The position numbers and the translations under genes were made by a program. Shown here one piece after another: positions 1-32,000 of a stretch of DNA of 32,000 bases. The first letter of the stretch is position 1; every line of letters begins with the position of its first letter. The notes under the pieces were generated by a model that had not been told where the DNA came from, searched no databases, and saw only the letters and a program-made list of their open reading frames with translations. Source of the DNA: an uncultured Opitutales bacterium. Its GTDB lineage: Bacteria > Verrucomicrobiota > Verrucomicrobiia > Opitutales > Intestinicryptomonadaceae. The DNA is taken from contig CAKTSY010000002.1 of NCBI GenBank assembly GCA_934613415.1, forward strand, positions 30,001 to 62,000. Reading direction: 5' to 3'.

Positions 1-2
1 TA

Positions 3-89
3 GATAAAATAGACGTTCTCGTTACCGATTCGGCGGCAAGCCCCGAAGCTTTGCAGCCTTTCGAATCGGCCGGGGTTAAGGTTGTTTAA
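3..89 (+). CDS. 3' end of a CDS truncated by the window edge; possibly a DeoR/GlpR-family regulator C-terminus
   Basis: An open frame enters from the left edge and reads DKIDVLVTDSAASPEALQPFESAGVKVV then TAA. It resembles the C-terminal end of DeoR-family sugar-sensor domains. The fragment is very short. Confidence 0.4.
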   Translation, partial: DKIDVLVTDSAASPEALQPFESAGVKVV

Positions 90-106
90 CAAATTTTGCA
101 TATAAT

Positions 107-147
107 AAAAACGGCTTTGGGCGAAAATTTCCAAAGCCGTTTTTTTG
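107..147. terminator. Bidirectional intrinsic terminator between convergent genes
   Basis: The stem is AAAAACGGCTTTGG (107-120) paired with CCAAAGCCGTTTTT (131-144). It is flanked by an A-run and a T-run and sits between the left partial CDS and the sppA stop. Confidence 0.7.
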
Positions 148-164
148 CGCAAAATACGTTTGGG

Positions 165-1910
165 CTATTTTAAATTTCCAAGCTTATAGGGCGTGTATAG
201 CAAAATGCCCTCGCTTGGGGTTAGCCCCTTTATTTGCCTTAGGGCATTTGCCTTTTTTTGCTCTAGAGATTCCGGGCGCGACGCCTTTAAAAATGTGCTT
301 GTAGCTTCGCCGAAAAAGGCGTCTAAAAACTCTTCCAACGACGGTCTTTTGGGGAACACCTCTATTTGGCAGGGTTCGTCTTGCGCTTGCATTACAAGTT
401 CCATCGTATCCGAAAGCGTCATATTGTAGGCGTCTATCAATTTTAAATCCTTTGCCTTTTGCGCTGTCCAAACTTCGCCGGTTGCCAAGTTTTTGGCTGT
501 AGCTTTGTCTATTTTGCGCGAATCGGCAACAAGGTTAATAAACTTGTCGTACACAAAATCAATTCTGCTTTGTATTATGGCATTTTCCTCGGGCGTGCTT
601 TGCCTAAAGGGGCTTAGCATATCGGCAAATTTGCCGCTTTTTGCCGTGTCGAAATTCACTCCGTAGCTGTCGGCCAATTTTTCTACGCCGAAGTTTATTG
701 AAAATACGCCTATAGAGCCTATAAGGCTTTGCTCTTGCGCAAAAATTTTGTGCGCTGCCGACGCAATCCAATACGCCCCGCTTGCGCACATAGACGAAAC
801 CGAAACAAACACGGGCTTTTTTTGCGCCAGATTTTGCAAAGACCTGCGTATTTGCTCGCTTGCCTGCGCCGATCCGCCGCCGCTGTTTATGCGCACTACC
901 ACACTAGAAATTGTGTCGTCGTCGGCAATTTCGTCGAAAATAGCCGAATAAAATTTTGCCGAAATTACACTTTCTTCGCCGAAAATATCGGAGGGGTCGC
1001 TCTCCATAACAATGTTGCCAGACATATAAACAAGAGCCGTTTTGTTGAGCGAAAACGCGCTTATATCATCGTTGGTTTTTGCATATTTTTCTATGGGAAC
1101 TTCGTCTATTGTATCGTCTTTAAAAAGCGTTTTTTTGATTTTTGCTTTGTCGGCAATTTTGTCTACAAGGCGAATTTCCATAGCCTCTTTTGCGCCGAAA
1201 ACGGGGGTGCTTTGCGTGGCGTTTTCAAGCTTTTGCGCGTCTATTTTCCTTGCGGCGCAAACGGCATTTAGCACGTTTTGCCAAAGGCTTTTGGCTATGT
1301 TTGTAAGCTGTGCTTTAGCTTCGGGCGAAAAGCCGCTTTTTGTAAACATATCGCCAAAATCCTTATATTTGCCGCACTTTACAACGTTTGCCGAAATGCC
1401 GTATTTTTTGAATGCATTTCCGAAAAACACGCCTTCGAACGCCAGCCCCGAAAGGTCTATCTCGCCCATTTCGTCCATAAAAATTTCGTCGGCCGCGCTA
1501 AAAACATAGTATGCTTTTTTGTCGGCGTAGTCGGCCACAGCATATACTTTTTTGCCGCATTCCCTAAAGCTTAAAAGGGCGTTCCTTATTTCGCACGCCT
1601 GCGCAAGCGACATTTGCGTGGTGCTGTCGCAGTAAATCAAAATTGCCGAAACCGAGTTGTCGCAGGCTGCCTTTGCAATGGCGTTGGCAATTTCCCTTTC
1701 GTTTAGCTTGCCGTATTTGTTTTCGCCGCCGAACACCGAGTTTGCCGAAAACGGAAGGTCTTGCACGGGCATTGCAATGTTTAGCGAAACAATGTTTTCG
1801 CCTTTGGTGTCTTGTAGATATTTTGCCGCCCATACGCCCAGCGTTAAAAACGCAAAAAACGCCAAGGTTAAAACTAGGCACGAAGTGCACCCGAATTTTA
1901 TAAATTTCAT
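165..1910 (-). CDS. sppA: Signal peptide peptidase SppA, 67K type (tandem S49 domains)
   Basis: 581 aa with an N-terminal TM anchor (CLVLTLAFFAFLTLGVWAA). There are two S49-like halves, with SGGGSAQASEQI and CASGAYWIASAA motifs in the second half. Confidence 0.85.
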   Translation of the reverse strand: MKFIKFGCTSCLVLTLAFFAFLTLGVWAAKYLQDTKGENIVSLNIAMPVQDLPFSANSVFGGENKYGKLNEREIANAIAKAACDNSVSAILIYCDSTTQMSLAQACEIRNALLSFRECGKKVYAVADYADKKAYYVFSAADEIFMDEMGEIDLSGLAFEGVFFGNAFKKYGISANVVKCGKYKDFGDMFTKSGFSPEAKAQLTNIAKSLWQNVLNAVCAARKIDAQKLENATQSTPVFGAKEAMEIRLVDKIADKAKIKKTLFKDDTIDEVPIEKYAKTNDDISAFSLNKTALVYMSGNIVMESDPSDIFGEESVISAKFYSAIFDEIADDDTISSVVVRINSGGGSAQASEQIRRSLQNLAQKKPVFVSVSSMCASGAYWIASAAHKIFAQEQSLIGSIGVFSINFGVEKLADSYGVNFDTAKSGKFADMLSPFRQSTPEENAIIQSRIDFVYDKFINLVADSRKIDKATAKNLATGEVWTAQKAKDLKLIDAYNMTLSDTMELVMQAQDEPCQIEVFPKRPSLEEFLDAFFGEATSTFLKASRPESLEQKKANALRQIKGLTPSEGILLYTPYKLGNLK

Positions 1911-1923
1911 TTTGTGGATTTAA

Positions 1924-4900
1924 TTAATTGGTTTTTCGCCTAAACTCGAATTTTCTTACCTTAGGTTCGAAAGGTTTTATTTTTGCCTCTAGCCTTAAGA
2001 ATGCGCTTTCCCTTTTTAAGTCGGCAAACTTTTCCTTGTTGAACGCGCTTTTAAAGTCTAAGTCTACGTCCATATAATCGGTTTCGTTTACCCTTATTAA
2101 AACGTGGTGCATAATGCTGCGGTCCTGCTCGCCGTCGTGTATGCAGTGCGAAAGCCTGCGCACAAAATTTTCGGCGTCGCTGTAGGCGTCTATAACCCAA
2201 GTGGCGTCGGTTGCCTGTGTTGCAACTGTTTCGGCCATATTTGTTGCGCTTTCAACGTTGTAGCGAATTTCGCCGTTGTCGTAGCGAATGTCTCCCGAAA
2301 TGCAAAGACAAACGTTTTCGCCCAGCACGTCTTTATAGCTTTCGTAGGCGGTGGGGAACATATTAAACGAATACGATTCGCCGTCTCTTGTAGAAAGCAG
2401 GAACGACGCCCAGGGCTTTTTGTCTTTTTTTGTAAAGCGGCGTTTTACGCCCGAAATTACCCCGCAAACCCTAAAGGGGGCTTTTTTTATGCGGCGCACT
2501 TTGTCTAAGTCGGGCATAATTTTTAGCAGAGCGTCGAATGGGGCAAATTCGTTCATAGGGTGCCCCGAAATGTAAAAGCCCAAAAGCTCCTTTTCGTGCG
2601 AAAGCTTTTCGGAAAGCGGCATGGGCGGCTTTGTCATATCTATAACGTCGGCAAGTTCCGCGTTTTCGCTTCCCATATCCATAAGGTCGAAAAGGCTGGT
2701 TTGCCCCGTTGCCCTGTCTTTTTCTCTTTCGGCTGCCGAGGCTACAATGGCGTCTAGCGAGGCGTTTAAAATGCCCCTGTCTATTTTAAACGAATCGAAT
2801 GCGCCCGACAAAATAAGATTTTGCAGCACCCTTTTGTTTATGCCCGAAAGCCCGACCCTTTTCATAAAGTCGGCCATATCCTTAAAGTTGCCGTTCTTGT
2901 CGCGCTCGCTTACAATGGCGTTTGCCGGGCCGTCGCCAATGCCCTTTACCGCCGAAAGCGCATATCTTATAGAGCCTGCGCTTTTTTCGAATGGGTGTTC
3001 GGCAAGAGGATCCCAATTCTTGTCTATAATGGGGAAGAACGACTGGCGCGATTCGTTAACGTCGGGGCCTAAAACGTGAATGTTTATGTCTTCGCAGGCG
3101 TCGATAAACTTTTCAACCTTGTCGTGGTTGCCCATTTCGCTAGACAGCATAGCCGCCATAAATTCGGCGGGGTAGTTCGCCTTTAAATACGCCGTTCTGT
3201 AGCTAAGCATGGCGTAGGCCGCCGAGTGCGATTTATTAAAGCCGTATTGGGCAAATTTTTCGAGCACGCCGAAAATCCTTTCGGCTTCGGCGGGTTCTAT
3301 GTTGTTAAATTCTTTGGCCTTTGCAACGAATATGGACTTTTGCTGCGCCATAACCTCGGGCTTTTTCTTGCCCATTGCCCTTCGCAAAATATCCGCTTCG
3401 CCGAGCGTGTAGCCTGCAATTATTCGCGCTGCCATCATAACCTGTTCCTGATAAACCAAAACGCCGTAGGTTTCCTGAACAAGGTCTTTAAGCAGAGGGT
3501 GGGGCACCTGCAGTTTCGAAGGGTCGTGCTTGGCCTCTATAAACTGGTCTATAAACTGCATGGGACCTGGTCTATAAAGCGCAATTAAAGCTATAATTTC
3601 CTCGAAAACGCTAAGGCCTATTCTGCGGCACAAATTGCGCATGCCTTCGCTTTCAAGCTGGAATACCCCAACGGTTGTGCCGCTGTTAAGCAGTTTGAAA
3701 GTGGCGGGGTCTTCCAAGGCAACTTCCTCTATGTCGAAATCGGGGTTTTTGCGGGCAAGCCTTACGTTGTCTTGCGCGTCGGAAATAACCGTTAGGGTTT
3801 TTAGCCCCAAAAAGTCGGCCTTTAAAAGCCCAAGCTCTTCGTCGGGCGTTTTTGCAAACTGGGTAGTTAGCGCGCCTTCCTGCGTCATCATAGGCACGAT
3901 ATTGTCCAGCCTTTGGTCGCCAATAATAATGCCGCAGGCGTGCTTGCCTAGTTGGCGTATCATGCCCTCTAAAACTTCGCCCTGTTCGAAAACCTTTTTT
4001 ACGTCGGGCTTAGTTTCTACTTCGGCTCTAAGCTCGGCCGACATTTCCAACGCTTTTTTAAGCGTCATTTTAAGCTCGTCGGGAACAAGCTTTGCAAGGG
4101 CGTTTGCCCTGTCGTAGGGAATGCCGTTTACGCGGGCTAAATCGCGCACAACCGCCTTTGCGCCAAGCTTGCCGTAGGTGGCAATGTTTGCCACGTGGTC
4201 GGTGCCGTATTTGCGCCTTACATAGTCTATAACAAGCGGGCGTCGGCGTTCGCAAAAGTCTACGTCGAAGTCGGGCGGCGAAACGCGCTCTAGCGACAAC
4301 ATTCTTTCGAAAAGCAGGTGAAACCTTATTGGCTCTATGTCGGTAATTTTTATCAAATACGCAATCATACAGCCTGCGCCGCTGCCGCGGCCTGGGCCTA
4401 CGGGAATGCCCTGGGTTCTCGCCCAGTTAATAAAGTCGTATACAATAAGAAAATAGTCTACAAAGCCAGCTCCCACAATAATCGAAAGTTCGTAGTCGAG
4501 CTTGTCGCACAGCATTTTTGCCCTGTCGGGGCTTTCGCCTTCTTTTGGAATGTATTTTTCGGGGTGGTTGTAGTCTACATTATAGCGCTTAACCATGCCC
4601 TTTTTCGCCAAATCGAAAAGCAAAAGGCCGTTTTTCATAAGCTCTTTGCGCCTTTCGGGCGAAAGCGAAAAATCGTCGGGCTTTTTGTTTTGCCTTAAAA
4701 CCTCGTTCTTTTTTGCGACATACAAATCAAGAATGCGGTTGAAATTTTCCTCGTCTTTGTCGTATACGATTTCGGCGGGCTTTTCGTATTTGGGGTAGTG
4801 GTTTTTCCCCATGGGGATTTTAATGTCTACTTTTTCGGCAACTTCAAGCGTGTTGTCTATCGCGTCCAGATTGTCGGGAAACAGCTCCGCCATTTCCTCG

Positions 4901-5736
4901 CGAGTTTTAATGTAAAACTCGTTGTTAGGATAGCGCATGCGGTTTTCGTCGGCAAGCAGCGCTCCCGTATTTATGCAAAGCATGGCGTCGTGCGCTTCGG
5001 CGTCTTTTTTGTAGACATAGTGGCTGTCGTTTGTGGCAACCAGCTTTAAGTCGAACTCTTTTGCCAGCTTTATAAGCCCAGGGATTACCTTTTTGTCGGC
5101 GGGTAAAAAGTGGTTTTGAATTTCTATGTAGTAGTTTTCCCTGCCGAAAATATCCACAAACTTGGCGGTTGCGCGCCTTGCGTTTTCGTAGTCTGAATAA
5201 AGCAGGTATTGCGAGGCAACCCCGTTTATGCAGCCGCTAAGGGCTATAAGCCCCTTCGAATATTTTGCCAGCGTTTCGTAGTCTATGCGGGGTTTGCGGT
5301 AAAAGCCGCGCTCGTAAGATTCGCTTGTAAGCTTTGCCAAATTCAAAAAGCCCTCGTAGTTTTTTGCCAAAAGGGTTTTGTGGTGTATCAAAAAGCGCGG
5401 AAAGTCGGATGGGCGCAATGCCGAAACATCGCCCTCAATGGCGTCGATGTCGTCGGACTTTTCTTCGGTGGGCATTGTGGCCCTTAAGGCGCGAACGTCG
5501 TCGCCCATATTGTGGTCGTTAATAAAATAGGCCTCCATGCCTATTATGGGCTTAACCCCCGCCTTTTGCGCCGCCTGATAAAAATCTATGGCTCCGCACA
5601 TATTGCCGTGGTCGGTCATTGCAACCGCGGGCATGCCAAGCTCTTTTACCCTGCCAAGCAGCACGGGCAAACGGGCACAACCGTCCAGCACCGAGTAGTC
5701 GGTGTGGACATGCAAATGTACAAACGAGTCGGCCAT
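1924..5736 (-). CDS. dnaE: DNA polymerase III alpha subunit
   Basis: 1270 aa. It has an N-terminal PHP domain (FVHLHVHTDYSVLDG, MTDHGNM), a polymerase core (GPGRGSGAGC, DFDVDF, FNKSHSAAYA) and an OB-fold tail. Confidence 0.95.
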   Translation of the reverse strand: MADSFVHLHVHTDYSVLDGCARLPVLLGRVKELGMPAVAMTDHGNMCGAIDFYQAAQKAGVKPIIGMEAYFINDHNMGDDVRALRATMPTEEKSDDIDAIEGDVSALRPSDFPRFLIHHKTLLAKNYEGFLNLAKLTSESYERGFYRKPRIDYETLAKYSKGLIALSGCINGVASQYLLYSDYENARRATAKFVDIFGRENYYIEIQNHFLPADKKVIPGLIKLAKEFDLKLVATNDSHYVYKKDAEAHDAMLCINTGALLADENRMRYPNNEFYIKTREEMAELFPDNLDAIDNTLEVAEKVDIKIPMGKNHYPKYEKPAEIVYDKDEENFNRILDLYVAKKNEVLRQNKKPDDFSLSPERRKELMKNGLLLFDLAKKGMVKRYNVDYNHPEKYIPKEGESPDRAKMLCDKLDYELSIIVGAGFVDYFLIVYDFINWARTQGIPVGPGRGSGAGCMIAYLIKITDIEPIRFHLLFERMLSLERVSPPDFDVDFCERRRPLVIDYVRRKYGTDHVANIATYGKLGAKAVVRDLARVNGIPYDRANALAKLVPDELKMTLKKALEMSAELRAEVETKPDVKKVFEQGEVLEGMIRQLGKHACGIIIGDQRLDNIVPMMTQEGALTTQFAKTPDEELGLLKADFLGLKTLTVISDAQDNVRLARKNPDFDIEEVALEDPATFKLLNSGTTVGVFQLESEGMRNLCRRIGLSVFEEIIALIALYRPGPMQFIDQFIEAKHDPSKLQVPHPLLKDLVQETYGVLVYQEQVMMAARIIAGYTLGEADILRRAMGKKKPEVMAQQKSIFVAKAKEFNNIEPAEAERIFGVLEKFAQYGFNKSHSAAYAMLSYRTAYLKANYPAEFMAAMLSSEMGNHDKVEKFIDACEDINIHVLGPDVNESRQSFFPIIDKNWDPLAEHPFEKSAGSIRYALSAVKGIGDGPANAIVSERDKNGNFKDMADFMKRVGLSGINKRVLQNLILSGAFDSFKIDRGILNASLDAIVASAAEREKDRATGQTSLFDLMDMGSENAELADVIDMTKPPMPLSEKLSHEKELLGFYISGHPMNEFAPFDALLKIMPDLDKVRRIKKAPFRVCGVISGVKRRFTKKDKKPWASFLLSTRDGESYSFNMFPTAYESYKDVLGENVCLCISGDIRYDNGEIRYNVESATNMAETVATQATDATWVIDAYSDAENFVRRLSHCIHDGEQDRSIMHHVLIRVNETDYMDVDLDFKSAFNKEKFADLKRESAFLRLEAKIKPFEPKVRKFEFRRKTN

Positions 5737-5742
5737 AAAGGC

Positions 5743-6798
5743 TTAGGCCTGCGCCGATTGGTCTTCGGCCAAAGTCATACCGCCTACAACCTGAACCTTT
5801 TCGAGAATCTGGTTTTTAATGCTTTCGGCAACTTCCGGATTTTGCGCCAAATACGCCTTTGCGGCTTCTCTGCCCTGGCCTATTAGCTCGCCGTTAAGGG
5901 AAATCCAAGCTCCCTTCTTTTCCAGAATCTTGTGCTCAATGCCAAGGTCTATAAGGCTGCCCGTCTGCGAAATGCCTTCGTTGTACATAATGTCGAATTC
6001 GCATTCGGTAAAGGGGGCTGCAACTTTGTTTTTAACAACTTTTACCTTTGTTCTGTTGCCTATAACCTTGCCCGAGGGGTCTTTAATTTGGCCTATTCTG
6101 CGAATATCCATTCTTACCGAGGCAAAGAATTTTAATGCGCGGCCGCCGGGGGTTGTTTCGGGGCTGCCGAACATTACGCCGATTTTTTCCCTTATCTGGT
6201 TTGTGAAAATGCAAACGCACTTTGTTTTGCTGATGGCGGCAGTAAGCCTGCGCATTGCCTGGCTCATCATTCTTGCCTGAAGGCCTACTGTGCTGTCTCC
6301 AAACTGGCCGTCTAGCTCCTGTTTAGAAACTAGGGCTGCAACCGAGTCGATTACAATAACGTCTATCTCGCCCGAGCGAATTAGCGTTTCTGCAATGTTA
6401 AGGGCGTCTTCGCCGCATTCGGGCTGCGAAACCATAAGGTTATTTAAGTCTACGCCAACAACCTTTGCATAGCGCGGGTCTAGCGCGTGTTCTACGTCTA
6501 TAAACACGGCATTGCCGCCCATTTTTTGCGCTTGGGCAATAACCGAAAGACACAGCGTTGTTTTACCCGAAGATTCCGGGCCGTAAATTTCGCAAATTCT
6601 GCCGCGCGGAAGGCCCCTTACGCCCAATGCCAAGTCTATTGCAATAGAGCCCGTGCTGATTGTTTCAACCTGCATTTTTACAGCATCGCCTAGCCTTATA
6701 AGCGAGCCTTCGCCAAATTGTTTGTTTACCGCGCTAAGGGCCATATCCAAAGCCCTGTTGGGGGTTGCAGTCTGTACAGAATCGTTCTTCTTAGCCAT
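5743..6798 (-). CDS. recA: Recombinase RecA
   Basis: 351 aa with Walker A ([13 protein letters not shown]), [10 protein letters not shown], and L1/L2 loop regions ([37 protein letters not shown]). Confidence 0.97.
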
Positions 6799-6895
6799 AA
6801 TTTTTACCGTAATATATTGTTCTTATTTCTTATAAAATTTATATGCGTCTTTTATAATTTCGGCGCAAAAAATTGTCGATAAAAATTTGCTAAAT

Positions 6896-7984
6896 TTATT
6901 CGGCGCAAAAGGCATCAAGCTCGCACTCTACAAGTAAGTTGCTGCGGCATACGGTGCTATATGCTACGCACAGGGGTATTTTGCCTTCTTTGCTTAAATA
7001 TTTTTCAAAAGTAGCGCAATATTCGGGCTTTGCGCAATAGGCAACGGCGTTTATGCAGTCTTTAAAGGACATATTCTGCTTTTTTAAAATTTCCAAAATT
7101 ACATCTCTAGTAAGGCGCGACTGCTTTTGAACATCGCCTATATATGCGGATTGCCCGTCGGCAAAAATCGACGCTGTTCCCGAAACAAAAATTCGCCTGC
7201 CCGTATTTGTGCAAACCATTACAGCCCTTGAAAAAGACGAGCCGTAGTCTTTTGCCGAATTTTGCAGGGGTGACGGAATTTCGCGCACGCTCCAGCTTAT
7301 ATTCTTTTTTGAGCCTTTTAGGGCAATTAGCCCGCTTTCTATTAAAGAGTTGTTTGTGTTTGCAGCCCCAATTCCCGTGCTGGCGGGCAAAAGCCCCTTA
7401 AAGATATTGTGGGTGTTAAAAAATTCGGTTCTAGCCGCGTTAAAATCGCCGTACCAATCCAAAATATTTTGGTTGTAAAACCAGGTGCGTATAACGTCGT
7501 TAAAACAAAATCCGTTTTCGGTTAGGATATTGTTTAAACAGTTTAAATTGTATGTTGCGCGCTCTTTGGCGGTGCAATTAGGCAAATCGCCGTTTACGCC
7601 GAATGTGCGCAGGCACTCGAATTCTTCGTTGCCGTATACTACGCTGTTGCCGTTTGCGCTTTGCCTGAACGATATTTTTTCGGCCTTGCCCAAAACGATG
7701 TGTATAGACGCCAAAAGGGGCTTTGCATTTTCGCTTAAGGGCAGAATGTAGTTTACTGGGAAAGAGTGCCCTGCCTTTTTCTTAAACTCAAGTAGGGGTT
7801 TTTTAAGAAATTCGCCCCCGAAAAGTTCGGCAAACAAAACCGTGGCATTTTCCTTTTTGGCGGTGTACAGCGCAAAGTCGAAAACGGCGTTTGCCTCAGA
7901 TGCGGTTTGCACCCTTTCGCTTATGGATATTTCGTAAACGTCTTTGTAGAACTGCAAAGTTTTTGTTGCGAAAATTTCCGCCAT
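6896..7984 (-). CDS. RidA/YjgF-fold protein, probably an FkbO/Hyg5/XanB2-type chorismatase
   Basis: 362 aa. The C-terminal third fits the RidA pattern (FVSGTASI...GDVQKQSRLTRDVILEIL...LLVECELDAF). The middle region (VIRTWFYNQNI..WYGDFNAARTEFF...LPASTGIG) recalls chorismatase family motifs. This rests on recall only. Confidence 0.5.
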   Translation of the reverse strand: MAEIFATKTLQFYKDVYEISISERVQTASEANAVFDFALYTAKKENATVLFAELFGGEFLKKPLLEFKKKAGHSFPVNYILPLSENAKPLLASIHIVLGKAEKISFRQSANGNSVVYGNEEFECLRTFGVNGDLPNCTAKERATYNLNCLNNILTENGFCFNDVIRTWFYNQNILDWYGDFNAARTEFFNTHNIFKGLLPASTGIGAANTNNSLIESGLIALKGSKKNISWSVREIPSPLQNSAKDYGSSFSRAVMVCTNTGRRIFVSGTASIFADGQSAYIGDVQKQSRLTRDVILEILKKQNMSFKDCINAVAYCAKPEYCATFEKYLSKEGKIPLCVAYSTVCRSNLLVECELDAFCAE

Positions 7985-8009
7985 ATAAAGAGCTCCTCCC
8001 CTTTTTTTA

Positions 8010-9524
8010 TTATTTTAATTCGCCAAATTTCGGAATGGATACAAGCTTTAAAATATATTCGTCGCTTTCGCCGCGCTTTTTAAGCGAGTATGTTACCAAA
8101 GTCGGGTCTTGCAGCTGTGCGGCAAATGCGCCAATTTCGTTTTCTGGCGTTTTTTTAGATTCTATAAGGCGCATTAAAAGATTGGGTTTAACAGAAGAAT
8201 CGGTTCCCTGCAGTTTGTTTAGCCAACTTTTCATTAGGGGCAAAATGCTGTCTATAGAATCTGTGGCAAAGGCTGTATTAAGGAAAATCTCGGCGCAGTC
8301 GTCCGAGGCATCTTTTTCTTTTGCCATAATTTCGTAGGCCTTGCCCAAAAAGTTGTAGGCAAAAGTCTTGTCGGCGGCATAGGCGCAGTTAACAATGTAG
8401 CAAAGGGCGGCGTAGTGCATATCTGCATACAGGCCGTTTTGCGCAAAGCCCCAGGCTGTTGCCAATTCTATAATGTCTTCTTTTGCAAGGCTGTCGGGGT
8501 TAACTATTCGCAGTTTTTGACAAATTTGCGCAAAGTTTTTAGCGGAGGAAGCTGCGGTTGCCACTTTAACAAAGGCGCGGTCTCTGGCTGCTTTGTCTTG
8601 GCAAAGCATTGCCGTTTCAAACGCCTTTTCGGGGTTGTTGTAGGCGCACGCCTGGGCAAGCTGTATCAAAAATGCGTCTTTTTGCGCGCCGTTTGGCAGG
8701 CTTGCCAAAAGCTTTTTTACCCTGTTTATGTCGCCCGAATTTGCCGCGCACTTTGCCAAATATTGCGTGGCGTCGTTCTTGGCTTTGTCGTTTTCTATTT
8801 CGTTGCAAAGGCGCAATGCCCCTTCAAACGCGCCCAAATTTGCATATATTTTCACCAAATATGCCATCGCCTCGTAGCGGCGAAAATCTACACTTATTTT
8901 CTTTATGTTTTCGTTTGCAGAAATCGCCGTTTCCAAAAATAGGTCGGCAAGCTCTGGGTTTGTCTGCAGGTCTTTCGATTTTTCGAAAATATTTTTTATG
9001 GCGTCCATTTCGTAGACAATAAGCGAACGCTGCATTTTTAGATATTTTGCATATTCGTTAATGTCTATGTTCTTCTTTTGTTTGGGTGTAGCCGGCTTGC
9101 TTTGCCTTTCCTTAAAACGCGGGCTCTCGTATACTGGCTGGCAATAATCTGGGGAGGGCATTCCAAAGAATTCGCACAAAACACCGTTTTTATTTGCAAC
9201 GGCTCTTTTTAGTTTTGGCAGAATATTGTTTTCGAAGTCGGCATACTTTACCGTGCCCATGGTAAGTGCGGGGTTAGATACCATCTGCAGCGCAATTTCC
9301 GACGATGGGAACTCTTTTAAAATTCTTTCGGCGTCGGCATGCGAAAGTTCGCACAAAGCCAGCGCGTCGCTAAAATTACCCTTTTCGAATTGGGCGGCGG
9401 CTCTGTTTAGCCTAAGAGACGCGTTAACAAAAAGCTCGTTTGCCGATGTCTTTTCGGGTTTGTTGCACGAGCACAAAAAAAACGCCGCAAGCGAAAGGGT
9501 GGCAACTTTTAAAATCGGTTTCAT
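8010..9524 (-). CDS. Lipoprotein with TPR-like helical repeats, function unknown
   Basis: 504 aa with a signal peptide and lipobox-like FLCSC. The body is a long alpha-helical, Ala/Leu-rich repeat region with no catalytic motif. Confidence 0.55.
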   Translation of the reverse strand: MKPILKVATLSLAAFFLCSCNKPEKTSANELFVNASLRLNRAAAQFEKGNFSDALALCELSHADAERILKEFPSSEIALQMVSNPALTMGTVKYADFENNILPKLKRAVANKNGVLCEFFGMPSPDYCQPVYESPRFKERQSKPATPKQKKNIDINEYAKYLKMQRSLIVYEMDAIKNIFEKSKDLQTNPELADLFLETAISANENIKKISVDFRRYEAMAYLVKIYANLGAFEGALRLCNEIENDKAKNDATQYLAKCAANSGDINRVKKLLASLPNGAQKDAFLIQLAQACAYNNPEKAFETAMLCQDKAARDRAFVKVATAASSAKNFAQICQKLRIVNPDSLAKEDIIELATAWGFAQNGLYADMHYAALCYIVNCAYAADKTFAYNFLGKAYEIMAKEKDASDDCAEIFLNTAFATDSIDSILPLMKSWLNKLQGTDSSVKPNLLMRLIESKKTPENEIGAFAAQLQDPTLVTYSLKKRGESDEYILKLVSIPKFGELK

Positions 9525-9572
9525 ATTACCTAAATCCTACCCTTTAGCTTGGGCGTTTATCAAGCAGTTTTT

Positions 9573-10700
9573 CTACTTGGCAAAGAATTTTTTTATAGTG
9601 TCGGTTGTATACTTAAGCTGTTCCTTTGTAAGGTCGGGGTATACGGGCAGAGCCAAACATCTTTTTGCGATGCTTTCCGCAACGGGCATATCGCCTACTT
9701 TATAGCCCAAAGGCTTAAAGCATTCCTGCAAGTGCAGGGGAACTGGATAATATATTTCGCAGCCAATTTCGTTTTCGCGCAGGTACGACATAAGAGCGTC
9801 GCGCCTGTCTGTTAAAATTACAAACTGGTTGTATATGTGCCTGTTGCCAGCCATTGTTTGCGGAAGAGTAATTTCGGATACGTCCTTAAGCTCTTGCGCG
9901 TAAAATTCGGCGTGTTGGGCGCGGGCTTTGTGCCAGCTTTCAAGGTATTTCATCTTTACGGTTAGCCCTGCCGCCTGCAGGCTGTCTAGCCTAAAGTTGC
10001 CGCCAACCCATTTGTGGTAGTAGCGCGGTTCCATGCCGTGGTTGCGCACCTGCCTAAGCTTTTCGGCAAGCGAGTCGTCGTTGCAAACAACCATGCCGCC
10101 GTCGCCAAAGCCGCCCAAATTTTTGCTCGGGAAAAAGCTAAAGCAGCCCGCGTCGCCAAAAGTGCCCGCCTTTTTGCCGTTTTGCATTGTGCCTATCGAC
10201 TGGCAAGCGTCTTCAACCACCTTTAGGTTGTGCTTTTTGGCAATTTCCATAATTTCGTACATGTCTGCACACTGCCCGAAAAGGTGTACGGGAATAATTG
10301 CCTTTGTTCTTTCGGTTATTTTCTCTTCAATTAAGCCGCAGTTTATGTTGAAGGAAACGGGGTCTATGTCTACAAAAACGGGTTTTGCCCCGGCGCGCCA
10401 TACGCTGCCTGCCGTTGCAAAGAAGGTGAATGTCGGCACAATAACTTCGGGCGCAGGCTCGTTCTCGACGGGGCTTCTGCCAATGCCGAGCGAAAGCAGG
10501 CTTGCCAAAATCGCGTCGGTGCCGCTTGACACACCGAAAGCGTGTTTGCAGCCGCAGTAGTCGGCAACAATCTTTTCCAACTCGGCAATTTGCGGGCCGC
10601 CTATAAAGTGTTGCGAATCGAACACTTTTGCGAAGGCTTCTTTTAGCTCGCTTTCCATTGAAAGGTATTGGGGTTTTAAATCAAGCAGTGGAACTTTCAT
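9573..10700 (-). CDS. DegT/DnrJ/EryC1/StrS-family PLP-dependent sugar aminotransferase
   Basis: 375 aa. Family pattern seen in FIGGPQIAELE, GTDAILASL, EDACQSIG and FSFFPSKNLGGFGDGG (PLP lysine). Confidence 0.9.
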   Translation of the reverse strand: MKVPLLDLKPQYLSMESELKEAFAKVFDSQHFIGGPQIAELEKIVADYCGCKHAFGVSSGTDAILASLLSLGIGRSPVENEPAPEVIVPTFTFFATAGSVWRAGAKPVFVDIDPVSFNINCGLIEEKITERTKAIIPVHLFGQCADMYEIMEIAKKHNLKVVEDACQSIGTMQNGKKAGTFGDAGCFSFFPSKNLGGFGDGGMVVCNDDSLAEKLRQVRNHGMEPRYYHKWVGGNFRLDSLQAAGLTVKMKYLESWHKARAQHAEFYAQELKDVSEITLPQTMAGNRHIYNQFVILTDRRDALMSYLRENEIGCEIYYPVPLHLQECFKPLGYKVGDMPVAESIAKRCLALPVYPDLTKEQLKYTTDTIKKFFAK

Positions 10701-10720
10701 AGTTTGTTATATAAAATTTG

Positions 10721-12049
10721 TTAGTGTGGGAACAACAGCATTTCGTTTATTCTCGACAACGTCGAAAAATGCAATGTTGCAAAGGGTTTGTCGTTTATGA
10801 ATATCTCCCTTTTTTCGGGAAATTTCAAGCCGTCCGAAAAGATTTTTTTGTTCGAGAATAAAATTTTAAACGACATTTGCTCGGCTTCGTAACAAATGCT
10901 TTTTATGTCGCCGCTTTGCTTGTCGAAAAAGTATTCGTAGGTTCTTGAGGGCGTTGTAACTTTAAGCGAGCAAAGCGATTTGTCGGGCGAGTCTTTGCCG
11001 CGAACAATCTCTATTCTGCGCGAGTCGCTCGAAAGCCCGCCAAAGGGGAACGCCTTTGCAAGCAAAACTTCGTCGAACAAAAACAGCGATTTTAAGGCTT
11101 CGTTTTCGGCAAATTCCAACGCCTGACTTGGACCCGAAACGGTTGCCGTTAGCAGCTTTCTGCCCAAAGTGTATTCGGGTATAAAATACGCCGCCGAAAC
11201 GCCGTTTGTGTCGGTCGTTTTTAGATAGGTATTGCCGTTTCGGTTTTTTATTACCCTTAAAGCGTAGTTTTTGCCCTGAATTGTTGCAGTGCCTCGCATA
11301 AGCTCGTCTCTCGAGCGCGAAATGGTTTCGAACAGGCCCGTAGCTTTGTAGAACTTTTTTATTATGTTGTTTGCTTCGCTGTTTGGCAGCTTCCAAAACT
11401 TTTTTTCGTCTTTTTCTTCGGGCGAAATGCCGTCGCCGTCTTCTGCCATAGCCATTCTGTCGGAATACGAATTGGCTTTGGAGCTTGTTAAAACCCAGGT
11501 AACCAAAACGCCCAAGCCCGACAACAACGCGCCCGTCAAAATTATTATCGACACCGTTTTTATGAACGAAACTTTGCGCTCTTTTTCGAGGGCAATAGCC
11601 TCCATTTGTTCGGCGTTTTTTTGAATTTCGCTTTGGCGGCGTTTAAGTTCGGCGTCGTCTACAAGGTCTTTGCCTTTTTTTTCGAAAGGTTCGTCTTCTA
11701 CATATTCAAAATCGGGTTCGGCTTCGAAATTGGAATCTTCAAAATAAGCCGAATGCATATCGACAGACGAATTTTCGCCGTTTTCGCTTGAAGATGGATT
11801 TTCTTCAACCTCTTCGTAGCCTGCGTCTTTAAAGGCAGCAAGGTGTTCTTTGTCGATTTCTATTTCTTCAAAAACTTCCTCTTCTTCGAATTCGGGCGGA
11901 GGAGGAAAGCCGCCCCTAAACGGCGGAGGCGGCGGTATAAAATAGGGCGGTAGGGGAGGGGGAAAGGGAGGAGGCGTAAAAGGTGCGCCGCTTTCGGGCA
12001 TCTTTCGCTTCCTTAGCCTTGGGTTTACCTCGTTGCCGCCCTTTTGCAT
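10721..12049 (-). CDS. Single-pass membrane protein with an N-terminal polyproline/acidic region and a C-terminal extracytoplasmic domain, function unknown
   Basis: 442 aa. Residues 23-52 read PFTPPPFPPPLPPYFIPPPPPFRGGFPPPP, followed by a long E/D-rich stretch. The TM helix is at about 162-187 (FIKTVSIIILTGALLSGLGVLVTWVL), preceded by KERK. The true start could be Met17. Confidence 0.6.
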   Translation of the reverse strand: MQKGGNEVNPRLRKRKMPESGAPFTPPPFPPPLPPYFIPPPPPFRGGFPPPPEFEEEEVFEEIEIDKEHLAAFKDAGYEEVEENPSSSENGENSSVDMHSAYFEDSNFEAEPDFEYVEDEPFEKKGKDLVDDAELKRRQSEIQKNAEQMEAIALEKERKVSFIKTVSIIILTGALLSGLGVLVTWVLTSSKANSYSDRMAMAEDGDGISPEEKDEKKFWKLPNSEANNIIKKFYKATGLFETISRSRDELMRGTATIQGKNYALRVIKNRNGNTYLKTTDTNGVSAAYFIPEYTLGRKLLTATVSGPSQALEFAENEALKSLFLFDEVLLAKAFPFGGLSSDSRRIEIVRGKDSPDKSLCSLKVTTPSRTYEYFFDKQSGDIKSICYEAEQMSFKILFSNKKIFSDGLKFPEKREIFINDKPFATLHFSTLSRINEMLLFPH

Positions 12050-12059
12050 TTACAAAAAA

Positions 12060-13541
12060 CTACAAAACTTCTACCGAAACTTTGTGGGCTGTGCCGTTAA
12101 CTTTAACCGAAAAATATTTTGGCGATTTGTCGGAAAGAGTTGTTGTTGCCGCAGCCTCAGCGGGTTTTGCGCTTTCGGGCTTTTTAAGCGCGTATACGCT
12201 TTTGGGCTTTGTATACAAGTCTTCCAAAGGCTTGGGGAACATAGCGTAGATAACGGCGTGTTCGTCGTCGTCTTTAATACCCTTTTCGCGCAACTGCTTC
12301 TTAAGGTTTTCCATATTCGGGGCAACCAAGTCGGCGGGGCGTACGTCTATGGGCTTTTTGCCCGATTTCTTCTCTGCTAAGGCTCTAATTTCCGGGTCTA
12401 CAGGGGCGGGAGTGCGGCCGTAATAGCCCAAAGCTATGTCCATAGCCTGTGGCGTAAACATATTCCAACGGCCGAACTTTACGTTCATCATCGCCTGTGT
12501 GCCCACAATCTGCGAAGTGGGTGTTACCAAAGGTATCCAGCCAAGCTTTTCCCTTACATAGGGAACTTCGTTAAACACCTCGTCGAACTTGTTTTCCATA
12601 TGTTGTTCTTTAAGCTGGTTGCGGAAGTTCGAAAGCATGCCGCCGGGAACTTGGTATTTGAGAACATCGGGGTCTATAACTTCGTTTGCGCGCATTGTGT
12701 AGGCCCCCAAAACGTCTTTGTAAACGCCTTCAAAATATTTCCTTAAGTCGGCAAGCTTTTTTAGGTCGTATTCGGGCTTGCGCGGGTGTTCGGCAAGCAT
12801 AGCCAACATTCTTACAGTGTCGGGCTGGCCGGTGCCGTTTGCAAAGGGCGAAATCGAAGTGTCGATTGCGTCAACCCCCGCGTCTATTGCGGCATAGTAG
12901 GAGGCGGCCCCCATGCCCGCAGTGTCGTGCGTGTGCATCCAAACGGGAATTTTAACAGTTTCTTTTAAAGCCTTAACCAATTTATAGGTTATATAGGGGG
13001 GTATAAGACCCGCCATATCCTTGATTACAATGGCGTCGCAACCCATTTCTTCAAGTTCCTTGCCCATTTGGGTGAACTTTTCTATTGTATGAACGGGGCT
13101 AGACGTATAGCAAATTGTGCCGTGGGCTTCTTTGCCTGCTTCTTTTGCCGCTTCTATTGCGCAACGCATATTGCGCGTGTCGTTCAAAGCGTCGAATATT
13201 CTGAAAATATCCATACCGTGCTTTGCCGAAGTCTTTACAAAGGCTTTAACTACGTCGTCGGGGTAGTGCTGGTAGGCGACAATGTTTTGTCCGCGCAACA
13301 GCATCATATGCTTTGTGTTAGGGCAAAGCTTCTTTAAAGTGTCGAGCCTGTCGAAGGGGAATTCCCCCAAAAAGCGCAAGCCTGCGTCGATGGTAGCTCC
13401 GCCCCAAGTTTCGAGTGCGCCAAACCCCATGCTGTCTAATATGGAGCAAACGGGTTCCATCACTTCGGTTGGCATTCTTGTTGCGGCCAACGATTGGTGG
13501 CCGTCCCTCAATACGGTGTTGTTAAATACTACAGGTTTCAT
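12060..13541 (-). CDS. Pyruvate/oxaloacetate carboxyltransferase (OadA / PycB / transcarboxylase 5S-like) without a biotinyl domain
   Basis: 493 aa with an HMGL-like TIM barrel (NNTVLRDGHQSL, WGGATID, HTHDTAGMG). It ends with an Ala/Pro linker and KYFSVKVNGTAHKVSVEVL. There is no AMKM biotinylation motif. Confidence 0.85.
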   Translation of the reverse strand: MKPVVFNNTVLRDGHQSLAATRMPTEVMEPVCSILDSMGFGALETWGGATIDAGLRFLGEFPFDRLDTLKKLCPNTKHMMLLRGQNIVAYQHYPDDVVKAFVKTSAKHGMDIFRIFDALNDTRNMRCAIEAAKEAGKEAHGTICYTSSPVHTIEKFTQMGKELEEMGCDAIVIKDMAGLIPPYITYKLVKALKETVKIPVWMHTHDTAGMGAASYYAAIDAGVDAIDTSISPFANGTGQPDTVRMLAMLAEHPRKPEYDLKKLADLRKYFEGVYKDVLGAYTMRANEVIDPDVLKYQVPGGMLSNFRNQLKEQHMENKFDEVFNEVPYVREKLGWIPLVTPTSQIVGTQAMMNVKFGRWNMFTPQAMDIALGYYGRTPAPVDPEIRALAEKKSGKKPIDVRPADLVAPNMENLKKQLREKGIKDDDEHAVIYAMFPKPLEDLYTKPKSVYALKKPESAKPAEAAATTTLSDKSPKYFSVKVNGTAHKVSVEVL

Positions 13542-13717
13542 AATTGACCGTAAATGAAATTACATATTAAACCGTTTTGCAAGAAATATCGGCGGTTTTT
13601 TGGCATATTTTTAGATTTTATTTTTCGTGTGCATACCCCGCAATTTTCAAGCTTATTTAGCACGTTTTTCGAATGCAAAAAGAGGGCGTATACAGGGTTG
13701 TTTTCGGGCAAAAAACA

Positions 13718-13746
13718 TTGACAAATTTGGATTTGTTTTGGAAAAT
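13718..13746 (+). promoter_or_regulatory. Candidate sigma70-type promoter for the rhamnosidase gene
   Basis: TTGACA (13718-13723), a 17-nt spacer, then GAAAAT (13741-13746), about 45 nt upstream of the ATG. The -10 is weak and the host sigma consensus is unknown. Confidence 0.3.
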
Positions 13747-13789
13747 GAGCAGCGCAATTAAAAAATGTTAACGTTAACGAGTATTATAT

Positions 13790-16525
13790 ATGATTAAGAA
13801 TATCCTAAAGGGGGCGGCTTTTTTGTGCGTCGCAATTTCGGCAACATGGCTTTATGCAGACAAACCTTTCGGGCTTACAAGCGGCAAACAGTTTACAGAC
13901 CCGCTGGGCTTGAATATGCAAGATGCGGTATTTTCGTGGAAGATTCCCGTAGGTAAAATGCAGCAGGCATACAACGTTCAATTTTGGTCTCCCGATATGA
14001 AAATTTTATGGGCCGATACCGGAATGCGCCGAGGCAAAGTTTCTGTGGCAAGGCCGTTAGACAGCTCTATGCGTTTTGAGGGCGCAACAAAATATTTGTG
14101 GAGGGTAAAAGTTTCGTATACCGACGGTACCCAAAGCGACTGGTCGGACTTTGCCGCAATAGAAACGGGGCTTACAAGCAACAGCCAGTGGCAGCCCGCA
14201 AAATGGTTAAGCACGCCCAAAGCCCCCGAAGTTAGAAACGCGAAAACGCGTAGGGGCGAAGATGTTGTGCAAAAGTGGATTGCCCCCACCTATTTTAGAA
14301 AAACTTTTAACATAGATAAAACCGAAATGGCTTCGGCAAGGTGCTACGTTGCGGTAAAAGGCATATTCCAAGCCTACCTAAACGGAAAGAAAATTGGCGA
14401 CGACTTTTGGAGCACGGGGTGGACCGACTACAACAAGCGCATACAAACCAACACATACGACATAACCGATTTGCTTGAAAACGGCAACAACGCAATTTCT
14501 GCGATTGCAGCCGACGGTTGGTATGGCGGGCGTTTAACTTGGCACAACCTTAAAAATTTGTACGGCGAAAAGCCCGAAATTTTGGTAAAAATACGCATAA
14601 CGAAAAAAGACGGTTCTGTTTTTGAAGTTAACAGCGACCAAACTTGGAAGTGCGGACATTTTGCGATTTTAGAGGCCGACATATACGACGGCGAAACTTA
14701 CGATGCCAATTTAGAGCCGAAGGGTTGGAAGCAGGCCTCCTTTAAGGAAGATGCAAAATGGACAAGCCCCGTTGCAAAGGATATTGCCGAAAAGCCCCTG
14801 CTAGAGCCCCGTCGCAACCAGCCCATTAGGGCAAATTTGCAGATTAACCCCGTTTCGGTAAGAGAGCTAAAAGAGGGGGTATACATTTTCGATTTCGGAC
14901 AAAATTTGGTTGGCGTTCCGCAATTTAAGCTAAAGGGCGAAAAGGGGCAAAAAATAACATTGCGCTATGCTGAAATGCTTAAAGACGACCAAACTTTGTA
15001 TACCGACAACTACCGAAGCGCAAAGTCTACAGACTATTATACGTTTTCGGGCGAAAAAGACGGCGAGGAATATGCGCCCGTATTTACATTCCACGGCTTT
15101 AGGTATTTGGAAATTTCGGGTTTAAAAGAAAAGCCCTCTCTAAATTCGGTAAAAGCATTGGTAATGTATAACGATATGGAGCTAACGGGCAGTTTTCGCT
15201 GCTCTAACGAAATGCTAAACCGCCTGCAAAGCAATATACAATGGGGGCAAAGGGGCAACTTTTTCTCGGTTCCTACCGACTGCCCGCAAAGAGACGAGCG
15301 TTTGGGTTGGACGGGCGACGCCCAAGTATTTTGTTCGACGGCAGCCTATAATATGAACGTTTTGGGCTTCTTTACAAAGTGGTGCCTTGATATGGCCGAC
15401 TCGCAGCTGCCCGACGGAAAAATTCCCAGCGTTGTGCCTTTGGTAAAAGGCGTAGAAGGCGACGGCTCGCCCGCGTGGAGCGACGCGGTTGTAATTTGCC
15501 CTTGGCAAATCTACTTGGCCTACGGCGACTTTAGCGTTGTAAAAAATACATATCCTGCAATGAAGAAGTGGATGTATTTTCAGCGCGACCATTCTAAAGG
15601 TTTGATAAGGCAGGACTGCGGTTTTGGCGATTGGCTTCAGCCCAAGCAAAAGAATAAACAACTTAGGGGCGATACCCCCAGAAGTCTGATAGGCACCGCC
15701 TACTATGCCGAATGCGCAAGGATTATCGAACAAAGTGCCAAGAAATTAAAGTATGCAAACGACGTAAAAAATTACGGCCAGCTTAAAGACAAAATAAAAG
15801 ACGCCTATTGCAAGGCCTTTGTAAAAGAGTCGGGATTAGTTGAAGGCGACACGCAAACGGCGTATTTGCTTACCCTTGCTTTCGATATGGTAAAAGATAA
15901 GAGCTTAAGGGCAAAAGTGTTCGCAAAATTCCTTGAAAGGCTGGAAAAAGACGGCAATACGCTAAATACAGGCTTTGTGGGAACTCCGTTGATTTTAGAC
16001 GTTCTTAGCCGTTTTGGCCGCACCGACTTAGCCTATAAAGTTTTGCAAACGCCCGAATATCCATCGTGGATATACTCGATAAACCAGGGGGCTACAACAA
16101 TGTGGGAAAGGTGGAACAGCTATTCTAAAGACGCAGGCTTTGGCCCCGTTTCGATGAACTCGTTTAACCACTATGCGTACGGCGCAGTCGGTAAATGGAT
16201 GTATGCAAATATTGCAGGCATAGACAATCAAACGGGCTCGGTAGGCTATGGCACAATAAGGTTTGCTCCGCAAATAGGCGGTGGCATAACAAACGCTGCC
16301 AGCGAATATCAATCGGCATACGGCGAAATTTCAAGCTCGTGGCGCATTGTAGACGGCAAAAAAGTTGTGTGGAAAATTACAGCTCCGGGCAACACAAATG
16401 CCTATATTGTCGTTCCAAAAGAATGCAATTGGAAAGAGTCTACAATAAACGGCAAACCGCTAGAAAAGCGCGCAATAACATTGCCCAGCGGCAAATACGT
16501 TTTGGAAATGCCGCTAAATAAATAG
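13790..16525 (+). CDS. Alpha-L-rhamnosidase, glycoside hydrolase family 78, secreted
   Basis: 911 aa with a signal peptide. GH78 hallmarks are FHGFRYLEI and PTDCPQRDERLGWTGDAQVF, plus an (alpha/alpha)6 C-terminal region. Confidence 0.93.
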   Translation: MIKNILKGAAFLCVAISATWLYADKPFGLTSGKQFTDPLGLNMQDAVFSWKIPVGKMQQAYNVQFWSPDMKILWADTGMRRGKVSVARPLDSSMRFEGATKYLWRVKVSYTDGTQSDWSDFAAIETGLTSNSQWQPAKWLSTPKAPEVRNAKTRRGEDVVQKWIAPTYFRKTFNIDKTEMASARCYVAVKGIFQAYLNGKKIGDDFWSTGWTDYNKRIQTNTYDITDLLENGNNAISAIAADGWYGGRLTWHNLKNLYGEKPEILVKIRITKKDGSVFEVNSDQTWKCGHFAILEADIYDGETYDANLEPKGWKQASFKEDAKWTSPVAKDIAEKPLLEPRRNQPIRANLQINPVSVRELKEGVYIFDFGQNLVGVPQFKLKGEKGQKITLRYAEMLKDDQTLYTDNYRSAKSTDYYTFSGEKDGEEYAPVFTFHGFRYLEISGLKEKPSLNSVKALVMYNDMELTGSFRCSNEMLNRLQSNIQWGQRGNFFSVPTDCPQRDERLGWTGDAQVFCSTAAYNMNVLGFFTKWCLDMADSQLPDGKIPSVVPLVKGVEGDGSPAWSDAVVICPWQIYLAYGDFSVVKNTYPAMKKWMYFQRDHSKGLIRQDCGFGDWLQPKQKNKQLRGDTPRSLIGTAYYAECARIIEQSAKKLKYANDVKNYGQLKDKIKDAYCKAFVKESGLVEGDTQTAYLLTLAFDMVKDKSLRAKVFAKFLERLEKDGNTLNTGFVGTPLILDVLSRFGRTDLAYKVLQTPEYPSWIYSINQGATTMWERWNSYSKDAGFGPVSMNSFNHYAYGAVGKWMYANIAGIDNQTGSVGYGTIRFAPQIGGGITNAASEYQSAYGEISSSWRIVDGKKVVWKITAPGNTNAYIVVPKECNWKESTINGKPLEKRAITLPSGKYVLEMPLNK

Positions 16526-16568
16526 CAGAAAAGTTTTTGGGCTTTTGCCTAAGTTAGTATACAACACA

Positions 16569-16610
16569 AAGCCGCCGCAAATTAAAAAATTTGCGGCGGC
16601 TTCTTTGTTC
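16569..16610 (+). terminator. Intrinsic terminator after the rhamnosidase gene
   Basis: A perfect 15-bp stem, AAGCCGCCGCAAATT (16569-16583) paired with AATTTGCGGCGGCTT (16588-16602), with a 4-nt loop, followed by a T-rich CTTTGTT. Confidence 0.8.
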
Positions 16611-16683
16611 GCGTGGCATTCGCCTTTTGTCTCTTTTGTATATTTAATAGGCAATCCCTATGCCAGACAACTATGCGCAAAAA

Positions 16684-16780
16684 TATACAAATTTTGTATA
16701 ATATTGCTTTGTTTTTGTAAATTTATACGCAATTCGTATATTATTCTTGATTTTTGTAAAATTTATACGATTATTGTATA
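16684..16780 (+). promoter_or_regulatory. Array of three phased TATAC-N7-GTATA palindromes, putative HipB operators
   Basis: The copies are TATACAAATTTTGTATA (16684-16700), TATACGCAATTCGTATA (16724-16740) and TATACGATTATTGTATA (16764-16780). Their starts are exactly 40 bp apart, and the last ends 3 nt before the hipB ATG. Confidence 0.6.
16715..16742 (+). promoter_or_regulatory. Candidate hipBST promoter overlapping the middle operator
   Basis: TTGTAA (16715-16720), a 16-nt spacer, then TATATT (16737-16742). The -10 overlaps the right arm of the second palindrome. Confidence 0.35.
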
Positions 16781-16783
16781 AAA

Positions 16784-16999
16784 ATGAGCGAGCAACTGAA
16801 AGATTTTGTAAAATCCCGACGCAAGGAATTGAAAATGACGCAACAGTCTCTTGCCGACAAGAGCGGCGTTGGCATTCATTTTGTTCGCGATATAGAGCAG
16901 GGCAAGCAAGACCTTCGCATAAAAAAAGTAAATCAAGTTTTGTTTATGTTCGGCGCAAAGCTAGCCCCCGTTGCACTCGATAAGGAGGATAGGCAATGA
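16784..16999 (+). CDS. hipB: XRE-family HTH protein, HipB-like component of a tripartite HipBST module
   Basis: 71 aa with an HTH_3 pattern (RRKELKMTQQSLADKSGVGIHFVRDIEQGKQDLRIKKVNQVL). Its stop overlaps the next start as ATGA. Confidence 0.75.
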   Translation: MSEQLKDFVKSRRKELKMTQQSLADKSGVGIHFVRDIEQGKQDLRIKKVNQVLFMFGAKLAPVALDKEDRQ

Positions 17000-17322
17000 G
17001 AAGCGCAAAGATTTTTTTTAAAGACGTGTTTGCAGGAACATTGCGCGAAACGGAGGCGGGCTACGAATTTGTCTACGACGAAAACTACCTTCGCGCAGAA
17101 TCCGCCCAACCTGTAAGCCTTACTTTGCCGCTTCGAATTGCTCCGTATACGCAAAAAACGCTCTTTTCGTTTTTTGACGGACTTATTCCGGAAGGCTGGT
17201 TGCTTGATTTTGCCGCGCAAACTTGGAAACTTGACCCCCGCGACAGAATGGGGCTTTTGCTTGCATGTTGCAAAGATTGCATAGGCGCAGTTAGTGTTGT
17301 AGGAGCCGAGCACGACAAATGA
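16996..17322 (+). CDS. hipS: HipS-like protein (stand-alone HipA N-terminal domain), putative antitoxin
   Basis: 108 aa with HipA N-terminal/Couple_hipA motifs (FFDGLIPEGWLL, DRMGLLLACCKDCIGAVSV). There is a strong SD, AAGGAGG (16982-16988), and ATGA overlaps on both sides. Confidence 0.8.
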   Translation: MRSAKIFFKDVFAGTLRETEAGYEFVYDENYLRAESAQPVSLTLPLRIAPYTQKTLFSFFDGLIPEGWLLDFAAQTWKLDPRDRMGLLLACCKDCIGAVSVVGAEHDK

Positions 17323-18263
17323 AAAGATGCTTGTATTGCTATAAGCCGCTAAACGACGGGGAAATTGATTTTCACGCGTCTTGCGCAAAAAAATTTTTTG
17401 GAACTTCTGTTGTTCCAAAACTGCCTTACACGCAAGCCGACTTAAAGGAGCTTGCCAAACAGGTTGTGCGCTCGCATACGACAATAGCGGGCGTTCAGCC
17501 GAAGCTTTCTATGTATCTCGACAAAGCTGTTCGAGCCAATCCGAAACTTACAATTGTAGGCGTGTTCGGTAACTTTATTTTAAAGCCGCAAGCCGCGAGG
17601 TTTCGCAATCTTCCCGAAAATGAAGATTTAAGTATGCATTTGGCGGAAATTGCAGGGGTTTCAACCGTGCCGCATTCTCTAATGCGCTTCGCCGACGGCG
17701 AACTTTGCTATGTTACAAAGAGAATAGACCGCGGCGCAAAAGGCGAAAAATCTCCGATGGAAGATATGGCGCAACTGACTTTGCGCTTGAGCGAAGACAA
17801 ATACAAATCGTCCTACGAGCGAATTGCAAAAACTATCCGTGAATATTCCGACAATGTCGGTTTCGACCTTTCAAATCTTGCCGAGCAGGTTTTGTTTTCG
17901 TGGATAATCGGTAATTCGGATATGCACTTGAAGAATTTTTCGCTTATAAAAAATGCAGATAAATGGCAGCTTTCGCCAGCCTACGATATGCTAAATGTAA
18001 AACTGGCACTGCCGGACGACACGGAAGAATTGGCATTAACCCTTAACGGCAAGGGTGGAGCCATGTATAAGTTCACAAGAAATGACTTTGTAAAATCATT
18101 CAAAACATTCGGCTTGCCGAATTCGGCCATAGACAACCTGTTTGCCAGAATGATTAAAGCCAAATCAAAGCTTTGCGATTTTGTATCGGCAAGTTTTTTG
18201 CCAACAAAAATGCAAGATGCTTTTTGCGAACTTATAAAGGAAAGAATAGCGCGATTGTGTTAA
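17319..18263 (+). CDS. hipT: HipT-like Ser/Thr kinase toxin (HipA C-terminal kinase core)
   Basis: 314 aa. It carries a Gly-rich loop (TTIAGVQPKLS), a catalytic loop (IGNSDMHLKNFSL), a Mg-binding PAYDMLN motif and an N-terminal CxxC...HxxC. Confidence 0.85.
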   Translation: MKRCLYCYKPLNDGEIDFHASCAKKFFGTSVVPKLPYTQADLKELAKQVVRSHTTIAGVQPKLSMYLDKAVRANPKLTIVGVFGNFILKPQAARFRNLPENEDLSMHLAEIAGVSTVPHSLMRFADGELCYVTKRIDRGAKGEKSPMEDMAQLTLRLSEDKYKSSYERIAKTIREYSDNVGFDLSNLAEQVLFSWIIGNSDMHLKNFSLIKNADKWQLSPAYDMLNVKLALPDDTEELALTLNGKGGAMYKFTRNDFVKSFKTFGLPNSAIDNLFARMIKAKSKLCDFVSASFLPTKMQDAFCELIKERIARLC

Positions 18264-18272
18264 CTGCAGGCT

Positions 18273-18306
18273 AAAAAAAACGGCGCCGATATCGGCGCCG
18301 TTTTTT
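18273..18306. terminator. Bidirectional intrinsic terminator shared by hipT and the convergent oxidoreductase gene
   Basis: An A8 run (18273-18280), a perfect 20-nt palindrome CGGCGCCGATATCGGCGCCG (18281-18300), then a T6 run (18301-18306). Confidence 0.85.
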
Positions 18307-18326
18307 GTTTTAAGGTTTCCCTAAAA

Positions 18327-19673
18327 TTAGGAAAGCTGGTATTTGCCCGGAACGGGAACGCCCGCAAGGGGATTCTTCCTAAACGAGATATTTTCGGGAA
18401 CGATGTTTTCCTTGGACTTTTTAATCATCCAATCGAACTTGAATTTGCGACCCGAAAATGCGCTCATTCTGCCCGCAATAGCCAAGAGGGTGGAATTTAC
18501 CAAAGGCCTGATTTTGTTTACCTTTACGCCGTTTCTTAGGCAATTAAGCAAGTAGCGGTGTTCGTCTACCAGGCAGTTGATGTTTGTGGGGGCATTCCAT
18601 AATACTTTGCCTTTAAGGTCGGTCATAACAATTTTGCCGCCCAAAGAGGAGTATAAAATGCCCTTTGTGCCGATGAATCTTTCGGCCTGTTCGCTTGCGG
18701 TTTTCGGGTCTTGCTGGCAAAAGCTTGCAAGTCTAAGACCGTTGCCCATATCAAAGTCTATTGCAAAGTGGCTGAATCTGTCGCCGTATTCGGGGGTTGG
18801 CAAGTCTGTAGACCTTCCGCCAAAGCCTCTAACTTCTACGGGGAAGCGGTTGTCGCCCAAGCCCCACATGATAACGTCTATGTTGTGGACGTGCTGTTCT
18901 ACAATGTGGTCGCCCGAAGTCCAGATAAATGCAAACCAGTCTCTGATTTGGTATTCCATATCGTCGGGGGTCAAACCCTTCATTACACCGCTTTTTACAA
19001 GGTTTTTGTATTGGCCGTCGCCCACATAGCCGGAGGAATTCCAGTAGCACTGGGTTGAAACAATGTCGCCAATTTGGCCGTCTTGCAAACGCTTAATCGC
19101 TTCCTGATAGCCTGCGTGATAACGGCGTTGCGTGCCGCAAACTACGCTAAGGCCGCGCCTGTCGGCTTCGTCGGCAAGTTCAAGCATCTTTCTTGCCTGC
19201 GTAATGTCTATGCAGGCGGGTTTTTCCAGAAAGGCGTTTTTGTTTGCCTTTACGATTTTTTCGTAGTGCGGTGTTCTAAATACGGGCGGGGTTGCTTCTA
19301 TAACAACGTCTACATCTTCGGCAAGAAGGCCGTCGATGGCGTCAAAGCCCGTAAAAGTTTTTACCTTTTCAGAATCAAAAATATCTTTCTTTTGATTGGG
19401 GTATTTTTGCGACAAAAAGCCGTTTATAATTTTCTTTGCGCTTACAATCTTGTCGGGGAAAAGGTCTGCCAAGGCAACAACCTTAATGTTTTGGTCGGCT
19501 TCTATCATATTGCGAAGCGCGCCCGTGCCGCGGCCACCGCAGCCTACCAAGCCCACTTTAACCCTGTCGGAGCCCAATGCGTGCGAATTTTTGCCTATTG
19601 CCGTTGCGCACCCTGCAAGGGCTGTTGCAGCTCCCAATACAGACGTGCTTTTTATGAAGTTTCTTCTGTCCAT
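18327..19673 (-). CDS. Tat-exported Gfo/Idh/MocA-family NAD(P)-dependent oxidoreductase
   Basis: 448 aa with a twin-arginine signal (MDRRNFIKSTSVLGAATALAGC) and a Rossmann motif (VGLVGCGGRGTG). It matches the periplasmic sugar dehydrogenase-like family. Confidence 0.85.
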   Translation of the reverse strand: MDRRNFIKSTSVLGAATALAGCATAIGKNSHALGSDRVKVGLVGCGGRGTGALRNMIEADQNIKVVALADLFPDKIVSAKKIINGFLSQKYPNQKKDIFDSEKVKTFTGFDAIDGLLAEDVDVVIEATPPVFRTPHYEKIVKANKNAFLEKPACIDITQARKMLELADEADRRGLSVVCGTQRRYHAGYQEAIKRLQDGQIGDIVSTQCYWNSSGYVGDGQYKNLVKSGVMKGLTPDDMEYQIRDWFAFIWTSGDHIVEQHVHNIDVIMWGLGDNRFPVEVRGFGGRSTDLPTPEYGDRFSHFAIDFDMGNGLRLASFCQQDPKTASEQAERFIGTKGILYSSLGGKIVMTDLKGKVLWNAPTNINCLVDEHRYLLNCLRNGVKVNKIRPLVNSTLLAIAGRMSAFSGRKFKFDWMIKKSKENIVPENISFRKNPLAGVPVPGKYQLS

Positions 19674-19775
19674 CTTACATATCCTTTTTGTTGTGTTTAA
19701 TAAAATCCGTGTATAAAACTAGGTTAAAGCTAACCAAATTTACGCTTTAAGTAAAGGATATTCGGTAAAATCGTT

Positions 19776-19824
19776 AAAATTTTGCGGCAAAGCACCCGCA
19801 AATATTTTCGGGAAATCCCGAAAA
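19776..19824 (-). terminator. Possible weak terminator hairpins downstream of hemC
   Basis: There are two stem-loops on the minus strand. One is TTTTCGGG/CCCGAAAA (19805-19824). The other is TTGCGG/CCGCAA (19782-19801), followed by AATTTT. The U-tracts are poor. Confidence 0.3.
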
Positions 19825-19831
19825 ATGCGCG

Positions 19832-20692
19832 CTACAAAAGCGCCTTTGCAATGTGTTCTATTTCCTGCAGCATTTCGGGCAAAGTTGTGCCGGTAAACAC
19901 ATATTTTTGATAGCCGCAGTTTTCGTGGAATATGTGGAAAATTTCGCCGTCGTAGTGCGCGGCAAACGCCGCCTGGCAGCCGCCGCCTAGCGCCTCTAAA
20001 AATTTGCGCTCCAGCGTAAAGCAAAGCATTGCGGTTTTGTCGCCTACATTTTCTATTTCGTCTTTGATGTCCGATCTTGTCTGCAATGCGATAATGCCTT
20101 GGGCTACCGCTGGCACGCAGCATTGTGTTTTTAGCTCGGTAAATTTAACACCCTCAAAATTTTTTATGCCAAGCCTTAAAAGCCCGGCCGACGAAAGTAT
20201 CGTTGCCTGCAAGCTGTTCGGCTCGTTCGACGCCACTTTTTTTAGACGCGTTTCAACGCTGCCTCTAATGTCGCTCCAAACCGCCTGCGGGAACATCTTT
20301 TTTAGCTGGCTTCGCCTTCTGGGCGACGATGTTCCTATCAAAGACGGAATTTCGACATTCTCGTTTACGGCAAGCACGTCTTTTGCGGCGTCTCTGGGCA
20401 GGCAGGCTGCAATATACAAATAGTTTGCAACTTTTACGGGCAGGTCTTTTGCGCTGTGCACTGCAATGTCGGCCTCGTCGTTTAAAAGGGCGTCTTCCAG
20501 CTCTTTTGTAAAAAGCCCGTTGCCGCCCATTTTTTCCAAAGACCAGTCTTGACGGCGATCGCCTCCCGTTTTGTAGGTTAAAATTTCGAAAGACGAATCG
20601 GGGATTTTTTGCGACAAAAATTCGGCAGCCATTTGGGCTTGTTTTATTGCAAGCGGGCTGCTTCGGGTTGCAAGTCTATACTTTTTGCCCAT
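19832..20692 (-). CDS. hemC: Hydroxymethylbilane synthase (porphobilinogen deaminase)
   Basis: 287 aa counted from the internal ATG at 20692 (MGKKYRLATRSSPLAIKQAQ...). Motifs present are AVHSAKDLP, GTSSPRRRSQL, IRGSVETRLKK and GGGCQAAFAAH. The longer track ORF, which runs to 20866, overlaps ilvC and is rejected. Confidence 0.88.
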   Translation of the reverse strand: MGKKYRLATRSSPLAIKQAQMAAEFLSQKIPDSSFEILTYKTGGDRRQDWSLEKMGGNGLFTKELEDALLNDEADIAVHSAKDLPVKVANYLYIAACLPRDAAKDVLAVNENVEIPSLIGTSSPRRRSQLKKMFPQAVWSDIRGSVETRLKKVASNEPNSLQATILSSAGLLRLGIKNFEGVKFTELKTQCCVPAVAQGIIALQTRSDIKDEIENVGDKTAMLCFTLERKFLEALGGGCQAAFAAHYDGEIFHIFHENCGYQKYVFTGTTLPEMLQEIEHIAKALL

Positions 20693-20694
20693 AT

Positions 20695-21738
20695 CTATTT
20701 TGCGTAGCCGTCGGCAAAGGCTGCCTTTGCGCCCTTTATATTTTCCCTGGCAATGCAGGGCATTAGCGCGCGCATTCTCATGCCCGTTTTTTCGGCCAAA
20801 TGTTTTTCGCCCGTCGCCAAAAGCTTGTTGTATTTTACCAAGCCGCCGGCATATTCCTTTTCCCACTCGTTGGTAAATTCGCCAGACTGTATTTCCTTAA
20901 GGATTTTTTTCATATTCCTTTTTACGTCTTTGCCTATTACCCTTTGTCCGCGAGTAATGTCGCCGTATTTTGCGGTTTCGGAAATCGCCTTTCTCATTCC
21001 CGAAAATCCGCTTTCGGCAACAAGGTTTACAATAAGCTTAAGCTCGTGTATGCATTCAAAATACGCCATTTCGGGCTTGTAGCCTGCTTCTACTAAAGTT
21101 TCGAACCCAGCCAACGCCAGCGCGCTTAAGCCGCCGCAAAGAACGCATTGCTCGCCAAAAAGGTCGGCTTCGGTTTCTTCTTTAAAGGTGGTTTCCATAA
21201 CTCCCGCGCGCAAAGAGCCTATGCCGCTTGCCCAGGCCAACGCCAACTTTTTGCACTCGGCTCGGTTGCCTTGGGCGGTTGCAATTAAAGCCGGTATTCC
21301 GCCACCGTCTACAAACTGCGCGCGCACTTCGCGCCCCAGGCCTTTAGGGGCAACCATAATAACGTTTATGCCAGCTTGCGGCTTAACAAAGCCCGCGTGT
21401 ATAGACATTCCGTGTATAAATACAAGGGTTTTGCCTTCCGAAATATTTGGTTTTATATCCTTTTCGTATATTTCGGCGTGTTTCATATCTGGGGCAGCCA
21501 TTAAAATAACGTCGGCCTTTTTTACGGCGTTTGCGGTTGTATACACTTCAAACCCGTGTTTGCGGGCGGCTGCAATAGATTTGCTTTTAGGATATAGCCC
21601 TATAATTACATTTAGGCCGCTGTCTTTTAAATTTAAAGCGTGGGCTCTGCCCTGTGCGCCATAGCCTATTACCGCAAGCGTTTTGCCTTTCAACGGCTTA
21701 ATGTTGCCGTCTTTTGCAGTGTAGATTTTTACCGGCAT
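20695..21738 (-). CDS. ilvC: Ketol-acid reductoisomerase, class I
   Basis: 347 aa with the NADP site (VIGYGAQGRAHALNLKDSG) and conserved LFGEQCVLCGG and AYFECIHELKLIV. Confidence 0.95.
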   Translation of the reverse strand: MPVKIYTAKDGNIKPLKGKTLAVIGYGAQGRAHALNLKDSGLNVIIGLYPKSKSIAAARKHGFEVYTTANAVKKADVILMAAPDMKHAEIYEKDIKPNISEGKTLVFIHGMSIHAGFVKPQAGINVIMVAPKGLGREVRAQFVDGGGIPALIATAQGNRAECKKLALAWASGIGSLRAGVMETTFKEETEADLFGEQCVLCGGLSALALAGFETLVEAGYKPEMAYFECIHELKLIVNLVAESGFSGMRKAISETAKYGDITRGQRVIGKDVKRNMKKILKEIQSGEFTNEWEKEYAGGLVKYNKLLATGEKHLAEKTGMRMRALMPCIARENIKGAKAAFADGYAK

Positions 21739-21775
21739 AAAAAAGCCTTTCTAACCAAGCGGCAGGCTTTGTCGC

Positions 21776-22270
21776 TTACTGCTTTTTGCCCGCCGCGCCT
21801 CTTTCGAGAGCAACGTTGCCCGTTCTTGCCATTTCAATAACGCCAAAAGGCTCTATCATCGAAAGAAACGCCGCAATCTTGTTCGGGTTGCCCGTACATT
21901 CTATTATAAGCGAATTTCTTTCCACATCTATAACCTTGCCCCTAAAAAGCCCCGCAACTTCTATAAGTTCGCTGCGTGTTTTGCTTGTGCACTTAACTTT
22001 GGCGATAATCAATTCGCGTGCAACAAAGGGGGTTGTTTCGCAAAAATCTTTAACTTCTATAACGTTTACAAGCTTTTTTAGCTGGTTTACGCATTGTTCT
22101 ACGGTATTTTTGCCGTCGGCAACCGTTACTGTAATACGCGAGTATTTACCCGAATGCATCGGCCCGACATTTAGTGTTTCTATATTGAAACCGCGCCCGC
22201 TGAACATTCCCGCAACTCTGGCCAAAACACCAAACTTATTTTCTACAAGAGCCGATATTGTGTGTTTCAT
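21776..22270 (-). CDS. ilvH: Acetolactate synthase small (regulatory) subunit
   Basis: 164 aa with an ACT domain (ISALVENKFGVLARVAGMFSGRGFNIETLNVGP) and a C-terminal ALS_ss_C-like half. Confidence 0.93.
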   Translation of the reverse strand: MKHTISALVENKFGVLARVAGMFSGRGFNIETLNVGPMHSGKYSRITVTVADGKNTVEQCVNQLKKLVNVIEVKDFCETTPFVARELIIAKVKCTSKTRSELIEVAGLFRGKVIDVERNSLIIECTGNPNKIAAFLSMIEPFGVIEMARTGNVALERGAAGKKQ

Positions 22271-22290
22271 TGCGCTTATAAACTTAAAAA

Positions 22291-22367
22291 TGGTGGGCGA
22301 TGTAGGACTCGAACCTACGACATTCTGTGTGTAAGACAGACGCTCTAACCAACTGAGCTAATCGCCC
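22291..22367 (-). tRNA. tRNA-Val (anticodon UAC), CCA encoded
   Basis: The minus strand reads GGGCGAT TA GCTC AGTTGGTTA GAGC G TCTGT CTTACAC ACAGA ATGTC GTAGG TTCGAGT CCTAC ATCGCCC A CCA. This is a complete cloverleaf of 77 nt. Confidence 0.93.
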
Positions 22368-22471
22368 GTACTAGGAATTTAAGTCGCCTATACTGCCAAA
22401 AAGTTTTCGATATGCAAGCTTTTTTTACAAAAATATTGATTTTATTTTAAAAAAGGCAGATTATTGCCTTT

Positions 22472-23332
22472 GTGAAAGCCTTTTTTACCGCATTATTACT
22501 AGCTTTTTTGATTTTCGGCAAAAGCTTTGCCGATTGCCCTGTTCAATGCAAAGACGCCAATTTGGGGCAAAAAACAATGCGTGTTATATCGCTTTCGCCC
22601 TCTACAACCGACATTATTTTTTCGATAAACGCCCAAAATTGTTTGGTTGCGGTTTCAAAATTCTGCAAATTGCCGGAAAATTTCAGGCATTTGCCCAAAA
22701 TAGGCGGAATAATAGACCCCAACTACGAGCGCATTGCTTCGCTAAAGCCCGACTTGCTTATAATAGCCTCTAAAAACTGTCCCGAAATAGAAAAGAGGTT
22801 AGACGCGCTAAAAATACGCCATATTTCGCTATTTGGCGACGGGTTCGACAACATTCCAAAAAACGTCATGCTTGTGGCAAACGCTCTAAACAGAACAAAA
22901 GAGGGCGAAAAGGTTGCAAACGAGCTGCGCGAAAAAAAACGCCTTGCAATGGAAAATTCGGCGGGCAAAAGAAGGCCCAAATGTATTTTTATGTTCGACA
23001 AGATGGCGGCGGGCAAAAATTCTTTTGCGGGCGAAATTTTGGAGTATGCCGGGGCTGCAAACTGCGCGGGCAACGGCACAAACGCCTGGTTTGTGCCCCA
23101 AAAGGAATTTGTTTTGCTGGCAAACCCCGAAGTTATAATAGTAGAGGCAAAAGACGAATGCGACTTTGCTTTAAAAAAAGAATTTTACCTAAAAGACCCC
23201 GTTTGGAGCAAAACAAAGGCGGCAAAAAGCGGCAAAATTTTTTATATAGCTAGCGATATTATCTGCATGCCGTCGCCAAAAGTTCTTTCGGGGCTAAAGC
23301 GCGTTTGCGAAATTGTTGAAAGCTGCCGCTAA
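22472..23332 (+). CDS. Periplasmic ABC substrate-binding protein, BtuF/iron-siderophore (Peripla_BP_2) type
   Basis: 286 aa with a GTG start and a signal peptide (MKAFFTALLLAFLIFGKSFA). The family pattern is RVISLSPSTTDIIFSI...KPDLLI. Confidence 0.75.
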   Translation: MKAFFTALLLAFLIFGKSFADCPVQCKDANLGQKTMRVISLSPSTTDIIFSINAQNCLVAVSKFCKLPENFRHLPKIGGIIDPNYERIASLKPDLLIIASKNCPEIEKRLDALKIRHISLFGDGFDNIPKNVMLVANALNRTKEGEKVANELREKKRLAMENSAGKRRPKCIFMFDKMAAGKNSFAGEILEYAGAANCAGNGTNAWFVPQKEFVLLANPEVIIVEAKDECDFALKKEFYLKDPVWSKTKAAKSGKIFYIASDIICMPSPKVLSGLKRVCEIVESCR

Positions 23333-23347
23333 AAAGTGCGCGGTTTT

Positions 23348-23854
23348 TTATCCGAATTGCACGCCAAGCCAAAAGCCCGCTCCAATAGAAACGACTACCG
23401 CAAACCTAAATATTGCCGAAAGCCCGGTTCCCAAAAAAGCTCCAATGCCAGCCTTTGCGGCTTCGCCAAAGGGGCGTCCGCCCAAAAGCTCGAAAAGCAG
23501 CGCAAATATAAGCGGGGCTAAAAATATCCATAAAATCATAGGCGGGATAAATATGCCAACTATTGCGCCTATTATCGCGCCCAAAGCTCCCTTCCAAGTT
23601 GCCCCCATTTTTTTAGAACCAAAATATGTAAAGGCATAGTCTGCAATTTGCGAAACCAAGGCCGCTACTCCCGAAAACCATATAAGCGACCAGCCTTCTA
23701 GCGATTGGGGGAATATCAGCTTATATACAAGCACGCCGGCAAACGCCAGCATCGGCCCCGGCAAAAGTGGCAAAAACGAGCCGATGGCCGCTATTACAAA
23801 AACCGCACTTAAAAGCAGGGCACTAGCCTGTTGTGTATATAAAGAATAATCCAT
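23348..23854 (-). CDS. DUF456-family integral membrane protein
   Basis: 168 aa with four predicted TM segments and an N-terminal FLPLLPGPMLAFAGVLVY pattern typical of DUF456. Confidence 0.65.
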   Translation of the reverse strand: MDYSLYTQQASALLLSAVFVIAAIGSFLPLLPGPMLAFAGVLVYKLIFPQSLEGWSLIWFSGVAALVSQIADYAFTYFGSKKMGATWKGALGAIIGAIVGIFIPPMILWIFLAPLIFALLFELLGGRPFGEAAKAGIGAFLGTGLSAIFRFAVVVSIGAGFWLGVQFG

Positions 23855-23943
23855 AGTTTTATGCTTGTAAAAGGCTGCAATAGCCGCTTAACTTGTTCCA
23901 GAAATATATCAAACATTTTAAACGCAAAAATTCAAACAAAAAT

Positions 23944-24471
23944 ATGGAAAGCTCATTCAACGACCAAAAACTACTTGAAATGCTTCAGGGCGAAAAATTT
24001 CTTGCATTTTTCGACTTTGCAATGAACGACGATTCTTTCGGCGGCGAAAAAGACGGCATTTGCAAGGTTGCGCGTCCAAGCACCAGCACGCTCGAGTATT
24101 TGTCGTTGACATTCATTTTCGATACGCTCGACGACGTAAGGCGCAATATGGCAAAAAGAACGGTCTCGAAACTTACAAGCGAGGCGTTTGCGGCAACAAT
24201 TCCGCAAATCTACGCCATAACAAGCGTGCCCGGCAGCATGAAGCAAAGCGACCACTATATTCACCATATAGACCTTATGTTTAAGGGAGCCTTGCCCGAC
24301 GATATGCAAGAGCTTATAAAAAAGGTGGTTTATGTAATCCGCCACACGGCGGGGCTTGAAACCGAAGTTCCTCAATGGTGGGACGAAAACGAAGCTCCCG
24401 CGCCTTCCGAAGCCGAAAAGGCAAGCTGGAAAGACAGAATCAAGGCCTTTTTGGGTCTTGGTAAAAAATAG
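23944..24471 (+). CDS. Hypothetical protein, first gene of the PP2C/kinase/opp string
   Basis: 175 aa from the ATG at 23944 (MESSFNDQ...). The track ORF starts at a TTG at 23893. I recognise no motif. The C-terminus, SWKDRIKAFLGLGKK, looks amphipathic. Confidence 0.6.
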   Translation: MESSFNDQKLLEMLQGEKFLAFFDFAMNDDSFGGEKDGICKVARPSTSTLEYLSLTFIFDTLDDVRRNMAKRTVSKLTSEAFAATIPQIYAITSVPGSMKQSDHYIHHIDLMFKGALPDDMQELIKKVVYVIRHTAGLETEVPQWWDENEAPAPSEAEKASWKDRIKAFLGLGKK

Positions 24472-24484
24472 GGGCATTTTTTAG

Positions 24485-25657
24485 ATGCAGATTTTTGACG
24501 AAGCTAAAAACGGTTTCGGCTCGAAAATTTCGGTTTTGATGGTAGACGACCAGGCCATTTTCGGCGAGGTTCTTAAGCGAATGATTGCCGAAACGGGCTA
24601 TTTGTTTACCTTTTGCCAGAACCCGTTAGAGGCTGTTGCCGTTGCCGAAAAAGTAAAACCCACCGTAATTTTGCAGGATTTGTCTATGCCCGAAATGGAC
24701 GGGTTAGACTTGGTAAAGGAGTTCAGAAAAAACCCGACTACCGCCGAAGTTCCAATGATTGTATTGTCGGCAACCGACAACGCCGAGATTAAATACAAGG
24801 CGTTTGCAAACGGCGCGAACGACTATATGGTGAAATTGCCCGACAAGCTTGAAATGCTTGCCAGAATAGAATACCACTCGAAAGCCTACATAAATTATTG
24901 CGAAAAAAACAGGGCAATGCAGCTTTTGCAGGAAAGCCAAAACGCGCTAAAAAAAGAGCTGTATCAGGCTCAAAGCTATGTGGAAAGCCTTTTGCCCGAA
25001 AAGTGTTCGTACAACTCGCTTTCGTGCGATTGGGAGTTTCAAAGTTCCACAATGCTTGGGGGCGACTGTTTCGGCTACGGCTTTATAGACGCCGAAAATT
25101 ACGCGGTATATTTGCTGGACGTATGCGGCCACGGCGTGGGGGCGGCATTGCTTTCGGTTTCGGCAATAAACGTTTTGCGTTCGCGAACCCTTGCCGGCGT
25201 AGATTTTAAAGAGCCCGCCGAGGTCTTAAACGCAATGGGAAAAGCCTTTGATATGGAAAAGCAAAACGGAATGTTTTTTACCTTGTGGTACGGCGTATAC
25301 AACACAAAAACGCGCATTTTAAAATATTCCAGCGGCGGGCACCCTCCCGCAATTTTAAAGGACAAAAACGGTCTGCATTTTTTGGGAACAAAGGGGCTTG
25401 TTGTAGGCTCGAATATGGGCATAGACTATGTTCAAGAGCAAACCACTATTTTGCCCGAAAGCGACTTGTTTGTGTTTTCCGACGGCGTGTACGAAGTGGA
25501 AAAGCAAGCCGACAAGTCTATGATGACAATAGAAGACTTTGCCGAAATAATAAAACAAACATCGTCTTTAAAGGAAATAAAAAAGGCGGTGCAAGCCGTT
25601 CAGGGGCGCGACAATTTCGACGACGATTTCAGCCTATTTAAAGTGTCTATAAAATGA
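24485..25657 (+). CDS. Response regulator receiver fused to a PP2C/SpoIIE-type phosphatase (RsbU-like)
   Basis: 390 aa. The REC domain shows VLMVDDQ, LQDLSMPEMDG and GANDYMVKLPD. The SpoIIE domain shows GGDCFGYGF..VYLLDVCGHGVGAALLS and FSDGVYE. Confidence 0.9.
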   Translation: MQIFDEAKNGFGSKISVLMVDDQAIFGEVLKRMIAETGYLFTFCQNPLEAVAVAEKVKPTVILQDLSMPEMDGLDLVKEFRKNPTTAEVPMIVLSATDNAEIKYKAFANGANDYMVKLPDKLEMLARIEYHSKAYINYCEKNRAMQLLQESQNALKKELYQAQSYVESLLPEKCSYNSLSCDWEFQSSTMLGGDCFGYGFIDAENYAVYLLDVCGHGVGAALLSVSAINVLRSRTLAGVDFKEPAEVLNAMGKAFDMEKQNGMFFTLWYGVYNTKTRILKYSSGGHPPAILKDKNGLHFLGTKGLVVGSNMGIDYVQEQTTILPESDLFVFSDGVYEVEKQADKSMMTIEDFAEIIKQTSSLKEIKKAVQAVQGRDNFDDDFSLFKVSIK

Positions 25658-26061
25658 CGAAAAAAACATACACAAGCTCGCTGGAAAACGTAGAGCGTCT
25701 TTCGCAAGACGTAGAGGAATTTTTTGCGCAAAAGGGTGTAGACAATGCCGCAATATTCGCCATAAACCTTTGTTTAGACGAGCTTTTTACAAATTCTGTA
25801 ACCTACGGCTACAAGGGCAAAGCCGACGGCAAAATAGAGGTAGAGCTTTCCCTAAACGGAAATACCGCCGAAGTTCTTTTGCGCGACTTTGCTCCCGAAT
25901 TCGACCCTACAAAATCGGGCAAAGAGGCCGATTTAACTTCGGGTATAGACGAGCGAAAAATAGGCGGGTTAGGCATATATTTTTGCAAAAAGAATATGGA
26001 CGAATTTTCGTATGCCAGAAAGGGCTGTGCCAACGAAATTACATTGAAAAAACGCATATAA
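25654..26061 (+). CDS. RsbW/SpoIIAB-like anti-sigma regulatory Ser/Thr kinase (HATPase_c_2)
   Basis: 135 aa with an N-box (LCLDELFTNSVTYGY) and a G-box (IGGLGIYFCKKNMDEF). It has an ATGA overlap with the upstream phosphatase gene. Confidence 0.8.
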   Translation: MTKKTYTSSLENVERLSQDVEEFFAQKGVDNAAIFAINLCLDELFTNSVTYGYKGKADGKIEVELSLNGNTAEVLLRDFAPEFDPTKSGKEADLTSGIDERKIGGLGIYFCKKNMDEFSYARKGCANEITLKKRI

Positions 26062-26062
26062 A

Positions 26063-26890
26063 ATGAGTTTACTTTCGGTAAGGGATTTAAAAATTACGTT
26101 CAATTCCGGTTCGCGCAAAACGCAGGCGGTAAAGGGCGTTTCGTTCGACATAAACGACGGCGATTCGGTTGCCATTGTAGGCGAAAGCGGCTCGGGCAAA
26201 ACCATTACTTCGCTTTCGTTTACAAGGCTTCTGCCAAAGCCGCCCGCCTGCGAAATTTCGGGCGAAATTCTGCTAAACGGGCGCGACATACTTAAAATGT
26301 CGCCAAGCGAGCTTCGCAAAATAAGGGGCGCAAAAATCGCCTATGTTTTTCAGGAGGCTTCGGCTTCGCTTAATCCGGTTTTCACAATAGGCTCGCAAAT
26401 TGCCGAAGCCGTAAAGATACATATGCCCGAAGAGAAAGACGTTAGGGGCTTTGTGGTGAAAATGCTAGAGCAAGTGGGCATAAGAGACGCAAGCTTAAGG
26501 TACGACGCATATCCGCACGAGCTTTCGGGCGGCATGCAGCAAAGGGCAATGATTGCAATGGCGCTAAGCTGCGCGCCTTCCCTTTTGGTTGCCGACGAGC
26601 CTACAACCGCGCTAGACGTAACAATTCAAAAACAGATTATAGACCTTTTAAAATCGGTGCACGAAAGCCGCAAAATGTCGCTTATTTTAATAACGCACAA
26701 TTTCGGGATAATTTCGTCTTTATGCGAAAAGGTTATGGTTATGTTCAGGGGGCAGATTGTGGAAAGCGGCTATACAAAAGACGTGCTTAAAAACCCGCAG
26801 CACCCCTACACAAAGGCGCTTATTGCGTGCGTTCCGAGGCTCGGGCACAAGCACGAAAAACTTGTAAGCATAGACTACGAAAATTTGTAA
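26063..26890 (+). CDS. oppD: Peptide/nickel (Opp/Dpp-family) ABC transporter ATP-binding protein
   Basis: 275 aa with Walker A (GESGSGKT), signature (LSGGMQQR), Walker B (LLVADEPTTALD) and a C-terminal PQHPYTKALI. It starts 1 nt after the kinase stop. Confidence 0.88.
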   Translation: MSLLSVRDLKITFNSGSRKTQAVKGVSFDINDGDSVAIVGESGSGKTITSLSFTRLLPKPPACEISGEILLNGRDILKMSPSELRKIRGAKIAYVFQEASASLNPVFTIGSQIAEAVKIHMPEEKDVRGFVVKMLEQVGIRDASLRYDAYPHELSGGMQQRAMIAMALSCAPSLLVADEPTTALDVTIQKQIIDLLKSVHESRKMSLILITHNFGIISSLCEKVMVMFRGQIVESGYTKDVLKNPQHPYTKALIACVPRLGHKHEKLVSIDYENL

Positions 26891-26891
26891 G

Positions 26892-27689
26892 ATGGATTCG
26901 CAAAACACATTGCTTGAGGTAAAAAACTTGGTTGTAAGCTTCGATACTTCTTCGGGGCTTTTCGGGCGCGGCAAGAAATCGTTCAACGCCGTCGACAACG
27001 TTTCGTTCTTTGTAAAAAAGGGCGAAACCGTAGGGCTTGTAGGCGAAAGCGGTTCGGGCAAAACTACTATAGGCCGTAGCATTGTTTCGCTTGTAAAACC
27101 CGCAAAAGGCGAAATATTTTTTGAGGGAACTCGCATAGACAACCTTTCCCGCAAAGAATTTATGCCCTTCCGCAAAAAAATACAAATGGTGTTTCAAGAC
27201 CCATTCAATTCGCTGAATCCGAAAATGAGCGTTTTCAAAATAATTTCGGAGCCGCTTGAAATCCATTTTAAGAATATGACATATGCCCAGCGAAAAGCCG
27301 AAGTTGCCTCTTTGCTTGAAACCGTTGGTCTTAAGGCCGATTTTATGGAAAGGTTTCCGCACGAGTTTAGCGGTGGGCAACGCCAGCGCATAGGCATTGC
27401 AAGGGCGTTGGCTGTAAAGCCGCAGTTTTTGGTTTGCGACGAACCCGTAAGCGCGCTAGACGTTTCCGTTCAGGCTTCGATTATAAATTTGCTTGAAGAT
27501 CTAAAGCAAAGCCTGGGGCTTTCCATGCTGTTTATTGCTCACGACTTGGCTGTTGTAGAGCACATAAGCGACAGAATTATGGTTATGACAAAGGGGCGCA
27601 TTGTAGAGCAGGGCATTGCAGAAGATGTTGTTGCCAACCCGCAGCACCCCTACACAAAAAAGCTTATAGCGGCGGTTCCCGTATTCTAA
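26892..27689 (+). CDS. oppF: Peptide/nickel (Opp/Dpp-family) ABC transporter ATP-binding protein
   Basis: 265 aa with GESGSGKTT, FSGGQRQRIGIARAL, FLVCDEPVSALD and PQHPYTKKLI. Confidence 0.88.
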   Translation: MDSQNTLLEVKNLVVSFDTSSGLFGRGKKSFNAVDNVSFFVKKGETVGLVGESGSGKTTIGRSIVSLVKPAKGEIFFEGTRIDNLSRKEFMPFRKKIQMVFQDPFNSLNPKMSVFKIISEPLEIHFKNMTYAQRKAEVASLLETVGLKADFMERFPHEFSGGQRQRIGIARALAVKPQFLVCDEPVSALDVSVQASIINLLEDLKQSLGLSMLFIAHDLAVVEHISDRIMVMTKGRIVEQGIAEDVVANPQHPYTKKLIAAVPVF

Positions 27690-29257
27690 TGAGGCGTTTT
27701 TTTGCAGTTGTTTTTGCGGCATTTTTTACATTGCTTTTTTGCGGTTGCTCGAAAAAACCTTTTTCTAGCGATGCCGAAATTTGCGCGCGGCAAAAGATTT
27801 TGCTTGTAGGCAACAGTGCAGATCCTGCCTCGTTAGACCCGAGCATTGCAACGGGGCTTAGCGAATCTAAAATAATTGCCGCTTTGTTTGAAGGCCTTGT
27901 AAGCCCCGACGAACGCACTTTGCAGATAAAGCCCGCGCAGGCCGAAAGTTGGACAATTTCGCCCGACGGGAAAACCTATGTTTTTAAGATAAGAAAAACC
28001 GCCTATTGGTCGAACGGCGACAAGGTAAAAGCCGGCGATTTTGTGTATGCTTGGCGGCGCATTTTAAACCCAAAATTAGGGGCGGAATATGCCGGAATGC
28101 TGTATGTAATTAAGAACGCAAGGGATATAAACAAGGGCAAAAAAGAGCCTTCTATGCTGGGCGCAAAAGCTTTAGACGACAGCACTTTGCTTGTAGAGCT
28201 TGAACGCCCGAGGAACGACTTTTTAAATTTCTTGTATCACACTTCGTATATGCCGTTAAACCAAAAAAATCTGGAGGCCTTTAATGCTTACGCAAGCCGA
28301 AGGTCTAAATGGACGCGCCCCGAAAATATGGTTGTAAACGGGGCGTTTAAACTTGCCCGCTACGAGATAAATTCGCAAGTGCAGGCCGAAAAAAACCCGA
28401 CTTATTGGGACGCAAAAAATATAAATATAAACGGCATACGCTTTTTGCCAATAACCAATATGAACACCGAAGACAGGGCGTTTTTTGCGGGGCAGCTGCA
28501 CCTAACCGACAGCGTTTCGGCAATAAGGCTTGAAAAGGAAAACAAAAAAGCTTCGGACTATATGCAAAAGGGCGACTGGTATGCAACATACTATTATGTG
28601 TTTAACACAAAAAGGCCGCCCTTTGACAACCCTCTTGTGCGCAGGGCGTTTAGCTTGGCCGTAAACCGAACCCCCATAATAGATTCGTGCATGAAAGGCG
28701 GTCAAAGCCCCGCATATTCTCTTGTGCCCGATTTAAACGTAAACGACAAAGCCCGCGCCGAAAACATAGAATTGGCAAAAGAGCTTTTGGCAAAGGCGGG
28801 CTACCCCAACGGAAAGGGATTCCCGAAAATCAGGCTTGTATACAACACTTCGCAACAGCATAAGCCCATTGCCGAATCTTTGCAGGAGTGTCTGCGCAAA
28901 AATTTGGGAGTTTTCGTAGAGCTATACAACCTTTCGTGGCCGGCGTATCTCGACGCACGCAGCAAGGGCGATTTTGATATGACAAGGGCAAGCTGGACAG
29001 CAGACTATCTTTCGCCCGAAAGTTTTTTGTCGAACTTTTTAAGCGACAGCCCCCTTAACAATTCGGGGTGGAAAAATTCGGAATTCGATAGGGCGGTTTT
29101 TGAGCAACGCTACAAAGACGCGCAAAAAATTATGGACGACAACGCCGTTGTTTTGCCGCTTTTCTACTACAAAAGAATATTTTTAAAAAGCCCCCTTTTA
29201 AAGGGTTGGAGCACAAATAAACTGGACTACCACAACTATAAATCGGCGCACTTTTAA
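27689..29257 (+). CDS. oppA: Family-5 peptide-binding lipoprotein of an ABC transporter
   Basis: 522 aa with a signal and lipobox-like LFCGC. It shows the SBP_bac_5 pattern (DPSIATGLSESKIIAALFEGL, WSNGDKVKAGDFVYAWRR). Its ATG overlaps the oppF stop by 1 nt. Confidence 0.88.
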   Translation: MRRFFAVVFAAFFTLLFCGCSKKPFSSDAEICARQKILLVGNSADPASLDPSIATGLSESKIIAALFEGLVSPDERTLQIKPAQAESWTISPDGKTYVFKIRKTAYWSNGDKVKAGDFVYAWRRILNPKLGAEYAGMLYVIKNARDINKGKKEPSMLGAKALDDSTLLVELERPRNDFLNFLYHTSYMPLNQKNLEAFNAYASRRSKWTRPENMVVNGAFKLARYEINSQVQAEKNPTYWDAKNININGIRFLPITNMNTEDRAFFAGQLHLTDSVSAIRLEKENKKASDYMQKGDWYATYYYVFNTKRPPFDNPLVRRAFSLAVNRTPIIDSCMKGGQSPAYSLVPDLNVNDKARAENIELAKELLAKAGYPNGKGFPKIRLVYNTSQQHKPIAESLQECLRKNLGVFVELYNLSWPAYLDARSKGDFDMTRASWTADYLSPESFLSNFLSDSPLNNSGWKNSEFDRAVFEQRYKDAQKIMDDNAVVLPLFYYKRIFLKSPLLKGWSTNKLDYHNYKSAHF

Positions 29258-30190
29258 ATGTTAAAATTTTTGCTAAAGAGAATTTTTGGGGCTATTCCCG
29301 TTTTGTTTATAATAGCAACCATTACCTTTTTTATGGTAAGGCTTGTTCCGGGCGGGCCCTTCGACAGGGAAAGACCTTTAAGCCAAGACGCCCTAAATGC
29401 CCTAAATGCCTACTATGGGTTCGACAAGCCTGTGTATGTGCAATATTTCCAATTCCTTAAAAATTTGGCGCACGGCGAGTTGGGGCCTTCGTATAAATAC
29501 GAGGGTTGGAGCGTAAACGAGCTTATTGCCGAAAAAGCTCCGGTAAGTTTGCAACTTGGTTTATATGCGCTGCTTATAGCTTTGGTTTTTGGCGTTGCAA
29601 TAGGCGTGGTGTGCGCCGCATTTAAAAATACAAAAACCGACAAATTTTTGTCGGCTATAAGTTTGTTGGGCATTTGTTTGCCGTCTTTTGTGGTTGCCCC
29701 TGTTTTGATTTTAATGTTTGCGCTAAAAATAAGGATATTCCCCGCAATAGGCTTTAGCGGGTTTTCGGGGGCAGTTTTGCCGTCGGTATCGCTTGCCTTG
29801 TTCTATTGCGCATGGATTGCCCGCCTTTGCCGCAGCCAGTGCGCCGAAATTACCGAAAAAGCCTACATAAAAACCGCCCGCGCAAAAGGGGTTGGGCCTT
29901 TTAGAATATATTTTGTGCATGTGCTTAAAAACGCGGCAATTCCGCTGGCATCGTATATAGGGCCTGCCGCCGCCGGGCTGCTTACGGGCTCGTTTGTTAT
30001 AGAAAGCATATTCCAGATTTCGGGGCTGGGAAGGTTTTTTATTTCCAGCGCGCTAGACAGCGACTATACAATGATTATGGGCTGTGTTTTGGTTTACGCG
30101 TTTTTTATTGTGGTTTTCAATATGCTCTCCGACATTTTGCTGGCGGTGCTTAATCCTAAAATAGCGTCTAACTTGGGGCTTAGAAGATGA
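29258..30190 (+). CDS. oppB: Peptide ABC transporter permease
   Basis: 310 aa, multi-TM, BPD_transp_1 type with an EAA-like loop (YIKTARAKGVGPFRIYFVHVLKNA). It starts immediately after the oppA stop. Confidence 0.88.
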   Translation: MLKFLLKRIFGAIPVLFIIATITFFMVRLVPGGPFDRERPLSQDALNALNAYYGFDKPVYVQYFQFLKNLAHGELGPSYKYEGWSVNELIAEKAPVSLQLGLYALLIALVFGVAIGVVCAAFKNTKTDKFLSAISLLGICLPSFVVAPVLILMFALKIRIFPAIGFSGFSGAVLPSVSLALFYCAWIARLCRSQCAEITEKAYIKTARAKGVGPFRIYFVHVLKNAAIPLASYIGPAAAGLLTGSFVIESIFQISGLGRFFISSALDSDYTMIMGCVLVYAFFIVVFNMLSDILLAVLNPKIASNLGLRR

Positions 30191-30969
30191 GAAAACTTTG
30201 CTTTGCATTTTTAATTGTATGCTTTGTCTTGTGCATGGGCGCCGACTTTTTTGCCCCCTATAGCTACGCCGAACAAAATTTGCAGCTTGGGGCCAGCTCG
30301 CCTACATTAAAGCACATATTCGGCACCGACAATCTCGGGCGCGACTTGTTTTCGAGAATGCTTTACGGCGGGCGCGTTTCGTTTGCTATAGGCATTTTTG
30401 CCACTTTGTTTGCGTCTGTTGTTGGGGTAAGCTACGGCGTTGTAAGCGCGTATTTCGGCAAAAAGTGCGACTATATTATGATGCGCATTGTAGATATTGC
30501 ATATTCTTTGCCCTTTGCAGTTATTGTTATTTTGCTTACGCTGGCTTTTGGCAGAAGCGTTTGGCTTTTGTTTGTAGCCCTTGGCATTGCCGAATGGATG
30601 ACTATGGCAAGAATTGTAAGAGGGCAGGTTTTAGAGCTTAAAAGCAGGCAGTTTGTAGAAGCTTCGGCGGTTTTGGGGCAAAGCACTTTTAAGGTAATAG
30701 TAAAACACATTTTGCCCAACGCCCTGCCCGCCGTTTTGGTGTGCGCTACGCTTACCGTGCCGAGCGTGATGTTGTTGGAGTCTTTTTTAAGCTTTTTGGG
30801 GTTGGGCGTGCAGGCTCCGCTGCCGTCGTGGGGCACTTTGCTTAGCGAGGGGGCAGACTTGATGGAAACGGCTCCCCACCTTTTGATTTTTCCGAGCATA
30901 GCGTTTTCGCTTACGCTGTTTTCGATAAACAGGCTCGGCGAATATTTAAAGGAAAAGCTTGCCCGCTAG
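30187..30969 (+). CDS. oppC: Peptide ABC transporter permease
   Basis: 260 aa with FGTDNLGRDLFSRMLYGGR and FVEASAVLGQSTFKVIVKHILPN. It has an ATGA overlap with oppB. Confidence 0.88.
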   Translation: MRKLCFAFLIVCFVLCMGADFFAPYSYAEQNLQLGASSPTLKHIFGTDNLGRDLFSRMLYGGRVSFAIGIFATLFASVVGVSYGVVSAYFGKKCDYIMMRIVDIAYSLPFAVIVILLTLAFGRSVWLLFVALGIAEWMTMARIVRGQVLELKSRQFVEASAVLGQSTFKVIVKHILPNALPAVLVCATLTVPSVMLLESFLSFLGLGVQAPLPSWGTLLSEGADLMETAPHLLIFPSIAFSLTLFSINRLGEYLKEKLAR

Positions 30970-31036
30970 GCAAATTTTCTTGATATGCGGTTTTTTTCTT
31001 TTTATAAACGTTAACTTAATTGCAAAACTTTGATAT

Positions 31037-32000
31037 ATGATGATTAAGAAATTCACTGTGATTATGGCGTCGCTAACCGTTGCAACAGCTTTGGTTGCCG
31101 ACGAATTCGTTAAAGTTGCCTACAGATTCGAATCGGGCAAGCCCGTAGAACAACGCATTAAGCTAGACGAAGACCAAAACGGTGTCTTTACGCTTAAAAT
31201 AGCAAAAGGCGACATTCCGCAAAACGCAAAATACGTTATAGTTGCCCCCGAATTTGCCAGGGCAAAAGTAGGCGACAAGGGCTTTTTTGTAAGCCCAGAT
31301 TCAATGCTTGTAAACTTTACACAAAAGCCCGAGGGCGAAAGGCAGTGCTGGCAGCAGCCGCTTGCGCTTTCGGCGGTAAACGTAAACGGCAAAGCTTTTG
31401 CAATGGTTACCGAAACATTGCGTTTTTTGTGCAAAACTAAAATAGCGTTAAAAAACGGTGTGTATGACTACGAATACGTTTATTTAACCAAAAGCGAAAA
31501 GCCGTTTGAAGATTTAATTGTAAAGTTTTACCCGCTAAAGGGCAAAGACGCAACCTATGCCGGGGCTGCGCGTCTTTACAGAAAGTTGAAGTTGGATTCC
31601 GGCGAAGTTGTGCCCCTAAAAGTAAGGGCAAAAGACAATCCCGAATTGGCGTATGCCGTGCAGTCTTGCGAAATAAGAATGAGGCTCGGCTGGAAGCCGT
31701 ATCCTACGCCCGTTGTAGAGCAGACTTTGGAAAACGAGCCCGAAATGAAGGTGAAAATTCCGTTTGCAAAGGTTTGCGAAATAGAAAAAGACCTGTTGAA
31801 AGCGGGCGTAGACAAAGCCGAAATTTGCCTTGTAGGCTGGAATAAAAGCGGGCACGACGGCCGCTGGCCCGATTCTTTCCCCGTAGAGCCGAAACTTGGC
31901 GGCGAAAAGGGCTTGCGCAATCTTATTAAAGAATCGCAAAAAATGGGCTTTCAGATAGTCTGCCACTCGAATGCAGTAGGATCTTGCAATGTATCGCCCA
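31037..32000 (+). CDS. 5' part of a secreted protein of unknown function (possibly carbohydrate-active), truncated by the window end
   Basis: The frame stays open from the ATG at 31037 to the window end, so it is absent from the stop-bounded ORF track. It has a signal peptide (MMIKKFTVIMASLTVATALVA). GWNKSGHDGRWPDSFPVEPKLGG resembles TIM-barrel glycosidase-like families, but that function is unverified. Confidence 0.6.
   Translation, partial: MMIKKFTVIMASLTVATALVADEFVKVAYRFESGKPVEQRIKLDEDQNGVFTLKIAKGDIPQNAKYVIVAPEFARAKVGDKGFFVSPDSMLVNFTQKPEGERQCWQQPLALSAVNVNGKAFAMVTETLRFLCKTKIALKNGVYDYEYVYLTKSEKPFEDLIVKFYPLKGKDATYAGAARLYRKLKLDSGEVVPLKVRAKDNPELAYAVQSCEIRMRLGWKPYPTPVVEQTLENEPEMKVKIPFAKVCEIEKDLLKAGVDKAEICLVGWNKSGHDGRWPDSFPVEPKLGGEKGLRNLIKESQKMGFQIVCHSNAVGSCNVSP

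Follow-up and report, generated by a model that had tools for sequence, protein, structure and literature searches.

A predicted HipBST toxin-antitoxin operon of the Legionella pneumophila type in the chromosome of an uncultured gut Opitutales bacterium

Three genes in the chromosome of an uncultured Opitutales bacterium from the human gut encode products that together resemble a HipA kinase divided into two polypeptides and accompanied by a DNA-binding protein. Do these genes form a functional toxin-antitoxin operon, and which of the studied HipA-family systems can serve as its closest guide? All coordinates below are positions in the window, i.e., the whole stretch of 32,000 nucleotides that was analyzed; from it we determined the order and domains of the genes, the equivalence of the catalytic residues, the fold, the purifying selection, and the conservation of the operators. 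We conclude that the locus is very probably a functional type II HipBST operon of an L. pneumophila-like subclade, fixed in the gut Opitutales chromosome between housekeeping and glycan-utilization genes.

Gene order and domain content

The open reading frames occupy positions 16784 to 16999 (hipB, 71 aa), 16996 to 17322 (hipS, 108 aa), and 17319 to 18263 (hipT, 314 aa) of the plus strand. As proposed in a first-pass annotation made from the sequence, they are co-oriented and joined by ATGA start/stop overlaps, which can be read directly as ggcaATGAgaagc at 16996 for hipB/hipS and gacaaATGAaaag at 17319 for hipS/hipT. This tightly coupled order recurs in seven related loci. The motifs quoted in the same annotation (FFDGLIPEGWLL, DRMGLLLACCKDCIGAVSV, GVQPK, GNSDMHLKNFSL, and PAYDMLN) are all present in the translations, and searches with the HTH_3, Couple_hipA, and HipA_C models placed every domain assignment above its curated cutoff.

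The first gene encodes an XRE-family helix-turn-helix protein, the presumed autorepressor, which matches HTH_3 (2.3e-6; 28 bits, cutoff 23) and TIGR03070 couple_hipB (74.7 bits, cutoff 71.65); among solved structures, only HipB(Lp) (8ezt) was matched, at 1.6e-4. No Shine-Dalgarno sequence is visible upstream of its ATG. The annotated N terminus is nevertheless supported by the TIGR03070 match, which begins at residue 4, together with a synonymous change at the third codon (GAG here versus GAA in the related loci L005 and L006). The second gene has a strong Shine-Dalgarno sequence (AAGGAGG) just 5' of its start and encodes the presumed antitoxin HipS, which consists of HipA N-subdomain 1 only. 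HipS matches Couple_hipA at 1.3e-26 (Pfam; residues 5 to 101 of 108) and TIGR03071 at 9.6e-30, and its structural relatives are HI_0666 of Haemophilus influenzae (2e-14), HipS(Lp) (3e-14, 56.5 bits), and HipS(Ec) (1.2e-9, 41.7 bits); it also matches HipA residues 21 to 105.

The product of hipT, the presumed toxin, is a HipA-type Ser/Thr kinase core without N-subdomain 1 (HipA_C, 3e-45). Its sequence matches HipT(Lp) at 1.3e-44 (155.9 bits), HipT(Ec) at 1.8e-24 (89.8 bits), and HipA at 1e-5, and its AF2 model (pLDDT 85, pTM 0.86) matches the folds of 7wcf/7vkc (TM 0.83), 7ab5 (TM 0.77), and HipA (TM ∼0.62). When aligned one after the other, HipS and HipT are colinear with residues 22 to 429 of Escherichia coli K-12 HipA (E = 4e-22). 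The tripartite split-HipA (HipB-HipS-HipT) architecture is thus supported on all of the sequence-level criteria examined, and the first-pass description of the host as unstudied was correct.

Comparison of the locus with its Opitutales orthologues gave dN/dS values of 0.02 to 0.03 for hipB, 0.06 to 0.09 for hipS, and 0.05 to 0.07 for hipT at a dS of 0.8 to 1.6, and purifying selection is strong on each of them. Since the same genes are found in the same order in five other Opitutales species and two Prevotella genomes and have such low dN/dS values, we do not consider them to be chance open reading frames. The family is large, with more than 8000 homologues at E ≤ 1e-10, labeled in RefSeq as [quoted passage not shown] The locus is an ordinary member of an established toxin-antitoxin family, whose structures have been solved by crystallography for two species and whose annotated homologues number in the thousands.

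Catalytic residues and relation to the studied systems

All motifs of a HipA-type kinase could be located in HipT. The Gly-rich (P-) loop, T54-T55-I56-A57-G-V-Q-P-K62, lies at 17478 to 17504 (plus strand), with G58 to K62 corresponding to HipA G153 to K157, and the Mg2+-binding Asp, D223 (17985 to 17987, plus strand), corresponds to HipA D332 and HipT(Ec) D233. In the catalytic loop, D201-M-H-L-K-N206 (17919 to 17936, plus strand), residues H203 and K205 are equivalent to HipA H311 and K313, and the Asp and Asn, on whose equivalence to HipA D309 and N314 the first-pass annotation had staked its reading, do align with these residues (D201 with D309 and N206 with N314). The loop residues G58 to K62, D201, H203, K205, N206, and D223 are all invariant in homologues (120 close homologues and alignment A1). 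T55, which aligns with HipA S150, HipT(Ec) S57, and HipT(Lp) S54, is the predicted autophosphorylation site; it belongs to a segment (residues 53 to 76) with a pLDDT below 50 that is flexible in the prediction.

We found that the closest studied relative of the locus is the HipBST system of L. pneumophila (Lpg2368-Lpg2369-Lpg2370; PDB 7VKB, 7VKC, 7WCF, 8EZR, 8EZS, and 8EZT) and not that of E. coli O127, as judged from pairwise scores rather than a tree: the HipT and HipS bit scores are better, HipB has its sole structural match there, and the TM score is 0.83 versus 0.77. HipT finds both its best sequence match and its best fold in L. pneumophila, and the HipS match is close behind that to HI_0666. 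The two systems also share gene order, 4-bp overlaps, similar protein sizes (HipB, 71 versus 72 aa; HipS, 108 versus 102 aa; HipT, 314 versus ∼312 aa), and a Gly-rich loop with only one phospho-acceptor (T55 here and S54 in L. pneumophila). In HipT(Lp), six residues have been described that, when mutated, led to loss or severe reduction of HipS binding (PMC9325769); five of these (the D/R/E/K/K set) are kept here as D137, R138, E148, K161, and K205, while the sixth position is S158 here versus R154 in L. pneumophila. The resemblance nevertheless has limits. HipT identity is just ∼31 to 38%, the hosts belong to different phyla (Verrucomicrobiota here versus Gammaproteobacteria), and HipS carries W68 where the Legionella protein has I65/M66. 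According to published work, the Lp-type clade is common in the Bacteroidota-containing FCB group, and the present locus extends it to gut Verrucomicrobiota (Opitutales).

The E. coli O127:H6 system (PDB 7AB3, 7AB4, and 7AB5) shares the tripartite architecture, an alignable HipT N-terminal minidomain, and equivalent catalytic and Mg-binding Asp residues. It also shares the HipS motif PEGW: P65-E66-G67-W68 aligns with E63/W65 of E. coli HipS, described in PMC10627512, of which W65 is the neutralizing Trp. Since HipS(Lp) neutralizes its toxin without a Trp residue, a role of W68 here would have to be extrapolated from E. coli, whose system is more distant. Indeed, HipT identity to the E. coli protein is only 21 to 24%, at the E value of 1.8e-24 and TM score of 0.77 given above, and E. 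coli HipB differs by an N-terminal extension that places its helix-turn-helix at residues 62 to 83. E. coli HipT moreover has two phosphoserines (S57-I-S59), whereas the loop here reads T55-I-A57, so that the second E. coli site is absent, its position being taken by A57. The TrpS-targeting HipBST_Ec subclade, defined by a dual S-psi-S phospho-motif, was accordingly not matched by this T-I-A loop with its one acceptor. The locus combines an Lp-like kinase and a single phospho-site with an E. coli-type HipS Trp, and such a natural hybrid could help to sort out which features of neutralization are general.

What does this relationship imply for the target? E. coli O127:H6 HipT phosphorylates TrpS, and E. 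coli K-12 HipA phosphorylates GltX. The analogy to TrpS phosphorylation drawn in the first-pass annotation is weakened by the closer relationship to L. pneumophila. For HipT of the Lp clade, overexpression of TrpS, GltX, or PheST in each case failed to rescue (Lin et al., bioRxiv 10.1101/2022.11.26.518041), and TrpS should thus not be assumed to be the target here.

The K-12 HipBA system shares the kinase fold with all catalytic motifs and a helix-turn-helix HipB with multiple palindromic operators. Unlike in K-12, the kinase is encoded here by two genes, and HipB has no Trp at its C terminus and is not expected to serve as the antitoxin. A canonical HipBA system, with a single ∼440-aa HipA and a HipB ending in Trp, was thus not matched by products of 108 and 314 aa and a HipB ending in ...KEDRQ instead of the K-12 ...QNLEW.

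Operators, promoter, and boundaries of the transcription unit

Upstream of hipB we observed three palindromes of the form TATAC-N7-GTATA, which we consider putative HipB sites: O1 (TATACAAATTTTGTATA, 16684 to 16700), O2 (TATACGCAATTCGTATA, 16724 to 16740, 40 bp from O1), and O3 (TATACGATTATTGTATA, 16764 to 16780, ending 3 bp 5' of the hipB ATG). The three copies are the only matches to the motif in the window, compared to none in 100 shuffles, and they are spaced by exactly 40 and 40 bp, at positions −99, −59, and −19. Operator positions and half-sites are kept in six species (this one and five others), while spacers and flanks vary; O3 is identical across all six Opitutales loci, and the six species differ in the stretch from O1 to O2. 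Triple palindromes of an analogous kind precede hipB in Prevotella, Bacteroides finegoldii, and Legionella adelaidensis. Like this locus, the Legionella homologue has three palindromic operators 5' of hipB, but these are TAC(C/T)G..CAGTA-type repeats with visibly wider spacing. K-12 hipBA differs in having four operators with other half-sites, TATCC-N8-GGATA. The presence of three conserved palindromes directly 5' of hipB fits with autoregulation of the operon by HipB, for which there is experimental precedent in that HipB(Lp) shifts promoter DNA and HipB(Ec) represses PhipBST. The conserved layout provides a concrete, testable model of such autoregulation.

A sigma-70-like promoter candidate, TTGTAA-16-TATATT, could be tentatively placed at 16715 to 16742 (plus strand), with its −10 element overlapping O2. 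Across the orthologous loci, this −10 element is kept and the −35 element is not; a consensus scan yielded three sites versus 3.7 expected from shuffles, i.e., no excess. Because the −35 element is not conserved, hipB has no visible Shine-Dalgarno sequence, and O3 abuts the ATG, the placement is uncertain. An alternative promoter over O3, TTG(T/C)AA-16/17-TATAAA, was set aside since transcription would begin inside hipB.

Hairpins are present at both ends of the cassette. The upstream one, terminator-like (16569 to 16602, plus strand), is a perfect 15-bp inverted repeat with 100% complementarity (16/15 pairs and 8 GC in a second scan); it terminates the upstream GH78 rhamnosidase gene and represents the left limit of the cassette's own transcription unit. 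The downstream hairpin (18275 to 18306) comprises 14 bp, is GC-rich, and lies between an A-run and a T-run; its folding energy is −23.8 kcal/mol (z = −4.7), and none of 200 shuffles was equally stable. It looks like a bidirectional terminator common to hipT on the plus strand and to the convergent Gfo/Idh/MocA oxidoreductase gene on the minus strand. The two hairpins together indicate an autonomous transcription unit.

Proposed mechanism, rival readings, and the CxxC...HxxC knuckle

The following model carries over from homologues the toxicity, the roles of HipS as antitoxin and of HipB as repressor, the binding of zinc, and the class of the target. Free HipT, a HipA-fold Ser/Thr kinase, would phosphorylate an essential cellular protein and thereby arrest growth; by family precedent, an aminoacyl-tRNA synthetase or another translation factor is the most probable target. 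HipS, the split-off N-subdomain 1 of HipA, would bind the N-lobe of HipT and keep the Gly-rich loop incompatible with ATP, probably in part by inserting W68 in the way described for E. coli HipS, and T55 of this loop would be the sole autophosphorylation site. HipB dimers bound to the three operators over the promoter and 5' leader would repress the operon, and HipB probably also bridges HipS-HipT units into a higher-order complex.

Could HipS and HipT instead be the halves of a recently broken full-length hipA, that is, a frameshift pseudogene and not a true three-component system? Their colinearity with HipA and the 4-bp overlap of open reading frames in different frames are compatible with this reading, and fused relatives of 427 to 457 aa do exist, with a HipS-like domain followed by a CxxC..HxxC knuckle and a kinase core. 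Two of these from the same subfamily, the single polypeptides P0174 (440 aa) and P0205 (453 aa), have a HipS-like domain 46 to 57% identical to HipS and a knuckle and kinase core 37 to 41% identical to HipT, and they possibly represent the "HipBA_Bu" clade of Lin et al. However, loci of Opitutales, Prevotella, Bacteroides, and Legionella all share the split position and the ATGA coupling, purifying selection is strong on each half with dS near saturation, hipS has its own strong Shine-Dalgarno sequence, and the split form is experimentally functional in E. coli and Legionella. Conservation of the split and the dN/dS values effectively refute the idea of a broken gene. It is also very improbable that HipB neutralizes the toxin, as in canonical HipBA, and that HipS is merely an accessory lid domain. 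The match to TIGR03070, a model named "type II toxin-antitoxin system Y4mF family antitoxin" by NCBI, and the direct binding of HipB(Lp) to HipT(Lp) in yeast two-hybrid assays would agree with such a role, but the 71-aa HipB ends in ...DKEDRQ, without the C-terminal Trp that K-12 HipB (...NLEW) inserts into HipA (PMC10627512). In both studied HipBST systems, moreover, HipS rescues and HipB alone does not (PMC10627512, PMC9325769), and the present locus keeps both the PEGW motif and the residues of HipT that contact HipS.

A less easily dismissed, if still unlikely, alternative is that the cassette acts mainly in abortive infection or anti-phage defense, or as an addiction module of a mobile element, rather than in persistence or the stress response; HipT would then be freed when a phage infects or the element is lost. 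The cassettes of five related Opitutales species are 85 to 87% identical to this one and lie in other sequence context. In metagenome contigs with the ∼86% variant, the adjacent genes are Fic, AAA_25, and TrwB-like, and a restriction gene (ResIII/RE_endonuc) lies ∼5 kb upstream; in B. finegoldii, the cassette is found on an extrachromosomal record, close to rhuM and Fic genes. This mobile-element context in sister species, compared to the housekeeping context here, points to horizontal movement. HipT also weakly matches the PADLOC candidate family PDC-M03A (5e-7), and a different HipA-family kinase system, HipAD/DS-6, gives phage protection (PMC13092281). On the other hand, a Pfam search of the neighboring proteins found GH78 rhamnosidase, Gfo/Idh/MocA, hemC, ilvC, recA, and dnaE, and no integrase, phage, or defense genes in the flanks within the window. 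The cassette was present in 20 of 20 contigs with the exact neighboring oxidoreductase, being seen in each one of sufficient length, and no empty site was found among them. Assignment to a known defense system by PADLOC was rejected, as the matches to PDC-M03A/B are partial, covering ∼60 residues of the catalytic core. Likewise, a phage origin was rejected because only two weak matches (23 to 27% identity), and no close phage-borne homologue, were found in 50,697 phage records. Our literature search gave no published test tying HipBST to phage defense. Recent transfer as suggested by a GC anomaly was also dropped, the difference between the cassette (41 to 47% GC) and its flanks (45 to 50%) being too small.

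One element of this operon has no counterpart in the studied systems. The N-terminal minidomain of HipT contains a putative structural zinc knuckle, C4-x2-C7 ... H19-x2-C22 (17328 to 17384, plus strand), within a segment (residues 1 to 30) modeled with a pLDDT of 90 to 94. The knuckle residues are invariant in all 120 close homologues and in alignment A1, and the knuckle is present in 112 of 120 (∼93%) N-terminally intact representatives of 50%-identity clusters. It is missing from both characterized HipTs: of the four putative zinc ligands, the E. coli minidomain has just one, and Legionella HipT, which reads C-P-I-T-Y..., has only one Cys. In K-12 HipA, a short linker takes this position. 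Zinc or cysteine in HipT or HipA is not mentioned in the core HipBST papers searched or in the results of a full-text search, which does not mean that the feature is undescribed.

The CCHC residues are putative zinc ligands, and the knuckle probably stabilizes the minidomain. That it is more than a structural staple, namely a functional element of a dominant, unstudied HipT subfamily in Bacteroidota and gut Verrucomicrobiota, is a speculation that we regard as improbable. In such a case it could be a redox- or zinc-sensitive switch over HipS release or kinase activation, or it could be a module that recognizes a substrate different from TrpS and GltX. Were one of these ideas to hold, most human-gut HipBST systems would run on a trigger or target outside the E. 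coli and Legionella models, and already as an invariant feature the CCHC knuckle is one on which neither model system can inform.

The hipBST operon and its relatives

Three same-strand open reading frames, hipB (16784-16999, +, 71 aa), hipS (16996-17322, +, 108 aa) and hipT (17319-18263, +, 314 aa), are joined by ATGA overlaps at the hipB/hipS and hipS/hipT junctions. Both the coordinates and the junctions of this arrangement, which had been proposed in the first-pass annotation, could be read in the window, and all of the motifs quoted there were found in the translations. HMM searches agreed with the proposed XRE HTH protein, HipA N-terminal-only protein and HipA kinase core: HipB matched HTH_3 and TIGR03070 (couple_hipB), HipS matched Couple_hipA across residues 5-101 (1.3e-26), and HipT matched HipA_C (3e-45), all above curated thresholds. 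The hipBST family is a large one that RefSeq already annotates.

The solved structure nearest to HipT was that of Legionella pneumophila HipT (8EZR/7VKB/7WCF; 1.3e-44), followed by Escherichia coli O127 HipT (7AB3-5; 1.8e-24) and by the Shewanella and E. coli HipA proteins (1e-6 to 1e-4). HipS matched Haemophilus influenzae HI_0666 (2e-14), the Legionella (Lp) HipS (3e-14), the E. coli O127:H6 (Ec) HipS (1.2e-9) and HipA residues 21-105, and HipB matched HipB(Lp). An AlphaFold2 model of HipT computed from a 55-sequence alignment (pLDDT 85, pTM 0.86) superposed on HipT(Lp), HipT(Ec) and HipA with TM-scores of 0.83, 0.77 and ∼0.62, respectively. Joined end to end, HipS and HipT were colinear with residues 22-429 of E. 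coli K-12 HipA (E 4e-22), in an alignment that equates HipT T55, D201, N206 and D223 with HipA S150, D309, N314 and D332. Since D201 and N206 of the HLKN loop thus align with D309 and N314, the check for non-equivalence of these residues that had been suggested earlier speaks for the HipBST interpretation. Domains, structural matches and colinearity with HipA together support a tripartite split HipA, and we consider it very likely that the operon is a working HipBST system.

The exact HipT protein was present, in a constant context, on 21 contigs from metagenomes, Hadza and other human gut samples among them. When species-representative genomes were scanned, the hipB-hipS-hipT cassette was also found in five Opitutales (Verrucomicrobiota) species, all uncultured, one of them being "Candidatus Merdousia gallistercoris" (HipT identity, 85 to 87%), and in two Prevotella metagenome-assembled genomes (47 to 55%). 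Against the five Opitutales orthologues, dN/dS (Nei-Gojobori; dS, 0.8 to 1.6) was 0.02 to 0.03 for hipB, 0.06 to 0.09 for hipS and 0.05 to 0.07 for hipT, which indicates that all three are kept as coding genes. These low values rule out the alternative that the cassette is a recently broken hipA gene.

A putative CxxC…HxxC zinc knuckle in HipT

HipT begins with a minidomain carrying C4, C7, H19 and C22 (CxxC-x11-HxxC; 17328-17384), a putative zinc knuckle, and residues 1-30 of the model have a pLDDT of 90 to 94. An exhaustive profile-free search across 1.84 billion cluster representatives gave 1,672 members for the HipT family at E<=1e-10. All four residues were invariant in the 120 closest homologues and in the HipT homologue alignment, and among the best 150 of the 1,672 members, 112 of the 120 N-terminally intact relatives carried CxxC-x8-18-HxxC just before the Gly-rich loop. 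From this pattern, we read the knuckle as a structural zinc site that would stabilize the minidomain. The minidomain of E. coli O127 HipT can be aligned but retains only the first Cys of the four ligands, as does that of Legionella HipT (MKHCPITYEK…), whereas HipA has a linker in its place. The searchable HipBST papers make no mention of zinc or of the knuckle cysteines.

The knuckle-bearing relatives include fused proteins of 427 to 457 aa (P0170, P0174, P0205, P0214, P0218, P0230, P0238, P0239, P0261 and P0264), in which a HipS-like domain is followed by a linker, the knuckle and the kinase core. Split and fused forms therefore coexist in this subfamily, and the split point between HipS and HipT lies just before the knuckle. 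Other HipT-like kinases carry C-terminal extensions of ∼110 to 320 aa (P0231, 632 aa; P0270, 624 aa; P0259, 574 aa; P0269, 538 aa), with a CKRP…VRNV segment apparently common to P0231 and P0270.

Putative triple operators upstream of hipB

Three perfect TATAC-N7-GTATA palindromes, the putative HipB operators O1, O2 and O3, lie upstream of hipB at 16684, 16724 and 16764, spaced by exactly 40 bp; the motif occurs nowhere else in the 32 kb and in none of 100 shuffles. The five other Opitutales species likewise have the palindromes at -99, -59 and -19 from the hipB ATG, with invariant half-sites but diverged spacers and O1-O2 interval, and the DNA farther 5' is unrelated. Half-sites fixed amid diverged DNA are the phylogenetic footprint expected of a binding site. 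Triple palindromes with clade-specific half-sites also precede hipB at distant Lp-type loci. Three TATACC-N6-GGTATA-type sites ∼41 bp apart were found in Prevotella (contigs L010 and L011) and Bacteroides finegoldii (L024, 1707-1966), and three TAC(C/T)G…CAGTA-type repeats in Legionella adelaidensis (L023, 1553-1812), so that the layout seems general for the Lp-type clade.

A sigma-70-like candidate promoter (TTGTAA-16-TATATT) overlaps O2. Its placement is tentative, since the -35 element is not conserved and the promoter scan showed no enrichment of such sites over shuffles. Strong hairpins on both sides (16569-16602 and 18275-18306, the latter with a dG of -23.8 kcal/mol and z of -4.7) make the cassette a self-contained transcription unit.

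Affinities, genomic context and possible role

Lin et al. (bioRxiv 10.1101/2022.11.26.518041) showed that HipBST systems of the Lp and Ec types belong to separate subclades and that the Lp type is widely distributed across the FCB superphylum. Judged by bit scores and model TM-scores, the window system falls with the Lp type. HipS binding was lost or severely reduced on mutation of six residues in HipT(Lp) (PMC9325769). Five of them are kept here (D137, R138, E148, K161 and K205), and the sixth is S158 in place of Lp R154. HipS P65-E66-G67-W68 resembles the Ec system, aligning with E. coli HipS E63/W65, of which W65 is essential (PMC10627512), whereas HipS(Lp) has I65/M66 at W68. The Gly-rich loop, T55-I-A57, offers a single acceptor, like those of HipA (S-V-A) and Lp (S-V-Q); most Prevotella-like homologues carry T-x-T. 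By these residues, the system reads as a mosaic of Ec and Lp features, and its interest lies in this hybrid character, the knuckle and the conserved triple operator.

We propose that free HipT would phosphorylate an essential protein and stop growth, that HipS would clamp the HipT N-lobe and Gly-rich loop, with W68 probably the wedge, and that HipB dimers at O1-O3 would repress transcription and tether HipS-HipT units; T55 autophosphorylation may modulate activity. HipB(Lp) binds promoter DNA and HipS(Lp) neutralizes the toxin without the E. coli Trp, and HipT(Lp) toxicity was not rescued by overexpression of TrpS, GltX or PheST (Lin et al., bioRxiv 10.1101/2022.11.26.518041). An aminoacyl-tRNA synthetase target would follow family precedent, but because of these overexpression data TrpS should not be assumed.

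Ordinary chromosomal genes flank the cassette. On the upstream side are a GH78 alpha-L-rhamnosidase gene and, farther away, genes for an oxaloacetate-decarboxylase-like carboxylase and a DegT aminotransferase, together with recA and dnaE; on the downstream side are a Gfo/Idh/MocA oxidoreductase gene, hemC, ilvC and the gene for the small subunit of acetolactate synthase. No integrase, phage or defense genes were found in the window, and every sufficiently long contig with the neighboring oxidoreductase carried the cassette. An ∼86%-identical variant (metagenome contigs L014, 1-6351, and L015, 261-2640) is immediately preceded by Fic and AAA_25 genes; a TrwB-like fragment is nearby and a ResIII/RE_endonuc restriction gene is ∼5 kb upstream, a context that looks mobile-element or defense-island-like, unlike the housekeeping one in the window. 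Upstream of hipB, the five sister-species genomes have DNA unrelated to that of the window, and the B. finegoldii cassette is near rhuM and Fic. From these differing contexts, we conclude that the module moves between contexts, as toxin-antitoxin cassettes do; the GC content of cassette versus flanks gave no clear transfer signal. The role could be persistence, mobile-element stabilization or abortive infection, the latter two gaining some weight from the mobile-element context in sister species.

Elsewhere in the window, translational coupling links a response-regulator/SpoIIE (PP2C) phosphatase gene with one for a HATPase_c_2 anti-sigma-type kinase (24485-26061, +) in what looks like a partner-switching module, followed by two oligopeptide-type ABC ATPase genes. 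Open reading frames of 504, 442 and 168 aa (8010-9524, 10721-12049 and 23971-24477, all -) had no Pfam match at 1e-5; the latter two were also called on metagenome contigs, the last as 175 aa, with no Pfam hit on record. The mechanical hemC frame (19832-20866, -; 344 aa) has a GTG start and overlaps ilvC by ∼170 bp; because the product has 286 aa in the metagenome gene calls, translation probably begins at an internal ATG around 20694.

Follow-up and report, generated by a model that had tools for sequence, protein, structure and literature searches.

Partner-switching systems related to the locus

Partner switching is known to govern sigma factors as well as secretion, the biofilm matrix and c-di-GMP enzymes. 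In the RsbU/RsbV/RsbW and SpoIIE/SpoIIAA/SpoIIAB switches of Bacillus, a SpoIIE/PPM phosphatase is paired with a HATPase_c_2 kinase, and the same two enzyme types are encoded in the 32,000-nucleotide stretch of uncultured Opitutales DNA analysed here (the window). Unlike the Bacillus switches, this locus carries neither a STAS nor a sigma factor gene, and its phosphatase would be driven by a receiver domain and not by RsbT or a membrane domain. SiaABCD of Pseudomonas aeruginosa likewise pairs a PP2C phosphatase with an RsbW-like kinase, and their substrate does not belong to classical sigma control (PMC9239204). However, its PP2C, SiaA, is a membrane protein that lacks a receiver, and the same gene set supplies the substrate SiaC and the cyclase SiaD. 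No such DUF1987 SiaC and GGDEF effector accompany the present pair: the 175-aa protein encoded just upstream belongs to no Pfam family, and the window has no GGDEF domain.

Related in domain content, as compared by description, are CrsR/CrsA of Shewanella oneidensis, encoded inside a chemosensory cluster (the che1 locus), and HsbR/HsbA of P. aeruginosa, in which receiver (REC), PP2C and RsbW-like kinase activities are likewise combined under the control of receiver phosphorylation (PMC9855816; PMC6482189). Both place the three domains on one polypeptide followed by a STAS partner (CrsA or HsbA), whereas here separate genes with a 4-nt overlap encode the phosphatase and the kinase, and an ABC importer instead of a STAS gene lies downstream. 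For SypE/SypA of Vibrio fischeri, a kinase-REC-PP2C regulator is described within the syp polysaccharide locus under its control (PMC3610818; PMC10120452), which sets a precedent for housing a partner switch among the genes of the pathway it targets. As described there, SypE differs in being a single protein with an N-terminal kinase, in having its STAS partner SypA in the locus and in targeting a biofilm polysaccharide and not a transporter. The layout common to HsbR, CrsR and SypE, with three domains on one polypeptide and an adjacent STAS gene, is not the one found here, where two ORFs are followed by oppD.

The Wsp system of Pseudomonas (WspA-F and WspR) shares its che gene order with operons that typically end in a relative of the present REC-PP2C protein (PMC5812489), and the receiver and stalk of this protein are WspR-like. 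In contrast, the output of WspR is a GGDEF cyclase and that of the window protein a PP2C phosphatase, which heads an opp operon without adjoining che or wsp genes. The importer itself resembles the Opp/Dpp/Nik (PepT-family) transporters in its full five-component set and in ATPases with an oligo_HPY tail; it differs in its gene order (DFABC, not ABCDF), in the signalling genes at its head and in its short ATPases (275 and 265 aa), in which the oligo_HPY region is truncated.

Organization of the locus

A reading of the sequence alone had described eight co-oriented genes, from an uncharacterized protein through the phosphatase and kinase to oppDFABC. The ORF list, a check of the sequence and Pfam searches bore this out: eight ORFs lie on the plus strand between positions 23944 and 30969, with successive junctions of 13, -4 (ATGA), 1, 1, -1, 0 and -4 nt (Table 1). 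As a functional unit the string stands only in part, since its last seven genes (REC-PP2C, RsbW-like kinase, oppD, oppF, oppA, oppB and oppC) recur together as a cassette in other genomes and the 175-aa gene is not a member. The divergent DUF456 gene is the upstream boundary marker of the unit.

Table 1. Genes of the cassette and its upstream neighbours, with positions in the window
Gene product	Position	Strand	Basis and remarks
DUF456 membrane protein	23348..23854	-	Pfam DUF456, 5e-26; divergent from 175-aa gene
175-aa Opitutales-specific protein	23944..24471	+	No Pfam family; upstream neighbour
REC-PP2C response regulator phosphatase	24485..25657	+	Pfam Response_reg and SpoIIE; first cassette gene
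RsbW/SpoIIAB-type serine kinase / anti-sigma-like protein, 135 aa	25654..26061	+	Pfam HATPase_c_2
OppD-type ABC ATPase, 275 aa	26063..26890	+	Pfam ABC_tran and oligo_HPY
OppF-type ABC ATPase, 265 aa	26892..27689	+	Pfam ABC_tran and oligo_HPY
OppA-like family-5 solute-binding protein, 522 aa	27689..29257	+	Pfam SBP_bac_5
OppB-type permease, 310 aa	29258..30190	+	Pfam BPD_transp_1_N and BPD_transp_1
OppC-type permease, 260 aa	30187..30969	+	Pfam BPD_transp_1; closes cassette in this lineage

Scans inside the string gave neither an excess of promoters (14, against a shuffle expectation of 10.6±3.8) nor of terminators (20, against 14.7±4.2), so there is no sequence evidence of an internal break; these scans are sequence-level and do not by themselves prove a single transcript. 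Wherever an intergenic region exists, a promoter-like element common to the cassettes lies immediately 5' of the REC-PP2C gene, which fits an operon beginning at that gene. The next gene after oppC encodes a DUF5696 protein and starts 67 nt downstream. A weak hairpin followed by a T-run (30959-30973) overlaps the oppC stop codon.

The phosphatase, the kinase and the importer

The REC-PP2C protein comprises a Response_reg domain (residues 17-128, 4e-20) and a SpoIIE/PP2C domain (residues 203-389, 3.5e-35). In a 20-sequence alignment of homologues, the receiver residues D21, D22, D65, S95 and K117 are invariant, as are D194, D212-x-x-G-H-G, D333 and D380/D381 of the PP2C domain. The phospho-acceptor site and the metal-binding aspartates of a SpoIIE-type PPM phosphatase are thus intact. 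The top PDB match is WspR (3BRE; residues 14-157, E 8e-43), followed by P. aeruginosa RssB (3EQ2). By these sequence comparisons, the protein is predicted to be a WspR-like receiver and stalk joined to a SpoIIE/PPM phosphatase domain.

The kinase (HATPase_c_2, 2.5e-24) is of the RsbW/SpoIIAB type of GHKL serine kinases and anti-sigma proteins. Its top PDB match is RsbW (6M36), RsbW and SpoIIAB are its best solved relatives, and the NCBIfam models of both match it with scores under their cut-offs. The N-box residues E43 and N47 and the G2 box GGLG (104-107) are invariant. In the G1 box, D78-F-A replaces D-x-G, the glycine having become alanine, and the same change is present in STAS-linked kinase relatives.

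The oppD gene starts 1 nt past the kinase stop codon. With two ATPases, a family-5 binding protein and two BPD_transp_1 permeases, the five remaining genes are predicted to encode an Opp/Dpp-type (PepT-family) peptide ABC importer. The OppA-like protein (SBP_bac_5, 3e-89) has a signal or lipoprotein-like N-terminus (MRRFFAVVFAAFFTLLFCGCS) and best matches the NCBIfam model of E. coli-type OppA at 339 bits (cut-off 947), with NikA far lower (108 bits). OppD matches DppD, OppD and GsiA, while OppF, OppB and OppC have the models of the same names as their top matches, in every case below cut-off. Because no equivalog cut-off was reached, no substrate is assigned to the importer.

Conservation of the cassette

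The sequence-only reading had suggested looking for the adjacency in other genomes. A neighbourhood survey found the seven-gene cassette in 12 distinct Opitutales lineages with GC contents of 36-58%; the placement of a REC-PP2C/HATPase_c_2 pair beside opp genes is therefore real and conserved and cannot be put down to chance. All these lineages share the order REC-PP2C, kinase, oppD, even though their proteins have drifted apart to about 55% identity and their GC contents by 22 points. The kinase-to-oppD junction was measured in nine lineages and ranges from -13 to +1 nt, OppD proteins of the cassettes share 62-85% pairwise identity, and the nine cassette REC-PP2C proteins placed in a tree form a single clade. 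Both flanks have been reshuffled among the lineages: one subclade has the cassette appended to the 175-aa gene and the other has a gene for an HI0933-like flavoprotein after it. The least conserved cassette gene is that of the kinase, with 35-52% identity to the window protein, against 54-63% for REC-PP2C and 64-73% for OppD. The hosts of the cassette are uncultured gut and environmental Opitutales.

The upstream 175-aa protein

The sequence-only reading had proposed the upstream protein as a possible switch partner, which would make it a non-STAS phospho-acceptor of the pair with a role like that of SiaC. Its gene is co-oriented with the cassette, from which it is separated by 13 nt here and by 0-2 nt in loci L005 and L007, and in this lineage the two are probably co-transcribed. 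The protein (175 aa counted from the ATG, with a TTG at 23893 as the first codon of the ORF) has no known domain, matching NCBIfam no better than Pfam, and its 40 homologues are Opitutales-specific.

The distribution of the gene argues strongly against such a role. At least six of the 12 lineages (L010-L014 and L016) have the cassette without this gene upstream, and the upstream sequence examined in L092, L095 and L096 contains no match; the gene followed by the cassette is seen only in the window, L005 and L007. Conversely, it occurs without the cassette in four loci, including that of Ruficoccus (L001-L004), with argS or mgtE downstream. Its constant neighbour is the divergent DUF456 gene, found in every locus that shows the upstream side and head-to-head with it in L001-L007. 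Further, a confident AlphaFold2 model (pLDDT 86, pTM 0.84) has no PDB match with a TM-score above 0.35, and so resembles neither STAS nor any other solved fold. A phospho-acceptor function is accordingly very improbable; the 175-aa protein is a neighbour only and has no part in the switch.

Probable origin from a Wsp-like chemosensory operon

Among 80 genome loci of the REC-PP2C family, 54 place the gene in or beside a che operon, 42 of the 80 directly after CheB or CheA. The Wsp-like order is MCP-CheW-CheR-CheW-hybrid CheA-CheB-REC-PP2C, optionally followed by the kinase and then by STAS. The sister of the cassette clade, L015, shows the arrangement CheA...CheB-REC-PP2C-kinase; L099 has the same layout, and its kinase is among the closest non-cassette relatives. 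The complete form, with che genes, REC-PP2C, kinase and STAS, is present in L017 and L038. We infer from these comparisons that a Wsp-like chemosensory operon, at its output end, was the source of the phosphatase/kinase pair, an origin that had been overlooked when the locus was read from its sequence. For the window protein the Wsp-like kinship is based on the tree and not on gene context: the window and its extended flanks are free of che genes and so do not place the gene at the end of an MCP-CheW-CheR-CheW-CheA-CheB operon, and no che genes were seen near the cassettes save a low-similarity hybrid CheA in L007. The Wsp-like lineage with PP2C output occurs widely across Planctomycetota, Verrucomicrobiota, Chlamydiota and Proteobacteria; no description of its function was found.

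The missing STAS gene and a possible link to peptide import

The STAS antagonist that is usually encoded with both enzymes is missing at this locus. Pfam scans of all other sizeable ORFs of the window revealed neither STAS nor a sigma factor, in agreement with the sequence-only reading, and a custom STAS HMM built from 7 seeds gave no match at E<=1 in the six-frame translation. Same-species contigs extending the window by 10 kb to the left and about 3 kb to the right added no STAS, sigma or che genes, so that STAS is absent from about 45 kb around the present cassette. The same holds within 8-10 kb of the cassette in all 12 lineages. By comparison, 65 of the 75 nearest kinase relatives have STAS in the locus (Fisher p=3.6e-9 against none of the 12 cassette lineages), 51 of them within 300 nt of the kinase. 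The absence is locus-specific, and the description 'STAS-less' is valid for the locus only.

Two readings of this absence can be drawn. As most of the nearest kinase relatives keep STAS in the locus, it could have been truly lost, not relocated. On the other hand, an adjacent kinase is found in just 12 and STAS in just 9 of the 80 REC-PP2C family loci, so an unlinked STAS is quite possible. The sister lineage L015 likewise has no adjacent STAS and also lacks opp genes, which places the loss of STAS adjacency before the opp link arose. Together with the family's mostly unlinked kinases and STAS proteins, this makes an unlinked substrate the parsimonious reading.

The best explanation, to which we give about an even chance, is that one Opitutales clade has conserved an operon of seven genes in which a che-derived partner-switch core has been set on a peptide importer and acts on an unlinked substrate, most likely STAS. 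The pair would have been released from its che operon and attached to the five-gene importer, with start and stop codons adjoining. Asp65 of the receiver would be phosphorylated by a histidine kinase of the CheA or hybrid type whose gene lies elsewhere, which would turn on the PP2C domain; the RsbW-like kinase and the PP2C would then determine whether a small switch protein encoded outside the operon is phosphorylated. This protein is most likely an unlinked one with a STAS domain. The switch output may be linked to peptide uptake via co-expression or via post-translational control of the importer. The intact domains and the intact catalytic and receiver residues count for a partner-switch core; the lack of che genes near the cassettes (apart from L007) and the low conservation of the kinase count against the explanation as a whole. 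From gene linkage alone, we infer that the pair may control the transporter.

Alternatively, the RsbW-like kinase may bind or phosphorylate a component of the importer itself, most plausibly OppD or OppF, with REC-PP2C reversing the effect when its receiver is phosphorylated and no STAS protein involved. In the cassette, oppD occupies the slot that STAS takes in the kinase relatives, the kinase gene and oppD overlap or abut in the nine genomes where their junction was measured, no lineage has STAS nearby, and both enzymes are still under selection with intact motifs. Nor would such a partner be without parallel: RsbW-type proteins have sigma factors as non-STAS partners, SiaC is a substrate of SiaB although it is not a STAS protein, and MlaB is a STAS protein that binds an ABC ATPase. 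However, to our knowledge the substrates of all characterized kinases of the RsbW-like family are STAS or STAS-like proteins, neither OppD nor OppF departs from the canonical form or has an additional domain (Pfam, NCBIfam), and the loss of STAS adjacency in L015 preceded the opp link. No kinase-OppD fusion or other direct sign of contact was found among the cassettes; an apparent 380-aa fusion in L013 was rejected as an ORF-calling artefact. Direct control is thus judged unlikely. If true, it would make peptide import the output of a chemosensory-type pathway, gated at the protein level, with OppD in the genomic and functional slot of STAS, and would be the first partner switch with an ABC transporter subunit as switch partner.

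The pair and peptide uptake may instead simply be needed under the same conditions and be co-expressed without acting on each other, the pair being carried along by the uptake operon or providing it with a promoter, and serving unrelated targets through an unlinked STAS and sigma factor. The variable neighbours of the cassette (the 175-aa gene in one subclade, the flavoprotein gene in the other) are in keeping with this, as is the fact that most REC-PP2C relatives work with unlinked partners. Yet tight junctions and an identical order have been kept over 12 lineages while both flanks were reshuffled, and conservation of this degree usually denotes a functional link; co-expression alone seems improbable.

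Significance

Targeted literature searches found no description of a phospho-switch within an opp operon, in keeping with the sequence-only reading, to which no such characterized arrangement was known. The practical value for now lies in a defined cassette of 12 lineages that is amenable to heterologous expression. The findings suggest that peptide uptake in these Opitutales is tied to a che-type signalling pathway. A conserved module inside a nutrient importer operon, without the usual substrate gene, would extend partner switching to transport, and the cassette would connect the widespread PP2C-output Wsp-like lineage to a concrete physiological function.

Gene string and surroundings

The sequence-only reading had described eight co-oriented genes with overlapping or nearly abutting ends, and the ORF list reproduces them and every junction exactly. 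Its domain assignments (REC-PP2C, HATPase_c_2 and OppDFABC) agree with Pfam, which returns no match for the first protein, and scans for consensus promoters and terminators within the string stayed at shuffle level. The importer fits the PepT-family architecture; its proteins score below every NCBIfam equivalog cut-off, the binding protein being closest to OppA.

Coordinates of the gene string and of other features described in the text
Feature	Location	Coordinates	Strand	Details
175-aa protein	window	23944-24471	+	gap to REC-PP2C 13 nt
REC-PP2C	window	24485-25657	+	junction with kinase -4 nt (ATGA); Pfam Response_reg + SpoIIE
Kinase	window	25654-26061	+	gap to oppD 1 nt; Pfam HATPase_c_2
oppD	window	26063-26890	+	gap to oppF 1 nt; Pfam ABC_tran/oligo_HPY
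oppF	window	26892-27689	+	junction with oppA -1 nt; Pfam ABC_tran/oligo_HPY
oppA	window	27689-29257	+	gap to oppB 0 nt; Pfam SBP_bac_5
oppB	window	29258-30190	+	junction with oppC -4 nt; Pfam BPD_transp_1
oppC	window	30187-30969	+	end of string; Pfam BPD_transp_1
HipBST-type module	window	16784-18263	+	three genes; both junctions 4-nt overlaps
HTH_3 protein of module	window	16784-16999	+	71 aa
Couple_hipA/HipS-like protein of module	window	16996-17322	+	108 aa
HipA_C-only kinase of module	window	17319-18263	+	314 aa
442-aa ORF	window	10721-12049	-	no Pfam match
HI0933-like gene	L010	14643-15878		also L011, L012, L013, L014, L016
Promoter-like element	L011	~5100
Promoter-like element	L012	~9910
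Promoter-like element	L013	~9915
Promoter-like element	L014	~2755
Promoter-like element	L016	~6965
Promoter-like element	L093, L096
567-aa protein	L057	1631-3334	+	no Pfam match
772-aa protein	L038	4920-7238	-	N-terminus matches STAS HMM

Elsewhere, the window encodes an S49 peptidase, DnaE, RecA, a RidA-like protein, a TPR protein, a DegT aminotransferase, an oxaloacetate-decarboxylase-like carboxylase, a rhamnosidase, a toxin-antitoxin module of the HipBST type, a GFO oxidoreductase, HemC, IlvC, IlvN, a Peripla_BP_2 protein, DUF456 and DUF5696. The 442-aa ORF lies between the aminotransferase and carboxylase genes. In same-species contigs (L173, 9195-9722), the region ends, after DUF5696 and an Rrf2 regulator, at an ISL3-family transposase, which is probably why assemblies break about 3 kb past the window's right edge.

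Conservation of the cassette

The sequence-only reading had proposed a survey of gene neighbourhoods for REC-PP2C plus HATPase_c_2 beside opp genes, and the window proves not to be unique. The same seven-gene order, REC-PP2C-kinase-oppDFABC, occurs in the window, in L005, L007, L010, L011, L012, L013, L014 and L016, and in the metagenome loci L092, L093, L095 and L096. Among the MAGs bearing it are GCA_044433115.1, GCA_944389215.1, SUVO01, CAAEZV01, CALXLX01 and CALXSL01. By OppD identity (pairwise 62-85%) these represent 12 distinct lineages, L011 and L093 (95% identical) being counted as one, and the GC content of the loci ranges from 36 to 58%. The junction from kinase to oppD lies between -13 and +1 nt in every genome measured, most commonly as an ATGA overlap. 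A neighbour-joining tree built from 85 REC-PP2C proteins places the nine cassette members that it includes in a single clade. On gene order, the cassette is a conserved, clade-wide arrangement and no one-off, and the tree shows it, at the level of its sequences, to be of single origin. That the pair and the importer are merely co-expressed, neither acting on the other, we regard as improbable.

Two sub-forms were recognized. Cassettes of the window's subclade directly adjoin the 175-aa gene. In the other subclade REC-PP2C is preceded by its own upstream region, with a shared promoter-like element 30-45 nt ahead of the start codon, composed of an A/T tract, TTGC[GA]T and, after about 17 nt, a -10-like hexamer. 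The string has eight genes in this second subclade, where a gene for an HI0933-like FAD protein begins at the oppC stop codon or overlaps it; no such gene stands at the oppC end in the window's subclade. An apparent 380-aa kinase-OppD fusion in L013 was rejected, as the genes there are separate with a -4 junction; the fusion is an artefact of greedy ORF calling among the long spurious ORFs of a 58% GC contig.

The 175-aa neighbour

The sequence-only reading had offered the 175-aa protein, encoded directly upstream of the phosphatase, as a possible switch partner. Its 40 homologues, as far as the few with organism names tell, belong to the Opitutales. In distant relatives (Ruficoccus amylovorans L001, L002/L003 and L004) the gene stands head-to-head with a DUF456 gene and is followed at its 3' side by mgtE (opposite strand) or argS, and the phosphatase, kinase and opp genes are absent beside it. 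The window and its two nearest relatives (L005/L006 and L007/L008) are the sole loci in which the cassette lies behind the 175-aa gene; upstream of other cassettes stand different genes, such as a ParA/Mrp-like one in L010 and one for GH2 in L011. The AF2 model of the protein is confident (pLDDT 86, pTM 0.84), and comparison with solved structures gave no matching fold (best TM 0.35); thus, neither a STAS fold nor that of any other known switch protein was detected in it. It was rejected as switch partner on gene context and fold, and we would give the view that it is the substrate of the pair hardly any credence. Judged by its distribution, the 175-aa protein is a neighbour of the cassette and not one of its components.

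Across Opitutales, the genes for the 175-aa protein and the DUF456 membrane protein are conserved as a divergent pair (window 23348-24471; L001-L007), and the 175-aa family carries an invariant T-E-x-P-Q-W-W motif.

Origin of the signalling pair

Databases contain more than 6,900 relatives of REC-PP2C, and the family is represented in Planctomycetota, Verrucomicrobiota, Chlamydiota, Proteobacteria, Acidobacteriota and others. Species-representative genomes were scanned with an alignment of these relatives, and neighbours were labelled at the best 80 loci. Four of these are cassettes; CheB or CheA is encoded directly upstream on the same strand in 42, che genes lie elsewhere in the locus in 12, and 22 (several on truncated contigs) have none. 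The usual operon, exemplified by L009, reads MCP-CheW-CheR-CheW-hybrid CheA-CheB-REC-PP2C, the same gene order as in the Pseudomonas Wsp system (PMC5812489), and the receiver and stalk of the window protein match the WspR structure (E 8e-43). The Opitutales locus L015, sister to the cassette clade in the tree, has the layout CheA...CheB-REC-PP2C-kinase, as does L099, whose kinase is among the closest non-cassette relatives. The full form with a terminal kinase-STAS occurs in L017 and L038. Taken together, the usual che operon, the WspR match and the L015 and L099 layouts indicate that the window pair represents the output stage of a Wsp-like pathway in which PP2C replaces the GGDEF domain of WspR. 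These comparisons of sequence and gene layout show descent of the pair from a che-linked module, and by the same comparisons the pair is detached from che genes and joined to opp in the cassette clade. A literature search for Wsp-like systems whose output is a PP2C turned up no description of one.

Two further loci carry unusual proteins beside the pair. In the Opitutales contig L057, the gene for the 567-aa protein follows REC-PP2C-kinase and overlaps the kinase stop codon, placing a different non-STAS gene in the post-kinase slot. In L038, the 772-aa protein beside che...REC-PP2C-kinase-STAS matches the STAS HMM at its N-terminus (E 4e-6); its remainder, read by eye, resembles acetyl-CoA synthetase (an AMP-binding enzyme), so that it would be a STAS-Acs fusion.

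The missing STAS gene

The claim that the window lacks STAS and sigma factor genes held in Pfam scans, and for STAS also in a six-frame translation searched with a purpose-built HMM. Human gut metagenome contigs of the same species, which occurs in Hadza gut samples, lengthen the left flank by 10 kb and the right flank by about 3 kb and likewise contain neither; on these grounds the idea of an overlooked STAS gene within the window or beside it was rejected. Among the best 80 REC-PP2C loci, an adjacent kinase is found in 12 and a STAS gene in nine; with adjacency so exceptional in this family, a missing STAS beside the phosphatase says little. The kinase was more informative. A protein-database search gave 14 matches, few because the kinase diverges quickly, and relatives were instead taken from a metagenome DNA scan. 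The 75 nearest non-cassette relatives in metagenomes comprise 51 with a STAS gene no more than 300 nt away, 14 with one farther off in the same locus and 10, mostly on short contigs, with none; in the 12 cassette lineages, STAS is absent throughout within 8-10 kb (Fisher p=3.6e-9). In the sister lineage L015 the adjacent STAS is already gone and no opp genes have been gained; thus, STAS adjacency was lost first, before the link to opp.

Both enzymes keep their functional motifs: receiver residues D21, D22, D65, S95 and K117, PP2C-domain residues D194, D212, D333 and D380/D381, and the kinase N-box and G2 box. To judge from these motifs, a phospho-substrate for the window pair must therefore exist. 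The slot held by STAS in the kinase relatives is occupied by oppD, in keeping with a reading in which the RsbW-like kinase would act directly on OppD or OppF, an Opp ATPase having replaced STAS; we consider this reading unlikely.

The G1 box reads D-x-A/S in all nine cassette kinases first examined and D-x-G in 12 comparison kinases. A cassette-specific degenerate ATP site was rejected, since D-x-A also occurs, in the larger metagenome sample, in the STAS-linked L098, L134, L144 and L170 and in the che-linked L099.

Comparison with known systems and proposed mechanism

The module has the phosphatase and kinase of partner-switching systems and no STAS encoded alongside, and it is therefore called a partner-switch core, incomplete as a system. 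In logic, it comes closest among characterized systems to CrsR/CrsA, which pairs a REC-PP2C-kinase protein with STAS within the che1 cluster of Shewanella (PMC9855816), to HsbR/HsbA (PMC6482189) and to SypE/SypA, a partner switch encoded in the very locus that it controls (PMC3610818; PMC10120452). Each of the three has a STAS gene alongside and none involves a transporter, whereas the window pair has no local STAS and an opp importer. The sequence-only reading knew of no partner switch embedded in an opp operon as a characterized arrangement, and literature searches aimed at such a core found no description of one there.

In the proposed mechanism, D65 would be phosphorylated by a histidine kinase of CheA or hybrid type whose gene lies elsewhere, and the phosphorylated receiver would then activate PP2C, as in HsbR (PMC6482189; PMC5812489). 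How far a switch protein is phosphorylated would be set by the RsbW-like kinase and PP2C together.

Peptide information can also travel from a binding protein to a receptor; in E. coli, DppA passes it to Tap. By analogy, one idea is that the cassette's binding protein might inform a chemosensory receptor.

All functional statements on the cassette draw on gene linkage in uncultured organisms. The chances are about even that the switch protein is an unlinked STAS protein and that the output of the module is tied to peptide uptake.
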